A stretch of 9,420 nucleotides of DNA, taken from a virus (Duplodnaviria; Heunggongvirae; Uroviricota; Caudoviricetes). Position numbers and translations under genes: made by a program. The notes under the pieces were generated by a model, which searched no databases, had not been told where the DNA came from, and saw only the letters and a program-made list of their open reading frames with translations. Where the stretch lies: the IMG/VR virus record IMGVR_UViG_2695420763_000021, positions 1-9,420 of that record; one strand, 5' to 3'. Positions within the stretch are counted from its first letter, which is position 1; each line of letters opens with the position of its first letter. This document shows positions 1 through 9,420 of this stretch, piece by piece.

Positions 1-1167
1 ATGAATAGAATCTATCGCGTGATATGGAATTGCACTCTACAGGTATTTCAGGCCTGCTCGGAATTAACTCGCAGGGCAGGTAAAACATCGACGGTTAATT
101 TGCGTAAATCCTCTGGACTGACAACGAAATTCAGTAGATTGACGCTGGGTGTTTTGCTGGCACTAAGCGGTTCAGCGTCTGGTGCAAGTCTGGAAGTTGA
201 TAATGATCAGATTACCAATATTGATACTGATGTTGCTTATGATGCCTACCTGGTTGGCTGGTATGGCACTGGAGTGCTTAATATTTTGGCTGGCGGTAAT
301 GCCTCCTTAACCACTATTACTACCAGCGTCATTGGCGCTAATGAGGACTCAGAGGGCACCGTTAATGTTTTGGGTGGCACCTGGCGATTGTATGATAGCG
401 GAAATAATGCAAGGCCTTTAAATGTGGGTCAATCCGGAACGGGGACGCTGAATATTAAACAGAAAGGTCACGTTGATGGAGGCTATTTAAGACTAGGTTC
501 CTCGACAGGAGGCGTCGGGACGGTCAATGTTGAGGGAGAGGACTCTGTTCTGACGACCGAATTATTCGAAATAGGGAGTTACGGTACGGGCTCATTAAAT
601 ATTACGGATAAGGGTTACGTCACGAGTTCAATAGTCGCCATTTTAGGCTATCAGGCGGGCAGTAATGGCCAGGTTGTCGTTGAAAAGGGCGGTGAGTGGC
701 TAATAAAAAATAACGATTCCTCAATTGAATTTCAAATTGGTAATCAAGGAACGGGGGAAGCGACTATTCGCGAGGGTGGACTGATTACGGCTGAAAACAC
801 GATTATCGGTGGCAATGCTACCGGTATCGGAACCCTGAATGTGCAGGATCAAGACTCTGTCATCACGGTACGCAGACTCTATAATGGATATTTCGGTAAT
901 GGCACACTCAATATTTCCAATAATGGACTAATTAATAACAAAGAATATTCATTAGTGGGCGTTCAGGACGGTTCCCACGGTGTCGTCAACGTGACCGATA
1001 AAGGGCATTGGAATTTCCTCGGAACGGGCGAAGCTTTCCGCTATATCTATATCGGTGATGCTGGCGACGGTGAACTTAATGTCTCGCGTGAAGGTAAAGT
1101 AGATTCGGGAATTATCACTGCGGGGATGAAAGAAACAGGCACAGGCAACATTACTGTTAAGGATAAG
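1..1167 (+). pseudogene. Autotransporter (type Va) adhesin, 5' fragment: extended signal peptide plus passenger-domain repeats, 3'-truncated by IS2
   Basis: ATG at 1. N-terminus MNRIYRVIWN...SELTRRAGK has the extended-signal-peptide pattern of enterobacterial autotransporters, followed by hydrophobic LTLGVLLALSGSASG and repeated GTGxLNI / GNGTLNI / GIGTLNV passenger motifs. The native frame ends at codon 389 (1165-1167) and then reads 28 codons into IS2 before the stop at 1252-1254. No beta-barrel translocator domain is present. Confidence 0.8.
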
Positions 1168-1208
1168 TGGATTTGCCCCTATATTTCCAGACATCTGTTA
1201 TCACTTAA
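1168..1208. repeat. IS2 right terminal inverted repeat (IRR)
   Basis: Imperfect inverted repeat partner of 2457-2498; begins TGGATTTGCCCC. Confidence 0.8.
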
Positions 1209-2084
1209 CCCATTACAAGCCCACTGCCGCAGATATTCCCGTGGCGAGCGATAACCCAGCGCACTATGCGGATGCCATTCGTTATAATGCTCGAACGCCT
1301 CTGCAAGGTTCTTTGCTGCCGTTAACCCGTCTGGTTTGGGCATGATACTGATGTAGTCACGCTTTATCGTTTTCACGAAGCTCTCTGCTATTCCGTTACT
1401 CTCCGGACTCCGCACCGCCGTGTTCTTCGGTTCAAGTCCCAACATCCGGGCGAACTGGCGTGTTTCATTAGCCCGGTAGCATGAACCATTATCCGTCAGC
1501 CACTCCACTGGAGACGACGGAAGATCGTTGCCGAAGCGGCGTTCCACCGCTCCCAGCATGACGTCCTGTACTGTTTCACTGTTGAAGCCGCCGGTAGTCA
1601 CCGCCCAGTGCAGTGCCTCACGATCACAGCAGTCCAGCGCGAACGTGACACGCAGTCTCTCTCCGTTATCACAGCAGAACTCGAACCCGTCAGAGCACCA
1701 TCGCTGATTGCTTTCTTTCACGGCCACTCTGCCTGTATGTGCCCGTTTCGATGGCGGTACAGTAGGTTTTCGCTCAAGCAACAGCGCATTCTGGCGCATG
1801 ATCCGGTAAACACGTTTGGCATTGATCGCAGGCATACCATCAAGTTCTGCCTGTCTGCGAAGCAGCGCCCATACCCGACGATAACCATACGTGGGCAGCT
1901 CTCCGATAACATGGTGTATACGGAGAAGCACATCCGTATCATCAGTGTGACGACTGCGGCGGCCATCCATCCAGTCATCGGTTCGTCTGAGAATGACGTA
2001 CAACTGCGCACGCGACACCCGGAGACAACGGCTGACTAAGCTTACTCCCCATCCCCGGGCAATAAGGGCGCGTGCGCTATCCAC
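1179..2084 (-). CDS. insD: IS2 transposase OrfB (InsD), DDE integrase-like catalytic domain
   Basis: 301-aa ORF inside IS2. The translation (e.g. ...[18 protein letters not shown]...[11 protein letters not shown]...[18 protein letters not shown]) matches IS2 InsD as recalled. Its 5' end overlaps orfA in the -1 frame. Confidence 0.9.
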
Positions 2085-2407
2085 TTTTTTGCCCGTCCAT
2101 ATTCAACGGCTTCTTTGAGGAGTTCATTTTCCATCGTTTTCTTGCCGAGCAGGCGCTGGAGTTCTTTAATCTGCTTCATGGCGGCAGCAAGTTCAGAGGC
2201 AGGAACAACCTGTTCTCCGGCGGCGACAGCAGTAAGACTTCCTTCCTGGTATTGCTTACGCCAGAGAAATAACTGGCTGGCTGCTACACCATGTTGCCGG
2301 GCAACGAGGGAGACCGTCATCCCCGGTTCAAAGCTCTGCTGAACAATTGCGATCTTTTCCTGTGTGGTACGCCGTCTGCGTTTCTCCGGCCCTAAGACAT
2401 CAATCAT
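2042..2407 (-). CDS. insC: IS2 transposase OrfA (InsC), HTH DNA-binding subunit
   Basis: Start placed at the internal ATG 2407..2405 ([24 protein letters not shown]...), giving 121 aa. The track ORF extends upstream to 2452 but that reads through the IRL-proximal sequence. Confidence 0.88.
2084..2090 (-). other. A6G slippery heptamer for programmed -1 ribosomal frameshift (OrfA to OrfAB fusion transposase)
   Basis: Minus strand reads AAAAAAG at 2090..2084, inside the orfA/orfB overlap and at the 5' end of the orfB frame. IS3-family elements, including IS2, use this motif. Confidence 0.6.
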
Positions 2408-2456
2408 CTGTTCTCCAATGACTAGTCTAAAAACTAGTATTAAGACTATCACTTAT

Positions 2457-2498
2457 TTAAGTGATACTGGTTGTCTGGAGATTCAGGGGGCCAGTCTA
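2457..2498. repeat. IS2 left terminal inverted repeat (IRL)
   Basis: Ends ...GGGGGCCAGTCTA at 2498; partner of 1168-1208. Confidence 0.8.
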
Positions 2499-2696
2499 AG
2501 ATTCCCCGAAACGCTTCTCCATAAATAATTCATAGGCTGCTCGTTCATCCGATACTGCTGCCAGTGATGCCTGTGCAATTTTTAATGCGGTAAGCATGTT
2601 GTTTTGATCTTCATCGAGTCCGAACGGTATTTCATCCCGTGCTGACTCAATGCTGGTAATCGTGTTCTGTAACCATTCTTTGGTAAGAGTATTCAT
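2496..2696 (-). pseudogene. Hypothetical phage early protein, probably 3'-truncated by IS2 (66 codons remain)
   Basis: ATG 2696..2694 with AAGGTGA about 9 nt upstream. The frame runs straight into IS2, and its stop codon TAG (2498..2496) is the terminal 3 nt of the IS2 IRL. The N-terminal 45 aa are paralogous to the 155-aa ORF at 2892-3359. Confidence 0.5.
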
Positions 2697-2698
2697 AA

Positions 2699-2890
2699 CT
2701 ATTTCACCTTAATCTCAACATTTCGCAGCTTTAGCTCTACTGGCAAGTCTGACTTTCCTGTTAATGCTAATGCGAGATTTTCAGGAGTAATGAGAGCAGT
2801 TATTGTTTTCCCCATCGCCAGACGAATAATCATTCGTATCTCGCGATCGTCACATGCTCCCGGTCGAACAATTGATATTTGTCCGTTCAT
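2699..2890 (-). CDS. Hypothetical small phage protein (63 aa; alternative start at 2911 gives 70 aa)
   Basis: ATG 2890..2888 is preceded by AAGGAGA at about 6 nt spacing and sits 1 nt after the stop of the upstream ORF. The stop at 2701..2699 is followed 2 nt later by the next ATG. Confidence 0.5.
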   Translation of the reverse strand: MNGQISIVRPGACDDREIRMIIRLAMGKTITALITPENLALALTGKSDLPVELKLRNVEIKVK

Positions 2891-2891
2891 C

Positions 2892-3359
2892 TCACTCTCC
2901 TTTGATGCCAATGTTTACAGCCTGACAAGCCTCTTTGAGCACCCAGTCAACAGCGTCTTTCCATGCTCCGGTTTCGACTGGCGGATTTTCACTCTTAACC
3001 TGTTCATAGAAGCGCACCGCTTTAATCAATCCTTCGGGTGTCAGTGGCACAGGCTGGGCCGTGAATAACGCCTGAATTTCATAGTTCGGCCTGTCGTTGC
3101 AATCCTCTTTTGTCGGTACATATTTCCAGTCACCAACCCACGGCTTCTCCTGAAAGTTCGTAACGCCTTTTCTCACGTAGCGATATCGCCATGTCACCGG
3201 TTCGGCTTCCAGCGATGCCAGCGCGACTTTAAATGCGGTAAGTACGTTTTTAACCACATCGATTTTGAATACTATTTCATCACATACAAACGATTTATCG
3301 TCTACTACCGTTTCAATTCCGGTAATCGTGTTTTGTAGCCATTTGGTTAATTCAGCCAT
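2892..3359 (-). CDS. Hypothetical phage early protein (155 aa) with an N-terminal module shared with ORF 2496-2696
   Basis: 155-aa ORF. N-terminus MAELTKWLQNTITGIE...ASLEA aligns with MNTLTKEWLQNTITSIE...ASLAA of the 66-aa ORF, and the DNA is also about 80 percent similar over roughly 150 bp. The C-terminal part is Trp-rich and unique. Confidence 0.65.
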   Translation of the reverse strand: MAELTKWLQNTITGIETVVDDKSFVCDEIVFKIDVVKNVLTAFKVALASLEAEPVTWRYRYVRKGVTNFQEKPWVGDWKYVPTKEDCNDRPNYEIQALFTAQPVPLTPEGLIKAVRFYEQVKSENPPVETGAWKDAVDWVLKEACQAVNIGIKGE

Positions 3360-3490
3360 TTTTCATTACCGCCCTTTCGGGCGGTCTCCTGATGTTCTGA
3401 GAGTGCAGGAATCCCTCCGGTTAAGGATTTAATAAAATTCACTTCTGATTTAAATTTTTCAGTGTTTTGTTGTCAGGTGGTTTATCGCCT

Positions 3491-3802
3491 TTATGCTTCA
3501 ACCTTATTTCTCAGCCATACACAAACCGGACCATCTTCAGTGTCATGAATGGAACCAATGAACCAGCCTTCACCTTCCGGGCGCTCCGGTTTCCAGGAGG
3601 CAATATCGGGACCATCTGCGTCCAGATTAAAATCATCTTCATCCATAGTTCTGATGGTCCATTGAAGATTATTTCCCTCCATCCATGCGTTAAACTCTTC
3701 CGTTGAAATATGTTCTCTACCATCACAGAATTTTTCATATTCAGGATGCGTCCAGCAGCCATATTCATCACGTACTACTGGTATTTCTTTAATTTCATTC
3801 AT
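3491..3802 (-). CDS. Hypothetical phage protein (103 aa), acidic, Trp-rich
   Basis: ATG 3802..3800 with GGGAGA about 7 nt upstream. Overlaps the upstream ORF's stop by 8 nt. The translation looks protein-like (MNEIKEIPVVRDEYGCWTHPEYEKF...). Confidence 0.65.
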   Translation of the reverse strand: MNEIKEIPVVRDEYGCWTHPEYEKFCDGREHISTEEFNAWMEGNNLQWTIRTMDEDDFNLDADGPDIASWKPERPEGEGWFIGSIHDTEDGPVCVWLRNKVEA

Positions 3803-4049
3803 TTCTGTTCTCCCACGTTTTCAGACTTTCACCACAGAACGGACAAAATGAAACCCGCACTGGTGATTTAGAAAATTCACCGGAACGCAACATCACCAAA
3901 TCAGGGCCGCGAGTTAAACTCTCATTCCAGATTTTGTATATCAGCAGACCTTTTCGCGCCGTGTATTCAGCATCATGCTCAAGGGATTTTGCCAGTGCTG
4001 CACATGGTTCTATCTTATTGCCATTAATTTGGCATTTTGACTCACTCAC
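3795..4049 (-). CDS. Hypothetical small protein (84 aa) with a C-terminal CPFCG motif
   Basis: GTG start 4049..4047 is preceded by a strong AAGGAGG at 6 nt spacing and overlaps the upstream stop as GTGA. The track's longer 96-aa version also begins at a GTG (4085..4083) but lacks an RBS. Cys at positions 6, 16, 68 and 71 of the 84-aa product. Confidence 0.55.
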   Translation of the reverse strand: MSESKCQINGNKIEPCAALAKSLEHDAEYTARKGLLIYKIWNESLTRGPDLVMLRSGEFSKSPVRVSFCPFCGESLKTWENRNE

Positions 4050-4285
4050 TGGTTGCCTCCTTTGCGGATCTGCGCTGCGATGCACGAAAAAAAAGACTCT
4101 CGCGTATGACTGTTAAGAGCTGGCGCGAACGCCGCGTTAAGAACGGCAGCATCACAGCCGTCATCGATATAGAGCGCAATTTTTTTCTCTAGGCGTGCTT
4201 TAGCTTCCTGCAACTGCATACCCCGGCACGCACGCGGGATATACTCAGCAATTTGAGCGATAGATTTTTCGTTCTGTTTAAACAT
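4046..4285 (-). CDS. Hypothetical small protein (79 aa)
   Basis: ATG 4285..4283 with GAGGTGA 5 nt upstream. Overlaps the upstream ORF by 8 nt (ATGTTTAA). Confidence 0.55.
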   Translation of the reverse strand: MFKQNEKSIAQIAEYIPRACRGMQLQEAKARLEKKIALYIDDGCDAAVLNAAFAPALNSHTRESFFSCIAAQIRKGGNQ

Positions 4286-4481
4286 GCTTCACCTCGATAG
4301 GCTTGATGGTATCGATCAGCAGTCGGCGGCGAGTATTTTCTGCAAAGTGGCGGCGTCCGGTTTCTTTGTGGTAAAACTCGTTTTTTCCGACGACCCACAT
4401 CCGCTTTGTCTGGTGCAGTTTTTTTACCTGCGGACCGTCTCGGGTGATAACAATTCCCGTATGAGTTTTTATCACGCTCAT
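4278..4481 (-). CDS. Hypothetical small basic protein (67 aa), in the position occupied by yfdT in CPS-53
   Basis: ATG 4481..4479 overlaps the yfdS-like stop as ATGA. Basic composition. Confidence 0.5.
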   Translation of the reverse strand: MSVIKTHTGIVITRDGPQVKKLHQTKRMWVVGKNEFYHKETGRRHFAENTRRRLLIDTIKPIEVKHV

Positions 4482-4840
4482 TTCTTATTCTCCGGTGCTT
4501 TTGGCATTACTGCCCAGTGAGTGATATTGACGTTTTCAAGGTCCCCGACCTGAAATGTCCACTGCCATTCTCCGGTTTCTTTTTGTCCCCAGGTGTACCA
4601 GAGAGAACGCCAGCCAATCAGCCAGCCTTCTCCGTTAGCATCAAATAACAGAACACTTTCATTTGCTGGCGGCAGTTCAGCTGACACTGGCATTATTTTG
4701 TTTTCCAGTGCCGCACATTTAGCTTCAAGCGCATCGAATTTACGTACCAGGTACTCAGCATTTGTTTCATTCACTTTCAGATCTCGCGGTACACATTTCC
4801 CGCGAAGAAACCCTTCCATTTCGAAAACATTCATGCGCAT
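4478..4840 (-). CDS. yfdS: YfdS-like phage protein (120 aa)
   Basis: 120-aa ORF immediately downstream of, and overlapping, the HD-domain gene. Its size and position match CPS-53 yfdS as recalled. An in-frame ATG two codons in (4834) overlaps the upstream stop as ATGA. Confidence 0.55.
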   Translation of the reverse strand: MRMNVFEMEGFLRGKCVPRDLKVNETNAEYLVRKFDALEAKCAALENKIMPVSAELPPANESVLLFDANGEGWLIGWRSLWYTWGQKETGEWQWTFQVGDLENVNITHWAVMPKAPENKK

Positions 4841-5367
4841 TTGCGTAACTCCGATAACTCGTTAAAACGTTCCATAAACATCCCGTAGGCATGGCCTGGT
4901 GACAGTGGAATAACTTTGAACATCTCTGTTGCCGGGATGCCTTCCAGTACAGGCCAGAAAGAGCCATCATCAAGCCCGAGATCGCGGCGTTCGGTTGCCA
5001 GCATAATGAGATCGGCATATTTCACTGGCGTGCTCATAACAGGAGGTAACCCGTATTTCTCACGGATTACGGCGTCTATTTTTTCTTCCATCCGTTTATA
5101 GTCAGGAAGAAGTCGTTTCAGTGGCGCGGGGATGTCCTGGCAATATGCTTCTGTTGCATCATGCATTAACGCTTCAAAAGCAAATTCCTGCGGCACCAGC
5201 TGGCTGCAAAGCACCGCATGCTGGGCGACACTGTAGAAGTGTGAAAGATGTCCTGCAAAGCGACAGATATTTGAAAGGGAAACTGCGATATCGTTAATCA
5301 CGATGTCGTCTTTATTTATCTTGTCATAATAAAAATGCTTCCCGGAAAAAGTTTTAATAAATGACAT
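4831..5367 (-). CDS. yfdR: HD-domain phosphohydrolase, YfbR/YfdR-like 5'-deoxynucleotidase family (178 aa)
   Basis: Start at ATG 5367..5365 with GGAG in GTGGAGAACGAA upstream; the track ORF begins 4 codons earlier at a GTG. Motifs H-x27-HD and DIPAPLK (SVAQHAVLCSQL...ALMHDATEAYCQDIPAPLK) are typical of HD-domain 5'-deoxynucleotidases. At 178 aa it matches CPS-53 YfdR in size and gene order. Confidence 0.75.
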   Translation of the reverse strand: MSFIKTFSGKHFYYDKINKDDIVINDIAVSLSNICRFAGHLSHFYSVAQHAVLCSQLVPQEFAFEALMHDATEAYCQDIPAPLKRLLPDYKRMEEKIDAVIREKYGLPPVMSTPVKYADLIMLATERRDLGLDDGSFWPVLEGIPATEMFKVIPLSPGHAYGMFMERFNELSELRKCA

Positions 5368-5461
5368 TTCGTTCTCCACTTTATATGCGCTGCACCGCGC
5401 TGAATTCTGCTAAAAGGAAGCTCTCACCATCCGGTGATTATTGAGTTAATTACGTTTCCAT

Positions 5462-5483
5462 AAATGCCCCCGCAGGGGCATTT
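5462..5483 (-). terminator. Perfect 9-bp stem / 4-nt loop hairpin 12 nt downstream of the yfdQ-like stop; possible partial intrinsic terminator or attenuator
   Basis: AAATGCCCC-CGCA-GGGGCATTT. On the minus-strand RNA the stem ends in UUU followed by AUGGAAA, so the U-tract is short. Confidence 0.4.
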
Positions 5484-5495
5484 GCAGTAATGAAA

Positions 5496-6320
5496 TCAGG
5501 CGGTGAAAGTACCAATAAAGGTTTCTACTTTGCTGTCTTTGAATTTCTCAACAAGCAGATCACGAAATTCGTTAGCCATTTCTTCCTGCATCGCTTCCAG
5601 CTGAATAATGCGCAGAACCAGTACAGGACGATCGCCAGTGATAATGCTGAGGCGTAATTTAAACGGACGTTCTTTCAGGCCTTCAAACGGAACGCATTTA
5701 AATTCAAATGCCACTGGCATAATGTCTTTGGTTTTCGCTTCGACAGACTCCATCAGGGAGCGTTTGCCGCTGAAGTCATTGTCTTCAAAATCAGCGGTCT
5801 GGTTTGCTTCAATTGTGATTTTACGGACTGCAGCAGCCGCTTTGGTTGCCTGAATGGTGTCACCATTAGCATCAAAGCCCACAAGGTAGTCGGCCCAGTC
5901 TTCAATCCATTCTGCCAGTGACTTCTGGGAGTTACGCTCGCCATTAACAGACAACAGAGCAGAAAACGGTGCTGTCTTTTTCAGTTTGAGGGTGGCGGTG
6001 TTATCTGCGTGACCTGGTTCATCAATAGTACCCAGGTTAAGCACACTGACGGCTCGCATATTATCGGCATCGATAAAGCAGCGGGTGCCTTCATCTGCAA
6101 GATCTTTAGAATAACGGGTAAAGTCATCGATGCTGGCAGTGGAAAGCGCACCACGGAAACGGAAGCGATTTAAATTAAATTTTTCCAGATCATGAATGCG
6201 GAAATTCTCAGGCAATGCCACAGCATCGGCACCAATCTTACTGATAATTTCATTAACACCCTGAGCAGAAATAAGGGCATGGATTTGATTAATTGCGGTT
6301 GCGTCTAAGTTCTGAGACAT
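5496..6320 (-). CDS. yfdQ: YfdQ-like phage protein (DUF2303-type, 274 aa)
   Basis: 274-aa ORF with ATG 6320..6318 and GAGGA 7 nt upstream. Its size and position (between the yfdP-like and HD-domain genes) match CPS-53 yfdQ as recalled. Confidence 0.65.
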
Positions 6321-6385
6321 AATAAGTCCTCACTATATAAAGATATTCAGTGATGAGATAAATAATCAGTTAATTAAGAACGATA

Positions 6386-6748
6386 TTAATGACCTGCTGC
6401 GCGGAGTTTTCCGTCAGGTTCACCGGCAAGAGTCAGTAATTGTCCCTGGTCTTCCTGCAGAATAGTCAGGCGACCACCGCGATTGACATACATCGGCGTT
6501 TCGGTGGTGTCTTCTTCGGAAATTTTCCCGCGGTTAGTCGGGCGAACATATGAGAGTTTGTGTTTTATTTTCACACGGTTCTCATCAAACGGTTCGATTT
6601 CCAGGTTGAGCGAGACCTTACCTTTGGTTTTCGTGTTCATCACACCGGAAGCGACTTCACTGAGAACTGCGCCGATTTTGGTTTCAAATACGCCGCCGTC
6701 CAGCTCCCCGATAAATGCCTGCACATCAGTACTGCGTTCGCTAGCCAT
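6386..6748 (-). CDS. yfdP: YfdP-like phage protein (121 aa), first gene of the pL operon
   Basis: Start chosen at ATG 6748..6746 (MASERSTDVQAF...) because AGGAG lies 7 nt upstream. The track's 182-aa version starts at an upstream GTG, and the extra N-terminal 62 codons are Cys/Arg/Pro-rich and look non-coding. Confidence 0.55.
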   Translation of the reverse strand: MASERSTDVQAFIGELDGGVFETKIGAVLSEVASGVMNTKTKGKVSLNLEIEPFDENRVKIKHKLSYVRPTNRGKISEEDTTETPMYVNRGGRLTILQEDQGQLLTLAGEPDGKLRAAGH

Positions 6749-6796
6749 TTTGCTGCTCCTCATCATATCGACCCTGCAAGGTCGGTTAGTTTCTCC

Positions 6797-6895
6797 ACAA
6801 AACAGAGAAGAACACCTGCGGTGGCAGCCGCCCGGATGGATTGGGTTATGAGCCCGTCGTCCGGTGATGCTCTTCTCTGTTTTGTAAAAAGAGCG
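6797..6895 (-). promoter_or_regulatory. Structured element in the pL leader: boxA-like CGCTCTTTTTA followed directly by a 15-bp perfect inverted repeat with a 59-nt loop
   Basis: Minus strand reads CGCTCTTTTTA at 6895..6885. Stem arms are 6871-6885 (TCTTCTCTGTTTTGT) and 6797-6811 (ACAAAACAGAGAAGA), exact reverse complements. A second 10-bp inverted repeat (6893-6902 / 6922-6931) lies just upstream. Confidence 0.35.
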
Positions 6896-7089
6896 GTACC
6901 AGCCGGAAGCAAGTGTACAAACTGGTACCGCCAAAGCAGTGGCTGTTGTGGTGACCGGTGCTGATCTCCGGCTTGCGGTTATTTCAGACTCTCACGGGCG
7001 TTTAATTGCCCCGCCGAACAGCTCTTTTCCGCAATAGCTGCAATGTCTTTCGCGCATCAGCCTGCGCATTCACCACAACTCTAAAAACA

Positions 7090-7119
7090 AATGTAGGATA
7101 TCCAACATGTAAGTGTCAA
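7090..7119 (-). promoter_or_regulatory. pL-like early-left promoter (-35 TTGACA 7119..7114, 18-nt spacer, -10 TACATT 7095..7090)
   Basis: Minus strand reads TTGACActtacatgttggatatccTACATT, nearly identical to the pR module at 7894-7923. The -10 is embedded in operator OL-a. Confidence 0.6.
7091..7108. promoter_or_regulatory. Repressor operator OL-a (18-bp palindrome ATGTAGGATATCCAACAT)
   Basis: Exact reverse complement of OR-c (7905-7922). Half-site consensus ATGTWGGAT. Overlaps the pL -10. Confidence 0.65.
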
Positions 7120-7125
7120 GAGTTT

Positions 7126-7143
7126 ATGTTGGTTATCCTACAT
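7126..7143. promoter_or_regulatory. Repressor operator OL-b (ATGTTGGTTATCCTACAT)
   Basis: 17 of 18 matches to the operator consensus; lies just upstream of the pL -35. Confidence 0.6.
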
Positions 7144-7160
7144 AAAAAGATAGGCTCATA

Positions 7161-7185
7161 AAAAAACCGGGGATACCCCGGTTTT
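7161..7185 (-). terminator. Rho-independent terminator downstream of the repressor gene (bidirectional hairpin)
   Basis: AAAAAA-CCGGGG-ATA-CCCCGG-TTTT. On the minus strand a GC stem is followed by UUUUUU, 20 nt after the repressor stop and before OL/pL. Confidence 0.7.
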
Positions 7186-7205
7186 GCGATAGTGAGGAAG
7201 ATGTG

Positions 7206-7859
7206 TCAAAAATCCATTATTACTTGTTTGACAAGACCAACTATTCTGCAGTTTTCACCGCATTCAATAGTTTTATAGTTAGGATTTAGTGGGACGAGAT
7301 ACCTGTTCGGCCAGTCCTCAACAAATTTTTTGAGTGTCGCTTCTTGCCCACCATTGATATGGGCAACAACGATTTTTCCGTTAATACACTCTGTATCAAT
7401 AATATCTGGCTCTACGATAACGATAGAACCTTCTGGTATCGATGGTGAGCCGAGGGGATTGGTCATTGAATCACCACGGACCCGTAGTGCAAATGCCATT
7501 TCTGATACAAGGGCGGTAGTATAAACCCACTCTTCAGCATCTTCTTTCCTGACACCAGGCTCCGTCATTGTCCATGAACCCGCCTGAACCCACGAGATGA
7601 GGGGGACTTTTTTAACTGCGAATATTTCAGGTTTTAGATTTATCTTTGGTTCAGGCGAGCCTTTTCCGCTAACAAGCCACAGAGGATCGCATTTAAGTGC
7701 GTTGGCTAGGGCTTGAAGGTTGGCTCCATTTGGTTGGTAGTCGTCCTTTTCCCATCCAGTAACCGTGACACGGTTCACACCAGTCAAATCAGCCAGTGCT
7801 TGTTGTGTCAGGTTCAGTTCTTTTCGCCTTTGGCGAATACGATCACTCATGTTCATCAT
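7206..7859 (-). CDS. CI-type prophage repressor: N-terminal HTH (XRE family) plus C-terminal S24 LexA-like autopeptidase
   Basis: 217 aa. HTH segment LTQQALADLTGVNRVTVTGWE. Ala-Gly cleavage-site context VQAG (as in lambda CI). Catalytic Ser in RVRGDSM and Lys in ATLKKF. The start ATG lies within operator OR-a, so the transcript is leaderless or nearly so, as for lambda pRM. Confidence 0.85.
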   Translation of the reverse strand: MMNMSDRIRQRRKELNLTQQALADLTGVNRVTVTGWEKDDYQPNGANLQALANALKCDPLWLVSGKGSPEPKINLKPEIFAVKKVPLISWVQAGSWTMTEPGVRKEDAEEWVYTTALVSEMAFALRVRGDSMTNPLGSPSIPEGSIVIVEPDIIDTECINGKIVVAHINGGQEATLKKFVEDWPNRYLVPLNPNYKTIECGENCRIVGLVKQVIMDF

Positions 7860-7875
7860 GTAGGCAATCCTACCA
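7858..7875. promoter_or_regulatory. Repressor operator OR-a (ATGTAGGCAATCCTACCA), overlapping the repressor start codon
   Basis: 15 of 18 matches to the palindromic consensus. Confidence 0.5.
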
Positions 7876-7882
7876 CATGCTC

Positions 7883-7900
7883 ATGTAGGATTCTTGACAT
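7883..7900. promoter_or_regulatory. Repressor operator OR-b (ATGTAGGATTCTTGACAT), overlapping the pR -35
   Basis: Perfect left half-site ATGTAGGAT; the right half is degenerate and contains TTGACA. Confidence 0.5.
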
Positions 7901-7923
7901 TGGCATGTTGGATATCCTACATT
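7894..7923 (+). promoter_or_regulatory. pR-like early-right promoter (-35 TTGACA 7894-7899, 18-nt spacer, -10 TACATT 7918-7923)
   Basis: Consensus -35, 18-bp spacer, 4 of 6 match in the -10. Lies about 30 nt upstream of the cro-like gene, whose RBS is GGGAGA at 7944-7949. Confidence 0.6.
7905..7922. promoter_or_regulatory. Repressor operator OR-c (ATGTTGGATATCCTACAT), overlapping the pR -10
   Basis: Perfect 18-bp palindrome-type site; reverse complement of OL-a. Confidence 0.65.
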
Positions 7924-7954
7924 TCTGCTTAACGTAATTTAACGGGAGACAGAA

Positions 7955-8152
7955 ATGCGGAAATCCGACGTGATTAATTATTTCGGCGGAGTTTGTAAAA
8001 CCGCCGAAGCCCTAGGTATTAAGCATCCGTCTGTTTCAGAGTGGCCTGAGATTATTCCTGAAGGCCGAGCGTACCAGTTAGAAAAAATTACTAACGGGAA
8101 ACTGAAAGTTGACGTGTCTTTATATCAAAAGACTAACAGTGCTGCGGCATAA
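7955..8152 (+). CDS. Cro-like HTH regulator (65 aa)
   Basis: First gene after pR and divergent from the repressor. INYFGG...KTAEALGIKHPSVSEW resembles lambda Cro ([25 protein letters not shown]). Confidence 0.75.
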   Translation: MRKSDVINYFGGVCKTAEALGIKHPSVSEWPEIIPEGRAYQLEKITNGKLKVDVSLYQKTNSAAA

Positions 8153-8179
8153 AAACACCACAGAAATGAGGAATTAACC

Positions 8180-8764
8180 GTGGGTAAAGAACCTGAATGG
8201 AAAGTTGATAAACAACCAGCATGGCTGGTGGCAGCAATACGAAGAACGATTGCTGATTTACCTCATGGCTATGAGGAAGCAGCAGAAATTCTTGGTTTGT
8301 ATAAATCTGATGATATCACCCCAGCAAAAGATCAATTGCATAACAGACTGCGTAGCGGTGGGGATCAAATTTTTCCACTTGAGTGGGCCATGGTTTTACA
8401 GGATGCCAGTGGTACCAGGCATGTAACAGATGCAATAGCCCGTCGTAGTAATGGGGTGTTTGTGCCGCTGGTGGTCATTGATGACATTGACAATGGTGAC
8501 ATTAATCAGCGGCTGATGGAGTCAATAGAATGGATTGGCAAGCATTCCCAGTACTTACGCAAGGCAACTGCTGATGGAGTTATTGACCAGGCTGAGCGTG
8601 AGCAAATCGAAGAGAACAGCTACCAAGTAATGGCGAAGTGGCAGGAGCATTTAACACTGTTATTTCGTGTTTTTTGTGCGCCGGAAAAGAGTAACGCCCG
8701 CGAGTGTGCAGCTCCGGGCGTCGTGGCGTCGATTGCTTCTGGTTGTGGAGAAACTAACGCATGA
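8180..8764 (+). CDS. CII-like phage regulatory protein (194 aa; possibly the phage CII/CP76-type family)
   Basis: GTG start 8180 with GAGGA 7 nt upstream. It sits directly after cro as cII does in lambdoid phages. The family assignment is from memory of CP76-type CII proteins, not a verified alignment. Confidence 0.5.
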
Positions 8765-9099
8765 ACAGTTTAACAACACACTACCGTCGCTCGCAACTGA
8801 TTGCGCTTCCTGTACCGGGTGGAAAAGCGAAGGTGGAGTATTGCTATGCAGTGAATGTACCAGGTGACAGGGAAATTGTAACCCACAGATTTGCAGAGTG
8901 GGCTGTGGGTGATTTCAACCGGCAGAAGGAGACAGTCCTTTGCAACAAGTTAACCGCTGGTTCAAAGATCACTACGGAGTGCCCGTCAGAGTCATTCGTT
9001 GGGAACCGGAAACACAACGGGTTATCTACCTCCGCGAAGGCTATGAGCATGAGTGCTTCAGTCCGCTCGAACAGTTTCGTCGTAAATTCAGGGAAATAG
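8761..9099 (+). CDS. Hypothetical protein (112 aa as called); the C-terminal half looks out of frame, so a frameshift is possible
   Basis: ATG 8761 overlaps the cII-like stop as ATGA. The first 55 to 60 residues look protein-like. The remainder ([53 protein letters not shown]) is Ser-rich and low-complexity, while the -1 frame over the same DNA reads as a well-formed peptide. Confidence 0.4.
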
Positions 9100-9119
9100 A
9101 GGTCGGTCATGAGCACTAA
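8940..9119 (+). CDS. Candidate small protein (59 aa) in the alternative frame, TTG start
   Basis: AAGGAGA at 8926-8932 lies 7 nt before TTG 8940. The translation (M)[58 protein letters not shown] is protein-like. Its stop TAA 9117-9119 overlaps the downstream ATG at 9109. Confidence 0.3.
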
Positions 9120-9420
9120 ATTAACCGGCTATGTATGGGATGGTTGCGCAGCGTCAGGCATGAAATTATCCAGCGTGGCAATTATGGCCCGCCTGGCTGA
9201 TTTCAGTAATGACGAAGGTGTGTGCTGGCCATCAATTGAAACCATTGCCCGCCAGATTGGCGCGGGGATGAGTACCGTCAGAACGGCTATCGCACGGCTG
9301 GAAGCAGAAGGCTGGTTAACGCGTAAGGCGCGTCGCCATGGCAACCGCAATGCGTCGAATGTTTATCAGCTTAACGTTGCGAAGCTTCAGGCAGCGGCAT
9401 TTTCTCAACTGTCAGATTCT
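9109..9420 (+). CDS. Phage replication-initiation protein (O-like, N-terminal HTH DNA-binding domain), 5' partial; continues beyond the window
   Basis: ATG 9109 with GAGG 8 nt upstream; the frame is open to the end of the window (104 codons). [73 protein letters not shown] is typical of the HTH replication-protein N-domain found after cII in lambdoid prophages. Confidence 0.65.
   Translation, partial: MSTKLTGYVWDGCAASGMKLSSVAIMARLADFSNDEGVCWPSIETIARQIGAGMSTVRTAIARLEAEGWLTRKARRHGNRNASNVYQLNVAKLQAAAFSQLSDS

Follow-up and report, generated by a model that had tools for sequence, protein, structure and literature searches.

The stretch of DNA analysed here, which we call the window, comprises the last 9,420 nt of CYCV01000022.1, a 46,198-bp draft WGS contig (assembly GCA_001286025.1; a literature search with this assembly accession returned no match). 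In it, a complete IS2 element lies between the 5′ part of an autotransporter gene and the early region of a lambdoid prophage. The features are as follows.

1..1167, plus strand: 5′ 1,167 nt (codons 1–389) of an ECSE_1600-family (yneO-type) autotransporter gene, at the K-12 yneO locus between lsrK and hipB
1..1254, plus strand: fusion ORF of 417 codons, 389 from the autotransporter and 28 encoded by IS2, the tail being read from the IRR inwards
1163..1167: left pentamer ATAAG, the would-be duplication if IS2 had simply inserted into yneO
1168–2498, minus strand (transposase genes): complete IS2, 1,331 bp, with the IRR at the left and the IRL at the right of the window
1168..1208: IRR, imperfect inverted repeat, TGGATTTGCCCC..., also given as TGGATTTGCCCCTATATTTCC...
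1179..2084, minus strand: orfB (InsD), 301 codons, Pfam HTH_21 plus rve and rve_3 (DDE domain)
2042..2452, minus strand: orfA (InsC), Pfam HTH_Tnp_1
2457..2498: IRL, imperfect inverted repeat, ...GGGGGCCAGTCTA, reading TAGACTGGCCCCC from outside
2496..2696, minus strand: first 66 codons of a truncated DUF551-family phage ORF, whose stop is the TAG of the IRL
2499..2503: right pentamer AGATT, the would-be duplication if IS2 had simply inserted into the phage gene
2699..9420: early-left and immunity regions and start of the replication region of a lambdoid prophage, with yfdR/yfdQ/yfdP-like genes
7206–7859, minus strand: cI-like repressor (HTH and S24, Pfam)
7955–8152: Cro, with Pfam matches in the region
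8180–8764: CII/CP76-like gene
Up to the contig end, which it runs off: partial HTH_36 replication gene

The element is identical at every position of its 1,331 bp to annotated copies in other E. coli genomes, and in relatives it is annotated as an IS3-like element IS2 family transposase with programmed frameshift. Its identity follows from its length together with the IRR and IRL, the overlap of orfA and orfB, and the −1 frameshift site A6G (AAAAAAG at 2090..2084; cttttttg on the plus strand at 2084–2091). The inverted-repeat arms at 1176–1208 and 2457–2489 are 79% complementary, and the terminal sequences agree with those published for IS2 (PMC3299598). The copy lacks a 5-bp target duplication, which leaves its identity unaffected. 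IS2 is common in the species: a full copy was present in 4,059 of 5,426 complete E. coli genomes, with a median of four matching places per genome. An Rfam scan of the window gave no matches.

To the left of the element, the autotransporter sequence is 100% identical over its 1,167 nt to that of E. coli W and at least 24 other complete genomes. Alleles identical across this part still differ by 5–7 residues downstream, and among complete genomes the best match to the source strain reaches only 99.2% identity across the 11-kb left flank. The intact gene has 5,421 nt and 1,806 codons. In relatives the synteny is lsrK-gene-hipBA-dif, and the contig shows the left side of this order. The original prediction, made from the sequence, had the autotransporter frame entering the IRR after codon 389 and acquiring a 28-codon tail from the IS, which is precisely the ORF at 1..1254. 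The fusion ORF retains Pfam ESPR at residues 1–47 and is without codons 390–1806, which make up the bulk of the passenger and all of the C-terminal part; the exact 417-codon protein is recorded for contig CYCV01000022.1 and no other. A search of yneO for internal repeats that might be the source of contig breaks near codon 389 found none. The gene is a repeated target of IS2.

To the right, the phage ORF runs leftward from 2696 to 2496, and its stop is supplied by the terminal TAG of the IRL, as had been proposed. All 66 residues are identical to the N-terminus of a 244-aa protein (comparator locus L012), in which the DUF551 domain occupies residues 174–241 and is hence lost from the truncated ORF; the exact 66-aa product was found on this contig only. 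That TAG might be the native stop of the phage ORF was suggested by megablast matches starting at 2495. This is ruled out by the intact phages, which read TCTAC|AGATT and whose ORF runs to 244 codons, and the apparent 4-nt extension of the matches is an effect of gapped alignment.

The prophage segment is 99.3–99.6% identical to prophages located at dusA in complete genomes, and in all 12 long comparators it lies at zur-yjbLM-dusA in a single orientation. Prophages of the dusA-integrating kind insert in the 5′ end of dusA and carry a dusA-associated tyrosine integrase (PMC4482086). The window holds neither an att site nor int, and the prophage part missing from the contig amounts to about 2.4–4 kb, comprising the C-terminus of the DUF551 protein, a 3′-5′ exonuclease, a PrtN-like gene, small cargo genes and attL. 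The original prediction also had the int region lost along with the left arm. This is not supported, since the integrase is at the opposite end of the prophage, adjoining dusA at the late-gene end in a 99.6%-identical prophage. attL is absent from the contig, and the location of the prophage in the source strain is judged from these relatives.

Comparison with uninterrupted relatives fixes both breakpoints to the base. Intact yneO reads ...GGATAAG|AACTCCG (four loci) and the intact phage reads ...GGCGATCTAC|AGATTCCCC (11 loci; GATCTAC|AGATTCCCC around the breakpoint). The two flanks therefore derive from two different loci, each cut exactly at an IS2 terminus, as in a hybrid-IS junction, and relative by relative each flank runs on into its own gene. 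The truncation of both genes at the IS2 ends is thereby confirmed, as is the statement that they are unrelated and convergent, one being an ESPR autotransporter and the other the N-terminus of a DUF551 phage protein.

Junction and contiguity searches covered the 5,426 complete E. coli genomes. In none (0/5,426) were the two flanks contiguous without IS2 or within about 800 bp of each other, and in none was either IS2 junction present. Neither junction was found in viral, metagenome or species-representative collections, the reciprocal junctions (phage-left...CTACAGATT-IS2-ATAAGAACTCC...yneO 3′) were absent from the viral and metagenome collections, and both junction-specific ORFs are on no other contig in a gene-position index.

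The absence of a target duplication, ATAAG on one side and AGATT on the other, was checked against control copies delimited by the same 1,331-bp ends, two in the same autotransporter gene and six from finished genomes. The insertions in the yneO-type gene of strain 503025 (after nt 1550, GCCAC/GCCAC) and of O111:H2 12A (after nt 1682, GTATT/GTATT) have perfect duplications, as do four of the six further copies. Duplications were thus seen in six of eight sampled copies and in two of eight there was none; hybrid flanks occurred in one of the eight (L024). These copies validate the end definition, and no shift of the ends in the window yields a 5-bp repeat. The flanks share AG only (1166–1167 and 2499–2500), for which the chance expectation is 1 in 16. 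Given that there is no 5-bp duplication, the two flanks of the window cannot belong to one simple insertion. The sequence-level statements of the original prediction were therefore all accurate; what was built on them, a deletion or rearrangement junction, stands in part, in that the pair of flanks does not reflect one simple insertion but derives from two loci.

The chromosomal geometry bears on how the join is to be read. In MG1655 coordinates, yneO maps to 1.597 Mb, oriC to 3.926 Mb and dusA to 4.262 Mb, placing yneO and dusA about 2.66 Mb apart. On the side that a deletion would have removed, dif is only about 6.1 kb from the break. If the prophage is at dusA, the orientation of the yneO-prophage join is of the inversion type and not of the deletion type. 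Adjacency of yneO and phage would then imply inversion of 2.66 Mb, or 57% of the chromosome, oriC included, leaving oriC about 0.34 Mb from dif. A literal join is costly because dif is next to one flank and dusA, for the other, is near oriC. Strong replichore imbalance is selected against (PMC2134941; PMC4173774), and large inversions that start at the replichore junction disturb division (PMC2585057).

The explanation we favour, at a probability of roughly 0.5, is that the assembler joined two separate IS2 insertions by way of a repeat in which they had been collapsed. The two joints would belong to two IS2 copies that had each inserted simply, one into yneO with a 5-bp duplication of ATAAG and the other into the phage gene with one of AGATT. 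Identical copies would have been collapsed by short-read assembly, the contig then running from the 5′ part of yneO into the repeat and out of it into phage sequence. That no duplication is seen, and that the 3′ end of the adhesin gene and a prophage arm seem to be lost, would then be due to the way the contig was built and not to any event in the chromosome. Each flank-to-IS2 joint is nevertheless real at the level of the reads.

Several lines of evidence argue for such a bridge. The contig is a draft, and an element of 1,331 bp is normally too long to be bridged by short-insert read pairs. IS2 is usually multi-copy, and probably so in this strain; yneO and the same prophage family both take simple IS2 insertions, one of the latter being in comparator L010. 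The uniqueness of the junctions among complete genomes, other collections and indexed contigs points the same way, as does the 2.66-Mb inversion that a literal join would need if the prophage sits at dusA, as it probably does. Mismatched flanks around an IS inside a draft contig are also a classic sign of sequences joined via a collapsed repeat, and repeats at least as long as the reads are a source of contig breaks and misassemblies (PMC5771137). A chimera would be expected to leave separate contig ends, ...CTACAGATT+TGGATTTGCC or CCAGTCTA+ATAAGAACTCC, and with two copies the partner ends ...GGCGATCTACAGATT+TGGATTTGCCCC and GGGGGCCAGTCTA+ATAAGAACTCCGTT should be present elsewhere in the assembly. 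Against an assembly bridge stands the fact that IS2 without a duplication is real and not rare in finished genomes (two of eight). Moreover, when copies are equally covered a scaffolder usually refuses the choice, so that a bridged IS2 mildly favours a single copy, and if IS2 is single-copy in the strain the contig must be right.

A more tentative explanation is that the join is real, IS2 copies in yneO and in the DUF551 gene of the prophage having recombined, so that the window is one of two reciprocal hybrids. Such recombination leaves exactly this arrangement, flanks from two loci meeting at IS2 ends with no duplication; hybrid flanks are also present in L024, and in evolving E. coli IS × IS recombination accounts for about 70% of the large rearrangements (PMC4173774). 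Homology between the copies could give either of two outcomes. One is a chromosomal inversion between the loci, which, if the prophage is at dusA, would cover 2.66 Mb, take in oriC and be strongly counter-selected. The other is Hfr-like: an excised circular phage bearing IS2 would have recombined with yneO::IS2, or been fused into it through an IS2 dimer, so that the entire phage would sit within yneO, flanked by two IS2 copies in direct orientation. This circle integration raises no replichore problem and requires no gene loss. The IS3 family, IS2 included, transposes by a two-step minicircle route (PMC3299598), and IS families that use such a route can form tandem dimers with a reactive IR-IR junction, as described for IS30 (PMC9333248). 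Both insertions are unique to this assembly and hence recent, which leaves little time for a further event; and as recombination keeps two IS2 copies, a short-read contig that passes through one of them deserves no more trust here than under a chimera. That the contig is correct and the prophage at dusA as well, the isolate carrying a ~2.66-Mb IS2 × IS2 inversion, is highly improbable, as is the milder version in which an IS2-bearing phage genome was caught in yneO through IS2 homology, as in Hfr formation.

It is unlikely that a single IS2 with an adjacent deletion accounts for the window. The prophage would once have lain a short distance beyond yneO in the strain, and an IS2-associated deletion, or recombination of two direct copies, would have removed the 3′ end of yneO, the intervening DNA and the attL-side arm of the prophage, with one IS2 left. 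This would explain why the contig crosses the element, a single copy being no repeat, and IS2 beside a small deletion without a duplication is known from finished genomes, namely espX1::IS2 with 13 bp missing (2015C-3163, EC20017429 and UTAK-14). The prophage, however, is at dusA and not near yneO in 12 of 12 comparators, and its orientation there gives an inversion-type adjacency that a deletion cannot reach. A deletion that extended to a prophage beyond hipA would take out dif, and in no complete genome do the two flanks lie less than about 800 bp apart. To our knowledge, long adjacent deletions are not characteristic of IS3-family elements, which follow a copy-out-paste-in course through a circle (PMC3299598). 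A deletion origin of the junction is thus not credible, and this part of the original prediction is not supported, given the dusA site, the orientation and dif. Finally, simple insertion with misplaced ends, or insertion into a pre-existing yneO-phage junction, has in its favour the shared AG dinucleotide alone and is almost certainly wrong, given six controls with perfect duplications, flanks that continue separately and contiguity in none of 5,426 genomes.

Whether the contig was bridged in assembly or the copies recombined, the IS2 activity is of a kind already known. On every reading IS2 has, at the read level, interrupted both an adhesin gene and a phage accessory gene, which is routine for this element. 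Were the join true, it would represent a natural and extremely asymmetric inversion, or capture of a prophage through IS homology; an inversion would mean that extreme replichore imbalance, with one end about 6 kb from dif, survived outside the laboratory. The biological weight of the finding is small and its value mainly cautionary: a missing target duplication in a short-read contig does not by itself amount to a deletion or an inversion.

The closest parallels are the simple IS2 insertions in yneO (503025; O111:H2 12A and the K-12 CV601 lineage, both after nt 1682), which involve the same 1,331-bp element (99.5–99.8% identical) in the same target gene, at most 520 bp from the site in the window and in either orientation. 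These have gene halves on both sides and the GCCAC or GTATT duplications, whereas the copy in the window has phage on one side and no duplication. espX1::IS2, in finished genomes, is likewise an intact IS2 without a duplication; unlike the window copy, both of its flanks are from the same gene and only 13 bp are gone, not kilobases to megabases. In the formation of Hfr strains, IS2 and IS3 of the F plasmid recombine with chromosomal copies. Products of IS × IS recombination (PMC4173774) resemble the window in having one flank per parental locus, breakpoints at the IS ends and no duplication, but they are defined by a reciprocal copy, whereas the window shows one junction pair. The inversion implied here would also be far more asymmetric than those that natural populations or the long-term evolution experiment have tolerated. 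Compared with the repeat misjoins published for short-read assemblies (PMC5771137), the chimera in the window is a candidate, its IS2 copy number being presumed. Like them, it involves a draft contig, a repeat that probably exceeds the read length and flanks whose usual loci are far apart, and its junction was seen in no other assembly.

The window carries a complete IS2 between the 5' part of an autotransporter gene and a lambdoid prophage:

1168-2498, transposase genes on the minus strand, complete IS2 (1331 bp)
window-left end of IS2, right inverted repeat, IRR (TGGATTTGCCCC...)
window-right end of IS2, left inverted repeat, IRL (...GGGGGCCAGTCTA)
2452..2042, minus strand, IS2 orfA
2084..1179, minus strand, IS2 orfB
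2090..2084, A6G frameshift site of IS2

The element is canonical IS2, 100% identical over its full length to copies that other E. coli genomes carry (a full-length copy is present in 4059 of 5426 complete genomes). Window 1-1167 comprises codons 1-389 of an ECSE_1600-family autotransporter gene, which occupies the yneO locus of K-12, with lsrK on one side and hipB on the other, and measures 5421 nt when uninterrupted in E. coli W. From 2499 onward the window holds the early-left, immunity and early replication region of the prophage, where the leftward ORF 2696..2496 matches codons 1-66 of a DUF551-family protein (66/66 residues; 244 aa in comparison locus L012) and lacks the DUF551 domain itself (residues 174-241 of the intact protein). 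As the original prediction held, the autotransporter frame continues for 28 codons into IS2, giving ORF 1..1254 (417 aa), and the TAG of IRL supplies the stop codon of the phage ORF.

Uninterrupted relatives (...GGATAAG|AACTCCG in four yneO loci; ...GGCGATCTAC|AGATTCCCC in 11 phage loci) place both breakpoints to the single base, and the predicted truncation of both genes at IS2 is thus borne out. The pentamers outside the element, ATAAG on the left versus AGATT on the right, are mismatched, in agreement with the claim that a target duplication is absent. The end definition is validated by control copies that share these 1331-bp ends and lie in the same autotransporter gene, flanked by GCCAC/GCCAC in strain 503025 and GTATT/GTATT in O111:H2 strain 12A, so no correction of the ends restores a duplication here; perfect 5-bp repeats also surround four of another six IS2 copies taken from finished genomes. 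When the two flanks were joined without IS2 and used as a query, they were contiguous or less than ~800 bp apart in none of the 5426 complete genomes. The original observation thus stands in full, and neither of the outcomes that would have refuted it occurred. Elsewhere, an IS2 in espX1 (L021 1501-2831, strain 2015C-3163; also EC20017429 and UTAK-14) has no target duplication (AAAAG / AGTCG), and 13 bp of espX1 are absent relative to intact alleles, so finished genomes do contain a small deletion beside IS2.

IS2 recurs in the yneO-type gene, with four insertion points across strains within about 520 bp (loci: window 1-1167; L006 9551-10881; L007 6596-7926):

after nt 1167, window
after nt 1550, strain 503025, opposite orientation
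about nt 1656, OkiPb01717, inferred from spacing
after nt 1682, O111:H2 12A and the K-12 CV601 lineage

In 51 complete genomes an IS2 IRR end is found no more than about 520 bp downstream of the point where IS2 sits in the window, and the pattern suggests a hot spot for IS2 in this region. On 11 draft contigs, the longest of 498 kb, there is a 388-aa 'partial' protein with the sequence of the window allele (P0003; window 1-1166); it carries no IS2-encoded residues, stops 1-3 nt short of the IS2 site and could reflect an insertion at this or a neighbouring position in related isolates. Alignment of the source strain with E. coli W (L004 1001-11167, where 10001-11167 corresponds to window 1-1167) gives 84 mismatches over an initial 8.6 kb that extends from the lsr operon to lsrK. 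The final 1557 nt, which begin 390 nt upstream of yneO and reach the IS2 site, are free of mismatches, suggesting a recombination boundary just upstream of yneO. In a hypothetical simple yneO::IS2 insertion, the 3' part of yneO would share its reading frame with a TTG that lies 26-28 nt from the IRL tip.

On the phage side, a predicted 54-codon ORF (2364-2528, plus strand) starts at a GTG within IS2 and runs outward via IRL into the flank. Mosaicism is seen at the DUF551 gene (window 2499-2890; L001 6001-6470): a common 66-codon N-terminal module joins varied C-terminal parts, and the resulting proteins range from 165 to 299 aa among prophages. Contigs of many draft assemblies break inside this gene. 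In another strain, whose prophage is of the window's family, the homologue of window ORF 8761..9099 carries an IS2 (L010 1-1253, UGBS01000001.1), some hundreds of bases short of the window's contig end.

Exact-sequence look-up placed both the fusion ORF (417 aa) and the truncated ORF (66 aa) on a single contig in the index, CYCV01000022.1 (46,198 bp; draft E. coli assembly GCA_001286025.1), of which the window is the final 9420 nt. Neither the yneO-IS2 nor the IS2-phage junction was found in any complete E. coli genome searched or in the viral, metagenome and species-representative collections. The closest complete genome to the 11-kb left flank is only 99.2% identical, indicating a source lineage without a finished relative.

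Both flank-to-IS2 joints are real at read level under every model, and the models differ over whether the two share one IS2 copy; the quantities that decide between models, IS2 copy number and prophage location in the source strain, we infer from relatives. We assign a probability of about 50% to an assembly join across two separate IS2 copies. Two simple insertions, one in yneO flanked by ATAAG and one in the DUF551 gene flanked by AGATT, would have been linked by the assembler via the collapsed IS2 repeat (compare PMC5771137). This reading is favoured because a draft contig crosses a 1.3-kb element that is usually multi-copy in E. coli, because the junctions were found in this assembly only and because the literal structure is geometrically costly. 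Simple IS2 insertions are known in both targets: yneO has them after nt 1550 and nt 1682, and the prophage family has one in L010.

The geometry follows from the chromosomal positions in MG1655:

1,592,665-1,598,086, minus strand, yneO
3,925,744, oriC
4,261,669, plus strand, dusA

In 12 of 12 long comparators with the same early-left genes, the prophage lies at zur-yjbL/M-dusA' in a single orientation. That of GU2018_CL13, 99.6% identical to the window, reads dusA, integrase, tail/head/lysis/Q, replication, cro, cI, DUF551, exonuclease, PrtN-like gene, zur. Because its integrase adjoins dusA, opposite the DUF551 end, the integrase lies outside the missing arm, and the proposed loss of the int region is not supported; only about 2.4-4 kb of phage DNA is missing. 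The window runs down-coordinate along yneO and then up-coordinate along the prophage, which, if the source strain has its prophage at dusA, is a join of inversion topology that deletion cannot produce.

Real recombination between IS2 copies, the main biological rival, is possible but tentative. IS x IS events are the commonest origin of large E. coli rearrangements (PMC4173774), and two of eight sampled IS2 copies of finished genomes lack a duplication. It could take the form of an asymmetric inversion. More plausibly, a phage circle carrying IS2 would have excised and then integrated, in Hfr-like fashion, into yneO::IS2. For a prophage at dusA in the source strain, the inverted segment would be 2.66 Mb including oriC, and the distance between oriC and dif would shrink to about 0.34 Mb. 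Cell division is disturbed by large inversions that begin at the replichore junction (PMC2585057), and selection acts against strong replichore imbalance (PMC2134941; PMC4173774).

The adjacent deletion originally proposed, with a single IS2, offers the simplest account of a short-read contig running through the element, but is improbable: it needs a prophage adjoining yneO in the source strain, and either a prophage site between yneO and dif or loss of dif, which follows hipA at 77 nt and is some 6.1 kb away from the IS2 site, on the supposedly lost side. A simple IS2 insertion is excluded by flanks that are contiguous in none of the 5426 complete genomes and by the absent duplication. The literal structure would merit attention only if confirmed by long reads; an IS copy with hybrid flanks, biological or assembly-made, is of a kind already well known.

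Follow-up and report, generated by a model that had tools for sequence, protein, structure and literature searches.

The window analyzed here, a 9,420-nucleotide stretch of viral DNA, carries a row of small ORFs downstream of a yfdS-like gene. The question raised by this locus is whether the row forms a cassette of undescribed genes at the distal end of an early-left operon, perhaps one that counters host defences or modulates the host, as the original prediction proposed. To answer it, we considered whether the ORFs are genes, whether they travel together, what their products resemble, and which functional explanation fits best.

The seven ORFs and the IS2 junction

ORF calling on the window placed seven minus-strand ORFs at 2496-4481, downstream of the yfdS-like gene and with the predicted sizes. 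They are referred to here as P1 to P7, in the order of transcription.

4478-4840, minus strand: yfdS-like gene, 120 aa, 99% identical to K-12 YfdS and matching phrog_583
4278-4481, minus strand: P1, 67 aa
4046-4285, minus strand: P2, 79 aa
3795-4049, minus strand: P3, 84 aa counted from a GTG start
3491-3802, minus strand: P4, 103 aa
2892-3359, minus strand: P5, 155 aa
2699-2890, minus strand: P6, 63 aa
2496-2696, minus strand: P7, 66 aa

The tight packing that had been described was present at the junctions concerned. The yfdS stop codon overlapped the P1 start codon in an ATGA, P2 and P3 met in a GTGA, and 8-nt overlaps joined P1 to P2 (ATGTTTAA) and P3 to P4 (ATGAATGA). Gaps of 1 nt and 2 nt separated P5 from P6 and P6 from P7, respectively, and a 131-nt gap separated P4 from P5. 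Good Shine-Dalgarno sequences had been claimed for most starts, and sequences of the GGAG, GAGG, or AAGGAG type were located 5 to 9 nt 5' of six of the seven start codons. The exception was P5, where the GGAG (3386-3389) was found upstream of a hairpin in the P4/P5 spacer.

3368-3385, minus strand: GC-rich hairpin with a 7-bp stem, ACCGCCC-GAAA-GGGCGGT, read from the sequence

This hairpin was located between the GGAG and the P5 ATG (3357-3359) and was present in both the minimum-free-energy fold and the centroid fold. We rejected it as a canonical terminator, as it had no U-run and no terminator was called; an Rfam search over the window yielded nothing relevant and no match to the hairpin.

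In the PGAP annotation of NZ_CP148277, P1 to P6 were called in identical frames and with identical starts, and each of the six matched a PHROG profile (E values of 1e-40 to 1e-53). Homologues of P4 and P1 were found in other genera at protein identities down to 44-52%. These comparisons indicated that the ORFs are real genes and not chance reading frames. In the case of P7, the PGAP call in NZ_CP148277 was the beginning of a pseudogene, and the PHROG match was weak (E of 1.2e-6). The array consists of six intact genes (P1 to P6) and one gene truncated by IS2 (P7), all of them ordinary accessory genes. The prediction of seven small genes was thus borne out for P1 to P6 and not for P7, which is a fragment of a gene of 177 to 250 aa.

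Specifically, P7 comprises the 66 initial codons of a YfdT/EaA/DUF551-type gene of that length, interrupted by an IS2 element.

1168-2498, minus strand: IS2, 1331 bp; its ends were located, and it was named by the annotation of matching genomes
2042-2452 and 1179-2084, minus strand: IS2 transposase ORFs, from ORF calling

In alignments with the 244-aa "EaA" of phage 1720a-02 and with NZ_CP148277, the identity of P7 to its intact homologues ended at base 2499, and the P7 stop codon (TAG, 2496-2498) consisted of the outermost three bases of IS2. As a separate small ORF, P7 is an artefact of this insertion. Homology placed it in the YfdT family: residues 37-65 were 65.5% identical to K-12 YfdT (b2363) over 29 aa (E of 5e-8), and an intact 177-aa relative aligned with YfdT over most of its length. 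Intact relatives, including mEp460 gp27, carry an annotated C-terminal DUF551 domain (PF04448), which P7 lacks owing to the IS2 insertion at codon 66.

The IS2 element linked the array to the 5' portion of an autotransporter gene (1-1167). The sequences flanking the element, ATAAG and AGATT, formed no direct repeat, and the autotransporter-IS2-P7 junction was found in none of the complete E. coli genomes in our collection. Because IS2 cuts P7 and the operon of relatives runs on, position 2496 is not a natural operon end. The predicted distal end did not hold: relatives continue through the rest of the P7 gene, a 3'-5' exonuclease gene, and an excisionase gene, with an integrase gene further on.

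Operon context and mosaic composition

The genes upstream of the array were yfdP, yfdQ, yfdR, and yfdS at 99% identity. The yfdS-like product gave a marginal match to DUF551 (E of 0.0014; 19.9 bits, under the 22-bit cut-off). A consensus scan located one candidate promoter from which this gene string might be read.

7090-7119, minus strand: candidate pL-like promoter, TTGACA-18-TACATT, 10 of 12 consensus matches

The candidate was just left of a cI-like repressor gene (7206-7859), and an identical hexamer pair was present on the plus strand at 7894-7923 (pR-like), in a region whose promoter count was not above that of shuffled sequence. The repressor gene, a cro-like gene, and the candidate pL were all within the window. 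We infer that the pL-like promoter would drive yfdP-yfdQ-yfdR-yfdS followed by P1 through P7.

The close relatives showed how such an operon looks when its distal part is in place. The P1 to P5 proteins were 99-100% identical to those of the sequenced phage mEp460_4F5, in which P5 is followed by a 95-aa ORF and a 177-aa YfdT-like ORF, the latter ending like the DUF551-annotated mEp460 gp27. Next are 190-aa and 93-aa ORFs, at the place where mEp460 and NZ_CP148277 have exonuclease and excisionase genes, and the integrase gene is located past two opposite-strand ORFs. The order in mEp460 is P1, P2, an Ea22-like gene, P6, full-length P7, exonuclease, and excisionase; P3 to P5 are absent, and the integrase gene is again further on. 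In NZ_CP148277, the array genes are followed by genes for a 3'-5' exonuclease and a PrtN-type excisionase. Other genomes carry parts of the array. A minimal E. coli relative has P1 alone between yfdS and xis, the Stx2a phage VT2phi_272 has P1-P2 downstream of RecT and exonuclease genes (the exo-xis position), and in Pantoea prophages a gene of the DUF1317 (lambda orf60a) family is followed, two ORFs downstream, by a P4 homologue.

In these relatives, the genes occupied the position of the lambdoid exo-xis or "ea" region, the distal part of which is replaced by IS2 in the window. Taken jointly with the mosaic make-up and the early-effector role described below, the reading that we favored on balance was that the region is the accessory stretch of a leftward early operon in a lambdoid prophage of the CPS-53/mEp460/SfV type, a counterpart of lambda exo-xis and of the "ea" genes of P22 and HK620.

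The idea that the ORFs form a cassette was not supported when co-variation was checked. Among 5426 complete E. coli genomes, the individual modules were present in 505, 252, 79, and 151 genomes, and the complete arrangement was present in only 7. Breakpoints coincided with gene borders, and the same modules were found in rightward early operons, between the replication genes and Q, as well as in other genera and on a 93-kb plasmid. Pseudogenes were frequent in the same slots of relatives (DUF551 fragments, frameshifts, and IS1 or IS600 insertions), and in strain 06-00048 the P3-P4 pair adjoined a gene for a SAM-dependent methyltransferase. These distributions indicated that the array is a set of independently swappable modules and not a fixed cassette. 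Its parts would be a P1-P2 pair, a P3-P4 pair, P5 in the ea22 slot, P6, and the IS2-cut P7; the array is best handled as independent modules, among which P1-P2 and P3-P4 are conserved pairs. As for the predicted early-left location, the genes do lie in the accessory part of a leftward early operon; however, the occurrence of the same modules in rightward operons means that the early-left position is neither specific to them nor needed.

P5 provided a view of modular exchange within a gene. It matched two profiles (phrog_660 and phrog_26213) and consists of two modules. Its N-terminal ~50 aa were common to P7 and mEp460 gp27 at 51-70% identity, whereas its C-terminal domain was different. The 3' end of P5 was identical to that of lambda ea22 over 20 nt (GCATCAAAGGAGAGTGAGAT), giving the same ...IKGE tail, a clear illustration of how lambdoid modules are exchanged at short boundary sequences. 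In mEp460, the slot of P5 is occupied by gp29, annotated as Ea22-like. The evidence indicated that P5 occupies the ea22 slot and has had its N-terminal module exchanged.

Regions of this type have been described for decades. The lambda exo-xis region (orf60a, orf63, orf61, orf73, ea22, and ea8.5) and the corresponding region of Stx phages are, like the array and its intact relatives, located in the distal leftward early operon before xis and int, and they are likewise mosaic strings of small, tightly packed, non-essential-looking genes. The ea22 ending of P5 and the P4 homologue near an orf60a-family gene in Pantoea prophages add to this likeness. In contrast, P5 and P7 had no match to Ead_Ea22 (PF13935) in Pfam at E values up to 1, and the genes upstream are yfdP/Q/R/S here and exo/bet/gam in lambda. 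Searches of P1 to P7 against lambda orf60a, orf61, orf63, ea22, and ea8.5 gave nothing better than an E of 0.1 (phmmer, filters off, 8 targets), and tblastn gave the same outcome.

The K-12 prophage CPS-53 (KpLE1) shares the upstream genes of the window, down to the nearly identical yfdS, and P7 is related to YfdT, whose gene directly follows yfdS in K-12. The differences are that CPS-53 has no P1 to P6, its yfdS being followed by yfdT, ypdJ, and torI, and that P7 is truncated and has a different N-terminal module. The likeness to the P22 and HK620 "ea" genes rests on depositors' labels (EaA, Eae/EaE): the intact P7 homologue of 1720a-02 was deposited as "EaA protein," and the yfdS-like gene was deposited as "Eae protein" in 1720a-02 and mEp460_4F5. 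The mEp460 annotation cites NP_112039 and NP_112038, which we take to be HK620 proteins, for the P6 and P7 homologues.

Properties of the products

The products are small, soluble, and cytoplasmic; none is hydrophobic overall, and none matched an enzyme family. As predicted, none could be placed in a characterized family. Profile searches of Pfam, NCBIfam, and PADLOC gave none of P1 to P7 a match above threshold, the sole PADLOC match being that of P5 to MTase_II (E of 0.035), and all seven PHROG families are labelled unknown function. Sequence searches of the PDB with the seven products yielded no significant match, and no paper was found on the six RefSeq protein accessions of the array genes.

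P1 (phrog_1226, E of 2e-42; PGAP CDS WP_000111289) is very basic, with a pI of 10.8 and a net charge of +9. Its family is uniformly basic and has conserved KTHTG and RRRLL motifs; a set of 1.84 billion proteins contained only 87 cluster representatives of it. Two-domain relatives of P1 have N-terminal parts that belong to no Pfam family, with one exception that carries a DUF977 fragment and may be a mis-called fusion. P2 matched phrog_1344 (E of 4e-53). The adjacency of P1 and P2 and their 8-nt overlap were retained in Klebsiella, at 74% and 52% identity, respectively, as well as in the Stx2a phage VT2phi_272 and on the 93-kb plasmid, which indicated that they are a conserved pair. This conserved adjacency and overlap was the sole prompt for considering a type II toxin-antitoxin pair, for which no toxin or antitoxin match was found in Pfam, NCBIfam, or PADLOC. 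P6 is also basic (phrog_1222, E of 7e-41; PGAP CDS WP_001014294) and corresponds to mEp460 gp28 at 97% identity; part of it matched the C terminus of a PHROG labelled "DNA methyltransferase" (E of 4e-6).

The four Cys residues noted previously in the 84-aa product, P3 (phrog_4030), were present in a CX9C...CPFCG arrangement and were conserved among 17 homologues: C69 and C72 were invariant, and C6 and C16 were found in at least 90%. The P3 profile matched the zinc ribbon of archaeal RpoM-2 (PDB 7oqy) with an E of 8e-4 that rested mostly on the CPxCG knuckle, and sub-threshold knuckle matches to DUF7835 and DUF6980 were found in 13-14 of the 17 family members. P3 is probably a small zinc-binding protein. 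The AF2 model of P3 (pLDDT of 43) was unusable for fold comparison. A CULT or cereblon-like domain was rejected, as its E value was 0.3-0.4 with a single sequence and the match was gone with a profile.

P4 is very acidic (pI of 4.3, net charge of -16) and contains six Trp residues. The family is found Enterobacterales-wide, is conserved in prophages, and is uniformly very acidic (median net charge of -15), with invariant residues R11, G15, W17, H19, P72, P75, W80, F81, G83, I85, H86, E89, G91, C94, W96, and R98. Structure prediction gave a confident model with no resemblance to any solved structure, and a fold search in BFVD returned uncharacterized phage proteins only. A GEGW(F/L)IG sequence common to P4 and YfdS had prompted the idea that P4 is a diverged DUF551 protein, which we rejected on a profile E of 0.46 that covered 8 residues only.

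Possible functions of the array

The analogies described above suggested that the products are likeliest to be small early host-modulating proteins. The small genes would be co-transcribed, probably from the pL-like promoter by the repressor gene and through yfdP-yfdQ-yfdR-yfdS, and the start/stop overlaps of 4 and 8 nt would couple their translation. The products would be made soon after induction or infection and may bind host or phage macromolecules and so tune host replication, the cell cycle, and the lysis-lysogeny balance, as for the lambda exo-xis genes and yfdQRST; alternatively, at least one of them could act against a host defence. In previous work, the exo-xis region on a multicopy plasmid changed lysogenization and induction (PMC3824215), ea22 was found to be pro-lysogenic and mosaic, with portable C-terminal domains that include DUF551 (PMC7093339, PMC10834534), and multicopy yfdQRT or yfdQRS inhibited DnaA-dependent initiation, with YfdR binding DnaA (PMC4776307). 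The mechanism is drawn by analogy from position and neighbours, as none of the products is similar to a functionally characterized protein. With the prophage arm interrupted by IS2, it is uncertain whether the genes are expressed and functional in this strain.

A rather unlikely alternative is that the array is an anti-defence module, in which at least one small early protein inhibits a host immune system. As an acidic decoy or DNA mimic, P4 might block a restriction enzyme or another DNA-binding defence enzyme, or P1-P2 or P3 might bind a defence sensor. Small, early, and non-essential-looking genes with fast turnover by module exchange are the pattern described for defence-countering phage accessory genes in an accessory-gene screen preprint (bioRxiv 10.1101/2023.04.06.535777), and the array genes fit it; the preprint makes no mention of lambdoid phages, Ea22, or DUF551, and P22 appears in it once, for its abc1 gene. 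The uniformly acidic, Enterobacterales-conserved P4 family and its confident model without a known fold also fit. However, no defence or anti-defence family was matched above threshold by any of P1 to P7 in Pfam, NCBIfam, or PADLOC, the first two of which cover many Acr, Ard, and Ocr-type families. Moreover, the genes do not co-vary and thus do not constitute a module, and the characterized genes of such regions act on lysogeny and replication and not on immunity (PMC3824215, PMC4776307). The searches indicated that the array contains no recognizable anti-defence module.

P4 deserves separate mention here. Its acidity, its Trp content, its invariant His/His/Cys/Asp/Glu set, and its confident model unlike solved structures suggested that P4, possibly with P1-P2 and P3, could be an undescribed early effector that acts by inhibiting an immune sensor or a DNA-binding enzyme of the host, a possibility that we regard as unlikely; if true, P4 would represent a new anti-defence or host-takeover family. 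Like the Ocr (T7) and ArdA mimics, P4 is small and early and has a strongly negative charge that is kept across its family. However, it resembles no solved structure in sequence or fold, and its model did not resemble the known Ocr or ArdA-like mimics. To our knowledge, invariant His/His/Cys/Asp/Glu and Trp residues such as those of P4 are not a feature of these mimics.

It is improbable that the array is instead the decaying remnant of an eroding defective prophage, with ORFs that are non-functional in this strain. Decay would account for the IS2 element, which truncates P7 and removes the exonuclease/excisionase/integrase end from this location, and for the frequent pseudogenes in the same slots of relatives. 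However, P1 to P6 are intact, as are their overlaps and Shine-Dalgarno sites, their proteins are nearly identical to those of mEp460_4F5 (P1 to P5) and mEp460 (P6), and the repressor gene, the cro-like gene, and the candidate pL are present.

More improbable still is a housekeeping role in phage DNA metabolism that is not directed at the host, in which the small proteins would serve neighbouring recombination, replication, or nucleotide functions (YfdQ/DUF2303, the YfdR 5'-deoxynucleotidase, the 3'-5' exonuclease, or methyltransferases) as regulators or accessory subunits. The array is flanked by yfdR and the 3'-5' exonuclease gene in relatives, in other prophages the replication genes O/P/DUF977 or a ParB-like HTH/NinC gene precede the modules, P6 and the P3-P4 pair have the methyltransferase associations noted above, and the strongly basic P1 fits nucleic-acid binding; however, the neighbours vary between prophages, which leaves no fixed enzymatic partner, and with P3 to P5 absent from mEp460 and P1 alone in the minimal E. 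coli relative, no array gene can be a required subunit.

As it stands, the array is of little import, as its genes are catalogued "known unknowns" and identical genes have already been deposited from a sequenced phage. If any product proved to modulate host replication or inhibit immunity, the exo-xis gene set, which is poorly understood and influences Stx-prophage induction, would be extended. Widespread, conserved, very acidic, and with no known structural relative, P4 is a well-defined target for functional work.

Gene content of the array and truncation of P7

Seven minus-strand ORFs, here called P1 to P7, had been predicted downstream of the yfdS-like gene, and all seven were reproduced in the window sequence at exactly the predicted positions.

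ORFs of the array (window coordinates)
4278-4481, minus strand: P1, 67 aa
4046-4285, minus strand: P2, 79 aa
3795-4049, minus strand: P3, 84 aa, from a GTG overlapping the P2 stop
3491-3802, minus strand: P4, 103 aa
2892-3359, minus strand: P5, 155 aa
2699-2890, minus strand: P6, 63 aa, ATG one base past the P5 stop
2496-2696, minus strand: P7, 66 aa

Direct reading of the sequence gave, in array order, the junctions ATGA, ATGTTTAA, GTGA, and ATGAATGA and then gaps of 131, 1, and 2 nt, in agreement with the overlaps and gaps predicted. The start/stop overlaps were consistent with translational coupling. Shine-Dalgarno sequences of the GGAG, GAGG, or AAGGAG type were found at normal spacing at six of the seven starts, in agreement with the prediction that most ORFs had a good one. 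The only sizeable spacer within the array lay between P4 and P5 (3360-3490). It contained a hairpin (3368-3385; 7-bp GC stem, GAAA loop) with a GGAG on one side and the P5 start codon on the other, and its folding would place the Shine-Dalgarno sequence near the ATG; the hairpin had no U-run and no Rfam match.

The identical six CDS with identical starts were present in the NCBI PGAP annotation of the related genome NZ_CP148277, and a RAST-style annotation of phage mEp460_4F5 called the same CDS. Furthermore, P1 to P6 each matched a PHROG profile from end to end (E values of 1e-40 to 1e-53), and protein homologues of P4 and P1, with identities down to 44 to 52%, were found in Klebsiella, Salmonella, Citrobacter, Pantoea, Erwinia, Serratia, and other genera. 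These annotations, profile matches, and cross-genus homologues indicated that P1 to P6 are genes and not chance ORFs.

In the case of P7, alignment with the homologues in phage 1720a-02 and NZ_CP148277 showed perfect DNA identity as far as base 2499, where it broke. Past the break, the window reads TAGACTGGCCCCCTGAATCTCCAGACAACC..., the terminal sequence of a complete IS2 copy (1168-2498, 1331 bp). Because identity ended at the element terminus, the alignment indicated that the P7 stop codon (2496-2498) is IS2-derived. Intact P7 homologues were 177 to 250 aa and included the "EaA protein" of 1720a-02, the DUF551-annotated gp27 of mEp460, and a 177-aa protein of mEp460_4F5; K-12 YfdT was a shortened relative. 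Judged from these comparisons, the seventh small ORF is an insertion-sequence artefact, namely, the IS2-cut start of a 177- to 250-aa gene. Nor did 2496 mark the distal end of the operon, as had been proposed: in relatives the array continued through the rest of P7 to a 3'-5' exonuclease gene and a PrtN-type excisionase gene, with an integrase gene further on, and this continuation was absent here.

The far side of IS2 held the 5' 1167 nt of an ESPR/ECSE_1600-type autotransporter gene. The IS2 flanks (ATAAG and AGATT) formed no 5-bp direct repeat and no target duplication, and the autotransporter-IS2-P7 junction was found in no complete E. coli genome of the collection, which suggested either that two IS2 copies had recombined or that IS2 had mediated a deletion or an inversion. 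The K-12-like strain CV601 carried IS2 inside the same autotransporter gene family at a different site.

Relatives and position in the early operon

Upstream of P1 were genes for a cI-like repressor (7206-7859), yfdP, yfdQ (DUF2303), yfdR (5'-deoxynucleotidase), and yfdS, a set also found in CPS-53, a cryptic prophage of K-12. The mechanical yfdP ORF (6386-6934, 182 aa) exceeded the annotated yfdP of relatives (120 to 123 aa), and its N-terminal extension is probably untranslated. A TTGACA-18-TACATT site at 7119-7090 (minus strand) had a twin with identical hexamers and spacing at 7894-7923 (plus strand); as consensus matches only, these divergent sites around the repressor gene fit candidate pL and pR promoters.

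Nearly the same array was already public in a phage genome, since P1 to P5 were present in mEp460_4F5 at 99 to 100% protein identity. The order in its relative mEp460 was a yfdS-like gene, P1, P2, an Ea22-like gene, P6, full-length P7, exonuclease, and excisionase, and the Stx2a phage VT2phi_272 had RecT and exonuclease genes upstream of P1-P2. Membership of the leftward early operon was thus shown in related phages. The gene context in these three phages indicated that the array corresponds to the exo-xis region of lambda and to the "ea" region of P22-type phages. Its products showed no homology to the exo-xis proteins of lambda.

Direct evidence tying the array to lambda came from the 3' end of P5 (2892-2915), the last 20 nt of which, GCATCAAAGGAGAGTGAGAT, were the same as the end of lambda ea22 (locus L005, about 2348-2370). 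They encode an ...IKGE tail and stop and, in P5, also the Shine-Dalgarno sequence of the next gene. This shared end assigned P5 to the ea22 slot; P5 and ea22 were otherwise unrelated. A close variant occurred in mEp460 gp29. The 20 nt look like a module-boundary recombination sequence, probably a short conserved exchange site of lambdoid phages.

Mosaic exchange of the modules

The seven ORFs had been described as a cassette, a view that the genome counts did not bear out.

Complete E. coli genomes with segment coverage of at least 80% (5426 searched)
P1+P2: 505 genomes
P3+P4: 252 genomes
P5: 79 genomes
P6 + P7 fragment: 151 genomes
Whole 2.4-kb stretch: 7 genomes

Partial matches broke at gene borders, near 3493 and 2888, and modules occurred in other settings. 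Specifically, Rac/Qin-like prophages of strains 06-00048 and E2348/69 carried P3-P4(-P5-P6) in their rightward early operon, where YdaS/YdaT, replication, and DUF977 genes preceded the segment and DUF968, RusA, and Q genes followed it. In Klebsiella, P1-P2 homologues (74% and 52% identical) came after O, P, and DUF977 genes and kept the 8-nt overlap. A few genes downstream in the same prophage was a Kiwa defence pair, KwaA/KwaB (locus L018, GCA_043073155.1, 6448-8033). The P4 homologue of Salmonella directly followed P1, and those of Serratia, Klebsiella, and Pantoea stood without P3 in arrays made up of small early ORFs that lay between repressor and xis/int. A minimal E. coli relative had P1 alone between yfdS and xis. 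On a 93-kb plasmid (L025, NZ_JBREQL010000002.1), P1-P2 preceded an Ea22-like gene and DUF551 genes. The P1-P2 pair had 162 matching places on E. coli plasmids, and the two plasmids sampled were about 93 kb each; such plasmids are possibly phage-plasmids. The conserved neighbours were P1-P2 and, within E. coli, P3-P4, and the remainder assorted freely.

P5 and P7 opened with a common module of about 50 aa (M..LTKEWLQNTITxIE..., 51% identity) and had unrelated C-terminal parts; P7 was itself chimeric, with this module fused to a YfdT-like segment. The P5 module was 70% identical to that of mEp460 gp27. This arrangement mirrors the modular build of Ea22 proteins (PMC10834534); neither P5 nor P7 matched the Ead_Ea22 Pfam profile.

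Mosaic exchange was shown. As a mosaic accessory region that includes one IS2-truncated gene, the locus is ordinary, and the array is a new combination of catalogued, function-unassigned modules in a well-known region type. Only the P4 family, the conserved P1-P2 pair, and the P5/ea22 boundary sequence go beyond the ordinary. The observations in the original prediction were largely correct, and its interpretation was supported in part.

Possible roles and individual products

Profile searches of Pfam, NCBIfam, and PADLOC gave no significant match for any of P1 to P7, in keeping with the earlier statement that none belonged to a recognised characterised family, and none had a PDB sequence match. 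No product was hydrophobic overall. The proteins would be made early upon induction or infection and may be small binding proteins that act on phage or host macromolecules. The closest experimental precedents were the exo-xis genes of lambda and Stx phages, which alter lysogenisation and induction (PMC3824215, PMC7093339), and the adjacent yfdQRST set, which at high copy inhibits DnaA-dependent initiation, with YfdR binding DnaA (PMC4776307). On these precedents, we ranked first the reading that the array products may be early modulators of host physiology and lysis-lysogeny. An anti-defence role of at least one member, above all P4, ranked second. The model of P4 was confident and had no known structural relative; we consider it unlikely that P4, alone or in combination with its neighbours, represents a new effector of host takeover or anti-defence. 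Helpers of phage DNA metabolism and erosion of a defective prophage both ranked behind anti-defence.

P1 was strongly basic (pI 10.8), as was its entire family, which was small (87 representatives among 1.84 billion proteins); a few relatives had two domains, with N-terminal parts outside any Pfam family. The P3 family was narrow, and the AlphaFold model had a pLDDT of 43, yet the four Cys were kept in homologues and the family profile matched the Zn ribbon of archaeal RpoM-2 (PDB 7oqy; E = 8e-4), mostly via the CPxCG knuckle, so zinc binding by P3 is plausible.

Follow-up and report, generated by a model that had tools for sequence, protein, structure and literature searches.

Introduction

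The lambdoid and P22-like temperate phages of the Enterobacterales possess a highly mosaic "Ea" group of accessory proteins, which includes EaA, the ead/Ea22-like proteins and proteins containing DUF550 or DUF551. The Ea22 protein of phage lambda is tetrameric and has mosaic C-terminal domains, DUF551 being one variant; its N-terminal and coiled-coil part is needed for both its activity and the tetrameric state, and its phenotype has been reported as pro-lysogenic (Goddard et al., 2024, PMC10834534). Oad2 (HK446 gp27), which is related to P22 EaE, has been reported to inhibit the OLD defence nuclease (bioRxiv 10.64898/2026.07.10.737580).

Here we report on two genes that share an N-terminal leader of about 50 residues and lie in a stretch of 9,420 nucleotides (positions 1 to 9,420 of the IMG/VR virus record IMGVR_UViG_2695420763_000021), hereafter called the window. 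Like Ea22 and P22 EaD (PF13935), these would be early, non-essential accessory genes of a lambdoid phage, their early class being inferred from position alone, and in both groups a conserved N-terminal helical part is followed by mosaic, unrelated C-terminal domains that include DUF551. Three proteins that bear PF13935 (P0034, P0086, and P0102) even share the C-terminal domain of the longer of our two proteins. However, the leaders in the window are predicted to be helical hairpins of only 47–53 aa that do not match PF13935, whereas Ea22 has an N-terminal region of approximately 100 aa and a coiled coil. The EaA proteins of ST64T (Eaa1), phage L (EaA-1) and BTP1 (EaA) come closer in their leader, which is 53–60% identical to the short-type module over all 47 residues, but they carry a pyrophosphohydrolase domain, whereas the window genes have a Trp-rich domain or, formerly, a middle domain with DUF551. 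YfdS of the cryptic prophage CPS-53 shares with the intact form of the shorter gene that it ends in DUF551, for which, to our knowledge, no activity is known, but YfdS-type proteins have a different N-terminal module. Oad2, which lends one protein of this accessory region an anti-defence role backed by experiment, belongs to the same operon type; it resembles the EaE-like protein of the window over the first 40 aa only (73% identity), and the C-termini are unrelated. Its leader, however, is of a different family from that of the two genes studied here, and similarity of Oad2 to either of them was not found. The arrangement also recalls classical lambdoid mosaicism, with sharp transitions in identity at a conserved joint and combinatorial pairing of leaders and downstream parts, but here the junctions between small protein domains fall within genes and are conserved as protein and not as DNA.

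Genomic Setting

The list of open reading frames (ORFs), domain matches and database comparison identify the window as part of an E. coli-type lambdoid/P22-like prophage, with a LexA-like cI repressor (7859..7206) and a cro-like gene. Its leftward operon consists of a yfdQ-like (DUF2303), a yfdR-like (HD 5'-deoxynucleotidase) and a yfdS/EaE-like gene (DUF551; 4840..4478), followed by small ORFs. The two genes with the leader, 3359..2892 (155 aa) and 2696..2496 (66 aa), are situated at the distal end of this operon, both on the minus strand, leftward of the cI-like repressor and downstream of the yfdQ/yfdR-like genes. A single 63-aa gene (2699..2890, minus strand) intervenes between the two, which lie 663 bp apart; it matches PHROG 1222 (E = 1e-40) and is a 192-nt coding sequence in near-identical prophages. 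The last codons of this 63-aa gene (AAGGTGAAATAG), as read from the sequence, carry the ribosome-binding site of the shorter gene, and it was observed more generally in the leftward operon that gene ends serve also as ribosome-binding sites of the next gene.

Just upstream of the start codon of the longer gene, the sequence can be read as a GC-rich hairpin of 7 bp with a GAAA loop (3368..3385, minus strand), and the intergenic region that holds it has a folding z-score of -2.6. Among the fetched loci it occurs upstream of 21 out of 21 long-type module genes vs 17 out of 85 of the short type. Its sole sequence variant stays paired only via wobble pairs. The hairpin lacks a terminator consensus, and Rfam gave no match.

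The Shared Leader

The initial annotation had proposed that the two genes share an N-terminal module of about 45 aa, and this module is real. A BLASTP alignment of the two products has 27 identical residues out of 53 (E = 1e-10; residues 1–47 of the short vs 1–52 of the long protein), and a module profile built from independent representatives matches both from the initiator methionine (hmmsearch; E = 4e-29 for the short and 2e-20 for the long ORF), with no third copy found by profile search in the window. The short-type leader comprises codons 1–47 of its gene (MNTLTKEWLQNTITSIESARDEIPFGLDEDQNNMLTALKIAQASLAA; 2556..2696, minus strand), as delimited by BLASTP, the profile match and a predicted helix-loop-helix; the long-type leader comprises codons 1–53 and ends in ALASLEAE (3201..3359, minus strand), on the basis of BLASTP, the profile match and an AlphaFold2 model. 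The difference in length corresponds to a 6-codon insertion in the loop of the long copy, which also lacks one residue near the start relative to the short copy. The similarity of the DNA, initially put at about 80%, was measured as 69% identity (95/138 positions over 46 aligned codons), with 73% for the two helices and 58% for the loop, and the two copies differ in the codon used for 9 of the 27 identical residues. With this degree of identity and these codon differences, the pair is not a recent local duplication; the two copies are old paralogues.

Behind the leader, the longer protein continues into a Trp-rich part (PVTWRYRYV...QALFTAQP, then two helices; 2892..3200 including the stop, minus strand), recognized from homologues, the PHROG match and the structural model. 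The longer ORF matches PHROG 660 almost throughout (E = 4e-48; residues 1–154 vs profile positions 3–143 of 193) and also PHROG 26213, while the shorter matches PHROG 660 with its leader only (E = 1e-6). The Trp-rich domain had been thought to be unique to this protein, but the long protein has 1637 database matches at E ≤ 1e-3. In Pfam, no family was obtained at E ≤ 0.01 for either ORF, and NCBIfam gave no match; neither matched the model of PF13935 (Ead_Ea22), which a true Ea22-like neighbour in another locus (L005) does match (E = 2e-21), and the pyrophosphohydrolase domain PF04447 is absent from both. The 66-aa product does not match DUF551 (PF04448) because IS2 took this domain away.

The Truncated Gene and IS2

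The IS2 element occupies positions 1168..2498 on the minus strand, exactly 1331 bp, with termini that read TGGATTTGCCCC and TAGACTGGCCCCC and transposase ORFs at 2452..2042 and 2084..1179; matching E. coli records also annotate the element as IS2. That it cuts the shorter gene, as initially proposed, is borne out by the stop codon of this gene, TAG at 2498-2496, with which the IS2 end TAGACTGGCCCCC begins. Between the leader and the element, the sequence reads as the first 19 codons of a helical middle domain (VSDERAAYELFMEKRFGES), closed by the stop that IS2 supplies (2496..2555, minus strand).

The intact version of the gene could be recovered from prophages that carry the gene uninterrupted and that, starting at the IS2 joint, share 99–99.9% identity with the window. 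The closest of these (L001), with an identity of 99.9% as far as the IS2 joint, likewise bears the "KIAQASLAA" variant and continues past the position of the joint with GTAGATCGCCGTAGG... Its allele (L001:4472-5203) encodes 244 aa, in which the leader is followed by a helical middle domain (VSDERAAYELFMEKRFGESVDRRRAKNGDREYMAWDMALGWIIWCHRA), then a linker and finally DUF551 (residues 174–241; E = 1.2e-21). The intact alleles run on past the truncation point as ...GESVDRRRAKNGDREYMAWDMALGWIIWCHRA... and finish in DUF551; a sister allele (L003, which is P0280 in the protein database) has an insertion of 55 aa and a length of 299 aa. RefSeq breaks both of these continuous ORFs into partial "pseudogene" pieces. 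From the comparison of these sequences, the short ORF represents the first 65 codons of a 244-aa gene that was severed by an IS2-associated rearrangement.

The 5-bp flanks of IS2 are unlike (ATAAG vs AGATT) and neither of its junctions was found in 5426 complete E. coli genomes; therefore, this IS2 copy marks the joint of a rearrangement and not a simple insertion. Through the element, the prophage is joined to an ESPR-type autotransporter gene, of which the 5' part is present.

Distribution of the Leader

Searching with the 50-aa module as query gave only 12 short fragments, and an exhaustive search with a five-sequence module profile was used instead, covering 1.84 billion cluster representatives (clusters at 50% identity). 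It yielded 843 representatives at E ≤ 1e-3, of which 561 also pass E ≤ 1e-10, and the match nearly always lies at residues 1–52 of proteins that are 52–364 aa long. Since these representatives were clustered at 50% identity, many different sequences stand behind one conserved leader. Inspection of the matches revealed that similarity ends right behind ...ALASLEAE(PVAW), and across 147 clusters the module is approximately 45–85% identical while the remaining sequence is unrelated. The Pfam partners among the 147 representatives are DUF551 (21), the pyrophosphohydrolase DUF550 (6), Lar (1) and EGF_alliinase (1; E = 6e-4), and at least 119 of the 147 contain no Pfam domain at all. Neither Pfam nor NCBIfam has a model over the leader itself, which is contained in PHROGs 660, 3323, 60, and 5117, none with an assigned function. 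Single-linkage clustering of the C-terminal tails was uninformative; common short linkers and shuffled sub-domains chain nearly everything.

The leader heads the EaA (DUF550) proteins of the P22-like phages ST64T, L, BTP1, and Emek, the ead/Ea22-like proteins of HK140 and ST64B, gp44/45 of N15, and proteins of Erwinia and Klebsiella phages, a taxonomic range that rests mainly on searches of annotated phages and E. coli, a pattern scan of genome contigs having contributed 4 loci. The DNA of the module is present in 584 of the 5426 complete E. coli genomes (ca. 11%), where the annotations over it read DUF551, dATP/dGTP pyrophosphohydrolase or hypothetical. Its contexts comprise the ea region of P22 type (the window), the lambda exo-xis region, where an Ea22-like gene immediately precedes the module (L005), and the nin region of an EDL933 prophage (L004). 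In L005 the leader is followed by the pyrophosphohydrolase domain (L005:4001-4645), and in one E. coli protein by both DUF550 and DUF551. The similarity is, with 843 representatives and 584 E. coli genomes, clearly not confined to this genome, and the search for the module in other prophages that had been suggested at the outset revealed a modular spread through enterobacterial phages and prophages with many C-terminal parts. Two copies of the module were found at 20 other loci, all of which belong to the prophage lineage of the window and hence form no independent sample of the coexistence of both subtypes.

Exchange of Leaders and Downstream Domains

Among the 120 homologues of the long protein that were listed, most align over approximately 72% of it, i.e., over its C-terminal part, and this Trp-rich part is nearly invariant in homologues bearing many different leaders. 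Their N-termini are of many unrelated types, 35–107 aa long, but nearly all begin with M-T/S-x-I/L-T-K/R-E and all end in ...IALASLEAE or a variant (e.g., ASLNAD). The leaders of 240 proteins from two downstream families, one with the Trp-rich domain and the other with the middle domain and DUF551, fall into ten clusters. When the leader profiles were compared with the module (hhalign), significant matches were obtained only through the ends and were gone after trimming 7 N-terminal and 12 C-terminal residues. Both downstream families are found with each of the leader types A (the short module), B (the long module), C, D, and F; the window pairs B with the Trp-rich domain and A with DUF551, and the reciprocal pairs exist elsewhere. 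The proteins that bear PF13935 (P0034, P0086, and P0102) match the long protein over approximately 75–83% of its length, in its C-terminal part. In P0034 an Ea22-type N-terminus is followed by ALASLEAE directly before the Trp-rich domain, and the leader of P0086 ends in the variant ASLNAD.

The place of exchange can be seen in a comparison with phage mEp460_4F5, whose identity to the window is 99.8% between 3500 and 2888. The similarity is gone across the 63-aa gene and the short-type leader and comes back at 2581, exactly at the IAQASLAA/IALASLEA codons; in mEp460_4F5, it is a type F leader that precedes this middle domain and DUF551. Evidence for the breakpoint at the joint comes from this one phage pair and from the combinatorial table of leaders. 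On these sequence comparisons, the module is one of at least ten non-homologous leader cores that are freely combined with the same downstream domains. The idea of a shared adaptor with swappable C-termini therefore needs revision: the C-termini do swap, but the leader is not fixed either, as at least ten leader cores occur on the same two families.

Selection and Predicted Structure

Selection was analysed on 26 unique, phylogenetically related DNA versions of the short-type leader. Diversity at third codon positions exceeds that at positions 1+2 throughout, except in the first ten codons, where both are about equal (pi3 0.14 vs pi12 0.135), which fits an overlap with translation-initiation signals. 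The gap is widest in the loop (codons 21–30), with 0.225 at third positions vs 0.023 at positions 1+2. The joint (codons 39–47) has a third-position diversity pi3 of 0.37 and no special conservation at the DNA level; because its third positions vary, the joint is conserved as protein and not as DNA. The leader is under purifying selection at the protein level, most strongly in the acidic loop D-E-I-P-F-G-L-D-E-D. The motif D[DE]IPF is present in 128 of the 147 representatives; in the long-type module of the window, DDKSF replaces DEIPF.

Structure prediction was informative for the leader, where two helices were obtained at moderate confidence, but the C-terminal parts were poorly modelled. 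In the AlphaFold2 monomer model of the long protein, the leader forms helices at residues 2–19 and 27–51, the second of which ends in the conserved joint IALASLEA(E), with pLDDT values of 65–81 in blocks of 10 residues and the lowest value in the loop; the rest is predicted at low confidence as three strands followed by two helices, and the mean pLDDT of the whole protein is 62. For the intact 299-aa allele, the alignment was shallow and the mean pLDDT 34.5, so no usable model was obtained. Foldseek found no significant match of the 155-aa model, itself mediocre (pLDDT 62), in BFVD and the PDB, and a profile search of PDB sequences found nothing.

Discussion

In identity and architecture, the two ORFs are very probably paralogous members of the mosaic Ea group. 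Their place in the Ea22/EaD/EaA group is one of mosaic relatedness and not of formal PF13935 membership. What links them to Ea22 is the shared joint and the shared C-terminal domain, not homology of the leader. By analogy with Ea22, the leader may tentatively be regarded as a self-association or docking module, a functional assignment that we hold at less than even odds. Taken as a whole, the best explanation is a pair of mosaic Ea group members with such a leader, to which we assign a probability of about 0.55. The folded leader would hold or position the C-terminal domains that are exchanged, a task that falls to the N-terminal and coiled-coil part in tetrameric Ea22, and the conserved start and joint would be the places of recombination between co-infecting phages and resident prophages, where the halves may be reassorted with frame and fold kept. 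An acidic loop that is both invariant and flexible would be more expected of a motif for partner binding than of a domain serving oligomerisation alone, and this was counted against self-association.

The same loop leads to a different and doubtful view of the leader, which puts the adaptor idea of the initial annotation in more specific terms: a docking adaptor that binds one common hub of host or phage through D-E-I-P-F-G-L-D-E-D and would deliver its effector domains (dNTP pyrophosphohydrolase, DUF551, and others) to, e.g., the replication/recombination machinery. Constraint within the module is greatest in the loop (diversity of 0.023 at positions 1+2), the D[DE]IPF motif of the loop recurs in 128 of 147 representatives, and the loop is a lower-confidence and probably flexible segment of the model, and it is like the C-terminal hexapeptide of SSB, DDDIPF, by which many genome-maintenance proteins are recruited (PMC5872125). 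The leader has no constant neighbour gene and its upstream contexts vary, which points to a host and not a phage partner; neighbour genes act on replication and defence, i.e., YfdR, which binds DnaA (PMC4776307), and Oad2. The long-type module of the window, however, has DDKSF in place of DEIPF, and at least nine alternative leaders without the loop head the same downstream domains, which are therefore independent of it. Binding of the SSB tail uses its free C-terminal carboxylate, whereas the motif is internal in the leader, and the resemblance was spotted after the fact. The more specific proposal that the leader is a docking tag whose acidic loop mimics the SSB tail DDDIPF, and so would let temperate phages put a large set of interchangeable small domains, a dNTP pyrophosphohydrolase and DUF551 among them, on SSB-client proteins of the host's replication and recombination machinery, seems very unlikely to us; if it were true, the alternative leaders would be tags for other hubs.

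It is also quite unlikely that the leader is a linker at the level of the DNA only, its start and joint being kept as patches of homology or as translation signals without a common function of the protein. It would explain that the ends alone are common to the alternative leaders, that the breakpoint lies at the joint, that the first 10 codons are equally low in diversity at all positions (pi3 0.14 vs pi12 0.135), and that gene ends in the operon double as ribosome-binding sites. Yet within the module synonymous diversity is far greater than non-synonymous diversity, the joint codons vary at their third positions (pi3 0.37), the copies in the window use different codons at 9 of 27 identical residues, and the module keeps approximately 45–85% identity in 147 clusters that are otherwise unrelated in sequence. 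A recent local duplication, or chance similarity of two short ORFs, might be thought of for genes only 663 bp apart on the same strand, but the E-value of 1e-10, the DNA identity of 69% with its synonymous differences and 6-codon indel, and the fact that each subtype occurs independently with other downstream domains, across several genera and hundreds of genomes, leave it virtually no chance; the distribution data refute it. The initial annotation had further likened the arrangement to accessory and anti-defence families of phages. An effector or anti-defence role of the C-terminal parts found no backing in our data, as PADLOC returned no match and there were no solved relatives, no fold matches and no similarity to Oad2; the analogy is drawn only from the parallel case of Oad2 in the same operon type. 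By analogy, that case supports the presence in such regions of anti-defence genes that may be built of shared N-terminal modules and variable tails, but it bears on neither of the two ORFs directly.

We thus return to mosaic Ea group members whose leader has, probably and by analogy, a structural or docking role. The novelty of this is modest: a populous, unnamed leader within the known mosaic Ea22/EaD/EaA/DUF551 group, and no new mechanism. Genes for anti-defence and host takeover are increasingly being found in the early accessory regions of lambdoid and P22-like prophages, where most products lack a domain annotation. The genes described here follow a cassette rule, with a conserved start, an exchangeable core, a conserved joint and an exchangeable tail, which accounts for annotation pipelines splitting or mislabelling such genes and for whole-protein clustering fragmenting the family. 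A sharply bounded leader of approximately 50 aa provides a handle by which the attached domains, 119 out of 147 of them without Pfam assignment, may be harvested and sorted.

Modular architecture of the leader-bearing proteins

Short conserved linkers recur C-terminal to the leader, the N-terminal helix-loop-helix segment common to the long and the truncated gene, and lie between otherwise unrelated segments. Among the 147 leader-bearing proteins of the representative library (P0133-P0279), an EPVxW/Y/F linker was found in 76, a CRAAML linker in 63 and an LYTAP-like linker in 58, while a PxQEV-like tail is present in 51 of the 147. This recurrence suggests that the whole family is built of small modules with conserved joints between them. 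In a few of the library proteins (P0146, P0169, P0225 and P0247) the leader is internal, at residues 41-90 or approximately 71-122, and follows a Cys-rich segment; one protein of the set matches the Pfam Lar restriction-alleviation family. These proteins may represent gene fusions, or read-through gene calls that link an upstream gene to a leader-bearing gene.

The EaE/YfdS-like gene of the same operon (window 4478-4840, minus strand), which encodes a C-terminal DUF551, was compared with HK446 gp27 (L090:5509-6036). The two proteins resemble each other in their first 40 residues only, where they are 73% identical (E=2e-20). HK446 gp27 is Oad2, a reported inhibitor of the OLD defence nuclease (bioRxiv 10.64898/2026.07.10.737580). 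The pair is a second, independent instance in the operon of a common N-terminal module with unrelated C-termini.

The mosaic architecture also appears to confuse model-based annotation, and this is the apparent reason that RefSeq splits the uninterrupted prophage alleles of the truncated gene (L003:3304-4203, 299 aa; L001:4472-5203, 244 aa), both continuous ORFs, into a partial "pseudogene" and a separate CDS or second partial.

Sequence features at gene boundaries

In the DUF551 proteins, the codons for the conserved C-terminal tail (PEPPQEVK, then stop; L001:4455-4500) contain the Shine-Dalgarno sequence that serves the following gene (GGAGGTGAAGTGATG), and the ATG of the truncated gene is preceded by the final codons of the 63-aa gene (AAGGTGAAATAG; window 2697-2712). 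Since these gene ends carry the start signals of the next gene, some "conserved protein termini" in the operon are in fact translation-coupling signals.

Upstream of the long gene, and ending 8 nt ahead of its ATG, lies a GC-rich hairpin (ACCGCCC GAAA GGGCGGT; window 3368-3385, minus strand) with a perfectly paired 7-bp stem and a GAAA loop. In the fetched loci this hairpin occurs upstream of 21/21 long-type and 17/85 short-type module genes. It is not followed by a T-run and matches no Rfam family; the intergenic region containing it has a fold z of -2.6.

The IS2 junctions and the accessory operon

IS2 (window 1168-2498) joins the prophage to an ESPR autotransporter gene, represented by a 5' fragment (flanks examined: 1-1167 and 2499-2503). 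The 5-bp flanks, ATAAG versus AGATT, show no matching target duplication, and neither junction was present in any of the 5426 complete E. coli genomes searched. Together, these observations suggest an IS2-mediated inversion or deletion particular to the source strain, which may be a Shigella or an E. coli whose genome is unfinished.

The operon also holds a yfdQ-yfdR-yfdS-yfdT-like cluster (window 4278-6320, minus strand). For K-12, binding of YfdR to DnaA and inhibition of replication initiation upon overexpression of the yfd cluster have been reported (PMC4776307). By analogy, the operon described here may modulate host replication.

Follow-up and report, generated by a model that had tools for sequence, protein, structure and literature searches.

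A widespread E. coli prophage module, yfdP-yfdQ-yfdR-yfdS, still joined to a predicted repressor-controlled early promoter by a conserved structured leader

The genes closest to those analysed here are the yfd genes of E. coli K-12, in which multicopy yfdQ and yfdR together with either yfdS or yfdT inhibit initiation at oriC; YfdR binds domain I of DnaA via Phe46, and for the replication phenotype yfdQ is genetically required and yfdP dispensable (PMC4776307, Noguchi & Katayama 2016). Deletion of the cluster gave no phenotype, the effect was seen only in multicopy, and the authors warn of an overexpression artefact (PMC4776307); for these reasons, and because yfdP is dispensable, the replication effect has to be regarded as weakly grounded. 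That hindrance of host replication benefits the phage is the published authors' own hypothesis (PMC4776307). A first-pass annotation of our sequence, whose statement that YfdR binds DnaA and that the cluster inhibits initiation is accurate (PMC4776307), offered early host takeover as the role of the module; this is not a new inference, having already been proposed in that paper. Genes of the yfdPQRS type have also been reported as common in lambdoid early-left operons (PMC12315714).

The window, by which we mean the whole 9,420-nt stretch of viral DNA analysed, carries on the minus strand at 4478-6748 the E. coli prophage module yfdP-yfdQ-yfdR-yfdS in an ordinary, very common form, still joined to a predicted repressor-controlled early promoter (Table 1). 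The locus forms the start of the early-left (pL) operon in a lambdoid prophage of the SfV/ST64B/mEp460 type without an N gene. The four minus-strand ORFs were found exactly where the first-pass annotation had placed them, and BLASTP alignment to the CPS-53 proteins of K-12 MG1655 gave 119/120 identical residues for YfdP, 270/274 for YfdQ, 175/178 for YfdR and 116/117 aligned residues for YfdS, that is, 98-99% identity throughout. Gene order and lengths (120, 274, 178 and 120 aa) agree with K-12 b2359-b2362, and the yfdR/yfdS overlap and a yfdQ-yfdR spacer of ~130 nt are common to both; the published K-12 data on DnaA binding and inhibition of initiation should therefore carry over. The earlier assignment to the CPS-53 cluster by order and size thus holds, except that YfdP has 120 aa and not 121. 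The K-12 work was also correctly described there as concerning a yfdQ-yfdR-yfdS-yfdT cluster. In the window no yfdT follows yfdS, homology stopping at the last yfdS codons; the one stretch that resembles YfdT, a partial N-terminus, belongs to an IS2-truncated ORF at 2496-2696. YfdQ scored 307.7 bits against PF10065 over residues 7-272 (Pfam gathering threshold, 26.6), and YfdS scored 19.9 against DUF551, under the cut-off of 22.

Of 5426 complete E. coli genomes, 3144 contain matches to the module, as do 63 phage records, and the order cI, gap, yfdP, yfdQ, yfdR recurs in mEp460 and Ayreon as well as in Leclercia, Klebsiella, Kluyvera, Serratia, Mangrovibacter and Kosakonia. The yfdPQRS module of the window is thus already known, its genes being known, very common and annotated. 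What is new here is the conserved folded RNA leader between pL and yfdP, and nothing else.

Table 1. Features of the early-left head and the adjoining immunity region, in window coordinates (R1, covariance model of the leader RNA).
Feature	Position	Strand	Details
yfdS orthologue	4478..4840	-	120 aa; phrog_583 E 8e-82; weak DUF551 match
yfdR orthologue	4831..5367	-	178 aa from annotated ATG; HD-domain protein; phrog_318 E 4e-110
yfdQ-yfdR spacer hairpin	5462..5483	-	AAATGCCCC-TGCG-GGGGCATTT; folds; no clear U-run
yfdQ orthologue	5496..6320	-	274 aa; DUF2303, PF10065 E 8e-92; phrog_210
yfdP orthologue	6386..6748	-	120 aa; SD GAGGAG 6761-6756; phrog_204; PF27127 (precomputed annotation)
Small covarying hairpin	6769..6784	-	just 5' of yfdP ribosome-binding site; consensus helix 7
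Three-way-junction leader RNA	6790..6890	-	~100 nt; fold -51.2 kcal/mol, z -7.2; model R1 107.7 bits
Intrinsic-terminator-like hairpin	6886..6932	-	GGCGGTACCAG...CTGGTACCGC, then U-run 6890-6886; -21.2 kcal/mol, z -4.8
Promoter-proximal leader segment	6933..7083	-	variable between phages; fold z -1.2, not significant
pL promoter with OL1 and OL2	7090..7143	-	-35 7119-7114, -10 7095-7090, OL1 7091-7108, OL2 7126-7143
Terminator after cI	7160..7185	-	AAAACCGGGG-TAT-CCCCGGTTTT then TTT; fold -15.2 kcal/mol, z -4.2
CI-type repressor	7206..7859	-	217 aa; HTH_3 and Peptidase_S24, Pfam E 4e-25 and 1e-15
OR/pR and cro	7859..8152	+	-35 7894, -10 7918-7923, OR1 7905-7922; cro 7955-8152, P22_Cro E 8e-22

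A predicted sigma-70 pL promoter facing the module is well supported: its hexamers, TTGACA and TACATT, stand 18 nt apart, match the consensus at 10 of 12 positions and are identical, spacing included, to those of pR at 7894-7923. The 18-bp operator palindrome ATGTWGGATATCCWACAT occurs only at OL1, OL2 and OR1 (three matches against 0.01 expected), and a 40-nt inverted repeat (85%) joins pL to the pR region. The promoter adjoins the cI terminator and points away from cI, the product of which has a DicA-like N-terminus and GDSM, LKK and QAG motifs visible in the translation. The first-pass annotation was therefore right to place a CI/Cro switch beside the module, with cI encoding an HTH_3 plus Peptidase_S24 protein and cro a P22_Cro-type protein; its description of a prophage with an intact immunity switch stands for the switch, which looks intact, but in the window the early-left operon is truncated by IS2 at its far side, so that the prophage is not demonstrably whole and may be decaying. 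Its further claim, that the module is the first thing transcribed from pL and is directly repressed by CI, fits a pL flanked by CI operators and facing the module, but has to be amended for the long leader that precedes yfdP.

This leader, which the first-pass annotation did not mention, extends from pL to the yfdP ATG as 335 nt of untranslated, strongly structured sequence. Its promoter-proximal segment contains no convincing ORF, and in relatives small genes or different sequence take its place. The hairpin at 6932-6886 has a GC-rich stem of 10-13 bp, an unusually long loop of ~15-19 nt and UCUUUUU directly after the stem; compensatory changes occur in 4 of 9 stem pairs, and 35 of 37 species loci had a GC-rich hairpin abutting a U-run. 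Its GC-rich stem and the U-run on the transcribed strand mark it as a putative intrinsic terminator. The junction RNA covaries as well: 34 distinct sequences from ~20 enterobacterial genera gave 96.7% of cells paired (slid controls, 42-55%) and compensatory changes in 20 of 38 pairs (slid controls, 2-7); the G-U pairs show that the strand transcribed is that of pL. The small hairpin next to the yfdP ribosome-binding site likewise shows compensatory changes in 3 of 5 pairs. The leader of the window and of six relatives had no match at E <= 1 among the Rfam 15 covariance models, and the junction RNA is absent from K-12.

Several other readings of this region were rejected. A longer YfdP (182 aa, from TTG 6934) fails in that its frame does not survive indels in other genera and the sequence concerned is a covarying RNA, and natural YfdP-YfdQ fusions, of which there are a few cases among E. 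coli sequences 97-99% identical, are probably frameshifts or gene-calling artefacts. An N-type antiterminator was not found in the early-left head of the window, either as a family match or as an ORF between pL and yfdP other than the extension whose frame is not conserved, and a nut site in the same interval was discarded, the boxA-like CGCTCTTT of the E. coli version not being conserved in other genera. Nor is the leader RNA tied specifically to yfdP: in 14 of 37 judgeable species loci it precedes yfdR or unrelated genes and heads operons without yfdP and yfdQ, and thus it belongs to the operon and not to one gene.

The best explanation of the locus, to which we give a probability of roughly 0.55, is an N-less lambdoid pL-operon head in which CI represses pL, the leader imposes a control step, and YfdR, YfdQ and YfdS act as a brake on host replication. 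In the lysogen, S24-type CI would bind OL1 and OL2 and hold pL off; upon RecA-stimulated cleavage of CI, transcription would start near 7083, and the transcript would have to pass the terminator-like hairpin with its U-run (6932-6886) and then the junction RNA (6890-6790) before reaching, in turn, yfdP, yfdQ, the spacer hairpin, yfdR and yfdS. Because a terminator-like hairpin and a junction RNA lie before yfdP, the leader would add a control step after initiation, perhaps by attenuation, by antitermination, or through RNA processing together with translation control; were the hairpin to terminate efficiently, not much of the pL transcription would get as far as yfdP. By analogy with the K-12 proteins, YfdR would bind DnaA domain I and, together with YfdQ and YfdS, would dampen initiation at oriC in competition with DiaA and DnaB, and an induced phage might thereby obtain an early brake on host replication.

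How much of the control lies in the leader is the point at which one competing explanation departs from this one. Expression of the operon may be governed mainly by the leader RNA and not by CI alone, with the terminator stopping most pL transcripts and the junction RNA serving as a cis-regulator, and we think this possible, though less likely than not. The junction RNA would then be an RNA antiterminator standing in for N, or an RNase III or translation switch. The covariation of the U-run hairpin and junction RNA across ~20 genera, the strand set by the G-U pairs, the placement of the element at the head of operons that lack yfdP and yfdQ, and the absence of an N homologue from the window all favour such a role, and specialists have speculated that in the related phage LLS antitermination is carried out by an RNA. 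However, for put-like rescue the order is wrong, the terminator-like hairpin being upstream of the junction RNA, and no alternative antiterminator pairing is evident. A put-like RNA was in fact rejected as an identity for the element: it shows no similarity to HK022 putL, at a cut-off of E <= 1 the 102-position covariance model R1 matched nothing in the HK022 pL region, where the sequences look unrelated, and a search with R1 found no second copy on the pR side (window, L001), there being one copy per locus. Whether the hairpin with U-run and junction RNA constitute an undescribed class of cis-regulatory RNA, controlling early-left transcription or translation in N-less lambdoid phages and conceivably even substituting for N as an RNA, is a tentative proposition that we consider rather unlikely. 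The conserved leader RNA is a concrete candidate for control of the early-left operon in a large group of N-less lambdoid phages, and it is the sole lead from this locus worth following.

The composition of the operon bears on a different alternative. In relatives from Kosakonia and Salmonella, yfdR is swapped for unrelated genes, and yfdP-yfdQ without yfdR also occurs after abc2; YfdP and YfdQ are the conserved core of the module. Since yfdR is replaced or absent beside a retained yfdP-yfdQ pair, the function of this core may be something other than a replication block. The spacer hairpin at 5462..5483 sits between the conserved pair and the replaceable yfdR, and the equivalent site in phage Ayreon is annotated 'terminator'. 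YfdP and YfdQ could be the real functional unit, with a role unrelated to DnaA; YfdR would then be an accessory, and the block to replication would only reflect overexpression, as the caveat of the DnaA study's own authors would allow (PMC4776307). The two proteins might in that case build a large oligomer that acts on DNA or on the replication or packaging of the phage, or that counters a host defence. The PDB entry 9o7m, 'YfdQ Protein', comprises 36 chains and is matched by the YfdQ of the window at E 1e-44, and Burkholderia phage JC1 carries a DUF2303 protein in its virions (PMC9144972). We nonetheless judge this explanation doubtful: yfdQ is genetically required for the replication phenotype (PMC4776307), PADLOC returned no match for defence or anti-defence, a literature search found no paper describing 9o7m, and specialists consider it unlikely that yfdPQ-type genes are hidden recombinases (PMC12315714). 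A recognisable fold for YfdP or YfdQ was also rejected, given AlphaFold models with pLDDT of 71 and 78, respectively, and the lack of any match for YfdP when the PDB was searched by sequence and by profile.

YfdR itself resembles YfbR and Atu1052 (PDB 2gz4) in its HD-domain metal and catalytic residues. MAFFT places H69-D70, E73, D78 and D119 opposite the HD, E, D and D of E. coli YfbR, and no variation occurs at these residues among relatives from other genera; H50, which MAFFT did not align to YfbR, is the likely first histidine as read from the sequence. The nearest solved structure is 2gz4 (E 2e-13), whereas BLASTP aligns only ~40 residues with YfbR, at 33% identity, and the scores of 24.3 against the YfbR-type Pfam family PF12917 (cut-off, 25.9) and 19.9 against NCBIfam NF003009 (cut-off, 122) fall below curated thresholds. 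Hence the HD motifs and catalytic residues that the first-pass annotation saw in the 178-aa protein are confirmed, but by those thresholds it is not a member of the YfbR family. That the chief role of the module is to reshape the nucleotide pool, with YfdR acting early after induction as a 5'-deoxynucleotidase on dNMPs, is in keeping with the intact, invariant catalytic residues, the homology to Atu1052 and the PHROG and RefSeq labels 'deoxyribonucleoside 5' monophosphate phosphatase' or '5'-deoxynucleotidase', but we consider it quite improbable, because those database names are inferred, the curated YfbR thresholds are not reached, and YfdR has far lower affinities for nucleotides than YfbR has, its function being described as "elusive" (literature cited in PMC4776307).

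Compared with the pL-nutL-N-tL1 arrangement of lambda, the window has in common a leftward promoter just beyond the cI terminator, predicted to be CI-repressed, an early terminator, putative in the window, and a long hairpin before the first gene. It differs in having neither an N homologue nor a recognisable boxA/boxB, in lacking a protein gene on the stretch from pL to the terminator-like hairpin, and in that its first genes are yfdP and yfdQ and not an antiterminator. With HK022 put the leader shares the form of a structured cis RNA near the pL transcript start in a lambdoid phage without N (PMC9378689), but it is larger (~100 nt plus the hairpin) and lies ~190 nt from the transcript start, after the terminator-like hairpin.

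The phages of the SfV/ST64B/LLS/mEp460/cdtI/Ayreon type are the nearest relatives in layout, with cI, pL, leader, yfdP, yfdQ, yfdR and a DUF551-type gene in common with the window at 97-99% DNA identity. They differ from it in immunity type, and in the window IS2 removes the distal part that would hold an exonuclease and a PrtN-type excisionase. The same cI/pL combination was present in only 5 of 83 related loci; leader homology breaks at ~7082, 6953 or 6933, and the mosaic breakpoints cluster just upstream of the leader hairpin. K-12 CPS-53, which resembles the window in genes, order, sizes and protein identity, has yfdT after yfdS, as the window does not, and no longer has the cI/cro region, pL or any of the structured leader, its homology to the window starting only ~25 nt before the yfdP ATG. 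The window, unlike CPS-53, keeps the repressor, the operators and the leader RNA, and copies of its type, retaining the promoter, operators and leader lost in K-12, are therefore suited to testing the published replication hypothesis at natural expression.

Alignment to the YfdP, YfdQ, YfdR and YfdS products of E. coli K-12 MG1655 (prophage CPS-53) showed all four module proteins to be near-identical to their counterparts, with the gene order and lengths of b2359-b2362; the first-pass annotation had named the cluster correctly from the sequence, while its size of 121 aa for YfdP has to be reduced by one residue. The module is real, yet already known, and is an ordinary one: its 2.8-kb stretch matched 3144 of the 5426 complete E. 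coli genomes searched (at least 80% covered in 2034) as well as 63 phage records, among them mEp460, cdtI, Ayreon and Stx2c or Stx2k phages, and RefSeq names the matching genes yfdP, yfdQ and yfdR. The layout cI, gap, yfdP, yfdQ, yfdR and yfdS-type gene is shared by mEp460 and Ayreon and was also found in prophages of Leclercia, Klebsiella, Kluyvera, Serratia, Mangrovibacter and Kosakonia. Published work already describes these genes as common in lambdoid early-left operons; it gives no known function for the last two that it names, and judges hidden recombinases unlikely among the products of the cluster (PMC12315714).

Features of the window, with leader elements in the order of the predicted transcript
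Feature	Position	Strand	Remarks
Autotransporter gene, 5' part	1-1168		ESPR-type (ECSE_1600 family)
IS2	1169-2499		complete, 1331 bp
Phage gene series	2496-6748	-	leftward
yfdS	4478-4840	-	120 aa; 116/117 aligned residues identical to K-12
yfdR	4831-5367	-	178 aa; 175/178 identical
Spacer hairpin	5462-5483	-	9-bp, GC-rich, no clear U-run; in 128-nt yfdQ-yfdR spacer
yfdQ	5496-6320	-	274 aa; 270/274 identical; full-length DUF2303 protein
yfdP	6386-6748	-	120 aa; 119/120 identical
Gap without coding	between leftward phage genes and repressor gene
Terminator 3' of cI	7185-7160	-	strong, -15.2 kcal/mol
ATGTWGGATATCCWACAT copy 2	7126-7143		upstream of pL -35
pL	7119-7090	-	TTGACA, 18 nt, TACATT; after cI terminator
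ATGTWGGATATCCWACAT copy 1	7091-7108		over pL -10
Variable segment	7083-6933	-	not significantly structured; other sequence or small genes in relatives
Terminator-like hairpin	6932-6892	-	arms GGCGGTACCAG / CTGGTACCGC; -21.2 kcal/mol, z -4.8
U-run	6890-6886	-	after terminator-like hairpin
Three-way-junction hairpin	6890-6790	-	~100 nt; -51.2 kcal/mol, z -7.2
Small hairpin	6784-6769	-	directly 5' of GAGGAG ribosome-binding site
CI-type repressor gene	7206-7859	-	HTH_3 + Peptidase_S24 domains
OR/pR region	between repressor gene and cro
ATGTWGGATATCCWACAT copy 3	7905-7922		over pR -10
cro	7955-8152		P22_Cro family
YmfL/CP76 'cII-like' gene	8180-8764		pR operon
DUF4222 gene	last listed gene, after YmfL/CP76 gene

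The statement in the first-pass annotation that overexpression of the cluster inhibits initiation and that YfdR binds DnaA agrees with the work of Noguchi and Katayama (PMC4776307), in which multicopy yfdQ and yfdR with either yfdS or yfdT suppressed over-initiation and inhibited normal oriC initiation, YfdR-DnaA binding required Phe46, and yfdP was dispensable for the replication effect. Deletion of the cluster gave no phenotype, and the authors cautioned that what they saw on overexpression 'might be an artifact' (PMC4776307). Because they had already proposed, by analogy with lambda P, that the Yfd proteins formerly aided phage growth (PMC4776307), the early host-takeover role suggested for the module repeats a published, still unproven hypothesis.

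In alignment with YfbR, YfdR residues H69-D70, E73, D78 and D119 fell on its HD, Glu and Asp residues, and relatives in five other genera all carried them unchanged; the proposed YfbR-type HD protein thus keeps its motif residues, but its score fell under the curated YfbR-family thresholds. Atu1052 (PDB 2gz4) is a related HD protein (E 2e-13). Nucleotide binding by YfdR was reported to be much weaker than by YfbR (PMC4776307), and DnaA binding is its sole experimentally demonstrated activity. YfdQ has a solved homologue, 9o7m ('YfdQ Protein', 36 chains in the entry), for which a literature search found no describing paper; a DUF2303 protein was present, unexpectedly, in virions of Burkholderia phage JC1 (PMC9144972). 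Fold searches with AlphaFold models of YfdQ (pLDDT 78) and YfdP (pLDDT 71) gave no informative match, nor did a PADLOC search give any match. Since Kosakonia and Salmonella relatives carry unrelated genes in place of YfdR and yfdP-yfdQ also occurs without yfdR, we regard yfdP-yfdQ as the conserved core, and the main function of the module may be other than the DnaA effect. The spacer hairpin, which has an equivalent annotated terminator in phage Ayreon, forms the border between this pair and the replaceable yfdR. In one Salmonella locus (L085, 571-3747), yfdP-yfdQ lies deep in a P22-like early-left operon that has neither leader RNA nor yfdR, directly 3' of kil and the anti-RecBCD gene abc2.

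IS2 sits between the autotransporter fragment and the prophage, and its end at 2499 falls within, and truncates, a DUF551/YfdT-like gene (2496-2696). Beyond the insertion point relatives carry 3'-5' exonuclease and PrtN-type excisionase genes, where the window has the autotransporter fragment; none of those 5426 E. coli genomes contained this IS2-prophage junction. The immunity switch, as had been stated, and pL appear intact, but the prophage as a whole may not be, its exonuclease/excisionase end having been removed by IS2. Separately, direct repeats of 55-68 nt (71-76% identity; 2549-2677 and 3197-3343) correspond to an N-terminal module (…KEWLQNTIT.IE…) common to the adjacent early-left ORFs 2496-2696 and 2892-3359, a region resembling K-12 YfdT.

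A predicted pL facing the module is well supported by its hexamers, the shared operators, the repeat with pR and the cI terminator. pL and pR (7894-7923) have identical hexamers and spacer within a 40-nt inverted repeat (85% complementary), and the 18-bp palindrome ATGTWGGATATCCWACAT occurs three times against 0.01 expected; in translation, the repressor has the catalytic motifs GDSM and LKK together with a cleavage-type QAG site. The earlier claim that the module lies directly under pL has to be qualified: a structured leader of 335 nt separates the predicted transcript start near 7083 from the yfdP ATG, and as a whole its predicted fold is much more stable than that of shuffled sequence (z -4.7). 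In 83 near-identical E. coli loci with differing immunity regions, leader homology began at ~7082 (23 loci), 6953 (28) or ~6933 (22), points that coincide with the transcript start or fall shortly before the terminator hairpin. A perfect 16-mer, TTGTGGAGAAACTAAC, is present in the same transcriptional orientation both on the 3' side of the leader hairpin (6785-6800, - strand) and in the final codons (CGETN) of the pR-operon YmfL-like gene (8743-8758, + strand), with a chance expectation of ~0.01; it may represent either a recombination joint or a common signal.

Twelve leaders from six genera were aligned independently with MAFFT; of the 47 pairs that RNAalifold predicted for them, 15 carried compensatory double changes, 94.1% of cells paired vs 38-48% with partners slid, and none of 500 shuffles attained the observed values. 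A wider search of 185,579 species genomes with a degenerate apical-loop 21-mer gave 50 places, of which a 102-position covariance model confirmed 38 at E <= 1e-8 in ~20 enterobacterial genera, the remaining 12 lying in unrelated phyla at about the chance number. In the model-fitted alignment (34 distinct sequences), pairing extended to 96.7% of cells and 20 of 38 pairs showed compensatory changes, vs 42-55% and 2-7 pairs in slid controls. G-U pairs were frequent, which identifies the pL strand as the transcribed one. In 35 of 37 loci, a GC-rich hairpin abutting a U-run stood ahead of the junction RNA, its stem sequence differing from locus to locus. Two loci labelled Chryseobacterium sp. (L113) and Geobacteraceae MAG (L126) carried an enterobacterial-type leader RNA with yfdP-yfdQ-yfdR (56-67% protein identity), likely enterobacterial prophage DNA through contamination or mis-binning.

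In 23 of 38 loci, the leader RNA preceded yfdP-yfdQ by ~40 nt. With one locus left out because the RNA lay at its end, 14 of 37 had it directly 5' of yfdR or unrelated genes, without yfdP or yfdQ (among the species-genome loci L101-L150, for example, L138 122-222, L103 3340-3444 and L110 7574-7674), and the RNA therefore belongs to the operon head and not to yfdP. Each locus held one copy, except that a Klebsiella prophage (L088) had a weaker second match upstream (1781-1868, 29 bits) within its 1.2-kb gene-free cI-yfdP gap.

Candidate roles for the leader are attenuation, antitermination, processing by RNase III and translational control. Rfam families gave no match to it, and the model found no copy on the pR side, in K-12, in HK022 or in the Salmonella P22-like abc2-yfdP-yfdQ operon. 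A mechanism of the put type is disfavoured by the position of the terminator ahead of the junction RNA and by the absent pR-side copy; HK022 putL bears no resemblance to the leader RNA. K-12 differs in having no pL, operators or repressor region, its homology to the window beginning ~25 nt 5' of the yfdP ATG. The leader RNA is likewise a candidate for the RNA-based antitermination speculated for phage LLS. The yfdPQRS genes and their functional reading are already published; the only part that may be new is the structured, conserved leader separating them from pL.

What the first reader, a model, noticed from the sequence alone, without database searches (positions are those of the whole stretch)
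6749..7090. About 335-nt pL leader with a boxA-like motif abutting a 15-bp perfect inverted repeat, and no N-like gene
The first gene after pL starts about 335 nt downstream of the predicted transcription start. On the transcribed (minus) strand the leader contains CGCTCTTTTTA (6895..6885), which resembles boxA of lambda nut sites and rrn antiterminators (CGCTCTTA / TGCTCTTTAACAA as I recall them). It is followed with zero spacer by a 15-bp perfect inverted repeat (6871-6885 / 6797-6811) enclosing 59 nt. A 10-bp inverted repeat (6893-6902 / 6922-6931) lies just upstream. A 15-bp perfect inverted repeat is very unlikely by chance. No Arg-rich N-like protein is encoded between pL and the first gene, so the element could act as a protein-independent (put-like) antiterminator, an RNase III processing site, or a binding site for a factor encoded elsewhere.
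Basis: partly seen in the sequence, partly recalled or inferred. Interest (0 to 1): 0.6.

Follow-up and report, generated by a model that had tools for sequence, protein, structure and literature searches.

The report
DicF-type prophage small-RNA locus
The "boxA plus inverted repeat" lies in the untranslated region at the start of a prophage's leftward early operon, which matches the known E. coli dicF small-RNA region, but the long hairpin encloses a conserved RNA module that looks like the initiator tRNA anticodon arm and appears to be undescribed.

Summary
Both inverted repeats sit at the stated coordinates and are far beyond chance. The main interpretation, a nut- or put-like antiterminator, is not supported.

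- **10-bp repeat and "boxA".** Together they form a GC-rich hairpin followed by a run of five U. The stem covaries in relatives. Only the U run is conserved, not the boxA letters. This hairpin is the sequence and positional homologue of the DicF small RNA and its terminator in E. coli K-12 prophage Qin. The domain upstream of it matches Rfam STnc100 or tRNA in relatives.
- **15-bp repeat.** It is the core of a 25-bp helix (P1) that starts in the U run. P1 encloses a three-way junction and ends 44 nt before yfdP. K-12 has the same layout after DicF, and RNase III is reported to cut there.
- **Enclosed module.** Its 20-nt core is invariant in about 100 phages while the helices around it covary. 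Fourteen of these nucleotides equal the initiator tRNA anticodon arm. A second class of this module sits among late-operon tRNA genes and ends in RCCA. No Rfam family matches it.

Verdict: a known kind of prophage small-RNA and RNase III locus, carrying a module that appears new.

The parts
7090..7119 (-). Predicted early-left promoter (pL): TTGACA, 18-nt spacer, TACATT. Predicted start near 7083.
   Evidence: The same hexamers form the divergent pR at 7894-7923.
7091..7143 (.). Operator-like 18-bp inverted repeat overlapping pL (7091-7108 / 7126-7143).
   Evidence: repeat I2, 94% complementary.
6945..7079 (-). Domain I: a multi-hairpin domain closed by the stem GUUGUGGUG / CACCACAAC. It occupies the position of the tRNA-like / STnc100 5' domain in relatives.
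   Evidence: Folds. 108 of 137 relatives have a GTTGTGG...CCACAAC domain here. In relatives, Rfam tRNA reaches 29.5-43.9 bits and STnc100 35-43 bits at this position. The cdtI version is 89% identical to K-12 sequence upstream of dicF.
6892..6932 (-). T1: DicF-like hairpin with a 13-bp stem (6932-6920 / 6904-6892) and a pyrimidine-rich 15-nt loop.
   Evidence: Alignment to K-12 DicF (16 of 17 nt in the 5' arm). The stem covaries in 66 of 68 contexts. The Rfam DicF model hits relatives at 29 bits.
6885..6895 (-). It is the last bases of the T1 3' arm, the U5 terminator run (6890-6886), and the first base pairs of P1.
6792..6890 (-). Domain II: a three-way junction closed by the 25-bp helix P1 (5' arm 6890-6866, 3' arm 6816-6792).
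   Evidence: Fold (z = -7.8). Covariation. Model R1 scores 111.5 bits on the minus strand against 39 on the plus strand. K-12 analogue.
6837..6858 (-). Invariant core GACGGGCUCAUAACCCAAUCCA: a GGG/CCC stem with a CUCAUAA loop (6852-6846) and an asymmetric internal loop. Fourteen nt are identical to the E. coli initiator tRNA anticodon arm.
6818..6831 (-). P3: a small hairpin (GCGG-CUGCCA-CCGC) that varies in sequence and length among relatives (14 to about 50 nt).
6769..6784 (-). Small hairpin with a UGCAG loop between P1 and the ribosome-binding site. Hairpins with the same loop motif occur in relatives.
6386..6760 (-). Shine-Dalgarno AGGAG (6760-6756) and yfdP (ATG at 6748, 120 aa), the first gene of the early-left operon.
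7163..7859 (-). Repressor gene (7206-7859; HTH plus Peptidase_S24) and its terminator hairpin (7163-7185), which define the immunity region upstream of pL.

Best explanation
The 335-nt 'leader' is the untranslated small-RNA region of the early-left operon of a lambdoid prophage that lacks N. It is the counterpart of the dicF region of the dicBF operon in E. coli K-12 prophage Qin.

Proposed sequence of events:
1. When the repressor is inactivated, pL fires.
2. RNA polymerase transcribes Domain I and then the DicF-like hairpin T1 with its U run.
3. Some transcripts end at T1, giving an RNA of about 198 nt. This is comparable to the 190-nt DicF species in K-12. RNase E may trim it to a hairpin-plus-U-tail small RNA of about 60 nt that acts on mRNAs by base pairing.
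4. Transcripts that read through pair the U run and the following 20 nt with 6816-6792, forming the 25-bp helix P1.
5. RNase III cuts P1. This gives the small RNA an alternative 3' end (as for the 72-nt DicF), sets the mature 5' end of the yfdP-yfdQ-... mRNA, and frees the enclosed three-way junction.

Shown here: the structures, their covariation, the transcribed strand, and the sequence and positional homology to dicF/STnc100 loci. Inferred by homology: termination at T1, RNase III cleavage of P1, and small-RNA function. Unknown: the targets of this DicF variant, and the role of the invariant core that resembles the initiator tRNA anticodon arm.
For: Context. The immunity region (S24 repressor, P22-type Cro, CII-like protein) and a yfdP/yfdQ/yfdR early-left operon are present. 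The same leader occurs in mEp460, cdtI, SfV, Stx2c phages and ST64B.

T1 is a terminator-like hairpin. It has a 13-bp stem followed by U5. In 66 of 68 distinct contexts a hairpin with different but complementary arms ends 0-3 nt (up to 7 in a few) before U5-7.

Homology to DicF:
- The Rfam DicF model hits the same element in relatives L099 (29.6 bits, E = 2.7e-4) and L087 (29.1 bits).
- The window shares TTTGGCGGTA(C/T)CAGTTT and CTG..CCGCYCTTTTTA with K-12 DicF.
- cdtI Domain I is 89% identical over 123 nt (E = 2e-44) to the K-12 segment just upstream of dicF and is followed by the same hairpin arm. From T1 to yfdP, cdtI is about 99% identical to the window.
- Rfam STnc100 covers Domain I plus T1 in SfV-type leaders (39.5 bits, E = 3e-5).

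Same architecture in K-12: DicF hairpin, U run, a 21-bp long-range stem enclosing a multi-hairpin domain, then the dicB ribosome-binding site. The literature reports DicF 3' ends made by Rho-independent termination (53 nt) or by RNase III cleavage of read-through transcripts (72 nt), and a 190-nt species whose 5' end is made by RNase III (PMC5069750, PMC10448788).

P1. It is 25 bp, above the 22-nt minimum duplex cited for RNase III targets (PMC5371410). 92% of cells are paired against 41-57% when the partners are slid. Ten pairs (six of them in P1) have changes on both sides, and 0 of 500 shuffles reach the observed score.

Strand. Many G-U pairs occur, and the model scores 111.5 bits on the minus strand against 39 on the plus strand.
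Against: - The window's own T1 and Domain I are not hit by Rfam DicF or STnc100 even at E <= 10. Relatives score below the gathering thresholds (48 and 47 bits).
- The single-stranded 5' part and the loop, which form the DicF seed regions, differ from K-12 DicF.
- Complementarity of the window's hairpin to the ftsZ ribosome-binding site is no better than shuffled controls.
- The T1 loop is large (15 nt) and the U run is only 5 nt, so termination efficiency is uncertain. The simple terminator scan did not call it because of its loop limit.
- No transcript mapping or RNase data for this phage were available.
- An RNase III stem alone does not explain why a 20-nt core inside it is invariant.
Confidence: 0.7

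Rival explanations
1. Domain II is a functional RNA in its own right: a tRNA-like molecule without a D arm that presents a copy of the initiator tRNA anticodon arm. It would be released by RNase III in pL leaders and by tRNA-processing enzymes in late-operon tRNA islands, and would act in trans. Possible roles are as a decoy or competitor for something that recognises the initiator anticodon arm, such as an anticodon nuclease of the VapC type, the 30S P site, or MetRS. This is compatible with the best explanation and adds to it.
For: - The core ACGGGCUCAUAACCCAAUC is invariant, while P2 is completely different but still paired in different lineages: CCGGRYG/CAYCCGG, CCUGAUG/CAUCAGG, CUGUCUG/CGGGCAG, GUAUG/CAUGC, CUCCAAUCG/CGAUUGGAG.
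- Fourteen nt are identical to the E. coli tRNA-fMet anticodon arm, whose sequence I verified against all 5,426 genomes.
- Class B copies lie 6 nt after tRNA-Arg, tRNA-Asn or tRNA-Phe genes. They have a 6-bp terminal stem followed by R-CCA, and conservation stops at the CCA.
- In some relatives the Domain I position holds a tRNA-like gene that passes Rfam's tRNA threshold.
Against: - Neither ARAGORN nor the Rfam tRNA model recognises Domain II in either class.
- Pl-leader copies (class A) have no CCA end and a 25-bp closing stem.
- The target is pure conjecture, and no experiment or co-occurring protein points to it.
- In most contexts the element lies directly upstream of a start codon, which also fits a cis role.
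Confidence: 0.2
2. Domain II is a cis-acting regulator of the first gene's translation or mRNA stability. It would be an operator for a protein, or a ribosome- or ligand-sensing structure, placed just upstream of the ribosome-binding site.
For: - The element ends about 40-50 nt before the start codon of whichever gene comes first: YfdP-like, RdgC-like, YfdR-like or others.
- The Raoultella (L152) and Acidobacteriaceae-MAG (L149) copies also lie shortly upstream of a Shine-Dalgarno sequence and AUG.
- An invariant loop and internal loop are typical of a specific binding site.
Against: - Class B copies are not next to a start codon. They lie between tRNA genes and a terminator about 100 nt upstream of the holin gene.
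- The Shine-Dalgarno sequence and AUG are not sequestered by the structure.
- No candidate binding protein is conserved next to it.
Confidence: 0.15
3. The leader is a processive antiterminator RNA that needs no phage protein, like HK022 put. It would modify RNA polymerase so that it reads through terminators of the early-left operon.
For: - These phages have no N gene.
- Authors of the LLS phage paper speculate about put-like antitermination for the related LLS/ST64B group, without data (PMC12315714).
- Two adjacent stem-loops separated by one nucleotide resemble the put layout superficially.
Against: - Local alignment of the leader to putL and putR is not above shuffles: 66 of 300 and 299 of 300 shuffles score at least as high.
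- Model R1 finds nothing in the HK022 pL/pR region and only one copy in the whole mEp460 genome, so there is no pR-side copy.
- The element is about 100 nt or more, starts about 195 nt from the predicted start, and follows a terminator-like hairpin.
- No convincing intrinsic terminators lie downstream on the minus strand; two weak matches are at the chance level.
- Class B copies sit upstream of a terminator that precedes the lysis genes. I infer that constitutive read-through there would be harmful.
Confidence: 0.06
4. CGCUCUUUUUA is a functional boxA that recruits NusB/NusE, either as a nut site or as an rrn-type anti-Rho site that protects the long untranslated leader.
For: - Seven contiguous nt equal lambda boxA.
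- A hairpin followed by boxA and then a long RNase III stem recalls rrn leaders (my own knowledge of rrn operons).
- BoxA protects other untranslated RNAs from Rho (PMC7665894).
- The mEp phage collection is described as Nus-dependent (PMC11893012). I did not verify that mEp460 belongs to that tested set.
Against: - Only about one third of distinct homologous contexts keep GCUCUU. Close relatives have CGUCCUU, CGCCCUU, GACCUU or GCAUUUU, and the changes preserve pairing with the 5' arm of T1 (G-U / G-C) rather than the boxA consensus.
- The motif is base-paired on both sides.
- There is no boxB-like hairpin and no N gene.
Confidence: 0.06

Closest known systems
dicF region of the dicBF operon, cryptic lambdoid prophage Qin, E. 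coli K-12 (DicF, Rfam RF00039)
   Same: - It lies in the untranslated part of the operon repressed by the prophage repressor.
- The hairpin has the same 5' arm (TTTGGCGGTAYCAGTTT) and a CCGCYC-U5 tail.
- A homologous Domain I lies upstream (cdtI versus K-12, 89% identity).
- A long-range stem of more than 20 bp starts right after the U run, encloses a folded domain, and ends just before the next gene's ribosome-binding site.
- Papers report termination plus RNase III and RNase E processing there (PMC5069750, PMC10448788).
   Different: - The window's hairpin has a larger loop with a different sequence, and a different single-stranded 5' part, so its targets are probably different.
- It does not reach the Rfam DicF model at E <= 10.
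- No ftsZ complementarity was seen.
- The module inside the long stem is Domain II, not the Domain I-like module of K-12.
- The next gene is yfdP, not dicB.
- pL starts directly at Domain I, with no ydfABC genes in between.
STnc100 (Rfam RF02076), a prophage-encoded small RNA of Salmonella and E. coli
   Same: The 206-nt model spans Domain I plus T1 in SfV-type leaders, which share T1 through yfdP with the window. A 2026 preprint treats STnc100 as a phage-derived small RNA related to PasD (10.64898/2026.05.13.724894).
   Different: Scores are below the gathering threshold (35-43 bits against 47). The window's own Domain I variant is not hit at all.
Lambda pL leader (nutL followed by an RNase III-sensitive hairpin upstream of N)
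   Same: Both are long structured pL leaders in which a large hairpin upstream of the first gene's ribosome-binding site is an RNase III substrate. The lambda case is from my own knowledge and was not tested here. The window shares a 7-nt boxA match.
   Different: The window has no boxB and no N gene, and the boxA letters are not conserved in its relatives.
HK022 putL/putR antiterminator RNAs
   Same: Both occur in lambdoid phages without N, as a structured RNA downstream of pL.
   Different: There is no sequence or model similarity, only a single copy, and a different size and position.
Initiator tRNA (tRNA-fMet) anticodon arm
   Same: CGGGCUCAUAACCC is identical, including the three G-C pairs and the CUCAUAA loop.
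   Different: There is no D arm and no T loop. tRNA finders do not recognise it. Class A copies have no CCA end.
P4 CI and P1/P7 C4 RNAs (small RNAs cut out of operon leaders)
   Same: These are phage regulatory RNAs excised by host RNases from the leader of the operon they belong to (my own knowledge).
   Different: The Rfam C4 model does not hit the window. It does hit another part of one related contig, L025.

Membership tests
DicF (RF00039) | Encoded in the untranslated region of the repressor-controlled early operon of a lambdoid prophage | tested here: met
   Repressor, Cro, CII-like protein and pL lie upstream, and the yfdP operon lies downstream. K-12 layout.
DicF (RF00039) | GC-rich hairpin followed by a U run that serves as a Rho-independent terminator and forms the 3' end of the small RNA | tested here: met
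   Structure only: 13-bp stem plus U5. 66 of 68 relatives have a covarying hairpin plus U5-7. Termination itself was not tested.
DicF (RF00039) | Match to the Rfam covariance model at the gathering score (48 bits) | tested here: not met
   No hit in the window at E <= 10. Relatives L099 and L087 reach 29.6 and 29.1 bits. Partial sequence identity to K-12 DicF, 16 of 17 nt in the 5' arm.
DicF (RF00039) | Complementarity to the ftsZ ribosome-binding site | tested here: not met
   RNAduplex z = +0.46 for the window hairpin against -1.5 for K-12 DicF. This is a crude test.
DicF (RF00039) | [quoted passage not shown] | not testable with these tools
   Only the analogous long stem can be shown. The processing data come from K-12 papers (PMC5069750, PMC10448788).
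STnc100 (RF02076) | Match to the 206-nt covariance model at the gathering score (47 bits) | tested here: not met
   No hit in the window. SfV-type relatives reach 35-43 bits over Domain I plus T1.
Lambda-type nut site | boxA CGCUCUUA conserved among related phages | tested here: not met
   7 of 8 nt match in the window, but the motif varies as a hairpin arm in relatives.
Lambda-type nut site | boxB hairpin a few nt downstream, and an N protein with an arginine-rich motif | tested here: not met
   No such hairpin. No N-like ORF in the window or after the element in 100+ relatives.
HK022 put RNA | Sequence or structure similarity to putL/putR | tested here: not met
   Local alignment scores fall within the shuffle distribution. 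Model R1 finds no hit in the HK022 pL/pR region.
HK022 put RNA | Copies downstream of both pL and pR, the pL copy starting at the transcript 5' end | tested here: not met
   One copy in the whole mEp460 genome. The element starts about 195 nt from the predicted start.
HK022 put RNA | Suppression of terminators in cis, dependent on the beta-prime zinc-binding domain | not testable with these tools
   Needs reporter assays or in vitro transcription.
tRNA | Cloverleaf recognised by ARAGORN or by Rfam RF00005 (29 bits) | tested here: not met
   Domain II is not recognised in class A or class B. By contrast, the Domain I position in L105, L087 and L099 scores 43.9, 40 and 29.5 bits.
RNase III substrate | Duplex of about 22 bp or more | tested here: met
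   P1 has 25 pairs and 93.6% of cells are paired across 25 sequences. The 22-nt minimum is taken from PMC5371410.
RNase III substrate | rnc-dependent cleavage in vivo or in vitro | not testable with these tools
   Inferred only from the K-12 dicF locus.

The most novel reading that the evidence does not exclude
Domain II (window 6890-6792) founds an undescribed family of phage RNAs. It is a three-way junction whose invariant arm copies the initiator tRNA anticodon stem-loop. It occurs in two forms: one embedded in an RNase III stem in pL leaders, and one as a tRNA-like gene without a D arm and with an encoded RCCA end in late-operon tRNA islands. Under this reading it acts in trans on a host or defence factor that recognises initiator tRNA.
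Probability: 0.15. Interest if true: 0.8.

Novelty: new variant of a known kind. Interest (0 to 1): 0.45.

Why it matters
- **Annotation.** A stretch present in more than half of complete E. coli genomes (2,971 of 5,426 have a match to 6700-7210) is left without any RNA annotation, or carries small ORF calls. It is better read as a divergent DicF/STnc100-type small-RNA locus with its processing stem. Prophage small RNAs of this kind reprogram host division, metabolism and virulence in K-12 and EHEC, so an unrecognised variant with a different seed region means unrecognised host targets.
- **Antitermination in N-less lambdoid phages.** The obvious candidate element in this leader is not a nut or put site.
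- **A candidate new RNA.** The invariant core that resembles the initiator tRNA anticodon arm, together with its tRNA-island relatives, is a concrete and testable candidate for a new phage tRNA-like RNA.

Tried and rejected
1. Rfam on the whole window and on the leader alone, at E <= 10, gave nothing for the element. A weak Guanidine-I hit on Domain I (17.6 bits, E = 0.62) was rejected because the matching hairpins are not conserved in ST64B, SfV or cdtI Domain I.
2. ARAGORN found no tRNA in the window.
3. Local alignment to putL/putR was at background level. I did not build a put covariance model. Only two sequences were available and their alignment was out of register in stem II.
4. K-12 CPS-53, where yfdP was named, lacks the element. 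Its yfdP upstream region is rearranged, so K-12 transcript data for yfdP do not help.
5. The 25-aa Arg-rich ORF at 6992-7069 was considered as a mini-N. It was rejected because it has no usable Shine-Dalgarno sequence and is not conserved as an ORF.
6. Pattern hits of the core in Omnitrophota, Bacteroidota and other phyla were rejected as chance or as coding sequence. They have no complementary flanks and their number is close to the chance expectation. L149 is the exception.
7. A 9-nt perfect complement of the apical loop at 7153-7161 (repeat I9) was rejected. It is specific to this immunity type and about 0.5 such matches are expected by chance.
8. Pairing of the CUCAU loop with AUGAG at start codons was considered. 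It is explained instead by the conserved Met-Ser N-terminus of YfdP homologues.
9. A DNA-level element (recombination site or miniature transposon) was rejected because of the many G-U pairs and the strand asymmetry of the model score.
10. The King et al. 2011 paper on put-like RNAs could not be read.
Full report
**1. The observation**

- The 15-bp perfect inverted repeat (6797-6811 / 6871-6885) is the core of a repeat with 25-nt arms, 84% complementary. The 10-bp repeat (6893-6902 / 6922-6931) is also present.
- On the minus strand, CGCTCTTTTTA occupies 6895-6885.
- A promoter TTGACA-18-TACATT lies at 7119-7090 on the minus strand. It overlaps an 18-bp operator-like palindrome and sits downstream of an HTH/Peptidase_S24 repressor gene (7206-7859) and its terminator.
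- The first gene is yfdP, with its ATG at 6748. The leader is therefore about 335 nt.
- The leader RNA is much more stable than shuffled controls (z = -6.4). The 110 nt around the long repeat give z = -7.8.
- No N-like gene is present. The only Arg-rich ORF is 25 aa and is not conserved.

**2. Where the window comes from**

The window is an E. coli lambdoid prophage of the SfV / mEp460 / cdtI / Stx2c-phage type.
- Matches to 6700-7210 occur in 2,971 of 5,426 complete E. coli genomes.
- Among close relatives, similarity breaks off at about 6934, 6953 or 7082. The leader is therefore a mosaic of modules.
- In this window pL abuts the first module directly. In mEp460, cdtI and SfV, 300-700 nt of other sequence lie between pL and that module. 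In SfV this includes an ORF.

**3. The long repeat is an RNA helix closing a conserved three-way junction (Domain II)**

*Collecting relatives.* A 22-nt pattern taken from the centre of the hairpin found more than 120 stretches in viral contigs. It also found the element in about 25 species of Enterobacterales.

*Covariation.* I aligned 25 non-redundant copies and tested this structure: P1 (25 bp), P2 (7 bp), an apical GGG/CCC stem with a CUCAUAA loop, and P3.
- 92% of cells are paired, against 41-57% when the partners are slid.
- Ten pairs have changes on both sides. Examples are G-C in 15 sequences and C-G in 10 at one P1 position, and A-U alternating with G-C at three others.
- None of 500 shuffles reaches the observed score.

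*Strand and copy number.*
- Frequent G-U pairs, and a covariance model that scores 111.5 bits on the minus strand against 39 on the plus strand, show that the transcript of the pL strand is the functional form.
- The model finds one copy in the whole mEp460 genome and none in the HK022 pL/pR region.

**4. The core of Domain II**

*Invariance.* The 20 nt ACGGGCUCAUAACCCAAUCC are invariant, except for loop position 6 and the first base of the CCC strand. The helices around them change completely while staying paired. P2 is:
- CCGGRYG/CAYCCGG in pL leaders;
- CCUGAUG/CAUCAGG in Klebsiella phages;
- CUGUCUG/CGGGCAG in a Raoultella prophage;
- GUAUG/CAUGC in a Pantoea MAG contig;
- CUCCAAUCG/CGAUUGGAG in an Acidobacteriaceae MAG contig.

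*Resemblance to initiator tRNA.* Fourteen nucleotides (CGGGCUCAUAACCC) are identical to the anticodon arm of E. coli initiator tRNA. I verified that tRNA sequence against all 5,426 genomes.

*A second class (class B).*
- It lies in the late region of Klebsiella and Raoultella lambdoid phages, 6 nt after tRNA-Arg, tRNA-Asn or tRNA-Phe genes and upstream of a terminator and the holin gene.
- Its closing stem is 6 bp and is followed by R-CCA. Conservation stops there.

*Known families.* Neither ARAGORN nor any Rfam family, including tRNA, recognises Domain II in either class.

**5. The 10-bp repeat and the 'boxA' form a DicF-like terminator hairpin (T1)**

As RNA, the repeat extends to a 13-bp stem (6932-6920 / 6904-6892). 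It is followed by C and then UUUUU (6890-6886).

In 66 of 68 distinct homologous contexts a GC-rich hairpin ends 0-3 nt (up to 7 in a few) before U5-7. The arms differ between contexts but remain complementary: GGCGGUACCAG, GGCGGCAUC, GGCGGCGCCAG, UGGCGG, GGGGCGGUAAC, UGCCCAUC, GUCGGCGUC.

The letters that make the window look like boxA are the last bases of the 3' arm. Lambda boxA is CGCUCUUA. In close relatives these letters read CGUCC or CGCCC while still pairing with GG in the 5' arm. What is constrained is the hairpin and the U run, not a boxA.

**6. Identity of the locus**

*Rfam hits in relatives.*
- The DicF model hits this hairpin in L099 (29.6 bits, E = 2.7e-4) and L087.
- STnc100, a 206-nt prophage small-RNA family, covers Domain I plus T1 in SfV-type leaders (35-43 bits, E down to 3e-6).
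- All of these scores are below the curated thresholds, and the window's own variant is not hit.

*The chain of homology to K-12.*
- The window shares TTTGGCGGTA(C/T)CAGTTT and the CCGCYC-U5 tail with K-12 DicF.
- cdtI is about 99% identical to the window from T1 to yfdP.
- cdtI has a Domain I that is 89% identical over 123 nt (E = 2e-44) to the K-12 Qin segment immediately upstream of dicF. The same hairpin arm follows it.

*The same architecture in K-12.* The DicF hairpin and U run are followed by a 21-bp long-range stem. That stem encloses a multi-hairpin domain and ends at the dicB ribosome-binding site. This matches the layout T1 - P1 - Domain II - yfdP.

*What the literature reports for DicF.*
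- Its 3' end is made either by Rho-independent termination (53 nt) or by RNase III cleavage of read-through mRNA (72 nt) (PMC5069750).
- A 190-nt species has its 5' end made by RNase III, and the 53-nt form has its 5' end made by RNase E (PMC10448788).

Counting in the K-12 sequence, the 72-nt end falls inside the 5' arm of the long stem. In the window, the distance from the predicted pL start to the T1 U run is about 198 nt. This matches the 190-nt species.

**7. Domain I**

The region 7079-6945 folds into a junction closed by GUUGUGGUG / CACCACAAC.
- 108 of 137 relatives have a domain with these ends but with several unrelated interiors.
- In some relatives (L105, L087, L099) the interior has canonical D and T loops plus an insertion of about 55 nt. 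The Rfam tRNA model reaches 43.9, 40 and 29.5 bits against a threshold of 29. ARAGORN does not call them.

These leaders therefore look like strings of tRNA-like modules separated by long stems.

**8. Most likely mechanism**

Steps inferred by homology are marked.
1. pL is derepressed.
2. Domain I and T1 are transcribed.
3. Part of the transcripts terminate at the U run (inferred). This gives a small RNA of the DicF/STnc100 type, perhaps trimmed by RNase E (inferred).
4. Read-through transcripts form P1 (structure shown).
5. RNase III cuts P1 (inferred). P1 is 25 bp, above the 22-nt minimum quoted in PMC5371410. The cut separates the small RNA from the yfdP mRNA and frees Domain II.

The targets are unknown. 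The seed regions differ from K-12 DicF, and I saw no special complementarity to ftsZ.

The function of the invariant Domain II core is not explained by processing alone. I give the leading alternatives, a trans-acting tRNA-like RNA or a cis operator, as rivals that can coexist with this picture.

**9. Antitermination readings**

*Put-like.* There is no similarity to putL or putR, only a single copy, and the wrong position. There are no convincing downstream intrinsic terminators to overcome. Class B copies lie upstream of a terminator that precedes the lysis genes.

*boxA/Nus.* The motif is not conserved, it is paired on both sides, and there is no boxB or N.

Both readings remain formally possible at low probability. 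How these N-less phages handle early termination is still unknown. One paper only speculates about put for the related LLS/ST64B group (PMC12315714).

**10. Novelty and score**

The locus type is known: a prophage small RNA with a terminator and flanking RNase III stems in the early-left operon. This copy is a divergent variant that current models and genome annotation miss.

Domain II, with its core resembling the initiator tRNA anticodon arm and its relatives in tRNA islands, is not in Rfam 15. I found no description of it in the papers I could search.

I rate the finding of moderate interest. It is ordinary in kind and wrong in its headline interpretation, but it carries a well-supported conserved RNA of unknown function.

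Noticed in passing
L003 2478-2550 (Klebsiella phage GZ7); also L004, L020, L022, L044, L048, L053, L057, L066, L083, L086, L106, L161: Class B copies of the Domain II core lie 6 nt downstream of tRNA-Arg, tRNA-Asn or tRNA-Phe genes, between Q and the lysis genes. They have a 6-bp terminal stem followed by R-CCA, like a tRNA without a D arm. No tRNA finder calls them.
   Followed up: partly
L149 about 2546-2636 (Acidobacteriaceae MAG contig PMHC01000083): The 20-nt core is identical. It is flanked by unrelated, perfectly paired 9-bp and 12-bp stems and sits just upstream of a Shine-Dalgarno sequence and AUG. This is the only convincing copy outside Enterobacterales. It could reflect a wider distribution or contamination.
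   Followed up: partly
L105 1077-1203, L087 1800-1925, L099 4364-4488 (equivalent to window 6945-7079): At the Domain I position some relatives carry a tRNA-like gene with canonical D and T loops, a CAU-containing extended arm and an insertion of about 55 nt. It passes Rfam's tRNA threshold, but ARAGORN does not call it.
   Followed up: partly
L172 about 2520-2590 (SfV); L005, L006, L007 equivalents (alignment A4); absent from the window: A conserved, structured RNA of about 70 nt starts about 10 nt after pL in SfV, ST64B, phiNP and Flotzy. It shares CGAAC..GGC and AGGAUGA with HK022 putL/putR. Alignment scores are marginal (20-37 of 300 shuffles score as high in three of four comparisons). 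It is a better put-like candidate than anything in the window.
   Followed up: partly
window 6934, 6953 and 7082: Recombination junctions among close relatives fall at the 5' base of T1, at the 3' end of Domain I, and at the predicted transcription start. The RNA modules therefore behave as exchangeable units. Here pL is fused directly to Domain I.
   Followed up: partly
window 6989-7095 (minus strand): Weak full-length match to the Guanidine-I riboswitch model (17.6 bits, E = 0.62, threshold 63). The matching hairpins are not conserved in relatives, so it is probably chance.
   Followed up: yes
window 6992-7069 (minus strand): A 25-aa ORF, MRRLMRERHCSYCGKELFGGAIKRP, with an Arg-rich N-terminus lies inside Domain I. 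It has no proper Shine-Dalgarno sequence and is not conserved as an ORF.
   Followed up: yes
window 1-2452: The left end holds the N-terminal part of an autotransporter-like protein (ESPR signal peptide, 1-1254, plus strand). It overlaps, at 1179-1254, the end of an IS3-family transposase pair on the minus strand (1179-2084 and 2042-2452). The prophage's left arm is therefore interrupted.
   Followed up: no
window 7153-7161 versus 6846-6854: A 9-nt perfect complement of the Domain II apical stem-loop (UUAUGAGCC) lies between the repressor terminator and pL. It is not present in relatives with other immunity regions, so it is probably chance.
   Followed up: partly
window 6892-6920 and relatives: The loops of the DicF-like hairpins are 13-17 nt and pyrimidine-rich, with a recurrent CCCUU / CUUCC motif (anti-Shine-Dalgarno-like). 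SfV-type leaders have a conserved single-stranded GCUGUGUG(U/A)AGU just upstream, whereas the window has CAGCCACUGC. These are candidate seed regions.
   Followed up: no
L025 3354-3539: A related viral contig carries strong Rfam hits to the C4 antisense RNA (75 bits) and isrK (62 bits) a few hundred bases from its copy of the element.
   Followed up: no
window 7894-7923 and 7090-7119: pR and pL have identical hexamers and spacing (TTGACA-18-TACATT), each overlapping similar operator half-sites.
   Followed up: no

What the first reader, a model, noticed from the sequence alone, without database searches (positions are those of the whole stretch)
7085..7930. Compact immunity switch built from a duplicated promoter-operator module with an 18-bp palindromic operator
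I found five operator-like sites with half-site ATGTWGGAT: OL-a 7091-7108, OL-b 7126-7143, OR-a 7858-7875, OR-b 7883-7900 and OR-c 7905-7922. OL-a and OR-c are exact reverse complements. The roughly 30-bp pL and pR cores (TTGACA, 18-nt spacer, TACATT, with the operator inside the spacer and -10) are near-identical mirror images. The repressor gene starts inside OR-a and ends at a strong terminator just before OL. This gives a testable operator consensus and defines the immunity specificity of this prophage remnant.
Basis: seen in the sequence. Interest (0 to 1): 0.55.

Follow-up and report, generated by a model that had tools for sequence, protein, structure and literature searches.

The report
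P22-like prophage immunity switch operators
This is an ordinary but intact lambda/P22-type prophage on-off switch (repressor gene, cro gene, two mirror-image promoters and five repressor-binding sites); its binding-site sequence appears undescribed, and it also controls some Shiga-toxin phages.

Summary
OL-a is the exact reverse complement of OR-c. pL and pR are both TTGACA-18-TACATT with the operator inside.

The sites flank a 217-aa HTH + S24 (lambda CI / P22 C2-like) repressor gene. That gene ends at a hairpin terminator and faces a P22-Cro-family gene.

In 27 related loci with repressors 49-100% identical (E. coli Stx phages, mEp390, Enterobacter, Pantoea, Erwinia, Morganella):
- Site layout is kept: 35 bp apart at OL (33 in Morganella), 22 and 25/26 bp at OR.
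- Outer operator bases are kept while the gaps between sites drift.
- The recognition helix GVNRVTVTGWE is kept. P22 C2 (45% identical) has a different helix and different operators.

So this is a standard lambdoid immunity cassette (about 7083-8156) and a new specificity member of the P22/21 group.

Refinements:
- The contacted half-site is 7 bp with an A/T-rich 4-bp centre.
- OR-b is a weak site that is lost in some relatives.
- OL has only two sites.
- OR-a's invariant off-consensus bases form a TGn extended -10 placed to give a leaderless repressor mRNA (inferred).

No binding was tested. Interest is low to moderate.

The parts
7083..8156 (.). Exchangeable immunity cassette (OL, terminator, repressor gene, OR, cro)
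   Evidence: 98.4% identity to mEp460 ends at window 7082. 98.4% identity to mEp460_4F5 resumes at 8157. That phage carries a 41%-identical repressor and different operators in between.
7091..7108 (.). OL-a operator, 14/14 match; lies in the spacer and -10 of pL
   Evidence: Outer 7-mers are 0.91-1.00 conserved in 15 diverged relatives.
7090..7119 (-). pL: -35 TTGACA (7119-7114), 18-nt spacer, -10 TACATT (7095-7090); predicted start near 7083
   Evidence: Promoter scan 10/12. Hexamers are invariant in alignment A2. The start site is inferred.
7126..7143 (.). OL-b operator, 14/14 match, 35 bp from OL-a, upstream of the pL -35
   Evidence: Spacing is 35 bp in 26 of 27 loci and 33 bp in Morganella. 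The centre 4 bp vary freely.
7160..7185 (-). Intrinsic terminator of the repressor gene (stem 7167-7172/7176-7181, T7 run)
   Evidence: -17 kcal/mol, z = -3.0. Three stem pairs show compensatory changes and no core pair is broken across 10 relatives.
7206..7859 (-). Repressor gene, 217 aa, HTH + S24 autoprotease (Ala93-Gly94, Ser131, Lys177/178)
   Evidence: Pfam. Lambda cI alignment across the AG site and the GDSM/KK motifs. These columns are invariant in A3. The protein is 100% identical to the cI of phage vB_EcoM-720R4.
7858..7875 (.). OR-a operator (2 mismatches), overlapping the repressor start codon
   Evidence: The outer 7-mers are invariant in alignment A1, and the site was recovered at 2 mismatches in all 27 loci scanned.
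7867..7875 (-). Candidate PRM extended -10, TGgTAGGAT, 7 nt upstream of the A of the repressor ATG (leaderless mRNA)
   Evidence: Read from sequence. TGGTAGGAT is invariant in 27 loci. No transcript data, so this is inferred.
7883..7900 (.). OR-b, weak operator (3 mismatches): perfect left half, right half coincides with the pR -35
   Evidence: The left half is 0.88 conserved against 0.62-0.67 in the flanking gaps. It falls below 3 mismatches in 11 of 27 loci.
7894..7923 (+). pR: -35 TTGACA (7894-7899), 18-nt spacer, -10 TACATT (7918-7923)
   Evidence: Promoter scan 10/12. Hexamers are invariant except in mEp390.
7905..7922 (.). OR-c operator, 14/14, exact reverse complement of OL-a; lies in the spacer and -10 of pR
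   Evidence: Identical in 14 of the 15 aligned relatives.
7955..8152 (+). cro, 65 aa, P22_Cro family
   Evidence: Pfam 7.6e-22. PDB 1rzs 7e-12.

Best explanation
The region is the immunity (immC-type) switch of a lambdoid temperate phage, of the P22/phage 21 repressor lineage but with its own specificity.

Proposed mechanism (binding, cooperativity, cleavage and Cro action are all inferred by homology):
1. Dimers of the 217-aa repressor recognise 18-bp two-fold symmetric operators, ATGTWGG-(A/T-rich N4)-CCWACAT.
2. The two perfect sites, OR-c and OL-a, sit between the -35 and -10 and cover the -10 of pR and pL. Occupancy there shuts off both early operons: cro-ymfL rightward and yfdP/Q/R leftward.
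3. OL-b (35 bp away) and the weak OR-b (22 bp away, over the pR -35) are auxiliary sites. They are filled cooperatively.
4. OR-a overlaps the repressor's own start codon and its probable promoter. It gives negative autoregulation and is the probable target through which Cro turns the repressor off.
5. The repressor transcript ends at a hairpin terminator, so it does not read into pL.
6. Induction is by RecA-stimulated self-cleavage at Ala93-Gly94 (Ser131/Lys dyad).

Shown here: the anatomy, its statistical non-randomness, its conservation and co-variation with the recognition helix, and its cassette-like exchange.
For: Site statistics.

Specificity of the pattern:
- In a complete 50-kb phage with this cassette (Lys8385Vzw), the pattern at up to 2 mismatches hits only the OL/OR sites.
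- In a scan of one genome per species, the exact OR-c 18-mer gave 14 hits. The 4 Enterobacterales hits each carry the full cluster around a repressor homologue. The 10 hits in unrelated taxa are isolated singletons.

Phylogenetic footprint: outer 7-mers 0.85-1.00 conserved, gaps 0.50-0.70. G3 and T4 are invariant in 29 unique sites.

Recognition helix: GVNRVTVTGWE is constant from 100% down to 49% repressor identity. P22 C2 at 45% identity has GVSNVAISQWE and ATTTAAG-type operators.

Operator logic: P22 operators have contacted positions 2-7/12-17 and non-contacted positions 8-11 (PMC4267663). The conservation pattern here is the same.

Other support:
- Protein families and solved relatives.
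- Terminator covariation.
- Cassette junctions.
- Lys8385Vzw, which carries the same region at 99.7% identity, is mitomycin C-inducible.
Against: - No binding, footprint, transcript-start or immunity data exist for this repressor. No paper in the library holds the operator strings.
- OR-b's right half is indistinguishable from the pR -35, and its left half degenerates to AGGTAAG in about a third of relatives.
- 933W shows that a consensus need not be the best binding site and that cooperativity cannot be assumed (PMC3317979).
- The geometry does not reproduce lambda's activating position. OR-b would be centred near -32 from the only plausible PRM start.
Confidence: 0.85

Rival explanations
1. 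Four-operator switch. OL-a, OL-b, OR-a and OR-c are the functional sites. OR-b is not an operator. Its conservation comes from the pR -35 and from a half-site-like sequence with another role, for example upstream elements of the divergent promoters.
For: OR-b has 3 mismatches, all in the half that is TTGACA. In 11 of 27 loci it falls beyond 3 mismatches (AGGTAAG...), while the other four sites persist. OL has no counterpart at the 22-bp position.
Against: The left half (7883-7889) is 0.88 conserved against 0.62-0.67 for the gaps on either side, and it keeps the invariant G3/T4. The 22-bp and 25/26-bp spacings equal those of the three P22 OR sites as I delimited them on the P22-immC sequence of phage Phi75 (26 and 22). 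Weak middle sites filled by cooperativity are normal in lambdoid phages (PMC3317979).
Confidence: 0.25
2. The repeats are relics of a duplication or gene conversion between the two promoter regions and have no protein-binding role.
For: The pL and pR cores are 85% identical over 40 nt, as a recent duplication would be.
Against: In relatives the 4-5 nt between the -35 and the operator differ between pL and pR and between lineages, while operator and hexamers stay fixed. OL-b and OR-a are not part of the duplicated core yet carry the same motif. OL-b appears in either orientation of the A/T position. The sites co-vary with the recognition helix.
Confidence: 0.03
3. The sites are bound by a different regulator (host LexA, as the public 'LexA family' annotation might suggest, or only Cro) and not by the S24 repressor.
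For: Public records name the repressor 'LexA family protein'. Cro proteins do share operators with their repressors.
Against: No SOS box (CTGT-N8-ACAG, up to 1 mismatch) lies anywhere in 7000-8200. The motif tracks the phage repressor's helix across genera. The N-terminal domain is homologous to the P22 c2 DNA-binding domain, which binds 18-bp sites of the same design.
Confidence: 0.04

Closest known systems
Bacteriophage P22 immC (c2 repressor, Cro, OR1-3 / OL1-3) and its near-twin phage 21
   Same: - The repressor N-terminal domain is homologous (E 4e-14 to 1adr/2r1j; 44-46% full-length identity).
- Cro is homologous to P22 Cro.
- Operators are 18-bp and symmetric, with conserved positions 1-7/12-18 and a variable A/T-rich centre at 8-11.
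- OR centre spacings of 25/26 and 22 bp compare with 26 and 22 in P22.
- The repressor start codon abuts the promoter-distal OR site in both.
   Different: - Recognition helix is NRVTVTGWE here and SNVAISQWE in P22.
- Half-site is ATGTWGG here and ATTTAAG in P22, so the two are predicted to be heteroimmune.
- pR is shifted about 15 bp relative to the operator array. One perfect site covers the spacer and -10, and the weak site covers the -35.
- OL has two sites 35 bp apart, where P22 has six sites in all.
- No sieB/other genes lie between the repressor gene and OL.
Phage lambda cI/cro switch (OR1-3, OL1-3, PR, PL, PRM)
   Same: - Gene order is pL/OL - repressor - OR - cro - cII-like.
- The repressor is an S24 autoprotease, with the Ala-Gly site and Ser/Lys aligned to lambda cI.
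- The pL/pR promoter-operator cores are mirrored (own knowledge of lambda).
- A repressor mRNA starting at its AUG is possible, as at lambda PRM (own knowledge; PMC8630535).
   Different: - Operators are 18 bp here and 17 bp in lambda, and the sequences are unrelated.
- No rexAB.
- OL-OR distance is about 0.8 kb here and about 2.4 kb in lambda (own knowledge).
- OL has two sites.
- No operator is centred near -42 of the candidate PRM.
Stx phage 933W repressor/operators
   Same: It is an Stx-converting lambdoid phage whose OL lacks a third site (PMC3317979).
   Different: The repressor is only about 35% identical (VT2-Sakai/933W-type hits) and the operators differ. 933W repressor is reported not to bind cooperatively. 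Nothing is known on that point here.
CP-933P PaaR2/YdaS switch of E. coli O157:H7
   Same: It has a compact divergent intergenic region (97 bp there, 95 bp here), 18-bp palindromes overlapping both promoters, and an experimentally leaderless repressor mRNA (PMC8630535).
   Different: According to that paper, PaaR2 heads the paaR2-paaA2-parE2 toxin-antitoxin locus. Its repeat consensus is GTTTAGTAA.
Phage mEp390 immunity region (closest deposited, diverged relative)
   Same: The repressor is 60% identical with an identical recognition helix. OR-a is identical 18/18. Spacings and promoter-operator layout are the same.
   Different: Its OR-c and OL sites carry GTAAGA variants. pR is TTGACC/TACTAT. 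No paper in the library holds these operator strings.

Membership tests
Lambdoid CI/Cro immunity switch | Divergently transcribed repressor and cro genes separated by a short multi-operator region (OR) | tested here: met
   Repressor 7206-7859 (-), cro 7955-8152 (+), 95-bp intergenic region with three sites.
Lambdoid CI/Cro immunity switch | Repressor has an N-terminal HTH domain plus a C-terminal S24 (LexA-like) self-cleaving domain with an Ala-Gly site and a Ser/Lys dyad | tested here: met
   Pfam HTH_3 1e-15 and Peptidase_S24 4e-25. VQAGS, GDSMT and LKKF align to lambda cI and are invariant in the family.
Lambdoid CI/Cro immunity switch | Second operator region (OL) overlapping a leftward early promoter beyond the 3' end of the repressor gene | tested here: met
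   OL-a lies inside pL and OL-b lies upstream of it. Both are conserved.
Lambdoid CI/Cro immunity switch | Three operators in each of OR and OL | tested here: not met
   OR has three, one of them weak. OL has only two in all 27 loci. 933W also lacks OL3, so this feature is not universal in the family.
Lambdoid CI/Cro immunity switch | Repressor and Cro bind the operators; a lysogen is immune to phages with the same cassette | not testable with these tools
   Needs EMSA or footprinting and superinfection tests. Only indirect support: operators co-vary with the recognition helix.
Lambdoid CI/Cro immunity switch | Maintenance promoter (PRM) stimulated by repressor at the middle OR site | tested here: inconclusive
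   No consensus -35/-10 pair is conserved on the repressor strand. The only conserved candidate is TGgTAGGAT in OR-a. OR-b would then be centred at about -32, not at the lambda activating position.
P22 c2-type repressor-operator recognition | 18-bp two-fold symmetric site, contacted positions 2-7/12-17 conserved, non-contacted centre 8-11 variable | tested here: met
   Information content is 1.0-2.0 bits at positions 1-7 and 0.6-0.7 at positions 8-9 over 29 unique sites. P22 rule from PMC4267663.
P22 c2-type repressor-operator recognition | Sequence homology of the DNA-binding domain to the P22 c2 N-terminal domain | tested here: met
   phmmer E 4e-14 to 1adr and 6e-14 to 2r1j/3jxb over residues 4-66.
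P22 c2-type repressor-operator recognition | Same specificity as P22 (ATTTAAG half-site; helix SNVAISQWE), that is, homoimmune with P22 or 21 | tested here: not met
   The half-site is ATGTWGG and the helix is NRVTVTGWE. This is a distinct immunity type.
Host LexA regulon (SOS box) | CTGT-N8-ACAG box in the regulatory region | tested here: not met
   No match with up to 1 mismatch in 7000-8200.

The most novel reading that the evidence does not exclude
The maintenance promoter of this switch is not lambda-like. It would be a -35-less extended -10 promoter (TGgTAGGAT, 7875-7867 on the - strand) built into the OR-a half-site, firing 7 nt downstream at the A of the ATG, so the repressor mRNA is leaderless.

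The two invariant 'errors' of OR-a relative to the operator consensus (..ACCA in place of ..ACAT) are what create the TG motif. They are kept in all 27 loci, down to 49% protein identity.

No operator sits at an activating position. Repressor synthesis in the lysogen would then be stimulated only indirectly, by silencing the overlapping strong pR, and limited by OR-a/OR-b occupancy. The same AGGA would serve as the Shine-Dalgarno sequence for establishment transcripts coming from upstream.
Probability: 0.3. Interest if true: 0.4.

Novelty: new member of a known kind. Interest (0 to 1): 0.3.

Why it matters
- It gives a concrete, comparatively validated operator consensus (ATGTWGG-N4-CCWACAT) and a cassette definition (about 1.07 kb) for an immunity type found in 140 of 5426 complete E. 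coli genomes.
- The same cassette occurs in a mitomycin C-inducible Stx1 phage and in deposited Stx2c-converting phage genomes.
- The published description of Lys8385Vzw states that CI, Cro and CII are absent from it. They are present, annotated as 'LexA family repressor', 'hypothetical protein' and 'DNA-binding protein'.
- An intact cassette in an IS-truncated prophage should still make its host immune to such Stx phages.
- The family offers a natural specificity variant of the structurally well-studied P22 c2 repressor. Helix changes are N32R, A34T, I35V, S36T and Q37G. Operator changes are T3G and A6G. This is useful for studies of the recognition code.
- None of this changes the current understanding of phage switches.

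Tried and rejected
- Rfam on the whole window: no family matched.
- SOS-box search: nothing in the region.
- The terminator scan did not list the repressor terminator. I suspect this is because A/T pairs lengthen its stem and shorten the T tail. Folding and covariation were used to test it.
- Scan for a conventional -35/-10 maintenance promoter on the repressor strand across 15 relatives: no conserved candidate. This led to the extended -10 idea, which stays unproven.
- Count of the 9-mer with 1 mismatch is not significant window-wide (7 against 4.4 expected). Only exact matches and full-site searches are informative.
- Literature search for the operator strings and for P22 PRM/leaderless data: no paper with the strings. 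Nothing usable on the P22 PRM start. Figures and many older papers are not in the library, so prior description cannot be excluded.
- The exact 18-mer scan of one genome per species mostly returned chance singletons (10 of 14). These served as a control and were not new members.
- A third OL site at the 22-bp position was looked for by eye and with the pattern. It is absent.
Full report
**1. Observation**

- OL-a: ATGTAGGATATCCAACAT, 7091-7108
- OL-b: ATGTTGGTTATCCTACAT, 7126-7143
- OR-a: ATGTAGGCAATCCTACCA, 7858-7875
- OR-b: ATGTAGGATTCTTGACAT, 7883-7900
- OR-c: ATGTTGGATATCCTACAT, 7905-7922, the exact reverse complement of OL-a

Statistics:
- The exact half-site ATGTWGGAT occurs six times in the 9420-base window, all in these two intergenic regions. 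Expected: 0.17.
- With one mismatch allowed the window-wide count is not significant.
- The 18-mer with up to 3 mismatches gives 3 hits against 0.01 expected.
- The refined pattern ATGTWGG-N4-CCWACAT returns four sites at up to 2 mismatches and exactly the five reader sites at up to 3.

The promoter scan picks TTGACA-18-TACATT on both strands as the two best sites. The repeat finder reports a 40-nt, 85% inverted repeat joining them.

The hairpin between the repressor stop codon and OL-b folds at -17 kcal/mol, z = -3.0.

**2. What the genes are**

- The 217-aa ORF on the - strand has HTH_3 and Peptidase_S24 domains.
- The 65-aa ORF to its right is in the P22_Cro family.
- The next ORF is CII/YmfL-like.
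- Against solved structures, the repressor matches full-length lambda cI (7e-25). The alignment runs through the VQAG cleavage site, the GDSM serine and the KK lysine.
- Its N-terminal domain matches P22 c2 (4e-14).
- Cro matches P22 Cro 1rzs.
- To the left lie yfdP/yfdQ/yfdR-type early-left genes.

**3. Where else it occurs**

The 1.2-kb region is 99.5-99.8% identical in:
- the Stx1-converting phage Lys8385Vzw;
- three deposited Stx2c-converting phage genomes;
- phages vB_EcoM-720R4 and SKA5;
- 140 of 5426 complete E. coli genomes.

Lys8385Vzw carries stxAB and was obtained by mitomycin C induction. That fits an SOS-cleavable repressor. The paper describing it says CI, Cro, CII, CIII and N are absent from this phage. 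At least the first three have counterparts here under uninformative annotations.

**4. Comparative test**

Sources of diverged relatives:
- IMG/VR gave loci with repressors 75-92% identical.
- GenBank phage mEp390 is 60% identical.
- A scan of one genome per species for the exact OR-c 18-mer gave 14 hits.
  - Four are in Enterobacterales: Morganella morganii, Enterobacter soli, Pantoea brenneri and Erwinia tracheiphila. Each carries the whole cluster around a repressor homologue.
  - Ten are in unrelated taxa. Each is an isolated single match, as chance predicts.

In all 27 loci the layout is the same:
- Two OL sites 35 bp apart (33 bp in Morganella).
- OR-a and OR-c 47-48 bp apart.
- Where it scores, OR-b lies 22 bp from OR-c.

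Alignments of 15 non-redundant OR and OL regions show:

| Feature | Majority fraction |
|---|---|
| Outer 7-mers of the sites | 0.85-1.00 |
| Promoter hexamers | 0.99-1.00 |
| Gaps between sites | 0.50-0.70 |
| Central four bases, OL-a | 0.88 |
| Central four bases, OL-b | 0.68 |

Over 29 unique sites, G3 and T4 are invariant, and positions 8-9 carry little information but are A/T-rich. This is the P22 rule: contacted positions 2-7/12-17, non-contacted positions 8-11 read indirectly and favouring A/T (PMC4267663).

The helix-turn-helix segment GVNRVTVTGWE is unchanged from 100% down to 49% overall identity. P22 c2 is equally distant overall (45%). It has GVSNVAISQWE and ATTTAAG-type operators. 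Operator sequence therefore follows the recognition helix and not overall relatedness. Without biochemistry, this is the strongest available evidence that these are the repressor's sites.

The terminator stem shows three pairs with compensatory changes and no broken core pair.

**5. Cassette borders**

- Identity to mEp460 (98.4%) runs from the yfdQ/yfdP genes to window 7082 and stops there. This is the predicted pL start.
- Identity to mEp460_4F5 (98.4%) resumes at 8157, five bases after the cro stop.
- Between those points that phage has a 41%-identical repressor, another cro and different operators.

So 7083-8156 is a self-contained, exchangeable immunity module of 1074 bp: OL, terminator, repressor, OR, cro. 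'Compact' is fair. 'Duplicated promoter-operator module' describes what lambda's PL/OL1 and PR/OR1 also are (own knowledge).

**6. Mechanism**

Shown: anatomy, conservation, co-variation.

Inferred by homology:
- Repressor dimers at OR-c and OL-a occlude the -10 and spacer of pR and pL.
- OL-b and the weak OR-b add cooperativity.
- OR-a, which overlaps the repressor ATG, gives autoregulation and a Cro target.
- RecA-stimulated cleavage at Ala93-Gly94 induces the prophage.

OR-b is the weakest claim. Its three mismatches all lie in the half that is the pR -35. Its left half decays to AGGTAAG in 11 of 27 loci. It still keeps G3/T4 and is better conserved than its flanks. I delimited the three P22 OR sites on the P22-immC sequence of phage Phi75, and the 25/26 + 22 bp geometry here equals their 26 + 22 spacing.

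Differences from P22 and lambda:
- Only two OL sites. 933W also lacks OL3.
- pR is shifted about 15 bp relative to the operator array.

**7. An inference beyond the finding**

On the repressor strand, 7875-7857 reads TGGTAGGATTGCCTACATG.
- TGg-TAGGAT is an extended -10 element. It lies 7 nt upstream of the A of the start codon, with a C/A (pyrimidine/purine) step at the start.
- OR-a's two departures from the operator consensus are exactly what make the TG. They are invariant in all 27 loci, as is the 2-nt overlap of the ATG with the operator.
- No conventional -35/-10 pair is conserved.

This suggests a leaderless repressor mRNA. That is known for lambda PRM (own knowledge) and was shown for PaaR2 of CP-933P (PMC8630535). 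No operator would sit at a lambda-like activating position. This is unproven and needs TSS mapping.

**8. Context and verdict**

The window's left 2.5 kb holds a truncated ESPR autotransporter gene and an IS2-like element (terminal inverted repeats 1176-1208/2457-2489) abutting the early-left genes. 'Remnant' is therefore plausible for the left arm. The repressor itself is 100% identical to that of an isolated phage.

No SOS box, Rfam family or extra operator copy was found.

It is a new specificity member of the well-known P22/lambda class of immunity switches. It has practical value for Stx-phage immunity typing and for recognition-code studies, but it is not surprising.

Noticed in passing
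window 1-2494: An ESPR-signal autotransporter ORF (1-1254) runs into an IS3-family element. The element has orfA 2042-2452 and orfB 1179-2084 (both on the - strand) and 33-nt terminal inverted repeats at 1176-1208/2457-2489, so it is IS2-like and about 1.3 kb. It directly abuts the prophage early-left genes, so the prophage's left arm (integrase side) seems to have been lost.
   Followed up: partly
window 7000-7082: An 80-bp stretch just left of OL is 98-100% identical in many otherwise different phages: mEp460, Stx2a phages, IME207, and the plp region of P1-type phages and plasmids. The mosaic junction falls at 7082/7083, the predicted pL start. About 340 nt separate pL from the first sizeable leftward gene (yfdP, ATG at 6748), and no N-like ORF is obvious.
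   Followed up: partly
window 8153-8160; L101 1801: The right mosaic junction lies 5 nt after the cro stop codon. mEp460_4F5 has the same ymfL-like gene (98.4%) but a different repressor/cro/operator cassette (repressor 41% identical).
   Followed up: yes
L085 (MT225100.1) 32687-34245: The paper on Stx1 phage Lys8385Vzw (PMC7946995) states that CI, Cro, CII, CIII and N are absent. The genome in fact carries this repressor/cro/CII-like trio, annotated as 'LexA family repressor', 'hypothetical protein' and 'DNA-binding protein'.
   Followed up: yes
L099 3275-3924 (Erwinia tracheiphila): The repressor homologue matches in two frames that join at 3760, so it is probably a frameshifted pseudogene. 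Its OL and OR sites are still intact.
   Followed up: no
window 7867-7875 (- strand): OR-a's invariant off-consensus end gives TGgTAGGAT, an extended -10 motif 7 nt from the repressor ATG. The AGGA inside it is also at Shine-Dalgarno distance (8 nt) from that ATG.
   Followed up: partly
window 7097-7102 and 7911-7916: The centres of OL-a and OR-c are GATATC (an EcoRV site). OR-c's centre, ATAT, is invariant in all 15 aligned relatives, unlike the centres of OL-a and OL-b.
   Followed up: no

Follow-up and report, generated by a model that had tools for sequence, protein, structure and literature searches.

Two reading frames lie open over the same DNA between the CII-like gene and the replication gene of an Escherichia coli prophage, and this raises the question of whether they represent one gene broken by a frameshift, one gene accompanied by an accidental open frame, or two genes that genuinely overlap. 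The window analyzed here, a stretch of 9,420 nucleotides, covers the immunity and replication region of a lambdoid E. coli prophage that resembles e14. A sequence-only reading had called a 112-aa ORF with a low-complexity C-terminal half, together with a -1 frame open across that same half, and had left two alternatives: an ancestral gene of about 118 aa that acquired a frameshift (or a sequence containing an indel error), or two overlapping genes. The comparisons below indicate that the locus holds two real, separately initiated genes in different frames, and we consider it somewhat better than an even chance that the C-terminal tail of the longer ORF is a by-product that is kept open for translational coupling.

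The operon and its two overlapping frames

In the window, a cI-like S24 repressor gene on the minus strand (7206-7859) is followed by a PR-like sigma-70 promoter candidate on the plus strand (7894..7923; TTGACA-18-TACATT, 10 of 12 matches, a consensus match only), which lies 5' of cro (7955-8152), the next gene after it. This candidate probably drives a rightward operon composed of cro, ymfL, ymfM with an overlapping gene for a DUF4222 protein, and the replication gene, and a consensus scan of the region gave no promoter-like site closer to the overlap. A single plus-strand terminator-like match near the overlap, itself a weak consensus match, falls inside ymfL (8717-8730). The ymfL gene (8180..8764, plus strand) encodes a CII/CP76-like regulator (NCBIfam NF041471 YmfL, E=8e-54; Pfam Phage_CP76), and it ends in a TGA (8762-8764) that forms an ATGA together with the start codon of ymfM. 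At the other end of the overlap is the 5' part of a replication-initiation gene (9109..9420, plus strand) that continues past the end of the window. Its HTH_36 / DnaD-N-like product matches Pfam HTH_36 (E=5.9e-12) as well as DnaD_N, and its homologues are named ‘primosomal protein’ or ‘replication protein O’ in phage records. The Shine-Dalgarno (SD) motif GAGG of this gene, as read from the sequence, is positioned at 9099-9102 (plus strand) and adjoins the ymfM stop.

The 112-aa ORF (8761..9099, plus strand) extends from the ATG at 8761 to the TAG at 9097-9099, exactly as first called, and its second half is indeed of low complexity, being rich in Ser and Thr. It corresponds to b1148 of K-12: the e14 DNA of K-12 is ~98% identical across the ymfM stretch, the K-12 ymfM ORF likewise encodes 112 aa, and full-length identity to b1148 at the same genomic position places the ORF in the YmfM / phrog_1170 family (E=5e-69 against phrog_1170). 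Homologues of 111-117 aa were found down to 47% identity, and the 112-aa ORF matches no family in Pfam or NCBIfam. The PHROGs collection holds three separate families for these sequences, namely a 63-aa form of the N-terminal module (N-module), the 112-aa form and DUF4222. Shortened YmfM clusters in the protein database correspond to contig ends, insertion/deletion junctions or frameshifts, and are not simple nonsense alleles.

The second frame runs without a stop from 8913 to a TAA at 9117-9119, and 5' of its TTG (8940) stands AAGGAGA (8926..8932, plus strand, read from the sequence), with the GGAG 8 nt from the TTG; both points bear out the earlier description, as does the overlap of this frame with the replication gene, whose ATG (9109) lies 8 nt before the stop. 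The gene so delimited (8940..9119, plus strand) encodes a 59-aa DUF4222 protein and shares 11 nt with the replication gene. Its match to Pfam PF13973 (E=1.8e-19, 69.5 bits versus a cut-off of 27) covers HMM positions 1-52 of 53, its match to phrog_1343 has E=8.6e-35, and the corresponding PGAP protein is WP_001188051.1. In alignments with 9 other lineages the TTG stands opposite an ATG or GTG start codon, and an SD-like motif was found no more than 20 nt 5' of the start in 16 of the 17 lineages checked, mostly at -8 to -14. Relatives are mostly 59-70 aa long, and with its own start signals the gene has the features of a stand-alone small protein. We found 138 related DUF4222 protein clusters in Enterobacterales, and DUF4222 genes are present in other contexts too, behind unrelated genes. 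An AlphaFold2 (AF2) model of the protein is confident (pLDDT 83.5) and predicts four strands and a helix in an SH3/Tudor-like barrel. The sequence-only reading had proposed that full-length homologues of the 112-aa frame, with no protein matching the alternative frame, would speak against a second or broken gene; the full-length matches do exist, yet well over 100 DUF4222 proteins match the other frame.

Existing records carry one gene or the other. RefSeq names K-12 b1148 ‘cell division inhibitor YmfM’, and the records of Shigella phage SfII and phage SKA5 have the 112-aa ORF only. For some 2,000 complete genomes of E. coli, PGAP gives the order ‘YmfL’, ‘DUF4222 domain-containing protein’, ‘HTH protein’, with ymfM missing. 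Among the records examined (K-12 RefSeq, PGAP, SfII and SKA5) none annotates both genes. Nor did we find the ymfM/DUF4222 overlap noted in the literature, in which the ymfM papers that mention ‘overlapping’ concern other matters; no paper combining ymfM with ribosome profiling was found, and no ribosome-profiling or mass-spectrometry support for either product.

Could the two frames be the halves of a single gene? Such a gene, encoding a fusion of N-module and DUF4222 of ~118 aa, might have been broken by a frameshift or indel, or might be read through programmed -1 frameshifting, and in favor of this idea the ymfM and DUF4222 frames do differ by -1 and a few database proteins of 102-119 aa fuse both halves. 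However, these fused proteins are rare (four were noted), each comes from a single assembly, and one of them needs two frame changes. Because their join points differ, they resemble what sporadic mutations or assembly errors would produce. The unfused two-frame arrangement, on the other hand, recurs in about 2,000 E. coli genomes. Moreover, each module is also found where the other is missing. Providencia phage PSTRCR_117lys and Hafnia phage yong2 possess only a module of 59-63 aa with a 4-nt overlap with the next gene, which in the Providencia phage is the replication gene, and diverse stand-alone forms of 58-68 aa exist in other phages. Atlantibacter and Entomohabitans loci have kept the module with DUF4222 largely deleted. 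In Morganella-type prophages the order is N-module, ATGA, intact DUF4222 gene, ATGA and replication gene, where a stop within the ATGA overlap separates the two genes. N-module and DUF4222 are independent of each other. With regard to programmed frameshifting, no slippery heptamer of the form X_XXY_YYZ is present in the ymfM frame between 8899 and 8960 (read from the sequence), just as had been remarked before, and the RNA structure predicted at the junction (fold of 8900-8990) is not significant (z = -1.33; 25 of 200 shuffles fold as well). Any frameshift would also leave unexplained why the ymfM frame is open up to the end of DUF4222. We regard the single-gene explanations taken together as extremely improbable. 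As to the alternatives first offered, the ancestral gene of ~118 aa with a frameshift or an indel error finds no support, given the ~2,000 genomes, the independence of the modules and the differing join points of the fused proteins; the overlapping genes are supported by the DUF4222 domain in one frame and the conserved 5' coding part of the other.

Protein-level constraint in the two frames

Selection was examined in three sets of sequences. A species-representative genome scan with an N-module alignment gave only 7 loci, and viral and metagenome scans with an N-module query gave 160 near-identical E. coli-type loci, which serve as a population sample and add no diversity. Diverged lineages were obtained by tracing proteins to their contigs, by tblastn against phages and with a Morganella-led DUF4222 alignment. 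The population sample used below comprises 163 E. coli-type loci with 88 haplotypes, and having been picked via the N-module it is biased for the upstream part.

Upstream of the overlap, the N-module of ymfM (8761..8939, plus strand, ~59 codons) is the only part of the ORF with selection at the amino-acid level. Among the 88 haplotypes it has 22 synonymous versus 1 non-synonymous variants in the ymfM frame, in the sample biased toward this part. A second N-module family, which was sampled via DUF4222 and is free of that bias, has a pN/pS of 0.24, with 7, 6 and 20 variable sites at codon positions 1, 2 and 3. Between diverged lineages (dS 0.4-1.5 except in two closely related pairs) the ymfM-frame dN/dS is 0.11-0.55, mostly 0.2-0.4, while that of the other two frames is mostly around 1. 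An (A/G)TGA junction marks the start of the module in 15 of the 16 loci checked. The AF2 model of the whole YmfM has a mean pLDDT of 53.7, with the N-terminal domain predicted as three strands and two helices (pLDDT 55-72), and a profile search of PDB sequences with YmfM found nothing. The substitution pattern marks the N-module as coding and under purifying selection, and the best reading is that the functional product of ymfM is a small folded domain of ~55-60 residues.

These data also bear on the view implied by PGAP, which annotates DUF4222 alone in thousands of E. coli genomes, K-12 derivatives included: that DUF4222 is the sole gene, the 112-aa ORF is spurious and 8761-8939 is a non-coding spacer. 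The absence of a Pfam or NCBIfam family for the 112-aa ORF agrees with it. Nevertheless, the strong ymfM-frame coding signature 5' of the overlap and its dN/dS contradict this view, as do the (A/G)TGA start on the ymfL stop in nearly all lineages checked and the occurrence of the module as an annotated stand-alone gene with a PHROGs family in other phages, and we judge it very improbable.

Within the overlap (160 nt in length; overlap zone 8940..9096, plus strand) codons 61-112 of ymfM, the tail, form the +1 frame of DUF4222, and here the picture is reversed. Across the 88 haplotypes the DUF4222 frame has 26 synonymous and 15 non-synonymous variants (pN/pS 0.14), versus 5 synonymous and 36 non-synonymous in the ymfM frame (pN/pS 2.2). 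Between lineages the dN/dS of the DUF4222 frame is 0.02-0.5 with synonymous sites saturated, and that of the ymfM frame about 1 to 10. The tail is predicted to be disordered (AF2 pLDDT <50). Protein-level constraint in the overlap is confined to the DUF4222 frame, with the ymfM tail unconstrained in sequence, and DUF4222 is by the same measure a selected protein over its whole length.

The converse view, that ymfM is the sole gene and the second frame is open by accident, is implied by the K-12 RefSeq, Shigella phage SfII and phage SKA5 annotations of the 112-aa ORF alone. It has to contend with a Pfam DUF4222 match far over threshold, with amino-acid constraint in the overlap that is found in the DUF4222 frame alone, with the conservation of the DUF4222 start codon and SD, with the confident AF2 fold, and with the 138 related clusters and the DUF4222 genes in other contexts. 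We give it next to no credence.

Stop avoidance and a proposed coupling in the tail frame

If its amino acids are free to change, why is the tail frame open at all? With the DUF4222 protein held fixed and synonymous codons drawn at random, an exact dynamic-programming calculation over synonymous codons gives a probability of about 0.08 that the +1 frame is open by chance at this locus. Empirically, 53-codon windows (1,632 of them, drawn from 396 long ORFs at these loci) are open in only 6.4% (+1) and 1.5% (+2) of cases, which puts the double open frame beyond chance expectation. The tail frame is open in 13 of 13 diverged lineages that carry the upstream N-module (>15% apart in DUF4222 protein, with three N-module types). 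Per lineage the probability of an open frame, as far as the frame is observed to be open, is 0.03-0.25, and the sum of log10 P over the 13 lineages is about -14, the lineages being taken as independent. In total, 18 representative lineages have an open +1 frame. By comparison, this frame contains 3-4 stops in the lineages that lack a read-in ORF, and in the +2 frame there are 1-7 stops in every lineage.

Codon choice in DUF4222 points in the same direction. Where a Val, Leu or Ile codon is followed by a codon starting with A, the third position in open-frame lineages is a purine in 0 and a pyrimidine in 54 cases (27 C, 27 T). Where the next codon starts with C or T, it is a purine in 27 and a pyrimidine in 44. 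The absence of purines at stop-prone versus safe junctions (0/54 vs 27/71) is highly significant with lineages treated as independent (Fisher p=1.8e-8). In lineages without a read-in ORF the same A-junctions have 6 purines and 1 pyrimidine. Both the Fisher test and the product of P values take the lineages as independent, a treatment that the saturated dS supports. Within E. coli, 0 of 26 variants create a stop versus 9.8% expected, which is not significant (P=0.07) in what is an underpowered test; every change that would create a stop here is a transversion. Taken over the lineages, codon usage and open frames show a strong avoidance of stops in the frame of the tail.

Two observations do not follow the same pattern. 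G is also rare where it is harmless, i.e. where the next codon starts with G (1/44), and stop avoidance alone does not explain this depletion. Additionally, in four lineages the +1 frame is open with the N-module absent or in another frame; these open frames may be relics, or may have another cause of stop avoidance.

The end of the tail is tied to the next gene. In the window the ymfM stop lies 12 nt before the replication-gene ATG at 9109 and the DUF4222 stop at +8. In all N-module lineages the ymfM-frame stop keeps to one of four places, -12, -9, -6 or +8 counted from the ATG of the next gene, whichever of at least 5 types that gene belongs to; the position of the DUF4222 stop has a wider range, from +1 to +44. 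Three arrangements were seen, consisting of the module alone, the module and DUF4222 joined by ATGA with a further ATGA after DUF4222, and the module reading through DUF4222. In every one of them the genes from ymfL to the replication gene are linked stop to start without a break, each upstream stop lying within a few nt of the next start, in the window and across lineages alike. No significant RNA structure was found at the replication-gene ribosome-binding site (fold z = +0.66), and Rfam has no match in the region. The DUF4222 stop likewise abuts the replication-gene start, and coupling through the ymfM frame looks redundant in this respect.

Since the junctions are unbroken from ymfL to the replication gene, the tail can be interpreted as a bridge for coupling or for protection against polarity. 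In such a mechanism the DUF4222 gene would sit inside a translationally coupled chain from ymfL through ymfM to the replication gene, and an open ymfM frame would deliver ribosomes from ymfL and ymfM to the replication-gene ribosome-binding site. It might also keep the mRNA covered and thereby protect it against polarity. Selection would then act on the translation of the tail, and not on any action of the tail as protein.

The main competing explanation has YmfM acting as a 112-aa protein that requires its tail, a Ser/Thr-rich disordered extension (serving for example stability, targeting or division inhibition) for which any such composition suffices and only stops are selected against. This would fit the avoidance of stops along the whole tail, a length that is steady at ~52-56 residues, the recurrence of a Ser/Thr/Gly/Ala-rich composition in diverged lineages, and the depletion of G-ending codons even where only a Trp in the tail would result; the published phenotype, furthermore, came from the full ORF. 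However, phages without DUF4222 encode a tail-less module of 58-68 aa, the length of the tail is that of DUF4222 and its end follows the start of the next gene and not a protein feature, and the composition of the tail is largely forced by DUF4222 codons. The saturation of synonymous sites in DUF4222 likewise implies that the tail is without amino-acid constraint. We hold a protein role for the tail to be unlikely, if well short of negligible.

Although speculative, the preferred reading of two separately initiated genes can be taken a step further. The tail may be a ‘bridge ORF’ that is selected for being translated and that allows DUF4222 to nest in the operon without breaking the relay, with the corollary that the long-sought division inhibitor SfiC, as which YmfM was reported, may be the ~60-aa N-terminal domain or DUF4222 and not the 112-aa YmfM. 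We offer this extended proposal tentatively, as a possibility falling a little short of an even chance.

Related arrangements and the identity of SfiC

The locus has features in common with the coupled, ATGA-type operons of phages: ymfL and ymfM share an ATGA, the stop of DUF4222 falls inside the 5' end of the replication gene, and in relatives ATGA recurs at every junction. In contrast to the 1-4 nt overlaps of such operons, there is here a 160-nt out-of-frame overlap that spans the whole intervening gene. Long out-of-frame overlapping (overprinted) genes are known from lambda Rz/Rz1 and phiX174, where both products are functional and have their own constraints. The present locus resembles these in having two same-strand frames over more than 150 nt. 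It differs in that purifying selection on amino acids is not found in both frames, one frame being without amino-acid constraint and showing stop avoidance only.

Ansari et al. (bioRxiv 10.1101/2020.11.19.390815) reported that the YmfM protein of K-12 e14 (b1148) is SfiC, an SOS-inducible inhibitor of division. This assignment was made with the ORF expressed from pBAD24 plus a deletion, and the cloned K-12 ymfM ORF was reported to inhibit FtsZ-ring formation; the original library clone of that study contained both genes whole (bioRxiv 10.1101/2020.11.19.390815). The e14 gene is the same as that studied here, with 112 aa, the same place between ymfL and the replication gene and DNA that is ~98% identical. 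The publication treats the ORF as one protein, whereas in our analysis only the first ~59 codons look selected. Provided that the primers were placed at the ends of the ORF, its clone would include the SD and TTG of DUF4222 plus 53 of the 59 DUF4222 codons, enough for the entire predicted fold. The published deletion affects DUF4222 as well as ymfM, and on this supposition so does the overexpression. We infer that the N-terminal domain, the full 112-aa protein or DUF4222 could be responsible for the published filamentation phenotype.

Functional data on DUF4222 members were found in the literature for RgdR (ECs1581) only, a prophage-encoded protein that regulates motility and the LEE type III secretion system in EHEC O157:H7 (PMC3378721; PMC10877973). 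RgdR is 99 aa in length, activates LEE1 and represses motility, with its RGD motif important for activity (PMC3378721), and it exhibits weak non-specific DNA binding (PMC3378721; PMC10877973). Compared by description, both it and the protein studied here are small, basic, prophage-encoded and possess a DUF4222 domain. Unlike RgdR with its 99 aa, RGD motif and P4-like island, the present protein has 59 aa and belongs to an immunity/replication operon, and the RGD motif is absent from its sequence, which sets it apart from the RgdR type of about 99 aa.

YmfM and DUF4222 were each known separately before. What appears to be new is the overlap, the evidence for a frame selected only to stay open, and the resulting ambiguity of SfiC. 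The attribution of this 35-year-old division inhibitor is ambiguous, as DUF4222, which is related to the virulence regulator RgdR, is touched by both the clone and the deletion. A frame that is conserved only as stop-free despite saturated synonymous divergence would be an unusually clean instance of selection on translation and not on protein sequence, and the overlap may illustrate a way for phages to take small genes into coupled operons.

Stop codon of the ymfM frame and the antisense strand

The 112-aa ymfM ORF (8761-9099, plus strand) overlaps with its tail the 59-aa DUF4222 gene (8940-9119, plus strand, TTG start), and is there read in the +1 frame relative to DUF4222. Its stop codon, located at 9097-9099 in the window and at the homologous positions elsewhere, arises from A-ending DUF4222 codons, namely ATA (Ile), TTA (Leu) or GTA (Val). 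Such codons are used at this single position, whereas at every earlier stop-prone junction both A- and G-ending codons are avoided. The minus strand is also open across the overlap, in a 90-aa ORF (8844-9116) for which no Pfam family was found, and three long ORFs therefore lie on the same DNA. This antisense ORF is probably a by-product of the plus-strand codon pattern.

Homologous loci with a truncated DUF4222 or another frame arrangement

DUF4222 is prematurely stopped in two of the loci compared, at a Trp codon in L003 (E. coli Iso00041; 2698-2856), where the truncated DUF4222 is the PGAP annotation, and after 6 codons in L025, a viral contig. Despite these stops, the ymfM frame is intact in both, at 111-112 aa. 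At a further three loci (L208, L248 and L199; about 690-1080), the N-module, corresponding to the first ~59 codons of ymfM, either lies in a different frame with respect to DUF4222 or ends at the DUF4222 start. All three nonetheless lack stops in the +1 frame of DUF4222 (chance of an open frame, P = 0.007-0.07). This may be left over from a frame change that happened recently, or it may point to some cause other than an upstream ORF reading through DUF4222 in that frame. In L202 (761-1102), the +1 frame of a DUF4222 gene is crossed by an ORF of 113 aa whose N-terminal part is unrelated and which extends 35 nt into the next gene; this may be a similar arrangement, or it may have arisen by chance.

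Annotation, repeat resemblance and the adhesin gene

Public annotation of 8761-9119 is inconsistent: the 112-aa ORF alone is annotated in the K-12 RefSeq record and in phages SfII and SKA5, DUF4222 alone by PGAP and in Pantoea phage AH07, and none of these records carries both genes together. Residues 19-50 of ymfM (8815-8910) match a unit that recurs 4-13 times within very large proteins, 500-1700 aa long (e.g. LPVGGGDVTYCYAVDNTGDVTL in the database protein P0233), a resemblance that suggests either a shared beta-hairpin motif or compositional likeness. At the start of the window (1-2452), an autotransporter-like ORF runs from base 1 and carries a signal peptide of the extended type (ESPR; E=1.9e-15). 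This adhesin gene appears to be interrupted by an insertion sequence, because its 3' end overlaps an IS3-family element, whose orfA (2042-2452) and orfB (1179-2084) are both on the minus strand.

A candidate hairpin at the DUF4222 start

A small candidate hairpin lies at 8925-8942, in which the DUF4222 Shine-Dalgarno (GAAGGA) would be paired with UCCUUU at the TTG start; the fold containing it did not reach significance (z = -1.33). If this hairpin forms, initiation of DUF4222 would depend on ribosomes translating ymfM.
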